From assembly GCA_040217195.1 (NCBI GenBank), contig JAVJNR010000008.1, positions 1-64,000 of the forward strand: 64,000 nucleotides of DNA. The letters run 5' to 3'. Position 1 is the first letter of the stretch. Each line of letters begins with the position of its first letter. A model generated the notes under the pieces. That model ran no database searches. It had not been told where the DNA came from and saw nothing but the letters and a program-made list of their open reading frames with translations. This document shows, piece after piece, positions 1 to 64,000 of this stretch. The position numbers were made by a program, and so were the translations under genes. Source of the stretch: Leptospiraceae bacterium (GTDB lineage Bacteria; Spirochaetota; Leptospiria; Leptospirales; Leptonemataceae).

Positions 1-1
1 T

Positions 2-559
2 TCCAACAGCTGCGAAATTTACACCCACTCTACCGGTGGTCTGGTACTGGCTGCTTACTTCGGACTGAACAATCCATCTGGAATGAACATCAGCCGAATT
101 CAGCTAATGGCCAGTGCAGCCGGTGGATCGGAGCTTGCTGATATTTCAACCAGTTACCTGGGCTGGCTGGGGTTTGATACCCTGGGCGGTGAACTGGATG
201 AATCTGTAAGTACTCGCGGGGCTAGAAATGGATTTAACCATTACCAGTCTCGAGGAAGAACCTATTACACCACTTCCGGTGAAGGTACAGACTACCTGTA
301 TGCTACCAGTCCTTTCCTACCGGGAAAAGACGATGGCGTACTGGCCAACCACTCGCTTTGCAATGTAAACACTGTGAAGAGCGTGGATCAGTCCTGTACA
401 CGGGGAAATGGAACTATGACTCGTTCCTATTCCTGTGGCTTCCTGTGGCTGAGCACCTGCTACGATCGTAGCTATCGCTGGTCACCATACTATACAGTTT
501 ATCGGGGCGGTGGCGGACACTCGCATGGCGATGCCAAGCGGGACTACAACCGTCGATAA
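2..559 (+). CDS. Secreted lipase-like alpha/beta-hydrolase, 5'-truncated by window edge; paralog of 975..1826
   Basis: Frame is open from nt 2 (SNSCEIYTHSTGGLVLAAYFGLNNPSGMNISR...). Near-identical to the downstream paralog. THSTGG elbow, DDGVL and GHSH motifs. Confidence 0.8.
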   Translation, partial: SNSCEIYTHSTGGLVLAAYFGLNNPSGMNISRIQLMASAAGGSELADISTSYLGWLGFDTLGGELDESVSTRGARNGFNHYQSRGRTYYTTSGEGTDYLYATSPFLPGKDDGVLANHSLCNVNTVKSVDQSCTRGNGTMTRSYSCGFLWLSTCYDRSYRWSPYYTVYRGGGGHSHGDAKRDYNRR

Positions 560-569
560 GTTCTGGCTC

Positions 570-600
570 AAGCCGGGCTCCCTGTGGGCCCGGCTTTTTT
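570..600 (+). terminator. Rho-independent terminator
   Basis: AAGCCGGGCTC-CCTGT-GGGCCCGGCTT stem followed by a T run, 10 nt after the stop. Confidence 0.85.
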
Positions 601-695
601 CCTCTCTCTTGAAAGCAGTGACCTGAATTCAATTTACGTGCTCCCGATTGGCCCCGGATAGCTGAATCTAAACCCGAAATAAACGTCCATTCCCC

Positions 696-888
696 GCGCT
701 TACATTTGTTCTAACCGTTTTCAACGTGCGATCGCCGCTTACAGATTGCCATTTTTGACGGAATTCGTATGATCCAGGACCAAATCCTGGCCATTTCACG
801 TAGCGAAATACTCCCCGAGGATTACAAATTTCGTCAAATCCCGATGTGTATGCGGTCAGAGGGTTAAAAAAACCGGCTTCTGTAACGC
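696..888. repeat. Long imperfect inverted repeat (possible structured ncRNA or degenerate element)
   Basis: 735-748 pairs with 842-855 (11/14). 754-775 pairs with 819-838. Outer arms 696-704 and 881-888. Internal hairpin CCAGGA/TCCTGG. Confidence 0.5.
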
Positions 889-911
889 TGCTTATACTTT
901 TTTTATGGACA

Positions 912-939
912 TTGACATAGTGTCAGATCCAATTATGGT
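912..939 (+). promoter_or_regulatory. Sigma70-like promoter with an overlapping palindrome
   Basis: TTGACA (912-917), 16-nt spacer, TATGGT (934-939). TGACA-TAG-TGTCA palindrome at 913-925. RBS GAGGAG at 962-967. Confidence 0.55.
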
Positions 940-974
940 CAAAACAGCCCTTCGGGGTAATGAGGAGTGTTCAA

Positions 975-1826
975 ATGAAGAAATTGGCTTTAATGGCCGT
1001 GCTGCTTTTCGTAGCATCTCAGGGCCTATCGGCGGCCACTTACAAACTGTTCGTACATGGTCGATCGGGGGACAACCACTGTCGTTCTCTGACCAGTACT
1101 TCCAGCGGTACCTATGATTACAGGAACTACTGGGGTGGCGCTGTAAAAGGACTGAGCAACGTACGTTATGTAGGTTTCAATGGAACCAAAAACGGCGGAG
1201 CTTATAGCTGGGAAACCTGCGGCGCGCAAAAGCAGCTTCACGATGCTCTACGCACATTCTGCACGGGATCCAATTCGTGTGAAATTTACACCCACTCGAC
1301 TGGTGGTCTGGTACTTGCCGCTTACTTCGGACTGAACAATCCATCTGGATTGAACATTCGTCGTATTCAGTTAATGGCCAGTGCAGCCGGTGGATCGGAG
1401 CTTGCTGATATATCAACAAGTTATCTTGGATGGCTGGGTTTCGATACTCTTGGCGGTGAGCTGGATCAATCTGTGAGTACCCGTGGTGCTCGGAACGGAT
1501 TTAACCACTACCAATCCAGAGGTAGAACCTACTATACAACTTCAGGTACAGGAAGTGATTACTTGAAAGTAACCAGTCCGCTCCTTCCAGGAAAAGACGA
1601 TGGTGTACTGGCGAATCACTCACTTTGCAACGTAAACACAGTTAAGGCTGTGAAAGTGAATTGTACTCGAGGAAATAGCCGTCTGGTTCGGTCTTATCGT
1701 TGTGGCTTTCTATGGACAAAAACGTGCCGTGACTACAGCTACCGCTGGAGCCCGTATTATACGGTTCACCAGGGTGGAAGTGGCCACTCACACCGAGATG
1801 CCAATAGCGATTACAACCGTCGATAA
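975..1826 (+). CDS. Secreted cysteine-rich lipase-like alpha/beta-hydrolase
   Basis: Signal peptide MKKLALMAVLLFVASQGLSA. FVHG oxyanion-type motif, THSTGG nucleophile elbow, DDGVL acid, C-terminal GHSH. Start set at ATG 975 by the RBS. Confidence 0.8.
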   Translation: MKKLALMAVLLFVASQGLSAATYKLFVHGRSGDNHCRSLTSTSSGTYDYRNYWGGAVKGLSNVRYVGFNGTKNGGAYSWETCGAQKQLHDALRTFCTGSNSCEIYTHSTGGLVLAAYFGLNNPSGLNIRRIQLMASAAGGSELADISTSYLGWLGFDTLGGELDQSVSTRGARNGFNHYQSRGRTYYTTSGTGSDYLKVTSPLLPGKDDGVLANHSLCNVNTVKAVKVNCTRGNSRLVRSYRCGFLWTKTCRDYSYRWSPYYTVHQGGSGHSHRDANSDYNRR

Positions 1827-1862
1827 GGTTGGATCCTGAAAACCTCCTTCGGGATGGTTTGC

Positions 1863-1890
1863 AAGCCGGGTCTCTGGGCCCGGCTTTTTC
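1863..1890 (+). terminator. Rho-independent terminator
   Basis: AAGCCGGGT-CTCTGG-GCCCGGCTT plus T run; same stem as the paralog terminator. Confidence 0.8.
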
Positions 1891-2027
1891 TATTGTAGCC
1901 TCCAGGTCCCACTTTTTGAAGGGCTGAAAGCCGAAAGGCCGCTCGAAAACAGTTTCAGTTTTGATTGATTTCTACCTTCCCTGTTATATCCCGTCCACTA
2001 ACCTGGATTACCAGGTCAGGTTTATCC

Positions 2028-2954
2028 ATGTCCGGCACATTCAATAGAATATTCGTTACATTTTTGCTATCCATACTCTTGCTACTGGGGCCATCCTGCA
2101 GTGTGCTCTTCTGGAAGCCCGTTTCTCAAAGCGTAGATGCACGGTGGGCCAACAGCCGGGTCTATGAAGTATTGCTACATTTTGAAACCAGAATGAGCTG
2201 GAATCCCTGGAGTCAGGCAGCCGTAAATCGTAACTATAGCACCGAAATTATACTTCATGCGGTTCGAAACGGTCAGGTTGAAGAATCTAGATCTCTGATA
2301 ACATTTGAAGGCTGGGTCCTTCCAGAGTCCTTTTATCCCTACGCTCGGGGTTTTGTTATGCAAAGGGGCACTTCGGATCAGCTGGGCGAGGGCAAGCGAG
2401 AAGTCTATTCCATCAATGTTGCATCCGACAGAAAATCGGCCACCGGGAAGATACTGATTGAGCCAGAAAGACAGATCCAGGGCTTATTCGTAACTCCGGA
2501 TGGGCGGACTCTGGCTCTTTTTACCAGTGATGCGGACCCGTCCGAGCCCGGTGGAGAGATTCATTATGCCTTTTATTCCCTGGCAGGAACCACGGTGCAC
2601 AAGGATCCTGTCTTACTCTCAGACGGTTCCTTTCCTTTTGAGGGAGCTCCCGGGTTGCCTGAACTTACCTGGGGAAATGGCATGGATCGAGTCTATGCTC
2701 GATTGCCCGCGGTGGTTCTTGAAATTGAAGCATCCACGGGTGAAATAAGGGATGCTGAAAGATTTCCCGCCTGTTTCGACATGGTCAGGGTTCCTCCCTT
2801 TGTAAGCGCTCAGGGATTTCGATTTGCCAGAAGCGAAGAGGGACTGGCAATCATCGATGAAGGGAAGAAGCTCCCATCGCCTTTTGCTTTTGTTCCTATG
2901 ATCGAAGACATGGCCGGCATTTCCACCGATTGCAAGCAGTATCTGATTCGATAG
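2028..2954 (+). CDS. Hypothetical lipoprotein
   Basis: Hydrophobic N-terminus ending LLLLGPSC (spirochaetal lipobox-like). ATG 2028 preferred over TTG 1965. Confidence 0.6.
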   Translation: MSGTFNRIFVTFLLSILLLLGPSCSVLFWKPVSQSVDARWANSRVYEVLLHFETRMSWNPWSQAAVNRNYSTEIILHAVRNGQVEESRSLITFEGWVLPESFYPYARGFVMQRGTSDQLGEGKREVYSINVASDRKSATGKILIEPERQIQGLFVTPDGRTLALFTSDADPSEPGGEIHYAFYSLAGTTVHKDPVLLSDGSFPFEGAPGLPELTWGNGMDRVYARLPAVVLEIEASTGEIRDAERFPACFDMVRVPPFVSAQGFRFARSEEGLAIIDEGKKLPSPFAFVPMIEDMAGISTDCKQYLIR

Positions 2955-3337
2955 TGCGGCAATTGTTCTACAGCAATCCGGTTGTCGTCCAGGCAGCCAT
3001 TCCAGAACATCCGAAGGCCCTTCGGGTACAGCTACCGGAACCTCCCAACGGAGACCAGGAAGATCAGGCATTTATTTACCGAATCGAAGGAGCCCTGACA
3101 GGATTCTTCAACCGTTGTGGCCATGTTCGAGTGCCACTGGATCTGGATGATGGAAATTTCTTCGATCTAGAAGGAATGATTATTTGTAGGGTCCATGGGG
3201 CTAGATTCGATGAGAAGCAGGGCCATTGTTTGATGGGGCCTGCCTATACTGGACTGCATCGTCTAATACTTGAAGAAACCGAATCAGCAGTCCAGGTTCT
3301 TGGATGGGAAGGCCCCCTGCCTGCCAGAAACTATTGA
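2954..3337 (+). CDS. Rieske [2Fe-2S] domain protein
   Basis: NRCGH and CRVHGARF Rieske ligand motifs, then G.C..GP. GTG start overlaps the upstream TAG. Confidence 0.85.
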   Translation: MRQLFYSNPVVVQAAIPEHPKALRVQLPEPPNGDQEDQAFIYRIEGALTGFFNRCGHVRVPLDLDDGNFFDLEGMIICRVHGARFDEKQGHCLMGPAYTGLHRLILEETESAVQVLGWEGPLPARNY

Positions 3338-3379
3338 TTTTCCTCTTTACTTGCAGCGCGTACCCTTTCTTTGAAAGGT

Positions 3380-6121
3380 ATGGACAGTTCTATTCTCTAT
3401 GGTGACCAGGCCCATCAACTTGAAGAGCTCTATGAAAGGTATTTAAACGATCCGTCTTCAGTAAGCTCTGACTGGGCTCGATTCTTTGCAGACCTGGGGA
3501 ATGGACGGGCAGGCTCCAATGGACAGTCGGTAGCAGCCTCCGCTGGCTCCGGAGTCGTTTCCACTGGTATTGCCGGAGAGCGCCGCAAGGCTCAGTCAGT
3601 TCAGCAACTGGTTTTAGAATATAGAAGACAGGGATATCTGGCATCCAGACTGGATCCTCTTGGACTTGTTCAGCCCGATCGAAGTCGTCTGGAGCTCACT
3701 CTCTATGGTCTTACCGAGGCCGATCTAAACGAATCCTTTGAATCTGGAATACCTTCCCTGGGAGCCAGACCCTTGAAGGAAATCATAGATCATTATGAGA
3801 GTATCTATTGCGGTTCTATAGGATGTGAGCACTACTATATTCGTAATCGTGCCGAAAGAATGTGGCTGCAAGAACGGATAGAGTCTCCGGAATTCAATGC
3901 TCCTCTGGACAAATATACCAGGCTTCGATTATACGAAAAGGTATATCAGGCAGAACACTTTGAACGTTTTCTTGCTACTAAATACGTGGGGAAGAAACGA
4001 TTCAGCCTGGAAGGCGGCGAATCCTTAATACCTCTTCTAGATACTGCCATTGAGCGAGGCGGGGAAACAGACCTGGAAGGAATGGTCATTGGAATGGCTC
4101 ACCGGGGGCGATTGAATGTTCTGGTGAATGTCCTGGAAAAACCCGCAGGACTTATCTTTGCCGAATTTGATGAGAACTACAATCCAGAGACTCTGGATTA
4201 TGCTGATGTTAAATACCATCTTGGTCATTCCAATCGTAAGATGACCCGTAGCGGTCGAGAAGTGGCCCTTTCTCTTCTGTTCAATCCAAGTCATCTGGAG
4301 GCCGTAAATCCAGTGGTACTGGGAAGCGTTCGCGCCAGACAACGGGTGAACCATGACGAGGAACGCAAAAAGTATCTTCCTGTACTGATTCATGGCGATG
4401 CGGCCTTTATTGGTCAGGGCGTTGTGGCTGAATCCTTGAACTTTATGAACCTCCAGGGGTATCGCCTGGGCGGATGCTTGCATATTATCGTCAACAATCA
4501 GATCGGATTTACTACAGTTCCTTCTGAATCACGCTCCACAGCCTTTGCCACGGACCTGGCCAAGGGATTCCAGATTCCTATTTTTCATGTCAATGGGGAC
4601 GATCCGGACGCTGTATTTCGTGTAGCTCGTCTCTGTATGGATTATAGACTAACCTTCGGTAAGGATGCCATAATCGATCTAATCTGCTATCGCAAACTGG
4701 GACACAATGAAACCGATGAGCCGGCATTTACTCAGCCCAGGATGTACGATAAAATCAAGAATCATCCATCCGTGGCCACTCTGTATGAAAAGAAAATTGG
4801 TCGCAGCGAAGAGATTACAGAGGATGAAATCGAGTTCATCAAGAATGGAATCAACGAAGGACTGGAGCAATCCTTCAAAAAGGCCCGGCAATCCAATCAA
4901 AGAATGCAGGTAGATACACTTCGTGGAGTCTGGTCAGACTACACCCATGGCGAATTGGATTCAGAACCGGAAACCAGGTTGCTGGCAGAGCAACTGGAAA
5001 GAGTGGGCGGGGCGCTCACCACTGTACCTGAAGGATTTAATCTTCATAAGAAGCTGGGCAAACTGGTGGATCTTCGCAGAAAAATGATTTCAGGGCAGCA
5101 GGGTATTGACTGGGGTATGGCGGAGGCCCTGGCTTTTGGTTCTATCCTGGAAAACGGTCATGATATTCGTATGTCTGGCCAGGATGTTCGTCGAGGCACC
5201 TTTTCGCATAGGCACGCTGTATTTACTGATACGGAGAACGAAAATCTGTGGATTCCATTGAATCAGATCTCAGAAAAACAGGGCACCCTGGATATTCATA
5301 ATTCGCCGCTGAGCGAATACTCTGTGGTAGGCTATGAATATGGTTATTCGCTGAGTGATCCCCATGCTCTTGTAATATGGGAAGCGCAATTCGGTGACTT
5401 CGTTAATGGTGCGCAGATAATCATTGATCAATTTATCTCCTCCTCTGAAGTGAAGTGGTATCGATTGAGCGGCCTTGTGATGCTTCTGCCCCATGGGTAT
5501 GAGGGGCAGGGCCCGGAGCATTCCAGCGCACGCCTTGAGCGCTTTTTGCAACTCTGTGCGAAGAATAACCTTTACGTTGTGAACTGCACCACTCCGGCCC
5601 AGTATTTCCATCTGCTGCGCAGACAGATCCTCAGTAAAACGCGTCGACCATTGATTGTAATGACCCCCAAGAGTCTATTGCGACATCCCATGGCAACATC
5701 CAGCCTGGACGATATCAAAACCGGTCTGTTTGAGGAATTGCTAACCGATGATCGGGCCGGAAAGGACAAGGTACTTTTATTCTGTTCGGGTAAGATCTAT
5801 TACGATTTGATAAAATCAATGGAAGAAAGAGAGATAGAGGATATCTCATTGAATCGTCTTGAGCAGATGTATCCGTTTCCAGAAAAGGACATTCAGGATG
5901 TATTGAAAAAAAGCAGTGCCGGTATTGTGCGATGGGTCCAGGAGGAACCGATTAATCAGGGCGCGTGGCAGTTTGTGGAAGATCGATTCAATGCACTTCT
6001 TACGGATAAACGAATACAGCCTGTGGCCCGTCCAGAATCTCCTTCGCCGGCCGCCGGACTTCACAGTATTCATGCTTCGGAACAGCAGGATATAATGGAC
6101 CGAGCTCTTTCCTATAAATGA
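3380..6121 (+). CDS. sucA: 2-oxoglutarate dehydrogenase E1 component
   Basis: KRFSLEGGE, GMAHRGRLN, HGDAAF..QG (ThDP), NNQIGFTT, WEAQFGDF, PHGYEGQGPEHSS motifs. Confidence 0.97.
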   Translation: MDSSILYGDQAHQLEELYERYLNDPSSVSSDWARFFADLGNGRAGSNGQSVAASAGSGVVSTGIAGERRKAQSVQQLVLEYRRQGYLASRLDPLGLVQPDRSRLELTLYGLTEADLNESFESGIPSLGARPLKEIIDHYESIYCGSIGCEHYYIRNRAERMWLQERIESPEFNAPLDKYTRLRLYEKVYQAEHFERFLATKYVGKKRFSLEGGESLIPLLDTAIERGGETDLEGMVIGMAHRGRLNVLVNVLEKPAGLIFAEFDENYNPETLDYADVKYHLGHSNRKMTRSGREVALSLLFNPSHLEAVNPVVLGSVRARQRVNHDEERKKYLPVLIHGDAAFIGQGVVAESLNFMNLQGYRLGGCLHIIVNNQIGFTTVPSESRSTAFATDLAKGFQIPIFHVNGDDPDAVFRVARLCMDYRLTFGKDAIIDLICYRKLGHNETDEPAFTQPRMYDKIKNHPSVATLYEKKIGRSEEITEDEIEFIKNGINEGLEQSFKKARQSNQRMQVDTLRGVWSDYTHGELDSEPETRLLAEQLERVGGALTTVPEGFNLHKKLGKLVDLRRKMISGQQGIDWGMAEALAFGSILENGHDIRMSGQDVRRGTFSHRHAVFTDTENENLWIPLNQISEKQGTLDIHNSPLSEYSVVGYEYGYSLSDPHALVIWEAQFGDFVNGAQIIIDQFISSSEVKWYRLSGLVMLLPHGYEGQGPEHSSARLERFLQLCAKNNLYVVNCTTPAQYFHLLRRQILSKTRRPLIVMTPKSLLRHPMATSSLDDIKTGLFEELLTDDRAGKDKVLLFCSGKIYYDLIKSMEEREIEDISLNRLEQMYPFPEKDIQDVLKKSSAGIVRWVQEEPINQGAWQFVEDRFNALLTDKRIQPVARPESPSPAAGLHSIHASEQQDIMDRALSYK

Positions 6122-6264
6122 TGAATGATGCCCTGGTGCAATGCGAAAAACAATTGTGCAGTGCTCCCGGGGTATGCGAAACCATTGTGTCCAGTTAGGT
6201 ACAGCTTGTTCACACTTTTTTAAGCAAATCAAAAAATACTTAATTCATTTAAATGGAATATTAG

Positions 6265-6293
6265 TTGACGAAAGGCCGGACTGGTTTTAGAAC
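6265..6293 (+). promoter_or_regulatory. Putative sigma70 promoter
   Basis: TTGACG-N17-TAGAAC with an AT-rich tract upstream; RBS AAGGAG before ATG 6325. Confidence 0.45.
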
Positions 6294-6324
6294 CCGAGGA
6301 TCAATCTTATGTAAGGAGAGATCT

Positions 6325-6612
6325 ATGATTAAAAAGATCGGACTGACAATGAGTCTTCTGGCTGCTCTGGCACTGTTTAACTGCGCGAGCATCGACAAGA
6401 CTACCGTAAAAGGAAAGGAAGTTGTAACATCTACACATGCAGCTCCAGTGATTTTCACTGCACTGGGCGCTCCTGTAACCAAGTGTCTGGATGACCTGGA
6501 CGAAGAAGGTGTAACCACTGTTACTAATGCAAATGGTGCGCCTACGAATGGTCTGTTTTCAATCAGCCGACTGACTGGTTCTGAGCAGTGCCAGGCTACT
6601 GGCGTTAAGTAA
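6325..6612 (+). CDS. Small lipoprotein (95 aa) with two further Cys
   Basis: MIKKIGLTMSLLAALALFNC signal/lipobox; strong RBS. Confidence 0.75.
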   Translation: MIKKIGLTMSLLAALALFNCASIDKTTVKGKEVVTSTHAAPVIFTALGAPVTKCLDDLDEEGVTTVTNANGAPTNGLFSISRLTGSEQCQATGVK

Positions 6613-6628
6613 TCGACCAGATTCTATG

Positions 6629-6653
6629 GGCCGGTGCTTCGCGCCGGCCTTTT
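6629..6653 (+). terminator. Terminator-like hairpin between the lipoprotein and the DUF4105 gene
   Basis: GGCCGGTGC-TTC-GCGCCGGCC followed by TTTT, ending 6 nt before ATG 6660. Confidence 0.65.
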
Positions 6654-6659
6654 CCTTGC

Positions 6660-8621
6660 ATGCCTGCCCGCAATATTCTAACTTTCATATTTCTGCTAAG
6701 TCTAAGTCCGCAATACCTCCTGGCGGAAACTCTGTACACTCCCGAGCAGCTCAGGCGATGGGCGATCAACGGAAATCTACATCGCTCTGCGTACTGGCAT
6801 AAATTGCTGGGCTACAAGCAAGAGCCCTTTAGTTATGAATCTGCCACCGATGGTAAGTCCTTTTTCTTTTCCGCCGAGGGTTATCGCAATCCAGAAGCGG
6901 AGATAATAGCTACTCTGGAAGCATTTCTGCGGCCAGTACCGGACAATTCGGATAATCATCCCATTTGCAGGTTTCCAGCTAGATTCCACTGGCTAACGGA
7001 AACTCTGAGTCTGGATCGTAATCGTTTTCCTTCGCCTTCCTGTGAGGAGTATAATGAGTTTGCACAACACCTGAAAGCGGACTCCCTATCCTATGTATTC
7101 GCCTCTTATTATTCCGGTCACCCGGCCTCCTTATTCGGACATACTTTTCTAAAGTTTAACCAAACAGACTCTTCGGATGTGTCTGTGGTAGCTGCAGACC
7201 CCAGCATTTCCTATGGAGCTCGGGTAACGAGTACCAATCCAATGATCTATTTTCTGGATGGGATGTTTGGAGGTTTTGATGGCACTCTGGAACTTCAGCC
7301 TTTTAAGAATCATCTTCAGGCCTATACGGAAGGAGAGCAGCGGGATCTATGGGAGTTTAAACTGAACCTGCGAAAGGAGGAAATCGATCAGCTTATCCGT
7401 GCTGCCTGGGAAATGAATTCTACGCATTATGATTATTATTTCTTGAGCGAGAATTGTTCTTATCGACTGCTTAACCTTCTGGAGCTGGCTCGTCCCGGCC
7501 TGAACCTGGCTGATTCTTATTTCTGGAACGTGCATCCTGCAGATACGGTGAAGCAGGTAGTCGATGGAAAGGAAATGGCTCGCTCTCTAATTTTTTATTC
7601 AGCCACGGAAACCCGCTATCGCAAGAAGGTTCTGTTGCTGAGCGATGAGGGAAAAGAAGCCATGCTTGCCCTGAGCAATTCTGAGAATCCTCAAATGGAG
7701 AATCTGTCCATTCAGGAAAAGGCTCTGGTTTATGAGGTGGCTGCAGATCGAGTTCTTTTGCAGGCTGATGGTAATGGCAGTCTTACCGAGGAAAAGAAAC
7801 AATTACTCAGATCTCTTTTAGATACCCGGGCCTCCCGTTTTACCGGCAATCTTCCGAAATACGAAGTATTTCCGGAAGGCAGGAACCCTTTAATCGGGCA
7901 TGAAAGTACTTTGTTCAGCGTATCCGGCGGGCAATCAAGTCTGGGCTCCTTCTCAGAATTTAGATTTCGTCCAGCACTGCATGATTTACATGATCGAGCC
8001 CGTGGCTATTCTCCGTATGGAGAGCTAGAATTCTTTACTCTCAGGTTGCGTGCCTACAGCGAAGAATCCAGAATTGAGCTGGAGGATTTTGTGCTGATGA
8101 ATATGATGAGTATGGATCCTGTGACCACCGGACTGTGGCCTTTGTCCTGGGAAGTAAAAATGGGTGTGCGATCCCTGGCCTCTTCGCTGTATCAAAAGGA
8201 ATTTCAGCCGGAGTATCTGGAAGAACTGACATTTTTTTCGAATCAGAAAACGGATCCGTATCATCATGCAGCGTACGCAACCATGCGGGGCGGCTATAGC
8301 TGGGAGCCAGATCTTGGTCTGGATGAGGGGTCCATTTTGTTTTATGGATTGGCCGGAATTTCCGTGGAGTCTGGACAGGGTATTTCTTCGCAGCTGGTGC
8401 CATCTGTGCGCACCGGTATCTTAATTCGGCCATTTTCTGTTTGGAGTCTGCGACTGGATTATGTAGGAGCATACTATTCCGATGACTCCCTTGCACGAGA
8501 CCGTCTGGACTTCTATAGCAACCTGGCCATTACTCGAAGCTTCGCCCTGGAACTGGGCTACCGAGGTCATCCAGATAATGGATATTCGGAAGCCCATGCA
8601 TCGATTAAGTACTATTTCTAG
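6660..8621 (+). CDS. DUF4105 / Lnb-like protein with C-terminal outer-membrane beta-barrel-like region
   Basis: Signal peptide. W.KLL.Y, CRFPARF.W, PASLFGHTFL and YYFLSENCSY motifs. Alternating beta-strands ending in aromatic KYYF. Confidence 0.8.
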   Translation: MPARNILTFIFLLSLSPQYLLAETLYTPEQLRRWAINGNLHRSAYWHKLLGYKQEPFSYESATDGKSFFFSAEGYRNPEAEIIATLEAFLRPVPDNSDNHPICRFPARFHWLTETLSLDRNRFPSPSCEEYNEFAQHLKADSLSYVFASYYSGHPASLFGHTFLKFNQTDSSDVSVVAADPSISYGARVTSTNPMIYFLDGMFGGFDGTLELQPFKNHLQAYTEGEQRDLWEFKLNLRKEEIDQLIRAAWEMNSTHYDYYFLSENCSYRLLNLLELARPGLNLADSYFWNVHPADTVKQVVDGKEMARSLIFYSATETRYRKKVLLLSDEGKEAMLALSNSENPQMENLSIQEKALVYEVAADRVLLQADGNGSLTEEKKQLLRSLLDTRASRFTGNLPKYEVFPEGRNPLIGHESTLFSVSGGQSSLGSFSEFRFRPALHDLHDRARGYSPYGELEFFTLRLRAYSEESRIELEDFVLMNMMSMDPVTTGLWPLSWEVKMGVRSLASSLYQKEFQPEYLEELTFFSNQKTDPYHHAAYATMRGGYSWEPDLGLDEGSILFYGLAGISVESGQGISSQLVPSVRTGILIRPFSVWSLRLDYVGAYYSDDSLARDRLDFYSNLAITRSFALELGYRGHPDNGYSEAHASIKYYF

Positions 8622-8654
8622 AAAGCCACTGTGCGAATTCCACAACGGCTTGCT

Positions 8655-10502
8655 TTAGCGAGACCTGGGAGGACCGATTTCGGTGGCTTTTTCCAGGGTT
8701 CGGATGCTTTTTCGCACTGGATTGGGTTCTTGCTGCAATGGTCTGCTCAGACTTTCGCCGGGACCGGGCATTGAATTCATTGTACGGTTTCTGCTACGAC
8801 TAACAGGCTTGAGCACTTCCACTACATTCGAATGTCCTCGGCTTTCTGCCAGCTGCAATGCGGACCAACCTTCGATTAGAGTATCTGGTTTGGCGCCAGC
8901 CTCAAGCAAGAATTTGCATACTTCGCTATGGCCATAGTAGGCAGCATAATGAATTGCAAACCATCCTTCATGGCTGGCATTGGGATTCGCTCCCCTGGCA
9001 AGAAAGCTTTGAACAGCCCCGGCATCGCCTCTTAAAGCACTCTGCAAAATTGGTAAATTCAGGGATGGATCGAATTCGGTGGCGTCTGGATCCACCGTAT
9101 CGGTGATATCGGTATTGGTATCTGTGTTCGTATCTGTGTTCGTATTGTCCGTAACGTTTGGGCCAGCAATGGATATTCGAACGATTTCCATCTGCCGAGC
9201 CTGTGCTGTGGCATCGTTGATCCAGCCCACGTCACCGTTGGGGAACTGAAACAGCCTGGTGGCACCTCGAATTCGTGCAGGCACATAGAATGCTGGTACA
9301 AGTATTTCTCCGTCTGGATCTACTACTGCCAGCTGGGTTTTCATATCCCCTGTTACTGGATTCCAGGCTCTTTGTGGTGAGTTGCCACTTCCGTCCACCG
9401 CCCAGGCCAGTAGAAGGTTTTGCCCCAGAGGTTGAATTCGGGGAATCCTCTCTCTGGCCTCCGATGTGCCAGTTATCCAGATAGTAGATCCCGGTTTACC
9501 ATCCTTATCTGTGCGAATCATACCAATATCATAATCCTTGCGATTCAATCGGCTATCGAAGACTATCCAGCCCCTACCATCCTTTCCGTAAACGTCTCCT
9601 GTACTGATGACCACATCCTGGTAGGTTTCTCCGGGGGCCGCTTTCGGCACCTCTATTGCAACCTCTCGACCCGTAGAAGGGTAGGATTGTATCACCAGCC
9701 CCCTGGGATAGGCATCGCCCACCGTAGACATTAGAAAGCGCTGTCCATCCCAGGAAATTCTGGGGCGAAAGCTGTGGCTTACATTCCAGGTCCAGCCGGC
9801 CGGTCTGTTGCCATCCATCACGGGCTTGCCATTTCTATCAAAAAGGGCCAGGTATTCGCTTTGATGTACCACTCCATCGTCCCATTTGCGATAGGTGGTA
9901 AAATAGGTAGCATATTCTTTTCCGGACCATCCCAGGTTAAACGTACTGAAGGCAGACAGGATTCCCTGAGATCCTTCTTTATCGTAGTTTAGAGTACCTA
10001 CAACCTTTGTGCGAAAAAGGGCCCGGCCAGTCGTACTGTAGGATTCAAGATGGGCAGTATGCAGTTCTTTTCCATTCTTTACCGTTTGCCATTCCAGGGT
10101 GAGCAGTGTAATGGATTTTCCGTCCGTAACAGCATCGCCGATTCTTCGATTCCTCAGCTGGACCAGGTCTTTTTCTACAGAGGAAAGATCGGGTTTTAGC
10201 AAAGAAATTCGACCATTGCTGTTCGAATCGGTCCAGATCAAATAGGCCCGGTCATTGATAAATAGAAGTTCCGGTGCCGGTGTGGCATCGCTCATGGAGT
10301 AGGTGTAGATTGGATTGCTGTCGTTTCCCAGAGCATGAGCCGCCGGTAATTTCAGGCTGGTTATGGATACAGGCAACGGATAGCTTTCATTGGCCGGCAA
10401 CCCGGAACCAATAATTAGTAAGGAGCCCAGGAAAACAGAACGCCGGAAGGCACGGATAAGTCCATTGGTCCGGAGGTTAGAAGGAGAAAGCCGCATGTTC
10501 AT
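8655..10502 (-). CDS. Secreted protein with beta-rich N-domain, Thr/Asp/Asn linker and C-terminal ankyrin repeats
   Basis: Ankyrin-like units (ILQSALRGD, AIHYAAYYGH, ALQLAESRGH); TDTN linker; hydrophobic N-terminal segment. Confidence 0.75.
   Translation of the reverse strand: MNMRLSPSNLRTNGLIRAFRRSVFLGSLLIIGSGLPANESYPLPVSITSLKLPAAHALGNDSNPIYTYSMSDATPAPELLFINDRAYLIWTDSNSNGRISLLKPDLSSVEKDLVQLRNRRIGDAVTDGKSITLLTLEWQTVKNGKELHTAHLESYSTTGRALFRTKVVGTLNYDKEGSQGILSAFSTFNLGWSGKEYATYFTTYRKWDDGVVHQSEYLALFDRNGKPVMDGNRPAGWTWNVSHSFRPRISWDGQRFLMSTVGDAYPRGLVIQSYPSTGREVAIEVPKAAPGETYQDVVISTGDVYGKDGRGWIVFDSRLNRKDYDIGMIRTDKDGKPGSTIWITGTSEARERIPRIQPLGQNLLLAWAVDGSGNSPQRAWNPVTGDMKTQLAVVDPDGEILVPAFYVPARIRGATRLFQFPNGDVGWINDATAQARQMEIVRISIAGPNVTDNTNTDTNTDTNTDITDTVDPDATEFDPSLNLPILQSALRGDAGAVQSFLARGANPNASHEGWFAIHYAAYYGHSEVCKFLLEAGAKPDTLIEGWSALQLAESRGHSNVVEVLKPVSRSRNRTMNSMPGPGESLSRPLQQEPNPVRKSIRTLEKATEIGPPRSR
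9097..9153. repeat. Short coding tandem repeat (TDTN linker)
   Basis: GTATCTGTGTTC twice (9118-9141) plus degenerate copies. Confidence 0.8.
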
Positions 10503-10625
10503 AGGACGGCCCTTTCTTGCTGGTTGTTTGAATGTTTTTCACCCTTGTACTGGCATTCAAATTCTGGAATCCAGCTCATTAACAGGCTGATTCCAGGACG
10601 GTGCAGAACTGGAATCCGGATTGGT

Positions 10626-11678
10626 TCAAATGACCTTAAATGCTTTGAGAGACTTATACAGAGTGGAAATCATCATCACCAGAACTCCTGCAGCCGGAAT
10701 CGCAATTACCATTCCTATGACTCCCAACCATTGCTGGAATGTAATCAATGCCAGAATGGCGATCACTGGATGCACGGAAACACTGCGAGCCAGAACCACC
10801 GGTTGAGTGAACATATTATCCACAGCCTGGGCAATTCCAAACGTCAGAAGAACAAATAGAGGTACACTGCCACCATCCAGAATGAGAGCCACAAGGATGG
10901 CCGGAGTCAGTCCAATGATAGGACCCAGATAGGGGATGATATTTACCAGGGCTGCCACGGTTCCCAGAATAGCGCCGTAGGACAGTCCGGCCAGGGAGAA
11001 TCCTGGAATGAGGATCAAGCCCAGAATGCTGATCTGAATCAAAATTCCTTTCAGATAAGATGCGATCTGTCCTCTTGTTCTATGAACAATGAGTACAGCC
11101 AGTTCAAAATATCGATTGGGTACCAGGCCGATTACGCTTCGAAAGATTTCATCGCCCTGCAATAGAAATAGAAAAAGCAGGATGGGAGTAACCAGTGAAT
11201 AGGTAATAAAGTTAGGGATGGAAGAGAGCAATCCTTTGGAAGCTTCCTGGATGGGCTTTAACACCATGGAAGAAATAGTCTTAAAATCTATAGAAACGGA
11301 CTGATATTGCTCCGGAATAATGATGCCCAGTTGTTCCTTCCAGTAGTTCAATTTCCCGGGCAGTGATTCTACCAGCACTTCCATTTGAGAGATCAATTTC
11401 ACCGCTTCTTCGCGGGCCGGAGGGATAATTACACTGAAGAAAAGTACCAGAGTGCCTATGAACAGAATTAAGACAATTATCACAGAAAGAAGTCTGGGGA
11501 TTCCCAGGCCCTGAAAGAAATCCACTCCTGGATTCAATGCAAACGTTAGGAGAACGGACAGTCCTATGGGAATGATCAAAGCCTGGAGGCCATAAAAGGT
11601 TACGGCCAGAAAGCCCAGCACCAGACTGACAAATAGAACTCTTACTACATGGGTGGAAATATCCGTATCTTGAAACAT
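10626..11678 (-). CDS. AI-2E family (PerM-like) transporter
   Basis: Multi-TM protein with NIIPYLGP and QP.V....V.VHP motifs. Confidence 0.88.
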   Translation of the reverse strand: MFQDTDISTHVVRVLFVSLVLGFLAVTFYGLQALIIPIGLSVLLTFALNPGVDFFQGLGIPRLLSVIIVLILFIGTLVLFFSVIIPPAREEAVKLISQMEVLVESLPGKLNYWKEQLGIIIPEQYQSVSIDFKTISSMVLKPIQEASKGLLSSIPNFITYSLVTPILLFLFLLQGDEIFRSVIGLVPNRYFELAVLIVHRTRGQIASYLKGILIQISILGLILIPGFSLAGLSYGAILGTVAALVNIIPYLGPIIGLTPAILVALILDGGSVPLFVLLTFGIAQAVDNMFTQPVVLARSVSVHPVIAILALITFQQWLGVIGMVIAIPAAGVLVMMISTLYKSLKAFKVI

Positions 11679-12202
11679 CAGGCCAGTTCCTTGCCGTCTT
11701 CCAGCAGAGTGGCTTCCAGGCGCTCATTGGTTTTTATCAGCCTTTTTCCAGTGATTCTGGCAATGTTCAGCAGTATGATGGATGCGATTCTGGGGTTTCG
11801 ATTCATCAGGCTAAGAAGATCCGGTCTAAAAAAACCCAGCATTCTACAGTAGGTCTGGGCCCTTGCGCTGGCCGTTCGCGGCATATCGTCCAGGAGAGCC
11901 AGTTCACCAAAGAAATCGCCATCATAGAACTGAGCCATGGAATCTTCTTCTTCGGTATCGCCTTTGAACCGGTAAATTTCCACAGAACCTTCCATGATGA
12001 TATACATACCCACACCCGGTTCATTGGTTCTAAAGATATGCTCGCCTTCCTTGAAATGGCGAACATGGCAGAGAGAGCGGACCATCTTCAAGGCTCGATG
12101 GGGCAGTTTGTCGAATACCGGAATCTGTTTGAGTACTTCCAGCTCATGCTGCTCGGGATCCTTGTTTCCCAGTTTCATGCTTTCCCAGAACGGTAGCGCC
12201 AT
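11678..12202 (-). CDS. Stand-alone cyclic-nucleotide-binding domain protein
   Basis: FFGELALLDDMPRTASA phosphate-binding cassette. Start reset to ATG 12202 because the longer ORF runs into tRNA-Pro. Stop overlaps the AI-2E start. Confidence 0.88.
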   Translation of the reverse strand: MALPFWESMKLGNKDPEQHELEVLKQIPVFDKLPHRALKMVRSLCHVRHFKEGEHIFRTNEPGVGMYIIMEGSVEIYRFKGDTEEEDSMAQFYDGDFFGELALLDDMPRTASARAQTYCRMLGFFRPDLLSLMNRNPRIASIILLNIARITGKRLIKTNERLEATLLEDGKELA

Positions 12203-12296
12203 ATATGGATTATCGTCACCAGAAAGGGCATCATAGAAGGCCAGGGTTTGTTTTTTGGTGGACGGCGCACCTGGCCCCGGAGATTTGATTCCTGAC

Positions 12297-12369
<73 letters not shown>

Positions 12370-12374
12370 ATGAT

Positions 12375-12448
<74 letters not shown>

Positions 12449-12465
12449 CAGCCTGGCACAGATAT

Positions 12466-12539
12466 GGCGGATGTAGCTCAGTTGGTAGAGCGCCAGTTTG
12501 TGGCACTGGTGGTCGCGGGTTCGAATCCCGTCGTTCGCC
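12466..12539 (+). tRNA. tRNA-His (GTG)
   Basis: G-1 and C73 present; CCAGT-TTGTGGC-ACTGG anticodon arm. Confidence 0.95.
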
Positions 12540-12628
12540 CATCCGGTGGACCGGCCGGTTTCCGGGAGTCGGTCGAAAGAATGTCTTGACCGTTCCATCG
12601 GAAACCAGACCCTGGTCAGACCGGTTTC

Positions 12629-12710
<82 letters not shown>

Positions 12711-12713
12711 TAT

Positions 12714-12785
<72 letters not shown>

Positions 12786-12808
12786 CATCCTTTTCTTTCG
12801 CGAACAGA

Positions 12809-14140
12809 ATGGAATTTAAGACAAAGAAGAAATCCGAGACCGTGATGGAAATCACGGTCAACAATACTGCGGAAGAGGTTGAACGTTCCTTCCAGAAAGC
12901 CTACGAAAAGGCCCGGGGTAGCGTCAAACTTCCAGGATTCAGAAAAGGTAAAGTGCCTCTGGATATGGTAGCTCGTCATCTTGGCGATTCCGTGGCCGGG
13001 GATGCTGCGAACCTTCTGATTCAAGATTCCATGCAGGAAATCTTTCCGGAACTGGATCCAGCTCCCATCAAAGCTCCACAGTTTGAGATCGACAGTCTTT
13101 CCAGGGAAAGTGGTGCAGCTTTCAAAGGGGAGTACGAGTACATCCCCGAGATCAAGCCAGCCAAATACCGAAAACTTAAAGGCGAAAAAGGCGAAGTCAA
13201 GATCGAGGACTCTGTAATCGAAAAGAAGATCGATCTACTTCGAAAAGAGCATGCGGTTATGAAGAGCCGCGAAGAGGGCAAAATCGAAGAAGATGATTAT
13301 GCCCGGCTGAACCTGTCTGTTAAGGATGGGGAGGAAGTGCTCTTTGAAAGCGATGATTTTCCGTTCTACACAAATCGAGACGATGTATTCCCCGGTCTAA
13401 AAGAGAATGTTATTGGTACCGAAGTAGGCAAAGAAGGCTCTTACGAGCAACTGATGGCCGATGACTTTCCTGATCAGAAATTTGCAGGAAAGAAGGTCCA
13501 GGTCACATTTACCGTCAAGGAAGCGTCCTATCGTGAACTTCCTGAACTAAACGATGAATTTGCCAAGGATCTGGGCGAATTCGAAACCCTGGATGATCTG
13601 AAAAAAGACGTAGAAAAGAACATTCGGGAAGCTGCGGAGGACACCGTACGCTCAAGAGTGCTTCAGACTCTGGTAGATGAGCTTACTGAAAAGACTAAAT
13701 TCGACGTACCAAGCAGTCTTGTGGATTCAGAATTCGATCGCAGGCTGGAAAACCTGCGCCGACGAATTGGCCAGCAGGATATGCCCCTTGAGCAAATTGC
13801 TCAGATGGCCGGAGAGAGCAAAGAGTCTCTGGAAAAGAGGATGCGGGATGACGCAGAAAAGCATGTAAGAGAAAGCCTCATCCTGTCGGAAATAGCAGAA
13901 AAAGAAGAAATCACTGTAGAAGAATCTGAAGTAGATGATCTGATCAAAGAAAGGGCTGGCGGACGAGTGCCGGTCGATCAGGTAGATATGCTGGTGCAGA
14001 ATCCGAATTTAAGAGAAGATATTCGTTTCGAAGTTCGGATGCGAAAAACCCTGGATCTGATCTGGGACAACGCTGAATTCAAGAAAGGTAGTGCAGTATC
14101 TGCCGAGAAGCTCTTTGAAGAGGGTGCTCTCCAGTACTGA
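12809..14140 (+). CDS. tig: Trigger factor
   Basis: PGFRKGKVP ribosome-binding motif; FKBP-like middle region; [14 protein letters not shown]; upstream of clpP-clpX. Start reset to ATG 12809. Confidence 0.95.
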
Positions 14141-14250
14141 GTCAGCTCGGGCATCGAATCTGATCCTAAATTCGGATCAGTGCATGCCTGCAAATTAAAC
14201 TGTTCATTTTTTACGGCTTTACTGGACGATCGATCCGTTTCGTAGTTCAC

Positions 14251-14278
14251 TTGACGGGTGACGGCCAGATAATATAAG
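14251..14278 (+). promoter_or_regulatory. Putative sigma70 promoter of clpP-clpX
   Basis: TTGACG-N16-TATAAG. Confidence 0.5.
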
Positions 14279-14349
14279 AATCTGAAGTCGAGATGATTAT
14301 GTCGGCTATGAAGTCGGCGGCGCCAGGCGCACTATCAAGGGAGGAATCC

Positions 14350-14979
14350 ATGGCAATTATGCCCTACGTAATCGAGCAGACCTCAAGAGGGGAAAGGACC
14401 TATGACATCTATTCCCGTCTGCTCAAGGATCGAATTATCTTTCTGGGGTATCCCATCGACGACAATTATTGCAATATTATCATTGCTCAAATGCTCTTTC
14501 TGGAAGCTGACGATCCGGAAAAAGACATTTATCTCTATGTAAACTCTCCCGGAGGATATATCTCCAGCGGGCTGGCTATTTATGACACCATGCAATATAT
14601 CCGGCCAGATATCCGGACCATCTGCGTGGGTCAGGCGGCCAATATTTCCTCTCTGTTGCTGGCTGCCGGTACAGCGGGAAAGAGATCCGCTCTGCCCAAT
14701 GCCCGAATCATGATGCATCAGCCCCTGGGTGGTGTTACCGGCCAGGCGGTGGATATCGAGCTGCAGGCGAAGGAAATTCTGGGTGTGAAAGATAGATTAA
14801 ATCGTATCTATGCAAATCATACAGGAAAGCCTCTGGAGCAGATCGAAAAAGATACAGATCGAGTTCGCAACATGTCGGCGGCAGATGCCAGAGATTACGG
14901 CCTCATCGATCATGTGATTGAGATCAAACCCAAAGGAGCCGAACTTGTTGGTAGCGGGAACGGCAAAACCAGTAGTTAA
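14350..14979 (+). CDS. clpP: Clp protease proteolytic subunit homolog with degenerate catalytic triad
   Basis: [23 protein letters not shown] and MHQP motifs; RBS GGAGGA. GQAAN replaces GQAAS and DTDRV replaces DTERD. Confidence 0.93.
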
Positions 14980-15021
14980 TTTTCTTTGAAATCGACTACG
15001 GCTGAGTAGAAACTGACAAAA

Positions 15022-16317
15022 ATGGCATCCAGAAAGAAAGGATCAGATAAAGAGAAGCTTCATTGCTCTTTCTGCGGCAAAGAGCAGGACTCCGTTAGGC
15101 GTCTTGTAGCGGGGCCAGGTGTGTACATCTGTGATGAATGTATCGAGCTCTGTAATGAAATCATCGCCGAGGAAGGCGATCAGGAAGCGGGTCCTGCAGG
15201 TGTAATACAGGAGCTGCCCCGTCCCACAGAGATCAAGAAGATCCTGGATGAATATGTGATCGGTCAGGATGAAGCCAAAAAGGCTCTGGCTGTTGCAGTT
15301 TATAATCATTACAAGCGAATTCAGCAGAACCAGAAGAAAGGCGATGTTGAACTGGATAAATCCAACATCATGCTTATTGGACCCACCGGTTCTGGTAAGA
15401 CTCTGCTGGCGCAGACCCTTGCTCGATTGCTCAAGGTACCTTTTGCCATAGCGGATGCTACTGCACTGACCGAAGCAGGGTACGTTGGCGAAGATGTAGA
15501 GAACATTCTTCTTCGGCTGATTCAGAATGCTCAAAATGATGTTAAAAAGGCAGAGATAGGAATTATCTATATCGATGAAATCGATAAGATTTCACGCAAA
15601 ACCGAAAACCCTTCCATTACTCGAGATGTATCTGGCGAAGGCGTCCAGCAGGCTCTTTTGAAAATCATAGAAGGAACGGTAGCGAATGTTCCTCCTCAGG
15701 GCGGCAGAAAACATCCTCACCAGGATTTTCTGACCATCGATACAAGAAATATACTGTTTATTTGCGGCGGCGCATTCGTAGGTCTGGACGACATGGTGCA
15801 AAAGCGCCTTGGCTCCAGAACCATTGGTTTTGACCGTCAGAGCGGAGTGGCTCGCGGTAAAGTAACCAAGCAGGAAATCCTCAGAAATGTTATCCCGGAT
15901 GATCTAATGAAGTTCGGTCTTATACCTGAATTCGTAGGCCGAATCCCTGTGATTGCTACTCTGGATGATCTGGATGTGGCTACTTTGAAGCAAATCTTTT
16001 CTGAGCCCAAAAACTCCATTCTCAAGCAATACCAAAAAATGTTTGAGATGGAAAATGTTAAACTCAGGTTCACCGATGATGCGATCACTCGAATTGCTGA
16101 TGAGGCAATTAAGCGAGAGGCCGGTGCCCGAGGGCTTCGAAGTATTGTAGAGAAAGTGATGATGGATCTGATGTACGATATTCCAGGAAATGAGGATATC
16201 GATCAGGTAGTGATTACTCCGCAGGTAATCGAAAGCGGCGATCAGCCAGTGTTTACCTACAAAAAAGACGAAAAGAAGAAAGATAAGGACAAAGAAAAGA
16301 AAGAGAAGTTTGCTTGA
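15022..16317 (+). CDS. clpX: ATP-dependent Clp protease ATP-binding subunit ClpX
   Basis: CSFC/CDEC zinc finger; [16 protein letters not shown] loop; GARGLR. Confidence 0.98.
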
Positions 16318-16461
16318 TTCAGGTAAAAACTGCGATCTCCCTATCTATTCAATAACTCGGTGGGCAACGGCTTCAGTCCGGTCTAACATTCCTTTTGCCC
16401 TGTTTGCATTCTGACTTCCCGTTTCGGTCCCCCGGAGCGGGCCGCTCCGTCCCCAACTTAT

Positions 16462-17331
16462 CTACATTACAGAAAGCCAGTGCGGCGGAGCTTGTCCGCT
16501 ACCTGTGTATTTTCGTATCAATTTTTGAGCTCTTTCTTGCGTCTCTTTCAGGATCGATTCTGCCAGATCGCCCAATCCCTGTTCTTCCAGGTCATCCCAG
16601 AAGATGTCGATGGTGTCATCTACCAGCACCGCAAGATGGTGTTCCACTTCATGCCTGAGCTCTCTTTGATCCGCCACCATATTACCGCTCATAAGCTGAA
16701 CCAGTAGCGTACGATGGTCCGGGTTGCTGGCCACGAAATCCTGAATCGACTGCTCGCTGTATTGGTCCCATTCCGTTTCGTGGCCATGTTGGCCGGCGCA
16801 GGTTCCCAGACGAGCCACCCACAGGGCCAGAGTCTGAGGCCGCCAGCCGTGTGCCTGAATGATGCGTGCAATGTGCCAGGCCTGGGATACTTCGTGGTCC
16901 AGATCATTGGATTCAAGGAAACGTACAAAACGAAGAACCTCATCAATGGAACGCTCGGCCAATCTTACGGCAATGTCGCCGGCCAGATGGTTTTCGCTAT
17001 CACCCCACAATGGGCGGTCCGCATTGGCCTGCGTTACAGCATCTACAAAGGCAGCCAGCGGCTCCTCGGCGGTGGCCGGAAGAGAATCATGATCGAATAC
17101 TCTCTCATTCACAAAGCCATCACTCAATTGAAAACGAAGGGATAAAATGCCACCATATTTAGCCCGGGCACTCCAGCCGGGGATGTCTCTGGAAAACACA
17201 GTCAGTGCATCGATTGCAGTTTGCACCCATTGTTCATCCAGGACATCCGGCATCTGAAAACCGATGTCCCGGGCCTCGGGATCCATGTACAGTAGGCCGT
17301 GAATGTGAATGTAGTGATTCGGGATACTCAT
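16462..17331 (-). CDS. Hypothetical protein
   Basis: 289-aa ORF convergent on clpX, containing NDLDHEVSQ...GW. No confident family. Start uncertain (17331 or 17400). Confidence 0.6.
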   Translation of the reverse strand: MSIPNHYIHIHGLLYMDPEARDIGFQMPDVLDEQWVQTAIDALTVFSRDIPGWSARAKYGGILSLRFQLSDGFVNERVFDHDSLPATAEEPLAAFVDAVTQANADRPLWGDSENHLAGDIAVRLAERSIDEVLRFVRFLESNDLDHEVSQAWHIARIIQAHGWRPQTLALWVARLGTCAGQHGHETEWDQYSEQSIQDFVASNPDHRTLLVQLMSGNMVADQRELRHEVEHHLAVLVDDTIDIFWDDLEEQGLGDLAESILKETQERAQKLIRKYTGSGQAPPHWLSVM

Positions 17332-17817
17332 TGAAAACAAGGCTGCTCGGTTCCCGGGTTGAGTCAAACGAATCCGTATTACAGATGATCGGCTGTGCAA
17401 TGAGCGTGAAGCTGGTGCGAATCAGAAAAGCTTACATTAGAAAGCAAGTCCATTTGGTGGCCATTTATTTCTACTGCATTTTGCATTCTGGCCAAACAGA
17501 TTGAAATCCAAAAATCGCAGAATGAAGATGCTCCTCATTCCGATGCAGGGTAATAGCGAATTAACATTCAGTTAGTGAATCTGCCTGATTCGTCGGAGCA
17601 GGGGAGAGTCCGCAGTCAGGCGCGGGCGCGAAGTATCTATGGTAAATCTTAAAATATGCCCCGGCCGAATCGCCTGCTGGATCCATCCGTACTTGCTCAC
17701 CTTTATCTAGTAGTAGCTCCAACATCCCATGAACGAAATGTCGGTGAACCAGCGGTCCATCAGTTCAGGGCCTTTGACTCGGAAATGGGAATTGCCGGCC
17801 GGGGAATGGTGTCTCTA

Positions 17818-18759
17818 CTAGCTTAGATCCCGGTCCACAAGTCCTCGTTTACGTCGACTGCGCTCAATCAGCCATACAACCAGGACCGATATAACATAAA
17901 GCGAAATGATGGGTCCTGCCATCACCAGTTGAGTCACTGGATCCGGTGGAGTCAGGATAGCAGAGACGATGAAGATACCTGTTATGAACAATCGCCACTG
18001 CTTTTTGTGCCACTCTATAGTAAGTATTCCTGCTGCTCCCAGAGCGATCAACAGTACCGGAATTTGAAATAACAGGCCTGCGCCCATATGAATCATGAAA
18101 AAGAAGCTGTAATACTCTTCAATGGACGTTTGAGGAATGGTCTTTTCCAGCCCCATTAACATAATCTTGAAAAACATTTCCAGGCTCAGCGGAAATAGCT
18201 GAAACCAGGTGAAGGCTACGCCGCCCCAGAAGAGAAAGCCGGAGAATAGAACACTGAGGCTTCCTATCCAGGCGGTTTTTCGACTTACTGCAGGAGTAAT
18301 AAAACCCCACATGATAAGCAGTATCATTGGAAAAGTTGTTACAAAAGATAGAATGAGGCTGAGCTTGATTAATACAACCAGTGGCCCGGCCACTTTACCC
18401 ATAATCAATGGGTAATCTGAAATTTCGCCAAAGGGCTGGACCAGAATGGAGTGAATCTGTGAACTGAAAATACCGAACCCTGCGGCACCCAGCAGGACGA
18501 TGCCCACAATCCATAGAAGACGCTTTCGCAACTCCTCCAGATGGTCCCCCAGAGTTAAATATTTTTCCCTGGGATCTGTATCTTCGTCGAAGGATTCCGA
18601 TTGCGAGGATGTAGAGGCGCTGGTTCCGGTCTTTTGAACGGATTTAGCTTTTCGCCTGGTGCGACCGGTAGAATTGCGTCCGGCGTTGCCGCCGGACTTC
18701 TTCACGGTCCTGGAGGTTTTTTTTGTCTTTTTGGCAGAAGCACGTTTGGCTGTAGCCAT
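17818..18759 (-). CDS. tatC: Twin-arginine translocase subunit TatC
   Basis: LGDHLEELRKRL, WGFITPA, FQIP and ILTPPDPVTQ motifs. Confidence 0.95.
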   Translation of the reverse strand: MATAKRASAKKTKKTSRTVKKSGGNAGRNSTGRTRRKAKSVQKTGTSASTSSQSESFDEDTDPREKYLTLGDHLEELRKRLLWIVGIVLLGAAGFGIFSSQIHSILVQPFGEISDYPLIMGKVAGPLVVLIKLSLILSFVTTFPMILLIMWGFITPAVSRKTAWIGSLSVLFSGFLFWGGVAFTWFQLFPLSLEMFFKIMLMGLEKTIPQTSIEEYYSFFFMIHMGAGLLFQIPVLLIALGAAGILTIEWHKKQWRLFITGIFIVSAILTPPDPVTQLVMAGPIISLYVISVLVVWLIERSRRKRGLVDRDLS

Positions 18760-18762
18760 GGA

Positions 18763-18999
18763 CTAGCTCTTGGATCTAGACTTCTTTCGCTTTTGCGTCT
18801 TCTCCGCATTCACGGTTTCTCGCTCCGGTTCTTCCAGTTCCGGGCTGGAATTTGAAACGGACTTTCTGAACTCTCGAATCCCGGTTCCGAGATCCTTAGC
18901 AAGCTGGGGCAGTTTTCTGCCTCCGAAAAGCAGTAGCACAACCACCAGGATAATCGTCCATTCAACGGGTCCTGGCATTGTCATGAATAATGGTGCCAT
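18763..18999 (-). CDS. tatA: Twin-arginine translocase TatA/E
   Basis: LLLFGGRKLPQLAKDLGTGIREFRKS; start uncertain. Confidence 0.93.
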   Translation of the reverse strand: MAPLFMTMPGPVEWTIILVVVLLLFGGRKLPQLAKDLGTGIREFRKSVSNSSPELEEPERETVNAEKTQKRKKSRSKS

Positions 19000-19075
19000 A
19001 CCGTCGACGCTGCGCCCCGTGCCTTTTTTTACAACTTGAATTTTGACGCGGTGCATTGTTATCTTGCCGTCAACT

Positions 19076-19885
19076 ATGGCGATTTCCAAAGAACAGAAGG
19101 CCCTGTACAACGATAAGGTTCGGCCCTACAAGGATGCCCTGGAGGAACTGAAAAAGGAATCCTCCACGTTGAAGGGTGCAGCTCGAAAGAATGCAGACAT
19201 GGAGCCTTACTTCATGTTCAGAAATGCCATTATCTCTCTTAAAAGCTGCAATTTGATGGTGCAGATGTCCACATTGTCCAATGAGATCCAGAACCTGAAA
19301 AATGACAAACTGGTGGGGGATGCGCGAAAAGAGGTCTCCAATGCACTTAATGAACTGGTCAAGGTGGTGGGGGATCAAATTGATGAGGGGCTAACTGAGA
19401 ATCAGGATCGACTGGAAAAAATCCAGCAAATCAATCCGGCCCGGCGATTGAAGCTACTTCTTGCATTTCGAGAGACAATGCAGAACTTAAAGATAGCCGT
19501 GGGTACAGGAAAATGGCGCTGGTACTTCCCCGAGCTTCATATGAAGCTCACTATCCTGGCCCGAAACCTGATGGACTTCAAACAATACGGTGCGGCCAAA
19601 GATAGCAATGCACCCTACTACAGGGAATTGCAGGAGCATATGCAGTTCCTGGCAGAAGAGGCCCAGACGGCGGCTCAGGATTTTAGATCCAAGTATGAAC
19701 TGGCCAGTCAGGACCTGGCAGATTTGCAATCCATTCAGAAACTTTTTGAGATGTTAAAACGAATCTTTGTTTTTACGGGTAATAAAACCGAACTGGAGAA
19801 GATCCAGATCTCCCTGGACTCGAACAAGGAGCGAATTGAAGCTATTGTTGCAGATCAGAAGAAGGGGACGAAGAAGAAAAAGTAG
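19076..19885 (+). CDS. Conserved hypothetical all-helical protein (spirochaete-like)
   Basis: Long ORF with coiled-coil character and a KWRWYFPEL motif. Confidence 0.7.
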   Translation: MAISKEQKALYNDKVRPYKDALEELKKESSTLKGAARKNADMEPYFMFRNAIISLKSCNLMVQMSTLSNEIQNLKNDKLVGDARKEVSNALNELVKVVGDQIDEGLTENQDRLEKIQQINPARRLKLLLAFRETMQNLKIAVGTGKWRWYFPELHMKLTILARNLMDFKQYGAAKDSNAPYYRELQEHMQFLAEEAQTAAQDFRSKYELASQDLADLQSIQKLFEMLKRIFVFTGNKTELEKIQISLDSNKERIEAIVADQKKGTKKKK

Positions 19886-19967
19886 ATGTCGATGGCCCGG
19901 CCCCTTTTTTCTTTTCACCTGACGGGGAAAGGAAGGAATGGCCGCAGCGCAGGCACAGGAGTAGAAA

Positions 19968-20279
19968 ATGGCAGTACAAGCATTATCAGAAGATAAATTT
20001 ACCGAAGAAACAGCTCAGGGAGTGACCCTGGTAGACTTTTGGGCGGAGTGGTGCGGCCCCTGTCGTATGGTAGCGCCCATTGTTGAGGAGCTATCCGGCG
20101 AAATGGAAACCGTTAAGTTTGCAAAGGTAAACGTTGATGAAAACCAGGGTATTGCTCAATCTCTGGGAATTACCGCCATACCAACGCTGGTGCTTTATCG
20201 AGATGGTAAGCCAGTGGACAAAGTGGTTGGACTTCTTCCTAAAGAGCAGCTCAAAGAATTTATCGAAAAGCATATGTAA
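19968..20279 (+). CDS. trxA: Thioredoxin
   Basis: WAEWCGPC, cis-Pro IPT; RBS AGGAG. Confidence 0.95.
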   Translation: MAVQALSEDKFTEETAQGVTLVDFWAEWCGPCRMVAPIVEELSGEMETVKFAKVNVDENQGIAQSLGITAIPTLVLYRDGKPVDKVVGLLPKEQLKEFIEKHM

Positions 20280-20324
20280 TCTATGCAACATGCCCATAGG
20301 GCGTCGGGAAGCACAGCTTCTGGC

Positions 20325-20358
20325 AAGAAAGGAGAGGGCAACTTCTCCTTTCTTTTTT
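20325..20358 (+). terminator. Rho-independent terminator
   Basis: AAGAAAGGAGAGG-GCAA-CTTCTCCTTTCTT plus T run. Confidence 0.8.
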
Positions 20359-20543
20359 GCCCCTGTACCATTCGTAGGGCAAGAGTTGAGCGCATACTCC
20401 GTCATAGCAATGATGTGACCCTGGACTCGCTCGACGGATCTATACTGGAGTGGGGATTTACAGTTTTTGTTTGAGCTGTAACGGGGGGGGACAGAATGGA
20501 ACTACGTTGCTGACTATCGACTAGACTAAGACGCATTTCTGAT

Positions 20544-20879
20544 TCAAAAGAATTTTTCCACACGCACAATGTGAGTGTGATACATCTCCAGACTGGATTC
20601 CAGCTCGGCCACTCCACCATTTTTGATCTGCTGGACCATTTCATCGGTTAGAATTATGTTATGGGTATGTCCGAGAGTGGGCTCCAGGTTAAAGGTCCGG
20701 ATTCCGGATTCAACCTGAGACAATCGGATTTTCACCTCATGCTCATGCCCGGCGGCCGGCTGCACCAGAGCCTCCAGACCTTCCGAATTTCGTTCCCTGT
20801 AGCAGCTTAATATTCCGCTACTCAAGACCGTTAAGAGAAGGGGAAAATAAATTGTGTTCCAGCGCAAGGGGGTTAACAT
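20544..20879 (-). CDS. Small lipoprotein with three HxH motifs (putative metal binding)
   Basis: Lipobox-like GILSC; GHEHEV, GHTHNI and YHTHIV. Confidence 0.6.
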   Translation of the reverse strand: MLTPLRWNTIYFPLLLTVLSSGILSCYRERNSEGLEALVQPAAGHEHEVKIRLSQVESGIRTFNLEPTLGHTHNIILTDEMVQQIKNGGVAELESSLEMYHTHIVRVEKFF

Positions 20880-20959
20880 AGCCTTGAGGGAATCTCCCAG
20901 AATGCCCCAGGACCGCAAGTAAAGTAATCCGGCCCGCAGATCCCAGGAAAAACAATAAA

Positions 20960-23131
20960 ATGGCCCGAATCATACTGACAGAACCTTATACAACGCTTCC
21001 TCGTGGCGGTTATCTCATTGAGACCTCCGTAGGATACATACAATTCGGTGCCCCCCCTGAAACCATCAAAGATACCATGCTTCTGCCCCGGAGCACGCCA
21101 CAGATCTTTGTTCTGCCGGGTGAATTCTTTCACGTTGAGAAAGGAATCTCCGTGGCCGAGCTGGAGTTCCCACTATATTATAACTTCTATTTGAGACAAA
21201 AAAAGACCTATGTTGTATGTACAGAGGAGCAGCGTGAGCAGTTTAAAGTAGTTCTTCAAGAATCCGTCTTCGGTCCGGAAGTGGTGGATCTGCGGTCCGA
21301 GTACGTAAACGGTGAAGATACATTTGGGTATCCGGACATGCGAGCGGAGATGGAGCATTTTCGGGGAAATCGGGAACTGGATGACCTGGTTCGGTTTGTA
21401 ATCTTCAAGAATGATAAGGTCCGTTTCAACAATGTTACGATTGAGAAAAAGACCGGTGGAGATTTTGCCATCCAGGATGATGGTCTCAAGAAAAGTATAT
21501 CAGTTCCGGGAGAGGTAGGATATAACATCATTTACGATGCCGGAGAAAGAATGCCGGAACCCTATCAGCCTTCGCTTCTGGGAGTTACCTGTCTGGGGCC
21601 CAGTCATGGATTCGACCCGGATGACAATACGTCCGGTTTTATTCTCTGGATCAATCATCAGGGCATTATGGTGGATCCACCGGTGAACTCAACTGAGTGG
21701 CTCAGAAAGTCAAACGTCAATCCCAAGCACATAAACTCCATTATTTTAACTCACTGTCATGCAGACCATGATGCCGGTACCTTTCAGAAGATTCTGGAAG
21801 AGGGCAAGATTACCATCTATACCACAGAAACCGTTATCCACTCATTTATTCGAAAATACAATGCACTGACCCGGATCCCCAAGAAGGAGCTTTTTTCTCT
21901 GTTTGATTTCGTGCCTGTTGTAATTGGAAAGAATTACATCATTAACGGCGCCATCTTTCGCTTTAACTATGCATTGCATTCGATTCCCAGTTTGAGTTTC
22001 GAATACCAGTTCCAGGATCAAAGCTTTGTCTACTCCTCGGATCATTTGAACGAGCCAGAAAAGTTTTCGGAGCTTCTGGAAAAAGAAGTACTTACGGAAA
22101 CCAGATATCGCGATTTAAATGATTTTCCCTGGCATTATGATATTATCTATCATGAAGCAGGCATTCCTCCACTGCATACTCGTATCGACTATCTGAATAC
22201 CCTTCCGGTGGAAACACAGAAGAAGGTCACTGTATATCACATTGCGAAAAAAGATATGCCCGCCGATACCGGGATGCGTCTGGCCACCTTTGGGATAGAA
22301 AACACTCTCTATCCTCCGGTGAAACCTCCCCGTCATGAAGTAGCGTATAGAATTCTGGATGTACTTTCCAACGTAGATATATTTAAGGATTTTCCCATAG
22401 CCAAGTCCAAAGAATTTCTTTCCATCGTTGAAGAGGAAACCTTTGAAAGAGGAGAAAAGATCATCGAGAAAGACACTCCAGGCGATAAGTTCTTTATCAT
22501 TGTTGCTGGAAATGTGCGAGTGGAAGGGATGGAGCAGGAATCCGTCAAGGATGATAGTATTTCCAAGCAATATGGCACATACGAATACTTTGGAGAAGCT
22601 TCACTGATTCTGGAACAGCCCAGGAGTGCAGATGTTGTGGCCTCAACAAACGTCAATGCACTGACCATTGAAAAGACCAAGTTCCTAAACTTCATTCGAG
22701 GTTCCGAGCTTCTTGAAAAATTCAAGAGATTGAATGATATCCGTAGAACCGGAACATGGGAAACTCTTTCCCATTCCAGATTTCTCCAGGGAATTACTTC
22801 TGCTCAAAAAACTCAACTGGAGTTAATAATGGAGCAGCGTACCTATCCTGCAGGTACGAGAATCCTGATGAAAGGCGAAATTTGCTACGAAGCATTTATT
22901 GTAAAGCGTGGCGAAGTGAATGTAGTTACAGACGGTGAGGTAATTGAAACCTTGAGCTGGGGAGATTTCTGCGGAGAAATCTACCAGATCCAGAAAGAAG
23001 CTCCTTCCTCTTTCGATTTCATTGCGGTTTCTGAGATTGAGGTGTATCGCATCTCAAGAGAAAACCTGGTGGATTATATCCAGGAAAACCCGGGTGTTTA
23101 TATGCGGCTGCTTCGAATCTATGGTAAGTAG
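20960..23131 (+). CDS. Metallo-beta-lactamase-fold cyclic nucleotide phosphodiesterase-like protein with two cNMP-binding domains
   Basis: THCHADHD metal motif, LHSIP and YSSD; C-terminal YFGEASL...RSA and FCGE cNMP domains. Confidence 0.85.
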   Translation: MARIILTEPYTTLPRGGYLIETSVGYIQFGAPPETIKDTMLLPRSTPQIFVLPGEFFHVEKGISVAELEFPLYYNFYLRQKKTYVVCTEEQREQFKVVLQESVFGPEVVDLRSEYVNGEDTFGYPDMRAEMEHFRGNRELDDLVRFVIFKNDKVRFNNVTIEKKTGGDFAIQDDGLKKSISVPGEVGYNIIYDAGERMPEPYQPSLLGVTCLGPSHGFDPDDNTSGFILWINHQGIMVDPPVNSTEWLRKSNVNPKHINSIILTHCHADHDAGTFQKILEEGKITIYTTETVIHSFIRKYNALTRIPKKELFSLFDFVPVVIGKNYIINGAIFRFNYALHSIPSLSFEYQFQDQSFVYSSDHLNEPEKFSELLEKEVLTETRYRDLNDFPWHYDIIYHEAGIPPLHTRIDYLNTLPVETQKKVTVYHIAKKDMPADTGMRLATFGIENTLYPPVKPPRHEVAYRILDVLSNVDIFKDFPIAKSKEFLSIVEEETFERGEKIIEKDTPGDKFFIIVAGNVRVEGMEQESVKDDSISKQYGTYEYFGEASLILEQPRSADVVASTNVNALTIEKTKFLNFIRGSELLEKFKRLNDIRRTGTWETLSHSRFLQGITSAQKTQLELIMEQRTYPAGTRILMKGEICYEAFIVKRGEVNVVTDGEVIETLSWGDFCGEIYQIQKEAPSSFDFIAVSEIEVYRISRENLVDYIQENPGVYMRLLRIYGK

Positions 23132-23239
23132 TAAGTAATCTTCCGGCTCATGCTTCAGAGGCGCCTGGTTTTGGCTTCTACGGATAAGAATTACCTTTAG
23201 CTGAACGGAGGAGTCCTCTATTTTCAGACCAATCGGGTA

Positions 23240-24112
23240 ATGAAATCAGGAAAAGGTAACACCAGTTCGAATCGCTCCATGGATGCTCATATTCGCAGTC
23301 TACTTGCATGCAAGAGGTGCGAAAAGATGCAGGGAAAACCGGTGCATGGATGCGTACAGAAAACCAGTATTATTAGCCTGGGGCAGGCCCCAGGAATCCA
23401 TGAAGAAAGATTTGGCAAACCCTTTGCCTATACCGCGGGAAAGACTCTCTTTAAATGGCTTGCAATGGCCGGCATAGAAGAAGAGGACTTTCGGGCCCGG
23501 GTAAACATGTCTGCGGTTTGCAGATGTTTTCCCGGTAAGGCAAAGAACGGCGATCGAAAACCGGACAGGCAGGAAGTGGAAAACTGCATTCCGTATATGG
23601 AATTCGAATTGAAGTATCACAGGCCCGAGCTTGTGATTCCAATAGGTAAACTGGCCATTGATCAAATCCTGGAAAGAGCGATACTTATTTCAGAAGGTTC
23701 TCACTCTTCAAAGCAAAATGACACCGATGGAGGGATTCAAAAGACCGATGAGAAAGATTCCCGAGCCTCAAAGGGTCGAAAAAAAGCTACCGATTCAAAA
23801 GTTAGAAATCAGGAATTAACGGAGGGAGCCCCACCAGCCGCGGTTGTAGGAAAGGCTGGGCAGAGTATTAAGAAAATAGCCCAATTGCAGGCCTATTTAA
23901 ATAGCAAGGGACGCGCCAGTTACAAATTAGATCAAATCATAGGACGAAGATTTAGAAGCGACTGGGCCGGCATTTCCTTCGACTGGATTGCGCTTCCCCA
24001 TCCTTCGGGTCTAAATGTCTGGAATCACACAGAGACAGGAAAGGTTTGCATAAGCAATGCAATTGCTCAAATAAGAAAGCACAATGCCGTTCGAAATACC
24101 TTTCCTCGCTGA
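23240..24112 (+). CDS. Uracil-DNA glycosylase superfamily protein (Fe-S type) with internal insertion
   Basis: CKRC, GQAPG, PF...AG..L, CRCFPG, E..NC and LPHPSG motifs. Confidence 0.85.
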   Translation: MKSGKGNTSSNRSMDAHIRSLLACKRCEKMQGKPVHGCVQKTSIISLGQAPGIHEERFGKPFAYTAGKTLFKWLAMAGIEEEDFRARVNMSAVCRCFPGKAKNGDRKPDRQEVENCIPYMEFELKYHRPELVIPIGKLAIDQILERAILISEGSHSSKQNDTDGGIQKTDEKDSRASKGRKKATDSKVRNQELTEGAPPAAVVGKAGQSIKKIAQLQAYLNSKGRASYKLDQIIGRRFRSDWAGISFDWIALPHPSGLNVWNHTETGKVCISNAIAQIRKHNAVRNTFPR

Positions 24113-24250
24113 TCTCTTACTCTTTCAAGTTTATGTTTCATTCATTCCTGCAGAGCGTTTAATTCGCAATTGCTGATTCTAATTGGCTTTTCCTGGAACC
24201 GGCTGCGGTTTTTTGGCGTCCATTAAACTAATAAATCGCAGGAGAAAAAG

Positions 24251-24757
24251 ATGAAAGGAAAATTTGTACTGGTTACAATTCTGATATTCGCATCTTCCGC
24301 AGGACTGATGGCTCAGGATAAATGGGTCAAAGGATCTAACGGAAATGTGGATGGATTCACACTATATGGTGGAACTGAAAATGGAAAGAACCTGTTCCTA
24401 TGCGCAGGATTCATGAACGGTACGTTTCACCCCGGAAAGATTGTAGGTAGTAATTGTAATTTTGGTTACGGTGGAAATGAAGTTGAAGCGAACAGTTACT
24501 TCACTCTTCAGGTTTCCCAGTCCAGCATAAAGAGATACACCTGGCATCGTGCATCCAACGGGCAGGTACCTGCCTTGAATGGTTATGTTCCCATCGAAGT
24601 TGGTCGGGAAGGTAGCAGGATTCTGTATGTATGTAGAGCCAATTACAACGGCGGAGTGCATCCTGGAAAGATTGTAGGAAGTAACTGCAATTTTGGCTGG
24701 GGCGGAAATGAAATCACTATCCCAAATTACGAAGTATTAATGTACAGAACCAATTAA
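24251..24757 (+). CDS. Secreted DM9/DUF3421 repeat protein
   Basis: Signal peptide; two repeats of L..C.......HPGKIVGSNCNFG.GGNE; ends YEVL. Confidence 0.85.
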   Translation: MKGKFVLVTILIFASSAGLMAQDKWVKGSNGNVDGFTLYGGTENGKNLFLCAGFMNGTFHPGKIVGSNCNFGYGGNEVEANSYFTLQVSQSSIKRYTWHRASNGQVPALNGYVPIEVGREGSRILYVCRANYNGGVHPGKIVGSNCNFGWGGNEITIPNYEVLMYRTN

Positions 24758-24963
24758 TTGCAAAGGCCCTGGCCGTGCCTGTTTGGTTCGTACTTTCTGC
24801 GAAACGGTACCAGCCCGCCAGGGCTCTATTCTCCGAATCTATTACACTTTATGCTTATCGATACGCACTCTGGAAATCGAACGAGGCAAAGGCTGCGAAC
24901 GGTCCGGGGTGGCTTGCACATGATTGGAAAGTAGGAGATCTAGAGTGACTGTAGGGCAGTGGC

Positions 24964-25866
24964 TTAGAGAAAATAGAACTGAATCGTAACTGCCAGAATC
25001 GCACCGATGGCCATAAAGGCTCCCAGAGGTGCCGGGGATCGGTGATCCTTCTGAATGAACAGTATCTGGATCACACTCCATCCAGAGCCCAGAATAATGG
25101 GAAGCAGCACGTAGGGCATTCCCAGAAAAAGTGCCAGTGGTACGAGCAACCATACATCACCCAGACCAAGTCCTTCCGGCTTCCATAGATGAAGGGGCAG
25201 GGTAAGTATCAGAGCAAACAAAGCCGTCAATACGGGACCGATCCAGACACTGGCAGCCAGGAATTGAAACAATAGTCCCAGGGCATCCGGAGACTGCTGT
25301 AGTAGATCTAGATTCTGTTTGAGTAAAAACCATTCCTGACCCGGGTCAGAAAACAGCATGGATTTGCGAGCCAGAGCACACAGTGCGATCAAAGCTGCAA
25401 GAATTGTATTTTCATAATCGAGGCTGAACAATGTCCAGTCTGTGGTGATTGCGATGATCAAATGACCACAGAATAAAATGGCCAGTATTGAAAGAATTAG
25501 ATCCTGACTGGTAAGCAGGAAGTAAATTAAAAGCAAGCCACCGGTGAATTCTAGAATTGGATGGATGGCCGGAATCTCTGCCTGACAATGTTTACAATGT
25601 CTTCGAGCGAAGAAATAGCCCAGCACCGGAATAACATGCAACGGAGGTATGGGCATTTCGCAATCGTCGCAGAAAGATCGACGGGTAAAGAACTCCTTCC
25701 AGCGTTGCCCATAGCTCAGTTGCTTTCGCGCAGGTCCATAAAAGAAATATAGAACTCTGCTTGCACTGGCAATGTAGAAGCTGAATATCGAGGCTCCCAT
25801 GATGAAAGCCATAAGCATTGCACCCACCATCACGTGGATGGGCATGGTTTCCAGTGGAGTATTCAA
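24964..25866 (-). CDS. Prepilin peptidase (A24) family
   Basis: RSFCDDC...IP..GY....CKHC Zn motif; TD and GLGLGD aspartates; TTG start overlaps the upstream TGA. Confidence 0.88.
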   Translation of the reverse strand: MNTPLETMPIHVMVGAMLMAFIMGASIFSFYIASASRVLYFFYGPARKQLSYGQRWKEFFTRRSFCDDCEMPIPPLHVIPVLGYFFARRHCKHCQAEIPAIHPILEFTGGLLLIYFLLTSQDLILSILAILFCGHLIIAITTDWTLFSLDYENTILAALIALCALARKSMLFSDPGQEWFLLKQNLDLLQQSPDALGLLFQFLAASVWIGPVLTALFALILTLPLHLWKPEGLGLGDVWLLVPLALFLGMPYVLLPIILGSGWSVIQILFIQKDHRSPAPLGAFMAIGAILAVTIQFYFL

Positions 25867-26966
25867 GCTCCTACCAGGGCCTTCAATGCCCGGGCTCCCC
25901 TTTCCAGGGTTTCATCTGGAGCGGCATAGGAGATGCGAATCCAATTACCTCGATCGGTAAAAATGCTACCAGGCACTACCAGTAATTGATGTTCGTCGAT
26001 TCCTCTCTGTACGAAACTCAAAGAATCTTCAGGCACTTTTGCAAACAGATAAAAAGCACCGTCCGGTGGTCCAAACTCATAATGTACTTTCAATTCTCCT
26101 GCCAGAAAGTCCCTTCGTTTTCTATAGTCATTGACCTGGGCTGTCATATCTGTATCCAGGGCCGCCAGTCCGGCCCATTGATGCGGTGTTGGAGCACATA
26201 CGATCGTATATTGCTGTAGAGTTGTCATGGCCTTGATTAGCTCTTCTGGACCTGTGACCGCGGCAAGTCGCATGCCGGTCATACTGTAGGACTTGGAAAA
26301 CCCCATCATAGTTACTGCTTGATCGTAAATGGAAGCCGCACTGTTGAATTTACCGTCGTAGTCGAAGATTTCATAGATCTCATCGCTGCAAAGCAGTGCT
26401 CCGGTCCTATCTGCAAGGTTTCCCAGGGCCTTGATTTGATCTGCTGAGAGTATTCGACCGGTGGGGTTGGATGGGCTGGAATATAGGATTAGCTTTAATC
26501 GATCAAACTTTAGGCTGTCCAGGGCCTCCGGTTTGAAATCCTCGGAAACGGTTCTTTGCTTTGCTCCAAAGAATCCAGACAATCCTCTATAGATTAGAAA
26601 AGAAGGCTCAATCAGTAGTACTTCATCCCCTGGATCGATTGTTGTTAGAAATAACAACTGTAGAATTGAGGCCACCCCGGAGGTAACCAGAATGTCTTCA
26701 GGCCTGGTTTGAAATCCGTTACTTTCTGCAAATTTCTCGCAGAGTCGCTGTCTCAGTTCTATGATCCCCTGGGTCTGGGAATAGGCAGTCTTATTCTCTG
26801 AAAGAGCCTTTCTGGCCGCTTCCACGATTGGTTCCGGAGTGGGAAAATGGGGAAGACCAATAGATAGATTGATGGGCGAGTCCAGTTTTGCTGCCAGATC
26901 AAACATCCTGCGGATCTGGGAGGTGTCTATATGGTTCATTCTTTCGGAAAGGAAGGATTCTGCCAT
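25863..26966 (-). CDS. PLP-dependent aminotransferase class I/II
   Basis: NLSIG.P, SPSNPTG, SDEIY, GFSKSYSMTGMRL and RISYA motifs. Confidence 0.93.
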   Translation of the reverse strand: MAESFLSERMNHIDTSQIRRMFDLAAKLDSPINLSIGLPHFPTPEPIVEAARKALSENKTAYSQTQGIIELRQRLCEKFAESNGFQTRPEDILVTSGVASILQLLFLTTIDPGDEVLLIEPSFLIYRGLSGFFGAKQRTVSEDFKPEALDSLKFDRLKLILYSSPSNPTGRILSADQIKALGNLADRTGALLCSDEIYEIFDYDGKFNSAASIYDQAVTMMGFSKSYSMTGMRLAAVTGPEELIKAMTTLQQYTIVCAPTPHQWAGLAALDTDMTAQVNDYRKRRDFLAGELKVHYEFGPPDGAFYLFAKVPEDSLSFVQRGIDEHQLLVVPGSIFTDRGNWIRISYAAPDETLERGARALKALVGA

Positions 26967-27390
26967 GATGGAACCAGAGGGCCGGCAGCCCCATTTCCGA
27001 AAAGTATAAATCCAGGGCGCCGGCTGCTGATTCTTTCTCAGTCCGGTTTGTATGCCAGGCCCGGCCAGCAGGATACAGGCGAGGATCCCTGAATCGGGAG
27101 GGAATCGGGAATCAATGGAAATATAGCCTATCTGGGAATGGACTGGTTAAATCGATTAGCCCGGGTAATGGTTTGTGCAAAATGTGGATTTGTGCACTGG
27201 TTCATGGGCCAGTAGAAAATTGCGGTTTTTTGTAGAGCAATAGCCGGTTGCTTTTTCCGCTTTTCAAGTTGGGCAGATGCAGTGCGGCCACAAAGAAACA
27301 GAAATGATAGGATTCGTTTATGTCCTGCCCAACGGGTCGGTAGCAATTCGGTGCACATTTCCTTTGACTCAAAAATCAATACAGGAGGCA

Positions 27391-30300
27391 ATGTCCATTA
27401 TGCCATCCATTCAGATTGCAGGATATAATGTTCCCGTTTTTCATGAAGATCCGGGCTGGATTCCCGAGACCAATATAATTCTAACTCCTACGACCAGTGC
27501 AAATCTAAGGAAGATTCTTCCCGCAATAGTCCAGAATCGGCCTTTGCTTCTGGTGGGAGATGCAGGAGTCGGAAAGAATGCACTTATCTACTATATAAAT
27601 AGCCTTCGAAAGCATCCTACCATTCGATATAGCTTCAACGAGGATACGCTACCCGAGGATCTGGTAGGATCTTACCGACTGGATCCCAATACACATGGTT
27701 TTGTCTGGTCCGATGGTCCACTGAGCCAGGCCATGCGCCAGGGCTCCACATTCGTGGCCGATGAGATGAACCTGGCCAGTCCTGAAGTGCTAAAACGATT
27801 TCAGTCCATCTTCAGCGAAAACTACATTGAAATGCTGGAAGGGGATGCCACCCGCATCGATCCGGCTGCCGGATTTCAGTTTGTAGCGACTCAAAACCCG
27901 GCGGAGGGATTCGAAGGCCGCAAAAATCTCCCCAGGGAAATACAGAAATACTTTATCACTGTCTATCTGGATCCGTATCCAGTGGCTGAGCTGGTGGAAA
28001 TCCTCAAAGGTCTCTATTCCGATGTGCCAGAAGATGTGCTAAATGCAATCGTTCACATTAACCGGGATGTGGAAGATGCGGTGATTCGCAAGAAGATTGG
28101 ATCCAGGGATCTGGAGAGATATCATTTTAATCTCAGGAATTTGTCTCGACTGACTCGTAGAATCGAAGAGCAACCCCAGGCTATCTATCAAGAGCTATCC
28201 GATGTTTATCTGCGCCCGTTTCGCACAACAGAGGATCATGTTGAAGTCAAAGGGATGTTCGAAAATCGGCTGAAAGAATTTGGTCTTTCCGGTATAGCGG
28301 AGCGAAAGCATCCAGCTGTGGAATTGGCCGCCAATTCGGACGGTCGGTTTTCCATTGGTCGGGCCTTGCTTGAATTAAAGGAGTTTCATTCTGAAGGTGC
28401 AAGCATTCCCGGTGCAGATGCTTTTAAAGCAAATTTAGAGAAGGCATCCCGGGAATTTGTTCCTGTGCCTGCCCGTGCGGACCTGCTGGAATCAATCGCC
28501 CGGGCTATACAGTTCCGGGAAAATGTATTGCTGGAAGGAGATTCGGACGTGGAGCCCGATGAATACGTGCGATTCTTTGCCAACGCTCTGGGTCGGGATC
28601 TGCATGTGGTTACCCTGTCCCGCGGAATGCACACTGCGGATGTAATGGGAGGACTGAAGCCAGCATCCGGTAACGGTTCTTCCGAAGGGGCTGCAGTGGA
28701 CTGGGTAGACGGTCCTTTAACTCGTGCAGTGAAAAACGGTGAATTCATCCTGATCCAGGGATTGGAAGCTGCTGGTCCTGAGCTGGTAGAAAAGCTAAAT
28801 ATGCTGATGGACGATGCCCGGGCTTTGATGCTTCCTCCGGAGTCAGGTAGCAATGAACCGGTATTTCTGCCTCCAGAGTCTAGAATCTTTGGTATCAAAT
28901 TCTTTCGCTCCCAGCGAACCTCACCCACAGTTAGTCGTGCCTTTCGTAACCGATTTACCTGTTATACCATCCCCGCGGTCGAGGATCCGGAATCTCTGCG
29001 AGCCATACTGCGAAGCCATCTTGGTCTGGCCGAGGAGGAAGCTCCTGAACTGGTGAAGCTCATGCAACAGTTCCACACAGCAGTAAGAGAAAAGGCGCGA
29101 AAGAGAGAAATCGGCGCAGCCAATCTTCAGCCTTATCGATTCGGACTGACCAATCTGACCAGGTTTACAGATTCCGTAGGATGGGCCGTGGCCGAGCCAG
29201 AAAACCTAAATCAGGGAATGCTCAAGGATATTATTGCAGAGGGGGCAGGCATCGCCTATTTACATGAAATTGCAGATCCTGTGGAGAGAGAGAAAATGTT
29301 CTCACTTCTGGACTCTCTGCTGGATGGACAAAACCCGGATGCTTTGCTGGATGGTCTAAAGACCATTTCAAAAAAAAAAGCCCTGAAAGAGAAAACCCAT
29401 AAATCCAGAATCTGGTGGGATCAGGATAAGCACTGGAGAGAAGCCAACACCGGTAAAGCGAAATGGAATCTGGATGGTCGTGACTTGAAGGAAGGAATCA
29501 ATATCGATACTCCTGAAACTGGCGGTCAGACGAAAGAGGGACCGGATGCCTGGTACGGACAGGACACCCAGGGAAATAAAGGTGTGGGCGACCCCGGCCA
29601 TGGCGGAGGCGCCTGGGGCTATCGCAGTGAAGAGCTGTACCAGGAATTTCTCAAGAAGCGCAAAATTCTATGGGATTACAGCATTGGCGTAAGCCTGGAA
29701 GATTTCAAAGAAGTATTTGGACCGGAAATCGACCGTGTAACTGTGGATCTGGATCGCTTCATGGATCCAGATATTCATATCAACCGTCGCTATGAATCCA
29801 GAGGCTCCCGGGTGGATGCGAGAAAATACCTGTCCTACCTGGCAGGTCGCAGCGATGGAAGAATCTTTGATCGAACTACCATTAACATAGATGAAGATCG
29901 CCTTAAAGGTGTTGAGGTTCTCTTTGCACTGAATAAAGGTCGTCGGATTTTCAACTTCGAGTACTCCATCGCCACCCTGGTGGCTTTGATGAGTTCTGCA
30001 GAAATCCTGAGCAATCATCGTATTCCTTTTGGCGTTGTGGGTTATTCGGACCTGAAAAACTCCAAAGTAGATATTGATATGCAATGGTTTAAGAACCTGG
30101 ATCCAGAGTATGGTCCACAATATGAAAGCCATCTATTCTCCGGAATTGCCCAGGCCTGGCATGGAGATACCATACCGGAAAGCCATATTATGGAAGAGCT
30201 GAGTTCCTATTTCTCGACAGAGGCTCGCACCAGAATCCTGGTAGTTCTTTCGGATTTCAGAGGCAGTCGAGGAAAAGTTAATATGGAAGCAGATCTGCGC

Positions 30301-30579
30301 AGCCATGAGACAAAAGCTCTGGTGGGTGAGGTAGAGAAGCTAAAAGAGAGAGGACTGGTGATGCTGGGAGTGGGCCTGGGACCCAGAGCCATAGCGGAAC
30401 AGATTTTTCCTGAAAGCCTGAGCATTGCCAGGGAAAACTATGCGAATCTACCGGGACTTCTGGCATCTTCCATCACAGAAATGATTCATCGATACCACAG
30501 CGCCACCGAGGGTGCTCCTGGATCGGCATCTGATCAGGGAAATGATGGTCGGTCCTATCGAAGGGAAGAAGCTTCCTGA
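27391..30579 (+). CDS. Tandem AAA+ (MoxR/midasin-like) ATPase with C-terminal VWA-like domain
   Basis: AAA1 has GDAGVGKN, FVADEMN and ATQNP. AAA2 is degenerate (WVDGPL retained). Gly-rich linker, then a Rossmann-like domain ending ILVVLSD...LGVGLG. RBS AGGAGG before ATG 27391. Confidence 0.85.
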   Translation: MSIMPSIQIAGYNVPVFHEDPGWIPETNIILTPTTSANLRKILPAIVQNRPLLLVGDAGVGKNALIYYINSLRKHPTIRYSFNEDTLPEDLVGSYRLDPNTHGFVWSDGPLSQAMRQGSTFVADEMNLASPEVLKRFQSIFSENYIEMLEGDATRIDPAAGFQFVATQNPAEGFEGRKNLPREIQKYFITVYLDPYPVAELVEILKGLYSDVPEDVLNAIVHINRDVEDAVIRKKIGSRDLERYHFNLRNLSRLTRRIEEQPQAIYQELSDVYLRPFRTTEDHVEVKGMFENRLKEFGLSGIAERKHPAVELAANSDGRFSIGRALLELKEFHSEGASIPGADAFKANLEKASREFVPVPARADLLESIARAIQFRENVLLEGDSDVEPDEYVRFFANALGRDLHVVTLSRGMHTADVMGGLKPASGNGSSEGAAVDWVDGPLTRAVKNGEFILIQGLEAAGPELVEKLNMLMDDARALMLPPESGSNEPVFLPPESRIFGIKFFRSQRTSPTVSRAFRNRFTCYTIPAVEDPESLRAILRSHLGLAEEEAPELVKLMQQFHTAVREKARKREIGAANLQPYRFGLTNLTRFTDSVGWAVAEPENLNQGMLKDIIAEGAGIAYLHEIADPVEREKMFSLLDSLLDGQNPDALLDGLKTISKKKALKEKTHKSRIWWDQDKHWREANTGKAKWNLDGRDLKEGINIDTPETGGQTKEGPDAWYGQDTQGNKGVGDPGHGGGAWGYRSEELYQEFLKKRKILWDYSIGVSLEDFKEVFGPEIDRVTVDLDRFMDPDIHINRRYESRGSRVDARKYLSYLAGRSDGRIFDRTTINIDEDRLKGVEVLFALNKGRRIFNFEYSIATLVALMSSAEILSNHRIPFGVVGYSDLKNSKVDIDMQWFKNLDPEYGPQYESHLFSGIAQAWHGDTIPESHIMEELSSYFSTEARTRILVVLSDFRGSRGKVNMEADLRSHETKALVGEVEKLKERGLVMLGVGLGPRAIAEQIFPESLSIARENYANLPGLLASSITEMIHRYHSATEGAPGSASDQGNDGRSYRREEAS

Positions 30580-30594
30580 TTCGGTAAGAATCAT

Positions 30595-31308
30595 ATGGCA
30601 ACGAAAAAGAGTACAAAGAAAACCAGTCCCGGTGCCGGGAAAAAGACTGCAAGCAACGGTTCCCGAAAGGGTAAGAAATCTGCAGGATCGAATAGCAGAT
30701 CTACTATGTCCGGACACGTAAACGATCTTGGCGAACTGGGCCCCCGGGGGAAGGTTCATGATACAGCCTGGATTCATCCAAAAGCGTCGGTGATCGGAAA
30801 TGTTGTGCTGGGCCCGGATTGCTCTATCTGGCCTTCTTCTGTTCTTCGCGGAGATCTGGGGCATATCACTCTGGGCCGGGCGGTTAACATCCAGGATGGC
30901 ACCGTAATTCACTGCGACTCTGGAGGCCGGGTGGACATCGGAGATTACACCCTTGTGGGCCATCGCGCCATGCTTCATGGCTGCACAGTGGGTCGTGGTG
31001 CACTGATTGGAATCAATTGTGTAGTTCTGGACGGAGCTGACATAGGTGATGGGGCCATGATCACCGCTGGTTGCATGATTCGGGGAGGCATGAAGATTCC
31101 TGCCAGAAGTATGGTGGTCCAGAAGGGTGGAGAACTAAAGATTTATCCGGACAAAGCCAGAACCAGAATGACCCTGGGTGGAAGTCTGGAATACGTGGAG
31201 CTGGCTCGACGCTGGAAGGAGCGTACCTTCGAACCTCTAACGGAGAAAGAAGAAAAAGAGCTATTTGAACGTGCAGGTATTATCTTGAAAGAAATGTTTC
31301 CTGATTAG
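30595..31308 (+). CDS. Gamma carbonic anhydrase family (hexapeptide repeat) protein
   Basis: VLRGD, NIQDGTVIH and VGHRAMLHGC His ligands. Confidence 0.9.
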   Translation: MATKKSTKKTSPGAGKKTASNGSRKGKKSAGSNSRSTMSGHVNDLGELGPRGKVHDTAWIHPKASVIGNVVLGPDCSIWPSSVLRGDLGHITLGRAVNIQDGTVIHCDSGGRVDIGDYTLVGHRAMLHGCTVGRGALIGINCVVLDGADIGDGAMITAGCMIRGGMKIPARSMVVQKGGELKIYPDKARTRMTLGGSLEYVELARRWKERTFEPLTEKEEKELFERAGIILKEMFPD

Positions 31309-31344
31309 GGCCTCCTCAGAAACTGGCCTCAGTCGGAGAAGTGT

Positions 31345-32553
31345 ATGGCCAGAGAGATCAAAAAGATAGAGCAGGCGATTGAAGAGATACGTCAGGGAAA
31401 GTTAATCATCCTGGTGGACTCTGAGGATAGGGAAAACGAAGGTGATCTGGTAATTTCAGCCCAGCACATTACACCGGAAGCGGTGAATTTCATGGCCACC
31501 TATGGAAAGGGTCTTATCTGCACCCCACTGTCCGAAGAAAAAATTCATAATCTACAGCTTGAACCCATGGTTCGCGAAAACACCGAACGATACGGCACAG
31601 CATTCACTATATCCGTGGATGCCGCCAGGGGAATTACGACCGGAATCTCAGCACCGGATCGAGCACATACCATCCGACTACTATCCGATCCAGCCACTCG
31701 TCCAGACGATCTGGTTAAACCAGGACATATATTTCCTCTGAAGAGCGTTCGGGGCGGGGTACTTCGCAGAGCCGGGCATACAGAAGCCTCCGTAGATCTA
31801 TGCAAACTGGCCGGCCTGAATCCTGCGGCGGTGATTTGTGAAGTAATGAAAGAGGATGGTACAATGGCCAGACTTCCAGATCTTCTGGAATTCGCAGAAA
31901 CGCATGACATAAATGTTTATACCATCGAAGACCTGATTCGTCATAGAACTAGATTCGATTCTTTGATTCGCAAGGAAGCAGAGTCCAATCTTCCCACCAC
32001 ATATGGGGACTTCAGCATTCAGGTTTTTTCAACTACTATCGATGACAAGTTGCATGTAGCCCTTGTCAAAGGCGATGTGACCGGAAAAGAGAATGTTCTG
32101 GTCCGGGTTCATAGCGAATGCCTCACAGGGGATATTTTTCATTCCGAAAGATGTGATTGTGGAGAGCAGCTGGACCGGGCTTTGCATTTAATTGCAGAAA
32201 GAGGCGAAGGGGTTCTGTTATACATTCGTCAGGAAGGTCGGGGCATTGGACTTCTAAACAAGATTCGAGCTTACAACCTGCAAGATGAAGGTCTGGATAC
32301 AGTGGAGGCCAACGAAAAGCTGGGCTTCAAAGCCGATTTGCGAGATTATGGAATAGGCGCTCAGATCCTTTCCTCTCTGGGCCTGAGCACCATCCATCTA
32401 TTGACAAACAATCCTAAAAAGGTTGTTGGATTAAATGGATACGGTCTGCAAATTACGGATCGGGTTCCAATTACTATTCCACCCAGAGAAGCGAATGAAA
32501 AATATCTTCGCACAAAAAAAGAAAAGCTGGGACATCTTTTTGACTTCGTTTGA
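31345..32553 (+). CDS. ribBA: Bifunctional DHBP synthase / GTP cyclohydrolase II
   Basis: [34 protein letters not shown] and LTNNP motifs. Confidence 0.97.
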
Positions 32554-32797
32554 TTCTGGTCGGGTCAACGTGGATGAAAATACATGTTATATTGAGCCCG
32601 ATGGTCCCTGGGTTACTCTGCTTGATAGGGATTTCAAATCAGCAGAATCGGATATTTGCTGCGAGCCTCTCATACCCTGCAAGAGTCATTGATAGAATCA
32701 AGTTTCGAGAATTCCTGCTTAAAGGCCACTTTCTTTATTAGGAATTGCATTTCAGTTCAGTCCCAAAGGATGCATGCTGAAAAACGGATTTTTTAAA

Positions 32798-33106
32798 TCA
32801 GCCAATAGGTTCCACGCGAACCTCGATACCAATGCTTCGAATATCTCCGGCAACCTTTCTTGCGCTTTCTTCATCTCCATGAAAGACTTCTGCCTCTCCA
32901 TTATTGTCTACAGCCAGAGCAATCTGAAGCGCCTCCTCAAAGCCAATGCCCAGTGCTTTCATACAGATTCGGATTACCTGCTCATAGGTATTGTAGTCAT
33001 TATCAATTATGGTTACCTTGAATATCTGATCCGGCTTTTTCTCTTTTTGGCCTTCAATTCTGAGTCCGGGGTTTTCCCGGGCCAGGGGAGCGGAATCTGC
33101 AGACAT
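32798..33106 (-). CDS. clpS: ATP-dependent Clp protease adaptor ClpS-like
   Basis: FKVTIIDNDYNTYEQV...A..VDNNGEAEV matches the ClpS core. The real gene is the last 102 aa of ORF 32798..33754. Confidence 0.8.
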   Translation of the reverse strand: MSADSAPLARENPGLRIEGQKEKKPDQIFKVTIIDNDYNTYEQVIRICMKALGIGFEEALQIALAVDNNGEAEVFHGDEESARKVAGDIRSIGIEVRVEPIG

Positions 33107-33160
33107 TGCTGGAATTTGCACTTGCAGTAACGAAGGCACGGAGAAAAACGAATCAAGTCT

Positions 33161-33694
33161 ATGCAAAGCCTCTATGGATTTCTCAAGCGAAATGCCGTTA
33201 CTCTGGTACTCTTTGGTGCTGTACTGGCCTTTGTAGCTTATCAGAAAATTCCACTTTATATGGCGAACAAGGCTGCCATGGAAAAGCCGCCTGCGGAGTT
33301 CCAGGCTTCTTCTATCGACGGAGAATCGTTTAACCTGGAAGATCTTAGAGGCAAATTCGTGGTGCTCAGTTTCTGGGCCACCTGGTGCATGCCGTGCAGG
33401 GCCGAGATTCCCATACTTAATTCTGTGTTCGAAGAGCTTCACGATGAGGGCCTGGTGATTCTGGGTATTACCGCCGAGGAGCAGTCTGTAGTTCAAGATT
33501 TTTTGAAGGATCGTGCGGTATCCTATCCAGTTATTATCGATGAATATGGTTCCATCACAAATCGCTATGGTGTCCGGGCCTTTCCAACTCTGGTGATGAT
33601 AGATCGGGATGGGCAGATTGTGGATCGGGCCACAGGCCTGGATTTCCTTTTGAAGTGGAAATTGCGAAACCGGGTCACCGGCAATTATTTCTAG
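33161..33694 (+). CDS. TlpA/ResA-like membrane-anchored thiol-disulfide oxidoreductase
   Basis: N-terminal TM helix; FWATWCMPCRAEIP; FPT. Confidence 0.9.
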   Translation: MQSLYGFLKRNAVTLVLFGAVLAFVAYQKIPLYMANKAAMEKPPAEFQASSIDGESFNLEDLRGKFVVLSFWATWCMPCRAEIPILNSVFEELHDEGLVILGITAEEQSVVQDFLKDRAVSYPVIIDEYGSITNRYGVRAFPTLVMIDRDGQIVDRATGLDFLLKWKLRNRVTGNYF

Positions 33695-33858
33695 AACAGA
33701 TCGTCTGCCAGGGTTGAATCTTTTTTGCTCAGTGAGCATGTGAGCTAATGGCACTGCCGGCCGCTTATGATTCTAGTTTTCTACTCTCCAGGAATTGCAT
33801 TGTCCTCCCATAGCCCCGCACTTCTCTGGACATAATCTCATTCTAGAGAGGTCGAAGT

Positions 33859-35748
33859 ATGAAGGAACCCGGTACAGCGCATCCGCAGGAAAAAATCGCA
33901 GTTCTGGATTTTGGAGGGCAGTACGCTCATCTCATCGCATCCAGGATTCGCCGGATGGGTGCCTACACTGAGATCGAATTTCCAGATCAGTTCGATGCGG
34001 CTCGAGCAGCCAGTTATCATGGAATTATTCTTTCCGGAGGACCGGAGTCCGTATATGAACCGGGGGCGCCTTCCATTGACAGCGAAATACTGGCGATTGG
34101 CGTTCCTGTGCTGGGCATTTGTTACGGCCACCATCTAATGATGCACAGCCTGGGCGGAACTGTGGTTTCTTCTGGCAGCCGAGAATACGGAGCGGCCCGA
34201 ATCCACTGGAATGGCGATCCAGATCAAAGGGGTATCTATAGCAGCCTGCCGGATGAAGCAGTAGTCTGGATGAGTCACGGCGATGAAGTGGAAGAGCTTC
34301 CAGATGGATTTGAAGTAATCGGTTCTACTCCAGATTGTAGATTTGCAGCCCTGGGCGATCTTTCCAGAAACCTGTTTTCGATTCAGTTTCATCCAGAGGT
34401 TTCGCACACCGAAATTGGTGACGATCTGCTTTCCAGATTCATTGATGTTTGTGGATTACGCGGCACCTGGCAACTGAAGGATTTCCTGAAAGCAGAGCAG
34501 GATCGAATCAAAGCCGATACCACAGGACGGAAGGTTTTCTTCCTGGTTTCTGGCGGTGTGGATTCTACGGTGGCCTATACTCTGCTTGCGGAATCTATGC
34601 CGGGAGATCATCTGAAGGGACTATTGGTAGATACCGGATTTCTGAGAAAGGATGAAGCCAATCAGGTACGAACCGCAATCAAGAATCTGGGCCTGGATTT
34701 AATGGTCCACGATGCATCCGAGGAATTCTTTGCTGCTCTAGAAGGGCAATTTGAGCCAGAGATCAAGCGGAAGATTATAGGTGATCTATTTCTGAAGGTT
34801 CAGGCTGAATATGCGAATAAGCTGGGCCTGCAAAGCGAAGAGTGGATACTGGGACAGGGAACTATATATCCGGATACCATCGAATCCGGTTCCACCAAAT
34901 CTTCGCATACGATTAAGACTCACCATAATCGAGTGGAAGCCATTGCCAGGATGATAGAGGAGGGGCGCATAATTGAACCCCTGTCAGAGCTCTATAAAGA
35001 TGAAGTCCGGCAACTGGGCCGACTGCTGGGATTGCCCGAGCATCTAGTGGATCGACATCCCTTTCCCGGACCCGGGCTGGCAGTGCGATGTCTGTGCACT
35101 CCTGAGGATCCGGAGAATCATGCAGGATATGAACAGCGTTCTGTGGATCTTCGAACTCTGGTCGAAAGTAGCGGTGGGATTCAGGAGTTGCTGGAGGCCA
35201 CCGGTATTGAAGGACAGTTGCTGCCAGTGCTTTCAGTGGGAGTGCAGGGAGATAAAAGAACCTATGCTCATCCCGTAGTTCTTTTTCAGGCTGCGAAGGA
35301 AAGTAAAGAAAGTCAATTCGACTCACTTCTAGAACTGGCTACAATGATTCCCAATCGTTTATCTAAAGCCAATCGAGTTGTTCTTTCCGCCAGCAATGTA
35401 AGCTCCTATTTGCTTAAAGCCGGCCAGGATCTAAATCGATCCAGAATTGAAGCACTTCAAATCGCAGATGCCATAGTAAAAGATTTTCAGGAAGAAACCG
35501 GTCTATATCAGGAAATCTGGCAATTTCCGGTGGTTCTATTGCCGGTGTATCGCACGGATGATTCTCAGAAGAGGGAATGCATTGTGCTTCGACCTGTGGA
35601 TTCCAGGGATGCCATGACCGCCAGTCCTTTTCTTATGGAGACTTCGCAGCTCCAGGATCTTTGCAATCGAATCCTGGACACAGGTCGATTCGGAGATGTG
35701 CTACTCGATTTAACCAGCAAGCCCCCTGGAACTATCGAATGGGAATGA
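33859..35748 (+). CDS. guaA: GMP synthase (glutamine-hydrolysing)
   Basis: LDFGGQY, GICYG, QFHPE, SGGVDS, IKTHHN, PFPGPGL and KPPGTIEWE motifs. Confidence 0.97.
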   Translation: MKEPGTAHPQEKIAVLDFGGQYAHLIASRIRRMGAYTEIEFPDQFDAARAASYHGIILSGGPESVYEPGAPSIDSEILAIGVPVLGICYGHHLMMHSLGGTVVSSGSREYGAARIHWNGDPDQRGIYSSLPDEAVVWMSHGDEVEELPDGFEVIGSTPDCRFAALGDLSRNLFSIQFHPEVSHTEIGDDLLSRFIDVCGLRGTWQLKDFLKAEQDRIKADTTGRKVFFLVSGGVDSTVAYTLLAESMPGDHLKGLLVDTGFLRKDEANQVRTAIKNLGLDLMVHDASEEFFAALEGQFEPEIKRKIIGDLFLKVQAEYANKLGLQSEEWILGQGTIYPDTIESGSTKSSHTIKTHHNRVEAIARMIEEGRIIEPLSELYKDEVRQLGRLLGLPEHLVDRHPFPGPGLAVRCLCTPEDPENHAGYEQRSVDLRTLVESSGGIQELLEATGIEGQLLPVLSVGVQGDKRTYAHPVVLFQAAKESKESQFDSLLELATMIPNRLSKANRVVLSASNVSSYLLKAGQDLNRSRIEALQIADAIVKDFQEETGLYQEIWQFPVVLLPVYRTDDSQKRECIVLRPVDSRDAMTASPFLMETSQLQDLCNRILDTGRFGDVLLDLTSKPPGTIEWE

Positions 35749-35993
35749 TCTGAGACGTGGTTGCTCCGGCAGATAGTTGCCAGACCTTTCTGATTTAATG
35801 AGTTACCGACTCCAAAAACGTCCGTATCATTTTTGGACTTCCTGGACCATTATCAGAAAACGTAGCCTCTTTTTTTTCGGGACTGCTTTTGGCCTGGCGA
35901 AACGATCCTGAAAATCAGTCAGTGCGACGACATTCTAAACTGCATTTAGATTCCCTGAATTGACTGAGCAATTTAAAAAAAAGCGAATGTCAA

Positions 35994-36860
35994 CTAGGCG
36001 AAATACTTCTCCAGATCTGTGGCAAAAGCTGGTAATGCAAAAGCAGCCTTATGAGTGGCGGGATTCCAGAAACGAAAATCCTGGGCGGTTAATTCAGACT
36101 CATTATATCTTTTTTCCAGGTTGATAAATGGATCTGGTCCGTTCTGACCTTTGGCAAAAAAGGTAAATCCGATCATGCCTCCTGGATAGGTGGGCACTCT
36201 AGTATTGTAGTAGAACCGTCGTTGATAGAACTTCGCTCCGTACTGAAGCAATCTTTCTATGATGTCTCGGTGCATGTAAATGTTCTCTGCCTGAGTGGCA
36301 AGAATGCCTCCTTCTCGAAGGGAGGCGTAGCAACTTTCGTAGAACGCTTCACCGAATAGCACAGCTGCCGGTCCTACAGGATCGCTGGAATCCACCAGAA
36401 TCAAATCATAGGTTTCCGGATGGTCTTCAGCCCATTTAGCGCCATCTTCATAGAAGCATTTCACTCTTGGATCATCAAAGCCCGAAGCAATGGAAGGCAG
36501 GAATTCTTTGCTAACTTCAACTACACGACGGTCTATTTCACATAGATGAATTTCTTCCAGATCTTTATGCTTGCACAATTCGCGAATGGTGCCACCATCT
36601 CCGCCGCCAATGACCAGGGCCTTTCTGGGGGCTGCATGGGCAAAAGCCGGCACATGGGCAATCATTTCATGATAGGCGAATTCATCGAACTCTGTGGTCA
36701 TGATCACATCGTCAAGAACCAGCATTTTGCCGCAGTAAGCTGTTTCCAGAACATCGATTTTTTGATATTCGCTGGTCTCTGAGTGAATCGTACTTTTGAT
36801 TCGAAGTTGTAGCCGCATATCTGCTGCTATTTCCAGATTTTCGGTGAACCACAGTTCCAT
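35994..36860 (-). CDS. speE: Polyamine aminopropyltransferase (spermidine synthase)
   Basis: YHEMIAH, IGGGDGG, DSSDPVGPA and VPTYPGG motifs; start reset to MELWFTE. Confidence 0.95.
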   Translation of the reverse strand: MELWFTENLEIAADMRLQLRIKSTIHSETSEYQKIDVLETAYCGKMLVLDDVIMTTEFDEFAYHEMIAHVPAFAHAAPRKALVIGGGDGGTIRELCKHKDLEEIHLCEIDRRVVEVSKEFLPSIASGFDDPRVKCFYEDGAKWAEDHPETYDLILVDSSDPVGPAAVLFGEAFYESCYASLREGGILATQAENIYMHRDIIERLLQYGAKFYQRRFYYNTRVPTYPGGMIGFTFFAKGQNGPDPFINLEKRYNESELTAQDFRFWNPATHKAAFALPAFATDLEKYFA

Positions 36861-36933
36861 TTGCAACCGATTACAGGGGCCCGTTGGGCGGTAAACTACT
36901 TTCGTAAATACCGGGCCCGGATAGACCTGACCC

Positions 36934-37398
36934 ATGAGCGAAAGACCTTTCCGTATTCTTGGAATTCAGCAAATTGCCATTGGTGGCACCGACAAAGGTA
37001 AGCTGGCTGGCCTCTGGATTGATATGTTTGGCCTGGAAAAAACCAGCACCTACCAGAGTGAAAAGGAAAACGTAGATGAGGATATTCTGCGAATCGGCAG
37101 CGGCCCTCATGCCATTGAAGTGGATATTATGCAACCCATAGATCCTGAAAAAGCTCCCAGAGTCCATGTACCTCCCTTGAACCACATTGGTCTGTGGGTG
37201 GATGATCTGGAGAAGGCTGTGGAATATATGACCGAAAAAGGGATGCGTTTCACTCCTGGAGGAATCAGAAAAGGAGCGGCCGGACACATTGTTTGCTTCA
37301 TTCATCCAAAAGGAAACGAGGAGTTTCCCATGTCCGGAGAGGGTGTGTTGATTGAGCTGGTTCAGGCTCCGGATGATGTAATCAAGGCCCTGGGCTGA
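36934..37398 (+). CDS. VOC/glyoxalase family protein (methylmalonyl-CoA epimerase-like)
   Basis: [23 protein letters not shown] and GVLIELVQ motifs. Confidence 0.88.
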
Positions 37399-37575
37399 TT
37401 TCCCCTATGGCAGCTCCGGTCAGAGGTCATGTAAATACATGGCCTTCCGTTGCTCTGCTGGTGGAATTTGAATCGTGGCAAGTACAGCCGGATTGAGCCT
37501 GTGAGGGCCAGAGGTGGTCTTTTCTCGGCTAGCGGCGCATTGGCCGTTTTAGGCTGATTTAGATGGTAGAGGATG

Positions 37576-37657
37576 TACCCGGAGCGGGACTTGAACCCGC
37601 ACGACCGAAGTCCCAGGATTTTAAGTCCTGTATGTCTACCAATTCCATCATCCGGGC
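37576..37657 (-). tRNA. tRNA-Leu (TAA)
   Basis: Minus strand GCCCGGA...CAGGA-CTTAAAA-TCCTG...GGTTCAAGTCC. Confidence 0.95.
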
Positions 37658-37676
37658 ATGGATGGGAAAAAAGAAA

Positions 37677-37752
37677 TGGAGGCGTCGGCCGGATTTGAAC
37701 CGGCGATAGAGCTTTTGCAGAGCCCCGCCTTAGGCCACTTGGCTACGACGCC
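37677..37752 (-). tRNA. tRNA-Cys (GCA), CCA encoded
   Basis: Minus strand GGCGTCG...GGGCT-CTGCAAA-AGCTC...CGACGCC-T-CCA. Confidence 0.95.
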
Positions 37753-37815
37753 CGATGAGTTCAATGACCATAGACGATGGGTAGGGGTCAACCGTAAAAC
37801 GGTGAGGCAGAGAAC

Positions 37816-38907
37816 ATGAAATTCAAAGATATTGCCAGAAGGGTTCGAAATCGAATTCAGCGGGCCGGACAGGGACTCACCGATAGGGGCAAAGAGGCCG
37901 GCCGATCTGTGCGCAGCATCATAGGTACCTTTAGCGATGAATATATAGAATCCGCTTTTCGAAAGGCCAGGGAAACTATTGCTCCAGATCGGGACTTTCT
38001 GCCTGCAGATTTCCAGCTTAGACAATCCTACTGGCCCAGGCGAATCTATGAAAGGATGGTACCGGTAAGTCATGTTTTTCGAATGGGGATGCGATATAAA
38101 CGGGAGCACCTCGAAGATTTCATGCCTATTTCGCCGGATCATTATATAGGCAGAGGTAGCTATAAATTTGTGTACAGTCTTCCCTGGAAGATGGTACTTA
38201 AGATTTCACGGCAGGTTTTACCATCAGATCCAATCTTTGGCTCCATGTTTCGAGAAGTGGATCAGAGACCGGAACAATTCCTGAGTCAGGAGGAGCTGGC
38301 TCTATATGATTTTCTAAGCGAAGGAAAGCGTAAAGGTAGCAGGGATAGACTCTGGTTTCAGTTTTTGCGGCTGGGAATGGAGAGATATCACTATGCCAAA
38401 GTTCGGGAAGCGCTGCCTGATCTGGTACTTCCTACCAAGTTCTTCATGGGTGTGCGATATCGGAAAAAGCCATTTGGAAAAGGGCATTACGAATCCATTC
38501 GGCCCATGGACAGTCAGATCATGCTTGTGGGCAAACATCTCAAAGAGTTTGCCAGCGCGGCGGTGCATTCCGAGCAAAACAAGTTAATGTCCAGGTTCTT
38601 CCCCAGATGGGATTTCGAATTCGATGTAGGAAGATTTGGTCGAGTAAAGAAAAAGGTACTCTTGAAGATTACCGAGGATTTTAGAAGGCTGATCGAATAT
38701 ACGGAAACCCTGGCCAGAGAAGAAAAGCTGATTCTGGACATTCATACAGAGAACTTGATTATTACCCTTCCAGAATTTGAGCTCAAAATATTTGATTTTC
38801 ATTTATTCGATGAGCATCTCTATGAGTCCACAGCCGGCCTGGCCAGCCCCGAGCAAGATCATGTAGCTGTGCTGGAGCGTTTTGTGGAATCTCTGGATCT
38901 ACAATGA
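37816..38907 (+). CDS. Hypothetical protein with protein-kinase-like motifs
   Basis: IGRGSYKFVY, VLKI, LDIHTENL and KIFDF appear in the canonical kinase order. Confidence 0.65.
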   Translation: MKFKDIARRVRNRIQRAGQGLTDRGKEAGRSVRSIIGTFSDEYIESAFRKARETIAPDRDFLPADFQLRQSYWPRRIYERMVPVSHVFRMGMRYKREHLEDFMPISPDHYIGRGSYKFVYSLPWKMVLKISRQVLPSDPIFGSMFREVDQRPEQFLSQEELALYDFLSEGKRKGSRDRLWFQFLRLGMERYHYAKVREALPDLVLPTKFFMGVRYRKKPFGKGHYESIRPMDSQIMLVGKHLKEFASAAVHSEQNKLMSRFFPRWDFEFDVGRFGRVKKKVLLKITEDFRRLIEYTETLAREEKLILDIHTENLIITLPEFELKIFDFHLFDEHLYESTAGLASPEQDHVAVLERFVESLDLQ

Positions 38908-39067
38908 AATAGGTCCACCCTGAAAATCGAATCCCTCGATTGAGTCCTCCAGTCTGAGGCAGTCGAATGCCTGGCGCTGCTTCCGCGAAATATCCGAATA
39001 GGGGACAGAGGGCCCATCTAAAGCAAAATCTGGATGCCTTCCTGAACAGCAGCGAAACGGTGGCGCC

Positions 39068-39736
39068 ATGACTGCATCCTCTAAATTCAAGGCAGTATTT
39101 TTCGATGTGGACGGTACTATTTTTTCCAGCGAAGGGATTATCCAGCAAGTGTACCATGACAATTTCCTGGCTTTCCAGAATAGAACCGGAAAACCTGAGA
39201 GATTGCCAACCCTGGACGAAATCATGGCTCAGATAGGCAAGCCTGTGCGCACCATCTTTGACAATCTTGTACCGGAACTCAATTTTCAGGAAAAGGAAGA
39301 TCTAAGTAATTCAATACTTCAGGATCTTGTGCAAAGAATTGAAAATGGAAAAGGCCATTACTATGAGGGGATTTCCCGGGCCGTGGAAGACCTGGCTGCC
39401 GCGGGACTGAAAATCTTTGCAGCTTCCAATGGCCGAAAGCCCTATGTAGATGCGATCCTAAAAGCCAGTAGAATTGACTCTCTATTTACTGAAGTGCCGG
39501 TACTCGACTATCAGGAAATTCATACAAAGGTAGAGCTGGTTTCAAAAACCATGGAGAAGCATGGACTACTGCCTGCTGAATGTGTATTGATTGGGGACCG
39601 GGAGTCCGATCGTCAGGCCGCCCTCCAGAATGGAGTGGCTTACGTTGCCTGCGCCTATGGCCACGGAAACTCCGAGGAACACAGGGATGCGATTCGAATC
39701 ATTAAAACTCCCTCTGAGTTATCCTTTCTTATCTGA
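39068..39736 (+). CDS. HAD-family hydrolase
   Basis: FDVDGT, ASNG, K and IGDRESD motifs. Confidence 0.92.
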   Translation: MTASSKFKAVFFDVDGTIFSSEGIIQQVYHDNFLAFQNRTGKPERLPTLDEIMAQIGKPVRTIFDNLVPELNFQEKEDLSNSILQDLVQRIENGKGHYYEGISRAVEDLAAAGLKIFAASNGRKPYVDAILKASRIDSLFTEVPVLDYQEIHTKVELVSKTMEKHGLLPAECVLIGDRESDRQAALQNGVAYVACAYGHGNSEEHRDAIRIIKTPSELSFLI

Positions 39737-39935
39737 GCCTGCTGATTGAGCAGCCTGCGCTGAATATTCGCACTTTCTCGATTCTGATTGCCACCATAGA
39801 CGAAAAAAACAATGCACTGACGCGGCATGTCCCGAGTGTATTTTCTTGAGCGATAAAGCGAATCGCTATCAGTATGGTTAATAGTTTCAGTGAGGTTTTC
39901 CCGTCGGGTCAGAGCCATCTGCAGTTTATAGTATT

Positions 39936-42275
39936 CTACACGGAGCCTGTCAGCAATTTTCCTGGAAATTGCCTGGCGTATTGTTCAAAGTCTTGAGCCG
40001 GAAGGGGGCGCGAGAACAGGAATCCCTGCCAGCCGGTTACCGGAGTGAGGCCTCTGATTTGTTCCAGGCTCGCTTGATCCTCCACACCTTCTACAATTAC
40101 ATCCAGGTTCAGTTGCTGTGCTATTAGACCCATGGCCTCAATGACGGCTCTTGAATTTGAGCCAGCAGTAAGCTTTTGTACAAAGACCCGATCGATCTTG
40201 ATTGAATCTACGGGAAATTTGTCCAGGTAGGAGAGTGAGGAGAAGCCTGTGCCAAAATCATCGAAAGCGATAGAGATGCCAGCCTTTCGCAGCTGTTCCA
40301 GGTTGCTTCTAATCACAGGATGATCCATAGCAAGAATAGATTCAGTGATTTCAATTTTCAAGTTTATTGTATCGCATCCGTGGTTTTCCCAGATATCGAT
40401 GGCTCGCATGGCAAAATCTGGATCGGTGAGTTGTCTCACTGATGTATTCACCGAATATAATGCCAGATCCATGTCTGCCCATGCTCGAGCCTGGCGGGCA
40501 ACCTGTTCCAGCATCGTATATCCCAGGTCCAAAATTAAGTCGGTCCTTTCTGCCACTGCAATAAAGGTTTCTGGACCCATAATCTGACCATGGTTATTCC
40601 ATCGAATTAGTGCTTCGCTTCCCAGAAGGCTATTTAAATCGTTGGCAATGATGGGCTGAAAATGGGCAAAGAACTCTCCGGCCTGGAATGCACTCTTGAT
40701 TTGCTGGTGAAGTCTGTAGCCTGAGCCTTCTGTAGAATTAACAGCAGCTCTGGCAATTGAGTATGCATTATCGCTTCGTCTAAGATCCTGCAGGGTGGAT
40801 GCGGCCAGCAAAAAGAAATCAGACAATGGATCAGGATCCTCTAGATTTAAAAGGTGCACCGGAACAGCCACGATCAAAGCTTCCACAGACAATGAATCCG
40901 GTCCCAGTGCCACCGGATCTCTAAGTTTTCCGGATATATCTTCCAGCAGGTCAGACAAACTGCGATTATCCCTTTTCTTGTTATCCAGTAGAATGGCGAA
41001 GCTGTTATCATCCCACCGAGCCACAACACGATCCCGGCCCAGAAGTCCTTCCACTCTTCTTGAAATGATGCGAATCACAGACTCGGCCATTTCGTAGCCT
41101 TCGTTTTCCAGGATTTCCTGCAGGTTTTCCAGAGAAATCAAAACAATGCATCCGCTTGCATACCTTTCCTTTGATCCCTGGAATGTCTGTCTCAAGCCCT
41201 GACGATTCAAAAGCTCAGTTACAGGATCCGTCATTGTGATCTGACGTAGTAACTCCTCTGCCTGATTTCTAAGATCCACTTCTCGTTTGAGGCTCTTATT
41301 GGCTTCCTGTAATTCAGCTGTCCTTGCCTGGATAATGTCCTCCAGGTGATTGTTCATAGCCTCAATGGCATTAAAAGCAGTCTTTTGACCCTTTCGCTGA
41401 AGTGCGATGACCCATGCACTGAGAACAACCAGAATCAGGTACCCCTGAATCGACAAAGCAGTGGTAAACGAATCAGAAGATACAAACGGACCGGCACCCA
41501 TCAACGTAGCAACACTTACGGAAATGCTGTGCAGTATCAATCCAAGCAGAACCCATATGAGTGCGAAGCTGGAGGCAAGGTAGAGTACTGCCGGCACAGC
41601 CAGCAACAGTGAAAGTCGAGTTAGTTCCTGGTTTCCCACAACAAAGAACCAGAGTAGCACCGGCAACAGTACCGCAGTCAAAGCGGTGAGGTAGTGCGGG
41701 ATTCTGGACTTAACTACTACATACTCCTGTCCGGTAATCATGTAGGTAACAAACATCCCTACCAGAAGGACGGATGCTGCCGAACCAATACAGTCTGCAA
41801 TTAGTCGATAGCCCCAGAACAACTCATTGAGTTCGCTGCGGAAGAAGTAATATAGAGGAGCGCTGGTAATAAGATAAAGCACCAGAACAATTGCGAATAG
41901 CCTGCCTAGCTGGGCTGGAGAATCAATAATGCTATTCTTTCGATCTCTGTGAAACAATAGAGCTGCAACAACGTTAGGGACCGCAGCACTTAAAGTCATT
42001 CCCAGGGACCCCAGGGCAAGGTTTACATCGCCCATTTCCGGTGCCCAGATCCATGTACGAACATACAGTGCAAGGCAGTAGAAAATGACTGCATAGTATT
42101 TCGATCTGGCTGTGAGGGCAAAGATGGTTCCCCCGATGAGTGAAAAGATCAAAGGCTGTTCGGTACCGTAGGCTACAGAGGCATAGGTACCCTCGATAGT
42201 AACGACGGTTAGAAGGGTCAGTGCTAGCCAGCCCTTGACCGAATTGAGATTGGCAATACTCTTAAATGGGCCCAC
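39936..42275 (-). CDS. Membrane (MASE1-like) sensor with degenerate GGDEF and intact EAL domain
   Basis: About 9 TM helices; DPVTELLNR; RWDDNSF in place of GGDEF; SEALIRW, EITE, DDFGTGFSS, IKID and EGVE motifs. Confidence 0.88.
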   Translation of the reverse strand: MGPFKSIANLNSVKGWLALTLLTVVTIEGTYASVAYGTEQPLIFSLIGGTIFALTARSKYYAVIFYCLALYVRTWIWAPEMGDVNLALGSLGMTLSAAVPNVVAALLFHRDRKNSIIDSPAQLGRLFAIVLVLYLITSAPLYYFFRSELNELFWGYRLIADCIGSAASVLLVGMFVTYMITGQEYVVVKSRIPHYLTALTAVLLPVLLWFFVVGNQELTRLSLLLAVPAVLYLASSFALIWVLLGLILHSISVSVATLMGAGPFVSSDSFTTALSIQGYLILVVLSAWVIALQRKGQKTAFNAIEAMNNHLEDIIQARTAELQEANKSLKREVDLRNQAEELLRQITMTDPVTELLNRQGLRQTFQGSKERYASGCIVLISLENLQEILENEGYEMAESVIRIISRRVEGLLGRDRVVARWDDNSFAILLDNKKRDNRSLSDLLEDISGKLRDPVALGPDSLSVEALIVAVPVHLLNLEDPDPLSDFFLLAASTLQDLRRSDNAYSIARAAVNSTEGSGYRLHQQIKSAFQAGEFFAHFQPIIANDLNSLLGSEALIRWNNHGQIMGPETFIAVAERTDLILDLGYTMLEQVARQARAWADMDLALYSVNTSVRQLTDPDFAMRAIDIWENHGCDTINLKIEITESILAMDHPVIRSNLEQLRKAGISIAFDDFGTGFSSLSYLDKFPVDSIKIDRVFVQKLTAGSNSRAVIEAMGLIAQQLNLDVIVEGVEDQASLEQIRGLTPVTGWQGFLFSRPLPAQDFEQYARQFPGKLLTGSV

Positions 42276-42421
42276 AATCCGCCTGCCTGCCCGATGTCAG
42301 CACAGGCCGTCTGTAAAATCGAGTGTTTTTCTATAAATATATTGCCTGCTTTGAAACCGCTCAAGCCGACTCTACCGACTGTCCGTGGGAAGGCGCACTC
42401 GGGGGAAAGGGTTGACCGTAG

Positions 42422-43441
<1,020 letters not shown>

Positions 43442-43510
43442 ATACACATTTCAATTCAGTCAGCAGCGCTGGCTGCAGTATTCAGACACAGATTGGGAAT
43501 ACTGGATAGG

Positions 43511-43537
43511 AGCCTCCCGGAAGGGGGGCTTTCTATT
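43511..43537 (+). terminator. Terminator of mdh
   Basis: AGCCTCCC-GGAA-GGGGGGCT followed by TTCTATT. Confidence 0.65.
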
Positions 43538-43632
43538 TACTACCGATTCAGTCGGCTGTCTCCGAGTTCGGCAAATGCAGCGATTCAGCCAAAGCCGGTA
43601 AATCATCAAATTCCACGTCCTGGAAAGGGAAC

Positions 43633-43658
43633 AAAAAAGGCCTCCCTGAGGAGACCTT
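43633..43658 (-). terminator. Terminator of the DsbA-like gene
   Basis: Minus strand AAGGTCTCC-TCAG-GGAGGCCTT plus TTTT. Confidence 0.7.
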
Positions 43659-43707
43659 CTTTGAGGGGCGCAATGCCCCTCAATACTCGTATTGAATATA
43701 GATGGAA

Positions 43708-44607
43708 TTAGTTTAACTTTTCTGCCACTGCCTTTTCGAATTGTTCAGGAGTTAGATTCGTTAACGCTTCTCCATCCAGGTAGAAACTTGGCGTTCCTCG
43801 AACTCCGGCTTTTTCGCCTTGCTCGATATCTGCCAGCACTTCCTGTCGCATGGCTGGATCCGTCATACATTCATCGAATTTTCCCTGATCTACACCCAGG
43901 GAAAGAGCCAGCTCTCTGGCACCGCCATCTTTTCTAGTCTGTTCCAGCTGACTTTCATCGAACATTGTGTCGAAGAATTGCCAGAATTTGTCTGGTTCAA
44001 TTTTCTTAACACAGTTTGCTGCAATGTGTCTGTTCATTGCATCTGGATGAATCTGGTTTAAAGGAAAATCTTTGAAAACCCATTTGATTTTGTCACCGTA
44101 CTTCTCACGAATCTTTTGAGCGGTTGGCTGAATTCGGATGCAATAGGGACAATCGAAATCGGAGAATTCAACAACGGTTACCTGGGCTTCTGGATTACCT
44201 CGCACAGGATCGTCTTCCACTGCAATTTCTACCGCAGGAAGCTTGGGCAGGTTGGGATTCACTTCCAGTCCATAGTCTTCGGCCATCTTACGAATCTTTT
44301 GATTCATGGCACCACGGGATGGATTCTCGGAGAATAGCTGAGCCATGAATTCATCGGAAGACTTGCCTGCTTTTTCAGCTTCCATGGCTATCATCTTTTC
44401 GTATACATGATTCTGAAGTGCCTGAGCGACGCGTTCATTGTGCTGTCGAATTAGCTCAATGCGAGTTCTCTCATCAAGGTTATCGATGGTATACGTTTTT
44501 CCATCCAGAGTCGCTTCCGCTCCTGGTGGTCCGCAAAATGGAAATAGTGCAGAGATACTGATTACTGTCAGTGCGATGAAAGGCTTTCGCCAGTTAATTT
44601 GTGTCAT
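43708..44607 (-). CDS. DsbA/Com1-like thioredoxin-fold protein
   Basis: EFSDFDCPYC, FPL and GVRGTP motifs; N-terminal signal ending PFC. Confidence 0.9.
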   Translation of the reverse strand: MTQINWRKPFIALTVISISALFPFCGPPGAEATLDGKTYTIDNLDERTRIELIRQHNERVAQALQNHVYEKMIAMEAEKAGKSSDEFMAQLFSENPSRGAMNQKIRKMAEDYGLEVNPNLPKLPAVEIAVEDDPVRGNPEAQVTVVEFSDFDCPYCIRIQPTAQKIREKYGDKIKWVFKDFPLNQIHPDAMNRHIAANCVKKIEPDKFWQFFDTMFDESQLEQTRKDGGARELALSLGVDQGKFDECMTDPAMRQEVLADIEQGEKAGVRGTPSFYLDGEALTNLTPEQFEKAVAEKLN

Positions 44608-45547
44608 TGTTTACCTCATTTTCAGGAGCCTGGTTTCGAATGGTTCCAGCGCCGTTATAATCTACTTCGCAGATACGGCTCTGATAACCGAAGGAGGATG
44701 CTCTGCTGATGATTCGATCCAGCGGCTCCTTTGATACATCATCCTTCTCAAAAAAAATAGCAATTCCCGGACCTGATCCAGAAAGACAACAGCCCAGACA
44801 ACCCTGTTCCAGGCTGAGATCCCTCAGTTCTGTGAATCCTTCTACAGCATGCACTCTATAGGGCTCATGTAGCCGATCCCCCTGAAGTGCCATTCTAAGG
44901 CTGTCTTTATTCCCCCGATCAATATAATCAAACCAGGCAGCAAGGCCACGCATGTTCGAAATGCAATCCTCTGCGGTGTAATGATCGGGCAGATGGCCCC
45001 GGCTTTCCCTGGTGGACATCTGCTTTTCCGGAATCAAAATCATCATACGAAAGGTAGCTGGCAGGGTTCTTTTTAAATACTTTCCTTCTGGCAGAGAACA
45101 GATCCATCCGCCTACCCGGGCGGGCACAACATTGTCCGGATGTCCTTCCATTTCGCAGAGCAGGGATATTTGTTTTTCCAGAGGCCAGGCATTCTTACCC
45201 AGCTCATTCAATCTTTCATTGGCAGCCAGTATTCCTGCCACAAGGGCCATGGCCGAGGAACCGAATCCGCGGCCAGGTAATAAATCTGCCCGGATAGATG
45301 CATTCCAGGGCAGCACAGAAACACTGGATTCCTGGAGAACTCGATTGTAAGACCTGGCAATAAGGTTCTTTTCCGGTGGAATGGGAAGTAATTCACCGGA
45401 GTCATCCGTGAGTTTATAGGTCCCTTCTTTGTGGAACTGGAAATTAATATCAGTGCCCAGAGAAAGAGCTATTCCCAGAATATCAAACCCCGGCCCCAGA
45501 TTGGCCGTAGTGGCCGGAACATGAATCTGCAAACTTGAGAGAGACAA
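44594..45547 (-). CDS. thrB: Homoserine kinase
   Basis: PATTANLGPGFD, PGRGFGSSA, EGHPDN and LSGSGP motifs. Confidence 0.95.
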   Translation of the reverse strand: MSLSSLQIHVPATTANLGPGFDILGIALSLGTDINFQFHKEGTYKLTDDSGELLPIPPEKNLIARSYNRVLQESSVSVLPWNASIRADLLPGRGFGSSAMALVAGILAANERLNELGKNAWPLEKQISLLCEMEGHPDNVVPARVGGWICSLPEGKYLKRTLPATFRMMILIPEKQMSTRESRGHLPDHYTAEDCISNMRGLAAWFDYIDRGNKDSLRMALQGDRLHEPYRVHAVEGFTELRDLSLEQGCLGCCLSGSGPGIAIFFEKDDVSKEPLDRIISRASSFGYQSRICEVDYNGAGTIRNQAPENEVNNDTN

Positions 45548-45553
45548 GATCTG

Positions 45554-45871
45554 TCAATCCATCAGACAGCTTCCGGTGAATCGGGAGCCGGATTCCACTT
45601 CCAGATCCGGCGAACGCACATCCCCTTTGAGCTGGCAATTCTTGCGCAGGCTTACCTTTCTTGTGGCCACCACATTTCCGGTGAGATCGCCTTCCAGTAC
45701 CAGCACGCCGGCCTGTACATCCGCTTCTACGCGGGCCCGGGATCCAATGGATAGATCGCCTCCCGTATGGATGGTCCCTTTGAACTGGCCATTCACTCTC
45801 AATTTTTGATCAAATTCCAGCTTACCCCGGAATTTGATATCTTCACCCAGTACGGTTTCCTGTTCCTGCAT
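45554..45871 (-). CDS. Bactofilin (polymer-forming cytoskeletal protein)
   Basis: TVLG.DI.F.G.L...V.G...G beta-helix repeats ending F.G.C.M. Confidence 0.88.
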   Translation of the reverse strand: MQEQETVLGEDIKFRGKLEFDQKLRVNGQFKGTIHTGGDLSIGSRARVEADVQAGVLVLEGDLTGNVVATRKVSLRKNCQLKGDVRSPDLEVESGSRFTGSCLMD

Positions 45872-45964
45872 ATCTGAATGCCAGATCCTTCATCCATCCG
45901 GTCAGTCAAGATTTATTGGAGAAAAAACGCTGCATATGACCCGGAAAATGCCGTATAGATCAGT

Positions 45965-46708
45965 ATGAGCGACCTGGATATGTCAGCCATGCGCAGGCTC
46001 TGGAAAGCGGGCCCTTCGCGTCTGGAAGGATACTCAAAGCATTATTTTACAGAAACTGCAGAAGGCGATGAACTGGAATTGGATTACCATTTTGCCCGGG
46101 AAATGGTGAAAATTACACTTACCATGGCCAGCGAGCGTGGGCGGCAGTACGTAGCGGTGATCAAGAAAGGTGTGATTCTGCAGGAAAGGGATTTTTCAGG
46201 CAATCGAGATGCTGACCTGAGCTCTCGAATAGCCAGATTCAAGGAATGGTTCGATTACTTTCCGGATAACCATGTTCTTTCCAGTATGGGAGGAGTTTAT
46301 GGTCTTCCTCTGAAATCCAAATTGCATCAGGACCTGGTCCGGGAAAGCCGAGCCTGGGAAAATCTGAAACCCCTTCGTCTGGTGGATGAATTCCGGCGCT
46401 ATATGGATCGAAAGCGCCGCAGAGAGGATCGTGTCACTGGGATACTACCAAGGCTTTTGCGAAGGCTGCCTTCGGAGGCACTGGACATTGCGGTCGGACT
46501 GACTATGTTTGCTGCTTTTCTCATGGGTAAACTGGGGCCGGGGGAATTTGCCTTTCTGGGAGGGGCTTATGGCCTGGCAGCCGGAGGCCTGGACTGGTTA
46601 TGGCGACAGAGGGAGCCCTTCATTCCCAAAATACTATTCTTTCATGGTCTGGCGGCATGGACGGTATGGCATGAAATGCAAATGAGACTTTGGGGGATTT
46701 TTCTCTGA
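45965..46708 (+). CDS. Hypothetical protein with C-terminal TM helices
   Basis: 247-aa ORF; soluble N-domain and about 3 hydrophobic segments. Confidence 0.65.
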   Translation: MSDLDMSAMRRLWKAGPSRLEGYSKHYFTETAEGDELELDYHFAREMVKITLTMASERGRQYVAVIKKGVILQERDFSGNRDADLSSRIARFKEWFDYFPDNHVLSSMGGVYGLPLKSKLHQDLVRESRAWENLKPLRLVDEFRRYMDRKRRREDRVTGILPRLLRRLPSEALDIAVGLTMFAAFLMGKLGPGEFAFLGGAYGLAAGGLDWLWRQREPFIPKILFFHGLAAWTVWHEMQMRLWGIFL

Positions 46709-46748
46709 TCGGGCTTGCTTTCTTATTCGGCTCATCTAATTTTGAATC

Positions 46749-47240
46749 ATGCAGGGACCTGCCACAGGAATGAAGCGGAGCATCTCCGAAGTAGAACAGA
46801 AGTACATAGTCTTCTCACTGGGAGATGAAGAGTATGGACTACCGGTACTGCAGGTTCATGAAATCGTTCGTCTAACCGAGCTTATCAAGGTACCCCATTC
46901 CCGGGAATATTTCATGGGACTAATGGATATCCGGGGAAGGGTGTTGCCGGTTATTAATCTTAAAAGAAAGCTTGGTATCCATCTGGACGAAGAAGAATCC
47001 GCACTGGACCGGGCCATCATTCTGGAAACCGGAGGAAGGCGCGTAGGACTATCCGTAGACAAAGTATCTCATGTGGTTCGCTTTGCCTCGGAGGAAATTG
47101 ATAGTGGTCCACCTACAGTTAAGACGGTGAGCACGCGTTTCATAACCGGAGTTGGGAAGCATAAAGATCGGTTCGTAGTTCTTATGAACCTGGAACATCT
47201 ATTCTCAGACGAAGAATTGCAGGAACTTTTTCAACATTAG
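46749..47240 (+). CDS. cheW: Chemotaxis coupling protein CheW
   Basis: YIVF.LG.EEYG, V.EI, VP....GL..IRGRVLPVINL and GL.VD motifs. Confidence 0.93.
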   Translation: MQGPATGMKRSISEVEQKYIVFSLGDEEYGLPVLQVHEIVRLTELIKVPHSREYFMGLMDIRGRVLPVINLKRKLGIHLDEEESALDRAIILETGGRRVGLSVDKVSHVVRFASEEIDSGPPTVKTVSTRFITGVGKHKDRFVVLMNLEHLFSDEELQELFQH

Positions 47241-47253
47241 ATTTCTATTTCGC

Positions 47254-47282
47254 TTGACCGCCAGGCCCACTCCAAACATTGT
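47254..47282 (+). promoter_or_regulatory. Putative promoter of tRNA-Lys/Glu
   Basis: TTGACC-N17-CATTGT, 10 nt before tRNA-Lys. Confidence 0.5.
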
Positions 47283-47292
47283 GCCTGCGGTA

Positions 47293-47365
47293 GAGACGAT
47301 AGCTCAGTTGGTAGAGCATCTCCCTTTTAAGGAGAGGGTCCTGGGTTCGAGCCCCAGTCGTCTCA
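47293..47365 (+). tRNA. tRNA-Lys (TTT)
   Basis: TCTCC-CTTTTAA-GGAGA anticodon arm; GAGACGA/TCGTCTC acceptor stem. Confidence 0.95.
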
Positions 47366-47383
47366 GATCCGGCAACGGAAAAC

Positions 47384-47455
47384 GTCCCGTTCGTCTAGCG
47401 GTTAGGACTCTGGATTTTCATTCCAGCAACAGGGGTTCGATTCCCCTACGGGATG
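47384..47455 (+). tRNA. tRNA-Glu (TTC)
   Basis: CTGGA-TTTTCAT-TCCAG anticodon arm; GGTTCGATTCC T-arm. Confidence 0.95.
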
Positions 47456-47535
47456 CATACAAAGAGTTGAGCCCGACAGAGAAACATGCTTCGCAATCTC
47501 TCTGAGAAGCAACTCAACGGTATCATAAAAATCTC

Positions 47536-47562
47536 AGGCCATCCAATTGGATGGCCTTTTTG
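47536..47562 (+). terminator. Terminator after the tRNA pair
   Basis: Perfect palindrome AGGCCATCCAATTGGATGGCCT plus T run. Confidence 0.8.
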
Positions 47563-47654
47563 CTTTTCAGCCAGGCTTCAGATTATCCCGGTTTGTATTA
47601 CTGCCGGATTTGCCACGTCTCTCCGGGCCGGCCCGGAAGGACCGGTGCGGATTG

Positions 47655-48584
47655 TTAGATAGATTCGCGGAAGCTGCGGTAGTTTTGAATCACACCGTCT
47701 GGATCTTCTGTCTGCGGGTAATGGCCAATGCCTTCCAGATAGACCACGTCTGCGTCTGTAACCAGTTCCCTGTAGCGTTCCGCAAGGTGCCGGCCTGATA
47801 CCGGATCCTCCGGACCATCGATTAATCGCATGGGTACATCGCTTTCCAGAAGAGGGTTTACCCATCGATCAAAGAATTGCTTTCTCTCTCGCATATAACG
47901 AATGAGCTTATGGTAGATGCGCACGCCATTGTTATGCTCGATTAGCTCCCAGAAGGTCTGCAATTCTTCGGCGGAAGGACGCGTATCTTTACCAAATACC
48001 TCGGCGAAGCTCTTTTCAAACTTTTTCTGATTAATGAAACGCGAAATGATGAAACCCAGGGGACTGTTCAATAACTTTTGAATAGTTCTTGGGCGATGCG
48101 TGTCTGGAATGAGGCCACCATTTAAGAAGCAAATGGAATTTAGTCTGGACTGAGAATCCGAATTCGTCCAACTTCTTGTTTCCAGAATGGATGAATCCTT
48201 TCCAGGCTCCTTTCGATGCTTTCTGGCCTCATGCCTGGCCAGTAATTCCTGGGCGACTGTATCGCCATAATCGTGTGCCAGAATATGATAATCCCGGATG
48301 TTTAATTTCTCAAGTAATCCTTCCACCAGGCTGGCCTGATCGATTAAAGAATAATGGTATTTGCCAGGTTTATCGGAATACCCAAACCCAATGAAATCTG
48401 GAGCGATCTTTCTATACTGCGGAAAACCGTGCCATACATAGGACCAGTCATAGGATGAAGTAGGAAAACCATGGAGTAATACAAGAGCAGGGCCCTGACC
48501 TTCATCCACGTAGAATATGTTTTGATCTCTGTAATTGAAATACTGTCCTTTGCCTTTCCAGGTATTTACAGATATAGGGCTCAT
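47655..48584 (-). CDS. Alpha/beta hydrolase (epoxide hydrolase/MEST-like)
   Basis: HGFPT, GFGYSDKP, AHDYG, DPVSG and IGHYPQ motifs. Confidence 0.9.
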   Translation of the reverse strand: MSPISVNTWKGKGQYFNYRDQNIFYVDEGQGPALVLLHGFPTSSYDWSYVWHGFPQYRKIAPDFIGFGYSDKPGKYHYSLIDQASLVEGLLEKLNIRDYHILAHDYGDTVAQELLARHEARKHRKEPGKDSSILETRSWTNSDSQSRLNSICFLNGGLIPDTHRPRTIQKLLNSPLGFIISRFINQKKFEKSFAEVFGKDTRPSAEELQTFWELIEHNNGVRIYHKLIRYMRERKQFFDRWVNPLLESDVPMRLIDGPEDPVSGRHLAERYRELVTDADVVYLEGIGHYPQTEDPDGVIQNYRSFRESI

Positions 48585-48706
48585 GTACCGATTCAGGGAA
48601 ATCTTACAGGTACGGGCAAGCAAAAACACCGCAATATCCGCAAGGTTATGGCGGGCGACCGTCCTGATCTGAAGGAAGAATCCATCGATTGTGTCCGGGA
48701 CACCTG

Positions 48707-49390
48707 CTAAAATAAACCTGGTATAAGGCTTCGCGTCTTCTTAGCCCAGGCGTCATATTGGGCTCCGTATTTCCTGGCCAGATATCGATCCAGCATGGGT
48801 CCATTGAAGAATGCAAAAAAGCAAATTACAAGGATTACCACAATGGCCGAGTAAATGCTTCCAGTAATGCATGCCATACCGGCGACCCAGATAATATCTC
48901 CTGTATAGTTAATATGCCTGGCCAGTGCAAAGGGGCCGGTGGTATAGAGTTTTCCTTTGTTTTCAGGATGTTTCTTCCAGATATGACGGGCCAGCTCAGA
49001 TCCAGTATTCAATGAAGAGCCAAATAGGAATAGCCCCAGGCCCATCCATTCTAGCCATCCCACAGGTTCTTGATTAAAACGAACCAGCGCACCAAAGAAT
49101 AGAAAGTATAGAATGAATGCGAATGGTATACCCATCGCCTCCTCCCAGTTCATACTTCTTCGAAGCAGATAAATGAGAGTGAATAGTATTCGCAAGGTGC
49201 TGATTACCATGGCCAGGGCCAGAACGGCCCCTCGGATGGGATCTGCGGTGGGAGGCGAATACCCTGGCCAGAGTGGACTTGCAAACATCAGGTGCGATCC
49301 TCCGGCCAGTAGTAGTGCACCACTCAATACCACGAATAGTCTGGGCAGAGTAGATGCTGTTTTCTTTTCATATACAGTTTCAGAGTTCAT
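48707..49390 (-). CDS. DUF1295 / steroid 5-alpha-reductase-like membrane protein
   Basis: WK..PENKGKLYT.G.F...RHINY.GD motif; ATG 49390 overlaps the upstream TGA. Confidence 0.85.
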   Translation of the reverse strand: MNSETVYEKKTASTLPRLFVVLSGALLLAGGSHLMFASPLWPGYSPPTADPIRGAVLALAMVISTLRILFTLIYLLRRSMNWEEAMGIPFAFILYFLFFGALVRFNQEPVGWLEWMGLGLFLFGSSLNTGSELARHIWKKHPENKGKLYTTGPFALARHINYTGDIIWVAGMACITGSIYSAIVVILVICFFAFFNGPMLDRYLARKYGAQYDAWAKKTRSLIPGLF

Positions 49391-50001
49391 TGTTTCTTTT
49401 CCTCTTCGATTGGTCGATAGGGCTCCTCCACCGGCAGGTGGGCTACAAGAAGCTTTAAATAGAAAAGCGGTAGAAACCATTCCAGCCCCGGAACAGAACC
49501 GAACATCATGCTGATGATCAGCGCCAGCGAATACACCGAAAGGCTGATCGTTCTTTGTAGATAGATGGCTGAAAGCAAGATGGCCGTTGATGACAGGATG
49601 AGCACTAAGCCATGCATCAGGAGCCAGAAGTATCCAGTGCCAAATGTGAAGGCCACAATAGACAGATGAACGAGGTGCAATGAGATGAATCCCATGTGTT
49701 GCCAGAATCCCTGGCCTGAACGATGATACCATCGCTTGGCCGACGAAGTGGAGTTTGTAACGATTCCACCGGCTATGTCAAATCCAAGCAATCCTGCCAG
49801 TACTATCTGTAGTACCGTTTGCGAATTATAAATGGCATAGTATAACGTTGCAGAGCTTGCCAGCATAGGCAGAACAATTTGAGATGCGATTTCTGCCCGG
49901 CTTGCTCCTGGACCGGTGATTCGTGACATTACCCCATTGAAGCCTCGGGGCATTTTCGGTAGCTCCCAACTGGAAAAGGGACTGCTTCTAAATTCTTGCA
50001 T
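49387..50001 (-). CDS. Hypothetical membrane protein
   Basis: About 6 TM helices; DIAGGIVTN.T.SAKRWYH and HLVH motifs; overlaps the TetR stop. Confidence 0.7.
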   Translation of the reverse strand: MQEFRSSPFSSWELPKMPRGFNGVMSRITGPGASRAEIASQIVLPMLASSATLYYAIYNSQTVLQIVLAGLLGFDIAGGIVTNSTSSAKRWYHRSGQGFWQHMGFISLHLVHLSIVAFTFGTGYFWLLMHGLVLILSSTAILLSAIYLQRTISLSVYSLALIISMMFGSVPGLEWFLPLFYLKLLVAHLPVEEPYRPIEEEKKQ

Positions 50002-50608
50002 TCGGTAACACTCCAGATGTGCTATGATCCACCAATTCCAGAAAGGCATCCATTTGCTTGATTCTTTTGGACCTGGGAGTCTTGAAAAAAGCCCAGTGCA
50101 ATACAATCCCATCCATGCAGGAAATTAAAGTTCGCATGGTATTTCTTCCCGATTCAGGCAGTTGCATCCACTTTTGCAAGTCTCCGGCCATCTGATTAAA
50201 TACTCGGCCCACAAAGGTATTCATACTCCCTGAATCGTTTGCTATAGTGCTTCCAAATGCCTCAAAAAATAGCCGGGTCATATGTAGCTCCCCCTGAGTT
50301 ACTTCCAGAGACATGCGAAAAAGTTCCAGGGCAGCAATAGGGGACGGGGGATGAGAAGAAATGAATGCCTGTAAGTTACCTTGCATTTCTGAAAAGAACT
50401 GTCGAAACAACTCCTCCATCATTTCCTCTTTAGTCTGGAAGTATAGATAGAAGGCTCCTTTGGATATCCCCGCCATTTCGCAAATATCGTCGACTCTGGT
50501 CCGGGCATAGCTGGCAGTCTGGAAATGTTTGGAAGCTGCCTCCAGGATCCGTTGTTTCCCCTTCTGGCTGGTAGAAGCTTTTTGCTTTTTCTTGATTTCT
50601 GATACCAT
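49988..50608 (-). CDS. TetR/AcrR family regulator
   Basis: ILEAA..F....Y...V.DI...AGISKG.FY.YF.TKE HTH; RBS GGAG before ATG 50608. Confidence 0.93.
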   Translation of the reverse strand: MVSEIKKKQKASTSQKGKQRILEAASKHFQTASYARTRVDDICEMAGISKGAFYLYFQTKEEMMEELFRQFFSEMQGNLQAFISSHPPSPIAALELFRMSLEVTQGELHMTRLFFEAFGSTIANDSGSMNTFVGRVFNQMAGDLQKWMQLPESGRNTMRTLISCMDGIVLHWAFFKTPRSKRIKQMDAFLELVDHSTSGVLPNARI

Positions 50609-50631
50609 GGATATCTCCGGTCTCCTGAAAG

Positions 50632-50649
50632 TGACTGACTGGTCAGTCA
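50632..50649. promoter_or_regulatory. Putative TetR operator
   Basis: Palindrome TGACTGAC-TG-GTCAGTCA about 24 nt upstream of the TetR start. Confidence 0.75.
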
Positions 50650-50855
50650 TTGTTTAGCTGGAGCTTTCCTGCAAGCAAAAAATACTGATTTTCTCGGGTA
50701 GTAAGGAATTAGCTCCTTGCAGCGATGAGAGGAAAAGAGCTAATTCCGGTATATGCAACTTCAGAATCACCTTCTAGTCGGTGAGATTATGAATGGCCAC
50801 GCCTGCAGCCAGCTACAGGCAGTCAACTATCCAGAATAGAAAGCCCGATTTCGAA

Positions 50856-52037
50856 TCAGATGATCATATCCTCAATGGGCCTTCGCGGTGCTTGAAAATC
50901 TTCTTCGCTGCGTCCCAGCAATGCATTGATTTGAATTTTCGCTGGAGGATGCACTCCTACAAATCGATTATATTTTTTGGCCAGCTTCATCATTGCCGGG
51001 AATTCCTGCATCAGCTGGCTTGTGGGCCGCATTACCAGTCCCAGACTGTGGGCCGCCAGTTGAAGCCTGGCATAGTCCCTTCCACAGAGCACCCAGTCTT
51101 TTACTGTATTGGTGGAAGTGATGAGTAGAATCTGCCCCTTAACAGAGAACAGATTCTCTCGGTAGCTATCTAGAAAGGCAGTCTGGTTGGACGAAGAATG
51201 AAATACATCCGGGTCATGGCTCAAAAAGAATGTTTCAAAGAACCATTTCTTCAAACCTGTTATACCATTGCCGGCCAGGGAAATTCCATCCCTCTTACCG
51301 TAGATCTCATCGTCTCCAATGCGAAACCATTTTCTGGATTCATCGGCCGTGGGAAAATAACCCATCTCAGATTCCATGCCCTGAAAATGAAACTTTAGAT
51401 GTTCTTTCAGATTCTGGGAATTGGTGGATTTTAGTTTGCTTACTCGTGGTGCCGTCAGCTGAGCTAATGCATGGTATTCCTCTTGAGTGATATCTGGACC
51501 CCCATAGGCAGATCTTACCGTTCTGCGATGGCTCACGAAGGCATACATGGGATCTTTAAATTCAGAAGGCAGGAGTCGGATTCGAGCTACAGGTTTCTTT
51601 CCCAGGTCTTTGGTAGGATCATAACCCTCCGGAAAAAGTGAGATTCTAGATTCCATACCGATTTCACCGGCCCCCACAGAAAGTAGCTCCAGAAGGCATC
51701 CCTGTCCTAAATGGACCTGGCGGAATGTTGGATCTGTTTCAGGCAAAATTCTAGTTTCATCTACGTAGAGCAGGGCCTCGGTGTCCGAAATCAGTCGAAA
51801 CTTCCAGGCCTGCGTATTATGCGGATTGGGAGCCGAAATACCCACAGCCAGTGCTTGCAGGATCGGAGTCTGCAGTCCGGAAGCGCGCGCATTCTGGAGT
51901 GGATCTGTTGCGCCTGAACTGAAACGGGCCTGGGAGTATGTGGAGCAATGGGAACCCAGGGCAGCTGCAGTGATGAACCCTCCAGACTTAAAAAGGAAGT
52001 CCTGGCGACTTAATTGGGATTGTCTTCTTTGTTTCAT
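50856..52037 (-). CDS. Acg-like FMN-binding nitroreductase-fold protein, probably exported
   Basis: APNPHNTQAW, LP.TDP..RQ, RRT.R and GR.YARLQL motifs; N-terminal SRQDFL plus hydrophobic stretch and Cys. Confidence 0.85.
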   Translation of the reverse strand: MKQRRQSQLSRQDFLFKSGGFITAAALGSHCSTYSQARFSSGATDPLQNARASGLQTPILQALAVGISAPNPHNTQAWKFRLISDTEALLYVDETRILPETDPTFRQVHLGQGCLLELLSVGAGEIGMESRISLFPEGYDPTKDLGKKPVARIRLLPSEFKDPMYAFVSHRRTVRSAYGGPDITQEEYHALAQLTAPRVSKLKSTNSQNLKEHLKFHFQGMESEMGYFPTADESRKWFRIGDDEIYGKRDGISLAGNGITGLKKWFFETFFLSHDPDVFHSSSNQTAFLDSYRENLFSVKGQILLITSTNTVKDWVLCGRDYARLQLAAHSLGLVMRPTSQLMQEFPAMMKLAKKYNRFVGVHPPAKIQINALLGRSEEDFQAPRRPIEDMII

Positions 52038-52323
52038 AGCAGTAGTCTAACCTTTGTTTTTCCGTAATTCGACCGTCCCTGCAGGGCTGGTCGAGAAAAG
52101 TAAGGAATCCTGCAAGATTCGCTCGGTCCAGGAAGTCATGGCCCGGGCCTGCACCCAGGGGCCGGAATTGGAATTTCCGGAAGAATCATGGAATTCCAGG
52201 CGAGAACATTGGATGGCAGTTCGTAACACTTTGGGCATTGCGAATGCTCGGTGGCGAACCTGACAGCCTTTGAGTGTGGCTCAATTTTGCTTTCCACCGT
52301 TTTCAATTCTCTGAGAATTAGCT

Positions 52324-53439
52324 ATGGATTTCATCCATGGGGCGGGCATTGCTCAATGTATTCTTCTGGCTGTCTACTTCCTCCATAAGAGGAAGGAGCC
52401 CGGAAATCTGTTGGAATCAGTCCTGCTTCTGATAGTGGCCGCCACCATCGGCATTGGCTACCTGTATGCTACGGGGCTTGTACTGAAATGGCCTCACCTG
52501 GGCCGATTTGGCTTCACTTTCATGTCCCTGATTGGTCCGCTTTTTGCGCTTTCGATGAAAGCCCGGGAAAGCAGAGGAATCCAAAAATGGGATTCACTCT
52601 GGTTTATTGTTCCTCTGGGTGTTACTGTATATCTAATTCCATTCCATCTTTCTTCTGTGGATGAGAAGATGAGATACCTGCGAGAAGATCTGGTAGAGAT
52701 TCATCTGGATTGCGTGATCATTCTGTATCTGGCATTGTTTAATAACCTCTTTTCTATGGGCCATTCAATGCTGTCTATGTACCGATGGGAAAAAACCAGT
52801 TCGAACTTTTCGAATATTGGAATTAGCATGGGTGCCAGAGCTTACTACTGGATACCAATTTCATTCTTGTTAATTGCAGCTTCCTATTCAGCTTTCGATC
52901 CCAACGTATTGAACTCAGGTCTTTTTTCCGCTGCCGGTTCTTTGATTGTTCTACTCAGGGCCTATGTATTGCTCTACAATAGAGAGACGTCTGGCGAAAA
53001 TCATGCGATGTATCCGCCAGAGTTGCGTTATAGAAAGAATTTACTGCCAGAGGATTTGGTGCAGCAAAAAGGTCAGACCATTTCCGAGTACCTGGATGAA
53101 GAAAGCCCTTTTCTGGAACCGGACTTTCAGCTACCGCAACTTGCAAAGGCGGTGAATCTGAATACAGTTCAAGCCTCGCAGATCATAAACCGATATTTCA
53201 AATGTTCCTTTATCCAACTAATTCAAAAAAGACGGGTGGAACATGCTGTAGATCTTCTGCGGCAAAGAGATGAATCCTTCTCGATTCTGGATATTGCAAT
53301 GGAAAGCGGCTTCAATTCCAAATCTTCTTTCAACGCTTCATTTCGCAGAATACACGGTCAGTCTCCCAGTGAATACAGAAGGTCAAAACAAAACGATATG
53401 ACAGACTCTGGCCGCCCGGTCCGAGGGACTCTCGAATAG
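52324..53439 (+). CDS. Membrane-anchored AraC family regulator
   Basis: About 7 TM N-domain; C-terminal IA.ESGFNSKSSFN..F....GQSPSEYR. Confidence 0.92.
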   Translation: MDFIHGAGIAQCILLAVYFLHKRKEPGNLLESVLLLIVAATIGIGYLYATGLVLKWPHLGRFGFTFMSLIGPLFALSMKARESRGIQKWDSLWFIVPLGVTVYLIPFHLSSVDEKMRYLREDLVEIHLDCVIILYLALFNNLFSMGHSMLSMYRWEKTSSNFSNIGISMGARAYYWIPISFLLIAASYSAFDPNVLNSGLFSAAGSLIVLLRAYVLLYNRETSGENHAMYPPELRYRKNLLPEDLVQQKGQTISEYLDEESPFLEPDFQLPQLAKAVNLNTVQASQIINRYFKCSFIQLIQKRRVEHAVDLLRQRDESFSILDIAMESGFNSKSSFNASFRRIHGQSPSEYRRSKQNDMTDSGRPVRGTLE

Positions 53440-53443
53440 AGTC

Positions 53444-54028
53444 TTATCTACCTGCGAAATAGGATCTTACATTTTGAATTATGGCCGGAGCTTCGGTCTC
53501 CATTCCGTACTCAATGAGCCAGTCCGGTACCAGAGATAGGCCCGGATCAAACCTCACCCGATAAATCATCAGTGCTCCCTGACCATGGGGATGCAACCTC
53601 CAGGCTCCTTCATTCACCTTGATGCTTCCATCGATTCTCTTCCAGGAAATCGCATGTTTGGATGGAAAGAACCTGGTTTCATTCAAGGACCATCGATCCT
53701 CCAGAGGCCAGGGAAAGGCCAGCACCGAATAGAAGTGATACAGATTTCCTTTACGGTATCTCTGTTCATTTCTCTTCACTTTGGGAAAAAGTCGATGTAC
53801 CAGGGAAGGGTCCGTCAGGGCCCGGTATATTTCTTCTGGTTTTGCATCTATATATCCTACCACCGTAACAATGCCCAGGCTACCGCCTTTTCGAACCAGG
53901 CTTTTTCTGATTTCCTGTCCAGCAGGCAGAGGATTGATATTTTCCGGCTTCAAGGAATCCGGCTCGATGGCCGGCAACGAAGCAGTTATAAATACCAGGA
54001 TGCAAAAAGCTCTAGCTAACATGACCAT
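53444..54028 (-). CDS. Secreted SRPBCC/START-like lipid-binding protein
   Basis: Signal peptide; FPWPL.DR, W....G......G.W.L and DPG..VP.W motifs. Confidence 0.8.
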   Translation of the reverse strand: MVMLARAFCILVFITASLPAIEPDSLKPENINPLPAGQEIRKSLVRKGGSLGIVTVVGYIDAKPEEIYRALTDPSLVHRLFPKVKRNEQRYRKGNLYHFYSVLAFPWPLEDRWSLNETRFFPSKHAISWKRIDGSIKVNEGAWRLHPHGQGALMIYRVRFDPGLSLVPDWLIEYGMETEAPAIIQNVRSYFAGR

Positions 54029-54270
54029 TATTTTAGCTATCTCTATTTCATATTTATGTCGGATGGATTAGATTGGCGTGGCGAAAATGTAGCCGACATC
54101 TGGACTGCTCCAATCTGCAATGTGCATCCGGATGGTCTACAGCCACTCTCTTGGATAATAGTCTATAATCTTCAGTCCCAGTTCGGGTATAGAATGGGTT
54201 GTAAATCCGAATCCTGTACATCCATTTTTATAATAGATTGATTCCAGAGGTTGGTACAGGCAAATACCCC

Positions 54271-55392
54271 ATGCGACGCGTTACCCTGGACCGTCTTAAG
54301 CAGGTCTTCTTTTTCACTTTGTATTTTTGTACGGTCTCACTGCTTTTGTTCTTCAACGATGCCTACATTCGCACAGCTCCGGATCTGCAGCAGATAGGGC
54401 CCTATTATCCTTACCAGAATCTTTTGTCCTACCTGGCCGGAGGCCTGTTCGGGGGATTAATGGTGGCCATATTTGAGCTTTTCATTCTGGGCAATCTATT
54501 CAAAAAGTACGGGCTTCTGGTTCTTGGAGTAGGGAGGGGCCTGTTTCTGGTATTGCTTTACTTTATCATGAGTCTTGCACTATCATTTGGCTATAATTGC
54601 ATTATCACAGGTCTACCGCCCTATCACAGTGAAGTTCTATCCTCTGTATGGATCTATATGACTGGACCGGTCCTGCTAATTAATCTGGTCTTCTATTCTG
54701 TCTTTGTTATCATTCTTATCTTCTTTCATCAGATCATTGATCTTGTAGGCCGCGGCGTACTGGGCAAGTTTCTATTTGGAAGATACAAGGTTCCAGCCGT
54801 TGTGGATAGGACCTTTTTGTTTATGGATATGAATGATTCCACTTCCATCGCAGAAAGGATCGGGCATGTTGCCTTCTTTGAGCTGATGCAGGACTTTCTG
54901 GTCGAGGCCGGTGTGGAAATCCGGGAGCATGGAGGGGAAATCAACAAATATGTAGGCGATGAAATCATTGCTCTGTGGAACATTGATCAGGGTGCGCGAA
55001 ATGGACTGGCTCTTAAGGCACTGCTTGCCATAAAGAAGAGGCTGGAATCAAAATCAGGATATTTCGGAGAAAAGTACGGAGTGGTGCCGGATTTTAAGTC
55101 TGCACTTCACATAGGTCCAGCCATGGTTGGCGAACTGGGAGACTGGAAAAGAGAGGTTGCTTTCATGGGGGATTCAATGAATACAACGGCCCGGATCCAG
55201 GGGGCCTGTAAAAAGCTGAAGGCGCAAATCCTGGTAAGCGAAGATTATTGCAACGCACTGATCGATACTACAAGATATAGGCTGGAATTTGCCGGAAAGG
55301 GAAGATTGCGAGGTAAAGAGGCCCCGTTGAGTCTGTACCGAGCTTCATCTCTGGAGGCCTGGCCGGCCATGCCAGATGCCGGTGAAAAATAA
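54271..55392 (+). CDS. Membrane class III adenylate/guanylate cyclase
   Basis: 4 TM helices; FMDMNDST, KYVGDE and GDSMNTTARIQ motifs. Confidence 0.92.
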   Translation: MRRVTLDRLKQVFFFTLYFCTVSLLLFFNDAYIRTAPDLQQIGPYYPYQNLLSYLAGGLFGGLMVAIFELFILGNLFKKYGLLVLGVGRGLFLVLLYFIMSLALSFGYNCIITGLPPYHSEVLSSVWIYMTGPVLLINLVFYSVFVIILIFFHQIIDLVGRGVLGKFLFGRYKVPAVVDRTFLFMDMNDSTSIAERIGHVAFFELMQDFLVEAGVEIREHGGEINKYVGDEIIALWNIDQGARNGLALKALLAIKKRLESKSGYFGEKYGVVPDFKSALHIGPAMVGELGDWKREVAFMGDSMNTTARIQGACKKLKAQILVSEDYCNALIDTTRYRLEFAGKGRLRGKEAPLSLYRASSLEAWPAMPDAGEK

Positions 55393-55439
55393 ATACAACC
55401 CCGGTGGCCGCAGTTCTGGGAGCTTCCATTCCCTTTCGA

Positions 55440-56162
55440 CTATTGCAATTCTACGTCAGCGATGAGGGGAAGATGGTCTGAAGCGATTCGGGCCAGTCCA
55501 GAGGAATGTCGTAATTGCCGGTGGCCAGCGAGTGGGCCCAGAAAAAGGATTCGATCCAGAGAAATAAAAGGAAACCTGGCCGGAAATGTGGGACTGCTGA
55601 TCCATTGACCATGGAGGTTATTGCGAATATACCGCAGTTGTGTAGAGAAGGGCCACCAGATGTTTAAATCTCCCAGCAGGAATGCATGACTGCTCGCCGC
55701 TTTTCTTAGCTGCTTTATTCGTGCAACCAGACGAAGGATTTGCTGCCAACGTTCGCGGTAGCCCAAACCCAGATGAGTGGCATAAACCTGAATTCGGAAG
55801 TTTCTGGCCATTGAGCCAGGCAATAGGGAGCAGTCCAGTTCGCAATGCAGCATTCCCCGAGGCTCTCGATTTCTGTAGTTTAGTATAGTTCTTCCGTGGT
55901 TCTGGAGCGGAAAGCGGCTCAAGATGGCATTTCCATAGTAACCAGGACCGGTGGGTCCTGCTACAAAGTGCAGCCCCTTTAGACGTGCAAGCCTCTGGAA
56001 CTGCTTTCTACCATTGGTTTCATCGCCCAGATCACCCACTTCCTGAAGGGCTATGATGTCTGGATTCATTTCTTCTATTACCTGCACAATCCGATCCATG
56101 GAATGAATCCCATCCCGACCAACTCCTCCGTGGATATTGTAAGTTGCTATGCGAATCTTCAT
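55440..56162 (-). CDS. Endonuclease/exonuclease/phosphatase family protein
   Basis: TYNIH, LQEV, GNAILSR, THL, GDLN, LDRI and SDHLP motifs. Confidence 0.92.
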   Translation of the reverse strand: MKIRIATYNIHGGVGRDGIHSMDRIVQVIEEMNPDIIALQEVGDLGDETNGRKQFQRLARLKGLHFVAGPTGPGYYGNAILSRFPLQNHGRTILNYRNREPRGMLHCELDCSLLPGSMARNFRIQVYATHLGLGYRERWQQILRLVARIKQLRKAASSHAFLLGDLNIWWPFSTQLRYIRNNLHGQWISSPTFPARFPFISLDRILFLGPLAGHRQLRHSSGLARIASDHLPLIADVELQ

Positions 56163-57680
56163 TCATTCCAGGGGCAGAATGTCTGCCAGGACCTTTTGCA
56201 GCTCAAGAGGTTTTTCCGGATCTATGGAGTCCTGTGGAATCACTGCATCGAGAAAGGGATCCGTCTCTGTCTTTAATGGAATTAGTGTTCGGTCTTTCCC
56301 GCGAAAGCGACTTATGGTTCCTGCAAGGCTATCTTCCTGCAATGATTTCTGGATAGATTTCGAATCTGTTCCCAGATGTTCCGAAAGCAGTCGAACCAGG
56401 TAATCACAAATGCCTTGCTCGATGCTGTCCGCTCTGGAATCTCCTATTGCTTTCGATGAGCCTTCCATGGATTTTTCGCTCCGGGGCCGGGCAAGATTTG
56501 AATCCAGGGCAATGCTGCATTCTGTATCCAGTCCCATGGAGCGGTTGCTCAGATTGGTGGAACCTACGAAAGCAATTCTGTTGTCCACTACCATGGTTTT
56601 AGCATGCACAAATATATCCTCACCTTTGATGGATGGATAATAAATGTAGAGCCGACCATAAAGATCGGATTCTCGGAGTCTTTGTACAATTCGATGTCGC
56701 AGTACTCCCATGGTTGCCTCCTCAAGCCAGCCGGGGCATTCATGGGGAGTTACGATTACTAATTCTGGGCCCTCCGAGGCAGATAGCCTTTCACAAAGGG
56801 ATTCGGCGATGGATGTAGATGTAAGATACTGGTTTTCTATATAGATATAATCCCGAGCACTGGAAATCGCTTCCTTGAGAAATGCTTCGCTTTCTCGCAC
56901 TTCCGGCCTATTGTCGAACGGCGGATCCGTGCGGATAATACCCACGTTTACATCCCTCCAGGTCGAAGGAACCTTCTCTGGCCAGATGTCCCGGGTCGTG
57001 GGCGGCTGAAGCAGGTTTCCAGTGGCTCGCATCCAGCGATTTCGAGCCAGTTCTCCCAGACATCTGGCAGCTTCTCCGGAAACCATGGCCTGAATATCAT
57101 GAAAGGAATTGTAGGATTCTCCGTCCGGTCTATTCCGACCCGGGCCCTGGGGAAGATGCATGGCAGTATCCCAGCGCTGCCCGGTAAGATCGATTCCTCC
57201 GGCAAAGGCAATGCTATCATCAATTACTACCACTTTTTGATGATGGGAAGCGCCTGGAGGATGATTATTATCAAATTGAAAATCCAGACGATTACTCGCT
57301 TCCCAGAAAAGCTTAATGCTTGCCATCGCTTCCCGTTCCAGTGCATAGATTACGGAATAGTCCCAGTTCAGTATATGAATGCGAAGATCCGGTGAGCTTT
57401 CCAGAAGCTCATTTAGAAAGGCAAGTAGGGTGATGGAGTTTCCAGGCAATGGTTCCGGTGCATGAGATAGTGTACGTTCTTCTTCGCTCATATCTGCTTC
57501 CCGGTTGAGCAACAGACGGCTGTCCAGATCCCATCCAAGAATCAGGATGGACTTTTTGGCCAATCGGGCAGACTGCATAAATGCATTATAATAGGAAGCT
57601 GCATCGATGAGAAATTCCAGCCTGGTTGCGGATGCAATATGCCAGGCAGTCTTTCCCTCTTTTATGACAGGTTCAGACAT
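56163..57680 (-). CDS. Phospholipase D family protein (two HKD motifs)
   Basis: HHQKVVVID...GGIDL, YIENQY and VHAKTMVVD...GSTNL motifs. Confidence 0.92.
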   Translation of the reverse strand: MSEPVIKEGKTAWHIASATRLEFLIDAASYYNAFMQSARLAKKSILILGWDLDSRLLLNREADMSEEERTLSHAPEPLPGNSITLLAFLNELLESSPDLRIHILNWDYSVIYALEREAMASIKLFWEASNRLDFQFDNNHPPGASHHQKVVVIDDSIAFAGGIDLTGQRWDTAMHLPQGPGRNRPDGESYNSFHDIQAMVSGEAARCLGELARNRWMRATGNLLQPPTTRDIWPEKVPSTWRDVNVGIIRTDPPFDNRPEVRESEAFLKEAISSARDYIYIENQYLTSTSIAESLCERLSASEGPELVIVTPHECPGWLEEATMGVLRHRIVQRLRESDLYGRLYIYYPSIKGEDIFVHAKTMVVDNRIAFVGSTNLSNRSMGLDTECSIALDSNLARPRSEKSMEGSSKAIGDSRADSIEQGICDYLVRLLSEHLGTDSKSIQKSLQEDSLAGTISRFRGKDRTLIPLKTETDPFLDAVIPQDSIDPEKPLELQKVLADILPLE

Positions 57681-57728
57681 ATTGTCATGATTGGAAATGA
57701 GGGCAGGGAAACAAGGAAAAGCTAAGCT

Positions 57729-59894
57729 TCAAGCGCTGAGCGAAGCTTCCTTGTTACGAAGCAATTCTTTCATCTTGCGTCCGGTGGGATGATCTGGTTT
57801 TTGCTGATTGGCTCGAGCCAGTAAAGTTCGGGAGCGTTCAAGATTTCCCAGTAGATAGTGAACGTTGGATAGATGAATTGTATTTGGAAAGAAATCCGGA
57901 TTTCGCAGAAAAAGTCTTTCGCCCAGGTCAGCACTTTCGCGTACTCTGCCCAGCATTTTGGCACAGAAGGTAGAGACCCTCAAAGCATCGGATAGAGAAG
58001 GATCCAGTTGCAACGCTTCCAGAGAATGGCGATAGGCTTCATGATAACTCTGTAACTGGTAAGCCTCCAGAGATTGTTTGTGCAATTCTCTGGCCAGTTT
58101 TGATAGATTGGGAACGGAGTGTGCCAGACATTTTAGATGCAAAACCGACAGGTCATCGGTTAATTCACCTCTGGCAAGCAATGCCTCCATCAGGTCAGTT
58201 GGGTCTCCGTCCACTTCTTCTACGATTCGAAGAAATAGATTCTCATCTTCGTTCATGTATGAAGAACCGGCGGAATCCGGAAGCATTATATCGTCTCTGC
58301 CATCGGAGCCCATAATCAAACAATCGCCGGGGCATAGAGCCTGGATTGTAATTACTATATCGCTTTGCTGACTCTGGAATCCTAGCTTGCGATAATGGTA
58401 GGGATCCGGAAGAAATCGAGCTTTTCCCTTCCTGTATAGAACTGGAAGCGGATGTTCTGCGATGATGTAATAAAGAGTGCCAGAAGATTCATCAACCAGG
58501 GCGAGGTTCACCGACATTAGCATGGAGCTGTCGAAGGAATGAAAAACGTCGTTTAATTCCAGGAAGGCATGCTTGAGCCATCTTTCAGGACTGTATTTCT
58601 GGAGTACCGGGTTCTTTCTAGTTCGCTTGATTATGGAGGTAAATACAGAACCGCAAACCAGTGCTCCGCCTGCACCCTGCATGGACTTTCCCATTGCATC
58701 TGCATTGAACAATGCAACATGAGGCCGATTCTGCAGAGTCAAACTATGGGCTGTGGCCAGGTCGCCACCAAGTTCCTCCTTCCAGTGGCGAAAGGAAAAG
58801 GTCTTTTTCTGATGCGCAATGCATTCAATTTTATGATTCTCAGAGTGAAAGTCAGGCTGATTCAGTGGCCTAATAAGCAATGATGTGAGAAAATAGTCCC
58901 CGTCCTGTTGCTTCTTAAGAGACTGGATCCGTTTTAGAGCCTGACGTCTCTGTGCTTCACTGGAAATGCTTCTGGCCATGAGCTCCAGAATTTCCTGGTG
59001 AAATAGCTCGAATGGAGCTCCCCCCGGTTGTCTGGAAAAAAATGCGATTACCGCGGGAGTGTCTTCCTTCAGGGAGACGGGACTGCCTACCCAGAATGTA
59101 AATCCAGCATCTTGCATCTGATCGGCATTGAAGGTTACGGTACTATTCCTACTGATTACCTCTTCCATTTCTTTGCTGAATTCTGTGGAATCATCCAGCA
59201 CTTCTGTCTTTTGAATTATTTCGACAGACTCTTTATCCTTTTGCAGAAGGATGCCGCCATCCATTTCAAAAATTCTACATCCAGTCTGCAGATAATCCTG
59301 GAACAGAGCTTCAAGAGAAGAATAATCCGTAACGTTAAGTCGATGGATTTCCTTTAAACTTGTAGAGAAATGATCTATCTCTTCGGTGGCCTGAAGAATA
59401 AGCTCCTCTGCCTGTTTTCGCTCCATTTCCTCTGCGATTCGAGGAGCGATAAGAGATAGTATACCGGCTATTGTTTCTTTGTTTACCAGTGGTCGATCAA
59501 AGAACACAAGAATTGCTCCAGCGCATTGTCCATAAGGATCTATTAACGGAGCGGTAATGGCACTCTTATGATCGCTCAATGGTGCCACGGCTCCCCGCAG
59601 CTGTCCTTCCGTGAGTGTACCGGATTTCCCTTCCAGAAGTGCTTCAAAGACTCCTTCAAGCTGGATTTTCTCCGGCAAGGATTCCAGGGGATTGCCAGCT
59701 CGAACCTGCAATTCCGTGGCGCCCGGAGCCAGTTCCCCGATTATTACAGATTTGGCCTCCAGTTGCTCGCGCAGCGCTGTAGTTACGAAGCTGGAGAATT
59801 CCTCACCGGGTGGTGGATTGAGAAGTTTTCCCAGAGCATCGAGCAATTGGTGTTGGTCAAGAGCCTGCACCTCAATCCTGCTATGGCATTGCAT
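57729..59894 (-). CDS. SpoIIE/PP2C phosphatase with two N-terminal GAF-like domains and C-terminal TPRs
   Basis: GGD, DAMGK, SDG.DD and TDDLS metal motifs; GAF-like APL....G.I and GSPV...A.IAF segments; TPR-like helices ending PDHP. Confidence 0.88.
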   Translation of the reverse strand: MQCHSRIEVQALDQHQLLDALGKLLNPPPGEEFSSFVTTALREQLEAKSVIIGELAPGATELQVRAGNPLESLPEKIQLEGVFEALLEGKSGTLTEGQLRGAVAPLSDHKSAITAPLIDPYGQCAGAILVFFDRPLVNKETIAGILSLIAPRIAEEMERKQAEELILQATEEIDHFSTSLKEIHRLNVTDYSSLEALFQDYLQTGCRIFEMDGGILLQKDKESVEIIQKTEVLDDSTEFSKEMEEVISRNSTVTFNADQMQDAGFTFWVGSPVSLKEDTPAVIAFFSRQPGGAPFELFHQEILELMARSISSEAQRRQALKRIQSLKKQQDGDYFLTSLLIRPLNQPDFHSENHKIECIAHQKKTFSFRHWKEELGGDLATAHSLTLQNRPHVALFNADAMGKSMQGAGGALVCGSVFTSIIKRTRKNPVLQKYSPERWLKHAFLELNDVFHSFDSSMLMSVNLALVDESSGTLYYIIAEHPLPVLYRKGKARFLPDPYHYRKLGFQSQQSDIVITIQALCPGDCLIMGSDGRDDIMLPDSAGSSYMNEDENLFLRIVEEVDGDPTDLMEALLARGELTDDLSVLHLKCLAHSVPNLSKLARELHKQSLEAYQLQSYHEAYRHSLEALQLDPSLSDALRVSTFCAKMLGRVRESADLGERLFLRNPDFFPNTIHLSNVHYLLGNLERSRTLLARANQQKPDHPTGRKMKELLRNKEASLSA

Positions 59895-61140
59895 TCATGC
59901 GCTTCACGTCCGCAGTTGCCAGTTCCTTTCCCATGGTTCTGCACGAAGTCTGTTGCGCCTGAAAACTCTGATCGCTTTGAAATAGCTCCTGGTAGTAATC
60001 TTCGGTGAGCTCCGGTTTTGCGCAGATATCGCCATGGTAGAGCAGGTTCATGACTCCTGCTGAGCCACCGGTGAACAAATAGCTTCTGGGATGTGCAGAG
60101 AGAGCAAATGTGCGAAGGTAATGGTTGGACTCATAGTCACCTTCCACATTCATCTGCAGGCTTTCATTCGGATTGAGCTGCGAAATAGACCAGTAGCCCC
60201 ATCCAAAAGCATTGGCCACTGCCACAATGCCGCTAGCCCAGTCCTCTCTGGTCTTGCATTGAGGTTCAATCATACCGTACCATTCATCCGACAGCATGAT
60301 ACCACCGAATGTGTTAAAGGCACAAACATGGCCTGCTTCCACAAATAGGTCCCGGGCCAGGTCCGGTTCTCCGGTGGCTTCGGTAATCTGCTTCGTGGTT
60401 TCATAGCTAATGTAATTGTAATAATTGGCAAAATGTCGGGTCAGAATAACTCCGAAAGCCGGGATCAGTCCATCGCTTCCACCTTCCAGGGGAATGCCAC
60501 GTACGGCGCTGGTAATACCGGCCTCATCCACGTTGGTGCTGATTCTTCCTGGCTGATTGGATGTCTGAATTGTTACTCCGGTTCCTGGAGAGATGGGAAT
60601 TACCGGACAATCGGGATTAACATCGATCTGGAATTCATTTTCATTATCGCCCATGCTAAGGCATTTACTTTGATGCACGATAAAGTGGCCTGGAGCTTTG
60701 TAGTAAGCGGCTGCCATGGCTGCCTGGATGAATCCACAGGTGAAATAATCCACAGGCTTATCTCGTTTCCCCCATTTCTCTTTCCATCCATGACTGTAAT
60801 GGGTGAGTGGCGATTGAACGGTACCTCCATTTTCGCTTACCGAATCGAATCCGAGGAGGCCAAAGCCCAGTTGCGTGTAAATACCTTCCGCTGCTTTTAA
60901 GCGATCCACCGGATTTCGGAGTTCTGCATGATTGCGAAACAATACATGCAGCATGGAATGTACCGCCACAACTCCGCCTACCCGCAGAATTGTTTCTACA
61001 TCAACATATTCGGATACATCCTCAATTGTTCGCTGCAGAAAAAGATTATAATGATTACAATGAAAGATCAATGGTTCGCCGCCGCTTACTGCCAAACCTT
61101 CTGCTTCCAGTGTTTTTACTCTGGCCTTGAATTTCTTCAT
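59881..61140 (-). CDS. Tandem V4R-like domain protein
   Basis: Internal duplication: HCNHYN/HFANYYN, LGFGLL/FGWGYW, KCLSMG/SCRTMG. Resembles the V4R small-molecule-binding fold. Confidence 0.75.
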   Translation of the reverse strand: MKKFKARVKTLEAEGLAVSGGEPLIFHCNHYNLFLQRTIEDVSEYVDVETILRVGGVVAVHSMLHVLFRNHAELRNPVDRLKAAEGIYTQLGFGLLGFDSVSENGGTVQSPLTHYSHGWKEKWGKRDKPVDYFTCGFIQAAMAAAYYKAPGHFIVHQSKCLSMGDNENEFQIDVNPDCPVIPISPGTGVTIQTSNQPGRISTNVDEAGITSAVRGIPLEGGSDGLIPAFGVILTRHFANYYNYISYETTKQITEATGEPDLARDLFVEAGHVCAFNTFGGIMLSDEWYGMIEPQCKTREDWASGIVAVANAFGWGYWSISQLNPNESLQMNVEGDYESNHYLRTFALSAHPRSYLFTGGSAGVMNLLYHGDICAKPELTEDYYQELFQSDQSFQAQQTSCRTMGKELATADVKRMNAMP

Positions 61141-61367
61141 CTCTGGGCTTCCTCCCCGTTCTTCTCCTGGATTTGTAGCTCTCTACCCAGCACCTGATGG
61201 GCTGCCTGAAGTATTCTTTTTTCCAGTTCCGGATTCTCAGGCGTATTTGGAGTAATTCGGGACAGGTTTACCCCCGCTTTTAGTCCAATCCTGGCTACCA
61301 GCAATCTGGCCTGAACTCCACTGGATTCTGCTACAATGGCATCCACAATGTTCTTCAATCTGCTCAT
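61137..61367 (-). CDS. Small helical protein (76 aa)
   Basis: 4-nt overlaps at both ends; RBS GGGAGG. Confidence 0.75.
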   Translation of the reverse strand: MSRLKNIVDAIVAESSGVQARLLVARIGLKAGVNLSRITPNTPENPELEKRILQAAHQVLGRELQIQEKNGEEAQR

Positions 61368-61729
61368 AGAGCCTCCCTGTTCCGTCTCTCCTCTAAATAC
61401 ATCATTCCCAGGCTGTACTCCTCCTGAAAGTCCGGAATCAAGGCCGCCAGATCTTCCAGTGCTCTTTCTCTGAAAATAAGTGAGAACTGCAGGGTAATAT
61501 GGTTTTTCTCAGGTATGCCGGTAACGGTAACCCAACGTCCTAGTTTCCCTCTAAAGAATCCTGTGGAGCCAGTTTCATGCACATGTAACTCAAGAAGCAA
61601 TTCCCGTAACAATGCCAGCGGAGGCAGTTCCTGGAATTCCAATCGAATCTTTACACCTCTTTGCGCGCAGGCATGCAACAGACAGAAATCCTGTATGGAG
61701 GGAAAGGTAAGTTGTCCGGTCTCTTTCAT
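61364..61729 (-). CDS. Hypothetical 121-aa protein, possibly Roadblock/LC7-like fold
   Basis: Stop overlaps the next start; apparent beta-beta-alpha-beta-beta-beta-alpha pattern. Confidence 0.6.
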   Translation of the reverse strand: MKETGQLTFPSIQDFCLLHACAQRGVKIRLEFQELPPLALLRELLLELHVHETGSTGFFRGKLGRWVTVTGIPEKNHITLQFSLIFRERALEDLAALIPDFQEEYSLGMMYLEERRNREAL

Positions 61730-61731
61730 CC

Positions 61732-61866
61732 CTATTTGTTTTGCTGATTAAGGATGTCCGTTATGATTTCAAAGCTATCGTCGATATCCTTTTTTAGACG
61801 ATGTTTGAGATCTTCAAATACCTGTATGAGCTGTGCTGTAATTTCTTTCTCTTCCTGGTTTTCCAT
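61732..61866 (-). CDS. Small 44-aa amphipathic helical protein (below the ORF-track cut-off)
   Basis: MENQEEKEITAQLIQVFEDLKHRLKKDIDDSFEIITDILNQQNK; stop lies 2 nt before the next ATG; TTGACC at 61939-61934 upstream. Confidence 0.55.
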   Translation of the reverse strand: MENQEEKEITAQLIQVFEDLKHRLKKDIDDSFEIITDILNQQNK

Positions 61867-62243
61867 TTCTGACGCCTGTTCTATATATTTCGCATGAGGA
61901 GCAGGATCAAGATCCTGAACCTAAAAAGCTATGGGTCAAGAAAAAACCCGAGAATACCCTGGAAACCGGAGCAATTTCTCCTGTTAGGCGGATTTCTCAT
62001 CAGGCGGTAATGTCAGAAGGTTAGAGTTAAGTGCGTATCAGCGTTGGGTGGGTCAGGAATGATCGGAGGTGCCTGTTGTTTCTAGCACAAGTTAACAATC
62101 GCTACACAGATTTCATTGAACATACGGCAATTGTTAATGCTCTTCAGAAGGAAGGTCTTTTAATGCTCCAGATGGATTCATTCTGGTGCGCGCTCTGTAT
62201 CAGGGATTCGCAATGACAATCTTTCACTTGTTGAAATATGAAT

Positions 62244-63599
62244 TTACTGGTTGCGGCCCAGGCGAATATAATTTCTAGTGTGAATCCCCACTGAACGAAA
62301 TAACGGTAGCAACTTCTGGCTCAGAGCTTCTGCTTTTCCGTTCTTTTTCAGCTGCTCGAACATGTCTTCTTCAGGTTCTACGCCTTCATATGTATACTCA
62401 GGATCATGAGCCACTGTCTCGGGCAGGGCCTCTTCCAGAAGACTATCCAGGTCCGATGCTGCGGATGCAGATTCCCCTGCTATTATGCTTCGAATGTAGC
62501 CAGGCTCTTTGTAGTCGTATTCTGCGTCATGGGAGTCATCGGCCAGTGCCTGGAAAGCAGGCCTGGTTTCAGCTCCGTTTCTATAATCATGCAACATCAG
62601 ATTTCTCTGAAAATTTTCCAGAGCAAGGTGACGATTGGTTAGTAATTGCACTGCATTGCTCTGGGGACCGCTCATGCCCACTGTATTGAGCAGGTTGATC
62701 CAGATCATTCCGGCCGATGAGCGAGATGGCATAACTGTGGCATGATAGGGCTGAGTAAGATCCTGGACGTAATGCAATCCCCATCCCAGGAATCGGTAGC
62801 CCCAGTAATCATGACCTGTTTTGAAAGCGAATTGTGCAAGTCTCAAGTATTGCAGGGCCCGGTACTGGGCAAAGGTCCGTTTCAGGAACCCCGCCAGAGC
62901 ATAGATCATCGCCGATTCGTGATAGAAACCCATATGAAAGGGGGCCTGACTGGAATATTCCAGTGACGGATTCCCGAATGGCTGAATTCCAAAACCGTAA
63001 TTCTCTGCCTCCGGTCCTTCATTATCCTCGAACAGTGCAATATCGTGGCCGTAATCCGGTTCATCGCTGGCAGATACCAGTACATCCCGGGCAGAAATGG
63101 CCGTGCCCGGTGCGGTTTCGCAGAAAGGGACACCTTTCAGATAATCCACTTCCTGTAAGAAGGTAATCTGCCTGTACGGAACACTTTTACAGCTTGCTGG
63201 AACATGGCCGGGCACATACTGGGCATAGTTCAGTAGCCGAGTTTTTTGATTGATTCGGATAGCCTTCAAGAAGGCAAGACGGATGTCCTGCGCTGCAGGA
63301 TCAAATGTCAGTGCGGATGGCATACCAGGGTAGGAAGGTATACTCTTGAATTCTTCTTCCATTGCTATAAGTGCCTGTTGCAGGCCCGGCCCTTCGGCGC
63401 GAAGAAAGCTTTCGAGAGACTCCACCTGCACTTTTCTGGATAGCGATGGCATGGAATCCGTGGCTGCATAGGTAAGTAACGTATGCTCCCACCAGGCAAG
63501 AGCTGGGGCAGGAGAAATTATGGCAATCAGGATGGGAACCAGACAGATTGCGCGAACGCTCCATTTAAAATTGGGCCAGGTAGATTTTGATTCTGTCAT
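62244..63599 (-). CDS. Secreted Zn-dependent phospholipase C / P1-nuclease-fold protein
   Basis: Signal peptide ending ALA then W(W)EH; DEPD, FHMG, LHYVQDLTQPYH and H..LE Zn ligands. Confidence 0.8.
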   Translation of the reverse strand: MTESKSTWPNFKWSVRAICLVPILIAIISPAPALAWWEHTLLTYAATDSMPSLSRKVQVESLESFLRAEGPGLQQALIAMEEEFKSIPSYPGMPSALTFDPAAQDIRLAFLKAIRINQKTRLLNYAQYVPGHVPASCKSVPYRQITFLQEVDYLKGVPFCETAPGTAISARDVLVSASDEPDYGHDIALFEDNEGPEAENYGFGIQPFGNPSLEYSSQAPFHMGFYHESAMIYALAGFLKRTFAQYRALQYLRLAQFAFKTGHDYWGYRFLGWGLHYVQDLTQPYHATVMPSRSSAGMIWINLLNTVGMSGPQSNAVQLLTNRHLALENFQRNLMLHDYRNGAETRPAFQALADDSHDAEYDYKEPGYIRSIIAGESASAASDLDSLLEEALPETVAHDPEYTYEGVEPEEDMFEQLKKNGKAEALSQKLLPLFRSVGIHTRNYIRLGRNQ

Positions 63600-63705
63600 T
63601 TTGCTGTTCCGGAGATTTATTTACATCCACAGCGCTGCGTAACGGGAATGAAAACGGGCTGAATTGCTTTTTCAATGTGGATGATTTAGTTCTTTAGAGT
63701 CCAGT

Positions 63706-63999
63706 CTATACCGGTGGCAACCCGGCCGCCCGACGCCAGGCGCTTAGCTGCCCCAGATGAATCCCCTGGTGGGCCAGCATAATGTAGCCCAGAGCCATCC
63801 CGGAGATGGGCATACTTTCCTGCCATCGCTGGAGCCGCACAGGCTGTTTCAGAGCTTCTTCGCCCAGGGTTTGCAATAGTCTTGCGGCCCCTTCATTACC
63901 TTCTTTGAACTCAGAAGCCAATTCCTTTCTTCCTGCATAGAGGGAAGGATTCGTTTCCGGTTTGGATTTCATACCAAATGTATGATCCCTGGGATCCGG
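63706..63999 (-). CDS. DinB/YfiT family protein, 5'-truncated by window edge
   Basis: Frame is open to the window end (PDPRDHTFGMKSKP); C-terminal HQGIHLGQLSAWRR motif. Confidence 0.8.
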   Translation of the reverse strand, partial: PDPRDHTFGMKSKPETNPSLYAGRKELASEFKEGNEGAARLLQTLGEEALKQPVRLQRWQESMPISGMALGYIMLAHQGIHLGQLSAWRRAAGLPPV

Positions 64000-64000
64000 A

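Follow-up and report, generated by a model that had tools for sequence, protein, structure and literature searches.

The window, i.e., the whole 64,000-nt stretch of DNA that we analysed, carries five consecutive minus-strand open reading frames, here called H (positions 61732–61866, 44 aa), C (61364–61729, 121 aa; P0002), S (61137–61367, 76 aa), V (59881–61140, 419 aa) and P (57729–59894, 721 aa if read from its first ATG). From H to P the genes are joined by a 2-nt gap followed by overlaps of 4, 4 and 14 nt. All five ORFs are confirmed as real genes with the spacing given in the first-pass annotation, and they act as a single block. The 14-nt overlap between V and P is valid only for the first ATG of P. 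Because P starts later in relatives, at a GTG 10 nt past the V stop in locus L003 and after a 7-nt gap in L001, comparison of these sequences indicates that P is probably translated from the GTG at 59870, which would leave a 10-nt gap after V. Upstream of the operon lies the previously noted sequence TTGACC (61934..61939, minus strand), which could serve as a −35-like element but is not followed by a canonical −10 at the normal distance. It is kept in both relatives examined (L001 and L003) at equal spacing to a downstream TGCRA block, with 39–40 nt separating it from a second conserved block, but a sigma-70 promoter scan called no promoter there.

The first gene, H, encodes an acidic, helical protein with no family in Pfam or NCBIfam. 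Compared with two relatives, synonymous changes (22 and 24) far outnumber non-synonymous ones (6 and 7), which points to purifying selection and, on this substitution pattern, marks the 44-aa ORF as a genuine gene. Homologs occur only in same-genus loci and in L004, where the H homolog immediately precedes S, V and the phosphatase gene, and the protein is likely a lineage-restricted adaptor. The idea that H is left over from the chemoreceptor that occupies this position in L007 was discarded, as a profile search of the loci revealed no similarity.

V was predicted by AF2 as two lobes forming one confidently predicted unit (pLDDT 97.3, pTM 0.95). The model is closest in fold to the phenol sensors PoxR (Z 17.2, rmsd 3.3, 180 aligned), MopR and DmpR (Z 16.0), followed by MJ1460 (Z 12.0) and Bet3 (Z 9.3). 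At the sequence level, PF02830 matched at E 7e-4, under the curated cut-off, and a PDB sequence search returned only MJ1460 (E 0.6). The two halves are homologous to each other (98.2%) and each has the V4R fold, so the earlier description as a tandem V4R protein stands and the model confirms V as a fused pair of XylR_N/V4R (MopR-fold) domains. Near-invariant residues in an alignment of 120 rows are H27, C28, H30, H114, H271, C273, W287, Y336 and E337; Cys28 and Cys273 are each present in 119 of the rows and are retained in four split V pairs adjoining chemoreceptors. V is likely the sensor of the system.

Two small proteins accompany V. The 76-aa helical protein S belongs to a family without a Pfam or NCBIfam entry, and an ESM Atlas search returned two matches, both under 0.8. 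Its gene lies no more than 600 nt from V in 51 of 56 locus clusters with enough flank, was top-ranked at every locus of a held-out test (55/55) and is naturally fused to V in three proteins (P0071, P0101 and L048/P0135); no second copy was found in this genome. S is likely a bound subunit of V. The 121-aa protein C is present in 40 of the 44 clusters whose flanks were long enough (34/36 in a held-out test). Profile comparison places it as a divergent member of an unnamed one-cysteine family (HHalign 82.6%, rising to 93.5% with more members, with the cysteine aligned; 60 shuffles reached at most 1.3%). On the family profile itself P0002 scored only 2.2 bits and ranked 13th of 133 frames, and the assignment is therefore based on the profile–profile matches and on a bridge through L007. 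The family cysteine is invariant (7/7, 36/36 and 10/10 rows) and corresponds to Cys21 of C, where the first strand of a predicted hairpin ends. No second copy of C was found in the genome by a search (A5) that also misses P0002 itself.

The first-pass annotation had taken C for a Roadblock-like protein, a reading we abandon. No Pfam match, to PF03259 or otherwise, was obtained at E ≤ 1, and HHalign gave 0.16% against a Roadblock alignment of four rows, two Pfam-confirmed and two picked by eye. Roadblock/LC7 proteins follow the order alpha-beta-beta-alpha-beta-beta-beta-alpha, whereas the AF2 model of C (pLDDT 88.8, seven sequences) has the order beta-beta-alpha-beta-beta-beta-beta-alpha-alpha. 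Two fold searches with this model, which on their own would not decide against Roadblock, brought up nothing convincing (best Z 5.7, weak TBP/KA1-like matches) and no Roadblock chain among the matches listed. The ESM Atlas gave no usable match. Neither Pfam nor NCBIfam returned a SufE/TusA-type family match. C is a likely candidate for a sulfur carrier; its cysteine is invariant, and a class V PLP (cysteine desulfurase-like) gene lies within 3 kb of V in 12 of 63 clusters, though not at this locus.

P is a SpoIIE/PP2C phosphatase, as had been proposed (PF07228, E 1.4e-22, 81 bits vs. a gathering cut-off of 25). All four Asp motifs are kept (GGD, DAMGKS, SDGRDD and TDD) and recur, with some variation, in five linked homologs. 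Of the GAF-GAF-PP2C-TPR architecture named earlier, the PP2C domain is firm, whereas GAF and TPR gave weak Pfam hits (E 0.02 and 0.003). The GAFs are joined by a strongly conserved helix (residues 158–190); within the genus, identity is 100% in this linker and 82–84% in PP2C but 52% in GAF1 and 46–55% in GAF2. Since the GAFs diverge far more rapidly than V, S, H and the catalytic domain, they make poor candidates for the ligand site. The genome has 17 SpoIIE genes, P among them, as well as 20 STAS matches elsewhere and RsbW-like ATPase matches; no STAS or kinase gene lies inside the operon. A PP2C tree did not resolve the branching.

The distribution of the genes among close relatives indicates that they were lost together. 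V, S and the N-terminus of P were all found in three of six same-genus relatives and were all absent from the other three. In two of the latter the flanking genes abut, with gaps of ~414 nt (G037) and 65 nt (G039), and in G037 a broken relic of the phosphatase TPR tail persists. The five genes were thus lost as one block. Recent horizontal gain was rejected as an explanation, since GC and GC3 match the flanks, the short H gene excepted. Within the order, occurrence is patchy (12/156 genomes).

Comparison across bacteria identifies V, S and C as a widely conserved three-gene cassette that forms the core of the system. The phosphatase is a local output and one of several, with kinases and chemoreceptors the commoner neighbours. 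MCP genes adjoin the cassette in L007, L015, L029, L092 and L182–L185, histidine kinases in L034, L057, L060, L103 and L106, and CheB/CheR in L097. L007 has the gene order MCP-C-S-V and falls in the same V clade as this locus (SH-aLRT 99 in a quick tree of 69 rows, fragments <330 aa left out), as do L008, L009 and L028, which have no signalling gene directly downstream. A docking GAF common to the kinase outputs was looked for and not found (HHalign 0.8% and 15.9%). Of the 12 clusters with a desulfurase near V, 11 also have C, and the gene occurs in three of five split-V spirochaete genomes, each time directly adjoining C or V2 and C; at the split loci, no S was detected. Where 1.5 kb of sequence was available downstream, only 8 of 43 clusters have a desulfurase near V. 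Other neighbours are rhodanese, MsrAB, hemerythrin (two loci) and ODP. The cassette is not always complete: in the Acidithiobacillus/Acidocella group, V occurs with neither S (0/9) nor C (0/7), and L009 has V without either. The earlier interpretation is supported in part. The pattern that it proposed to check, with small genes staying beside the tandem V4R gene and a changing output, is borne out, its choice of a phosphatase rather than a kinase or chemoreceptor holds as the local output only and does not define the system, its Roadblock component is not supported, and its emphasis on hydrophobic ligands is weak.

We tentatively favour, at slightly less than even confidence, a reading of V-S-C as a soluble, cysteine-based sulfur or redox sensor that would likely switch the RsbU/SpoIIE-type phosphatase. 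S would, with high probability, bind V as a fixed subunit. C might, about as readily as not, take persulfide sulfur from a cysteine desulfurase and pass it to V, where Cys28, Cys273 and nearby histidines would hold a sulfur-containing cofactor (a small Fe-S centre or a persulfide). Since a cassette-type desulfurase was not found in this genome with nine queries (best match 24–30% identical), a housekeeping desulfurase would supply the sulfur. Probably, the state of the putative V site would then set the shape of V-S, and the complex, perhaps via H, would act on the helix between the GAFs and change phosphatase activity. Dephosphorylation of STAS proteins in partner switching is established for the RsbU/SpoIIE family, and the phosphatase would accordingly act on one of the genome's STAS anti-anti-sigma proteins. 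A precedent for redox-active cysteines in a V4R domain is provided by MsvR (PMC3729527). OrpR was dropped as a precedent for a V4R Fe-S site because its cluster sits in a PAS domain. Against an Fe-S centre, two cysteines would be a small number for a classical Fe-S cluster.

The first alternative, which we judge unlikely, is that V is a MopR-like sensor of a small hydrophobic or aromatic ligand, with structural or metal-binding cysteines and C as a non-catalytic accessory. The phenol sensors are the closest folds, the invariant aromatics W287, W314 and Y336 could line a pocket in the C-terminal lobe, and PMC2253512 regards V4R domains as probable binders of hydrophobic ligands whose signalling runs in cis or in trans. 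However, identity of V to the phenol sensors is only 12–14%, and the invariant cysteine of C and the recurring desulfurase neighbour would be left unexplained. The emphasis of the first-pass annotation on hydrophobic ligands is weak; the invariant cysteine in the C family, Cys28 and Cys273 in V, and the desulfurase neighbours favour cysteine or sulfur chemistry.

Equally improbable in our estimate, V-S could be an enzyme that, with sulfur from C, makes or breaks a small sulfur-containing molecule sensed by the GAFs or by other neighbouring receptors, following the logic of RsbQ-RsbP. The invariance of His, Cys, Tyr and Glu in V is enzyme-like, and the interchangeability of unrelated outputs would follow from a diffusible product. 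Moreover, ATC hydrolase, a relative of the V fold, cleaves a C-S bond (PMC5847659), and V4R systems with a ligand-making partner enzyme are proposed in a preprint (10.64898/2026.10.19.760177). Yet the GAFs of linked phosphatases are poorly conserved, with 17–26% identity between genera and the low within-genus values given above, unlike fixed-ligand receptors, and no substrate-supplying or transport gene recurred among 111 neighbours scanned.

We regard it as distinctly less probable that the cassette is independent and the phosphatase a mere neighbour sharing its transcript. Nine genomes of genus g33, in none of which V was found, carry a similar GAF-GAF-SpoIIE-TPR gene. It lies alone beside nuoA/nuoB at four of five inspected loci, and the phosphatase can thus exist without the cassette. 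V is linked to a SpoIIE phosphatase in only 4 of 73 clusters, P is one of many such genes in the genome, and V often has no adjoining signalling gene. Against this stand the persistence of the link in L004–L006 at ~50% protein identity, the location of all seven strong matches to the GAF-GAF region of P at V loci, and the joint loss of all five genes. An anti-phage or conflict module, suggested by the patchy occurrence and by V4R domains in conflict systems proposed in the same preprint, is very improbable, as PADLOC matched none of seven proteins at E ≤ 0.001, no effector gene is present, GC content is as in the flanks, and the neighbours elsewhere are chemotaxis and two-component genes.

The cysteine-based sensor reading can be extended, with less assurance still, to a general scheme in which C represents a new class of sulfur carrier charging a cofactor site between two unlike V4R lobes, and V-S a universal plug that bacteria from many phyla would connect to chemoreceptors, histidine kinases or, in Leptospirales, a partner-switching phosphatase whose GAFs have decayed to a docking scaffold. 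If true, chemotaxis, two-component and partner-switching pathways would have a soluble input device in common, two families without Pfam or NCBIfam entries would gain a function, and the V4R fold would be shown to hold a sulfur-derived cofactor. The signal input to some of the numerous SpoIIE phosphatases in Leptospirales would likewise be explained. This locus is suited to testing, with V as one chain and an output enzyme that can be assayed in vitro. The earlier statement that no system of such composition has been described agrees with our literature searches, which, with subscription journals and supplements outside their scope, found no published description of the cassette or of V4R with SpoIIE, a desulfurase or persulfide, and nothing evident on the V-S-C cassette in the literature on V4R and iron–sulfur.

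Among known systems, each lobe of V is most similar in fold to PoxR, MopR and DmpR (PDB 5fru, 5kbe and 6iy8; Z 17.2 and 16.0, rmsd 3.3, ~180 aligned), and the two lobes probably mimic a dimer of these sensor domains. V differs in combining two unlike lobes in one chain, in its low identity, in its new invariant Cys28 and Cys273 and in its dedicated partners S and C. The two sensor-fold lobes fill all 419 residues and leave no AAA+ ATPase, HTH or other DNA-binding domain. The zinc site of XylR/DmpR/MopR has the pattern C-E-C-C; the corresponding positions in V, placed by alignment and not by superposition, are D131, Q157, C160 and N168, with one cysteine left, and in the V family, again by alignment, the C, E, C and C of the pattern occur in 30, 20, 105 and 47 of 120 rows, respectively. 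MsvR (PMC3729527) resembles V in a V4R domain with redox-switching cysteines, and differs as a DNA-binding repressor that uses three conserved V4R cysteines; the invariant cysteines of V appear to lie elsewhere in the fold.

P resembles RsbU, RsbP and SpoIIE in having PF07228 with intact Asp motifs after sensory-type domains and a helix, in a genome with STAS and RsbW-like genes. Accessory activators of partner-switching phosphatases are known from the RsbT-RsbU and RsbQ-RsbP pairs, whereas the upstream partners of P are unrelated to stressosome or RsbQ proteins. A similar logic, in which a soluble sensor feeds different outputs in trans, is found in ODP (PF19583), an oxygen-binding di-iron protein that serves sensor-less chemoreceptors and that L086 encodes two genes upstream of V; in contrast to the cassette, ODP is a single protein of metallo-beta-lactamase fold without a one-cysteine partner. 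Finally, the SufE/CsdE/TusA-type proteins are sulfur acceptors of cysteine desulfurases and share with the C family small size, one invariant cysteine and, at some loci, a gene beside a desulfurase, whereas all 36 C-family members scanned lack a Pfam match to the acceptor families and the fold matches of C are limited to weak TBP/KA1-like ones.

The core of the system is three genes, encoding the tandem V4R protein (V), a small helical protein (S) and a one-cysteine protein (C). Our locus set comprised 26 genome loci and the 80 best of the 249 loci confirmed in metagenomes, grouped into 73 clusters, from which 10 clusters of the Acidithiobacillus/Acidocella type (seven forming one tree clade, three being short fragments) were set aside by hand. 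Of the other 63, 56 have enough upstream sequence to look for S, and 51 of these carry it no more than 600 nt from V; a one-cysteine protein of about 100-120 aa lies within 2.5 kb of V in 40 of the 44 with both flanks. The small genes travel with the tandem V4R gene while the output differs between loci, a pattern that the first-pass annotation had proposed to look for. The clusters set aside had S in 0/9 and C in 0/7. Because the S and C profiles came from the same loci, each member was held out in profile tests, together with all rows at least 35% identical to it; the expected ORF was then top in its own locus in 55/55 cases for S and 34/36 for C. Neither family has a match in Pfam or NCBIfam. 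S is joined to the V N-terminus in three proteins (P0071, P0101 and P0135 of L048), doubled in four or five (tandem S-S at L034, 1105-1635, and P0131-P0134) and fused behind another domain at L088 and L090; the L088 domain, present in two copies (3106-3717 and 4246-4857), looks like Roadblock by eye and has no Pfam match. An acidophile/proteobacterial V clade (L014, L017, L018, L070, L072, L074, L086) occurs without S or C near Roadblock, ODP, phosphonate-binding-type protein or PAS genes, and is possibly wired differently.

For the neighbourhood survey, 111 neighbours were hand-picked from about 219 candidates, mostly on V's strand, followed by 14 more. A gene resembling cysteine desulfurases occurs no more than 3 kb from V in 12/63 clusters (8/43 of those with 1.5 kb downstream), and C is present in 11 of these 12. 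Neighbours also include MCP genes (L007, L015, L029, L092), histidine kinase genes (L034, L057, L060, L103, L106), CheB/CheR (L097), SpoIIE (4/73 clusters), ODP (L086), true Roadblock (L070, L086), rhodanese (L089), MsrAB (L067) and hemerythrin-domain genes, the last directly upstream of V in the place of S (L039, 1250-1711; L053, 4504-4965). The V proteins linked to SpoIIE fall into a single clade with those of L007, where the order is MCP-C-S-V, and of L008, L009 and L028 (SH-aLRT 99, quick tree); the output was therefore swapped within the clade. Other V clades within the same taxonomic order show, both by eye, V followed by a PAS hybrid kinase (L132, 3423-6958) and V-S lying between an upstream SiaC-looking gene and a downstream GAF-looking one (L135, 3-2233). 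Within the phylum, V matches occur in 7/401 genomes, and in five of the seven V is two separate genes. Four of these five split pairs lie beside an MCP gene and are accompanied by C, three of the four by a desulfurase as well. Equivalents of C28 and C273 are retained in each of the four, and no S was detected at the split-V loci. A search of the window's genome found no cassette-type desulfurase (best match 24-30%); the genome has a SufS gene whose neighbour is SufU-like, as well as an IscS-like gene.

In the window, the five minus-strand ORFs lie where they were first placed: H, 61732-61866 (44 aa); C, 61364-61729 (121 aa); S, 61137-61367 (76 aa); V, 59881-61140 (419 aa); and the phosphatase P, 57729-59894 (721 aa from the first ATG). 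The reported 2-nt gap and two 4-nt overlaps are real, but the 14-nt overlap applies only if P starts at its first ATG; in relatives its start is later, matching a GTG at 59870. Codon comparison shows purifying selection on H: relative to L002 and L003 it has 22 and 24 synonymous against 6 and 7 non-synonymous changes. The upstream TTGACC is conserved in L001 and L003, and a consensus scan called no promoter there. The 4.6-Mb genome has one copy each of H, C, S and V, but 16 phosphatase genes paralogous to P, one of them split. The closest named V loci belong to Leptonemataceae and Spirochaetaceae MAGs (79-83% identity in V).

The five genes form a single block: of six relatives in the same genus, three have V, S and P's GAF-GAF region, and the other three lack all of them. 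In two of the three without the block the flanking genes are neighbours, with roughly 414 nt between them in G037 (92% complete) and roughly 65 nt in G039; a search of the third, which is 78% complete, did not recover the flanks. The G037 gap carries a broken relic of the TPR tail of P (residues 601-678, 45% identity; L189, about 2922-3155), and the block was therefore deleted there. Broken or rearranged loci were also seen: a GAF-GAF piece with a stop, then the C-terminal end of V (L134, 4154-5782, in G044), and a V-like gene in pieces (L133, 2646-3484, in G030). Upstream of the block, a conserved minus-strand gene (62244-63599) encodes a 451-aa protein with a signal peptide, no Pfam or NCBIfam match and, by eye, a WWEH...H...D...HY..D...P.H pattern, which we take to resemble zinc-dependent phospholipase C / S1-P1 nucleases. 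Where the block is absent this gene adjoins the PLD-family gene (PF13091, PF00614; minus strand), which overlaps a PF03372 endonuclease/exonuclease/phosphatase gene within 55440-57680, directly downstream of the block and outside it. Farther on (52324-55392) are, by eye, an AraC-type regulator, a START/SRPBCC-looking protein and a membrane adenylate-cyclase-looking gene.

The first-pass annotation was mostly right in its observations and wrong in calling the 121-aa protein Roadblock-like, a label contradicted by a score of 0.16% against Roadblock and a differing predicted element order. The protein is a divergent C. It matches the 36-row one-cysteine family at 82.6% with cysteines aligned (maximum 1.3% in 60 column shuffles), rising to 93.5% (E 2.4e-7) with 10 further members. 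The L007 member bridges this protein and the family: it is 32% identical to C of the window (E 2e-8) and scores E 8e-10 with an independent C-family profile, to which the window's C alone gives only 2.2 bits. The cysteine is invariant in 7/7, 36/36 and 10/10 rows and sits at the end of strand one in a predicted hairpin. Fold searches with C returned no clear hit, the top one being TBP/KA1-like at Z 5.7.

The proposed tandem V4R fold of V holds: an AF2 model from 120 sequences (pLDDT 97.3, pTM 0.95) shows two MopR-fold domains fused together, and the two halves are homologous (98.2%). The model matches the sensor domains of PoxR (Z 17.2) and DmpR (Z 16.0), both with about 180 residues aligned at 12% identity and rmsd 3.3; MJ1460, Bet3 and H-NOX come next. 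At the positions placed by alignment from what we take to be the V4R zinc pattern, V of the window has D, Q, C and N. The 120 V rows consist of V's best matches together with nine proteins from the loci, which biases them to near relatives; they keep H27 in 119, C28 in 119, H30 in 117, H114 in 120, H271 in 111 and C273 in 119, and W287, Y336 and E337 in 120 each. C28 and C273 would meet where the two lobes join.

Our preferred, still tentative, reading is that the cassette senses sulfur supply or oxidation through this putative Cys/His site and acts on P and a STAS partner switch. S would be a fixed putative subunit of V, and C would ferry sulfur from a desulfurase to the candidate site, whose state would report sulfur supply or oxidation; the V-S complex, perhaps via H, would then act on a conserved helix of P, and hence on the partner switch. 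Alternatively, V could be a hydrophobic-ligand receptor, as the PoxR and DmpR likeness and the presumed role of V4R domains as hydrophobic-ligand sensors, in cis or trans (PMC2253512), would suggest; with the conserved cysteines on the other side, we consider this unlikely. Redox control via V4R cysteines has been shown for MsvR (PMC3729527). It is likewise improbable that V-S is an enzyme producing a diffusible sulfur signal, a reading for which the C-S cleaving relative ATC hydrolase (PMC5847659) would speak.

The SpoIIE/PP2C assignment of P stands (PF07228 at 81 bits, cut-off 25; four aspartate motifs present), and the window's genome has 20 STAS and several RsbW-like ATPase matches. Within the genus, the GAFs of P are 52% and 46-55% identical, the catalytic domain 82-84% and the inter-GAF helix (158-190) 100%; in distant V-linked copies the GAFs fall to 17-26% and the helix to 48-67%. 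Against a functional link between cassette and P, nine genomes of genus g33 carry a P-architecture gene (E 1e-54 to 1e-65) without detected V, standing alone beside nuoA/nuoB at four of the five loci inspected (L145, L146, L148, L150, L152), and P could thus be a hitchhiking phosphatase. In the stand-alone copies the first GAF carries a conserved Pro-Cys motif that 6/6 V-linked copies lack, and the helix is 39-42% identical; this fits a change of input without demonstrating one. We hold hitchhiking to be quite improbable. A catalytic-domain tree of P and relatives left the branching without resolution. At L004 (1664-3520) a SpoIIE ORF reads through into part of a phosphoglycerate kinase where the contig ends, which is probably an assembly error; genes of this contig look leptospiral and its record is labelled Hydrogenedentota. 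Block base composition matches that of the flanks, and a defence role for cassette or block is scarcely credible.

The known functions of RsbQ/RsbP, SufE/TusA and ODP served as background for comparison. The literature searched, with subscription journals and supplements outside it, held no description of the V-S-C cassette, and PMC13714276 proved a false match. Other V4R systems occur with asparaginase or ParA in a preprint (10.64898/2026.10.19.760177), whose accessible portion lacks the words 'desulfurase' and 'SpoIIE', and the OrpR cluster sits in a PAS domain according to the available text of PMC8359166. P belongs to a known enzyme type. The V-S-C cassette, two of whose three families are unnamed, fits none of the described systems tested and is widespread and output-agnostic.
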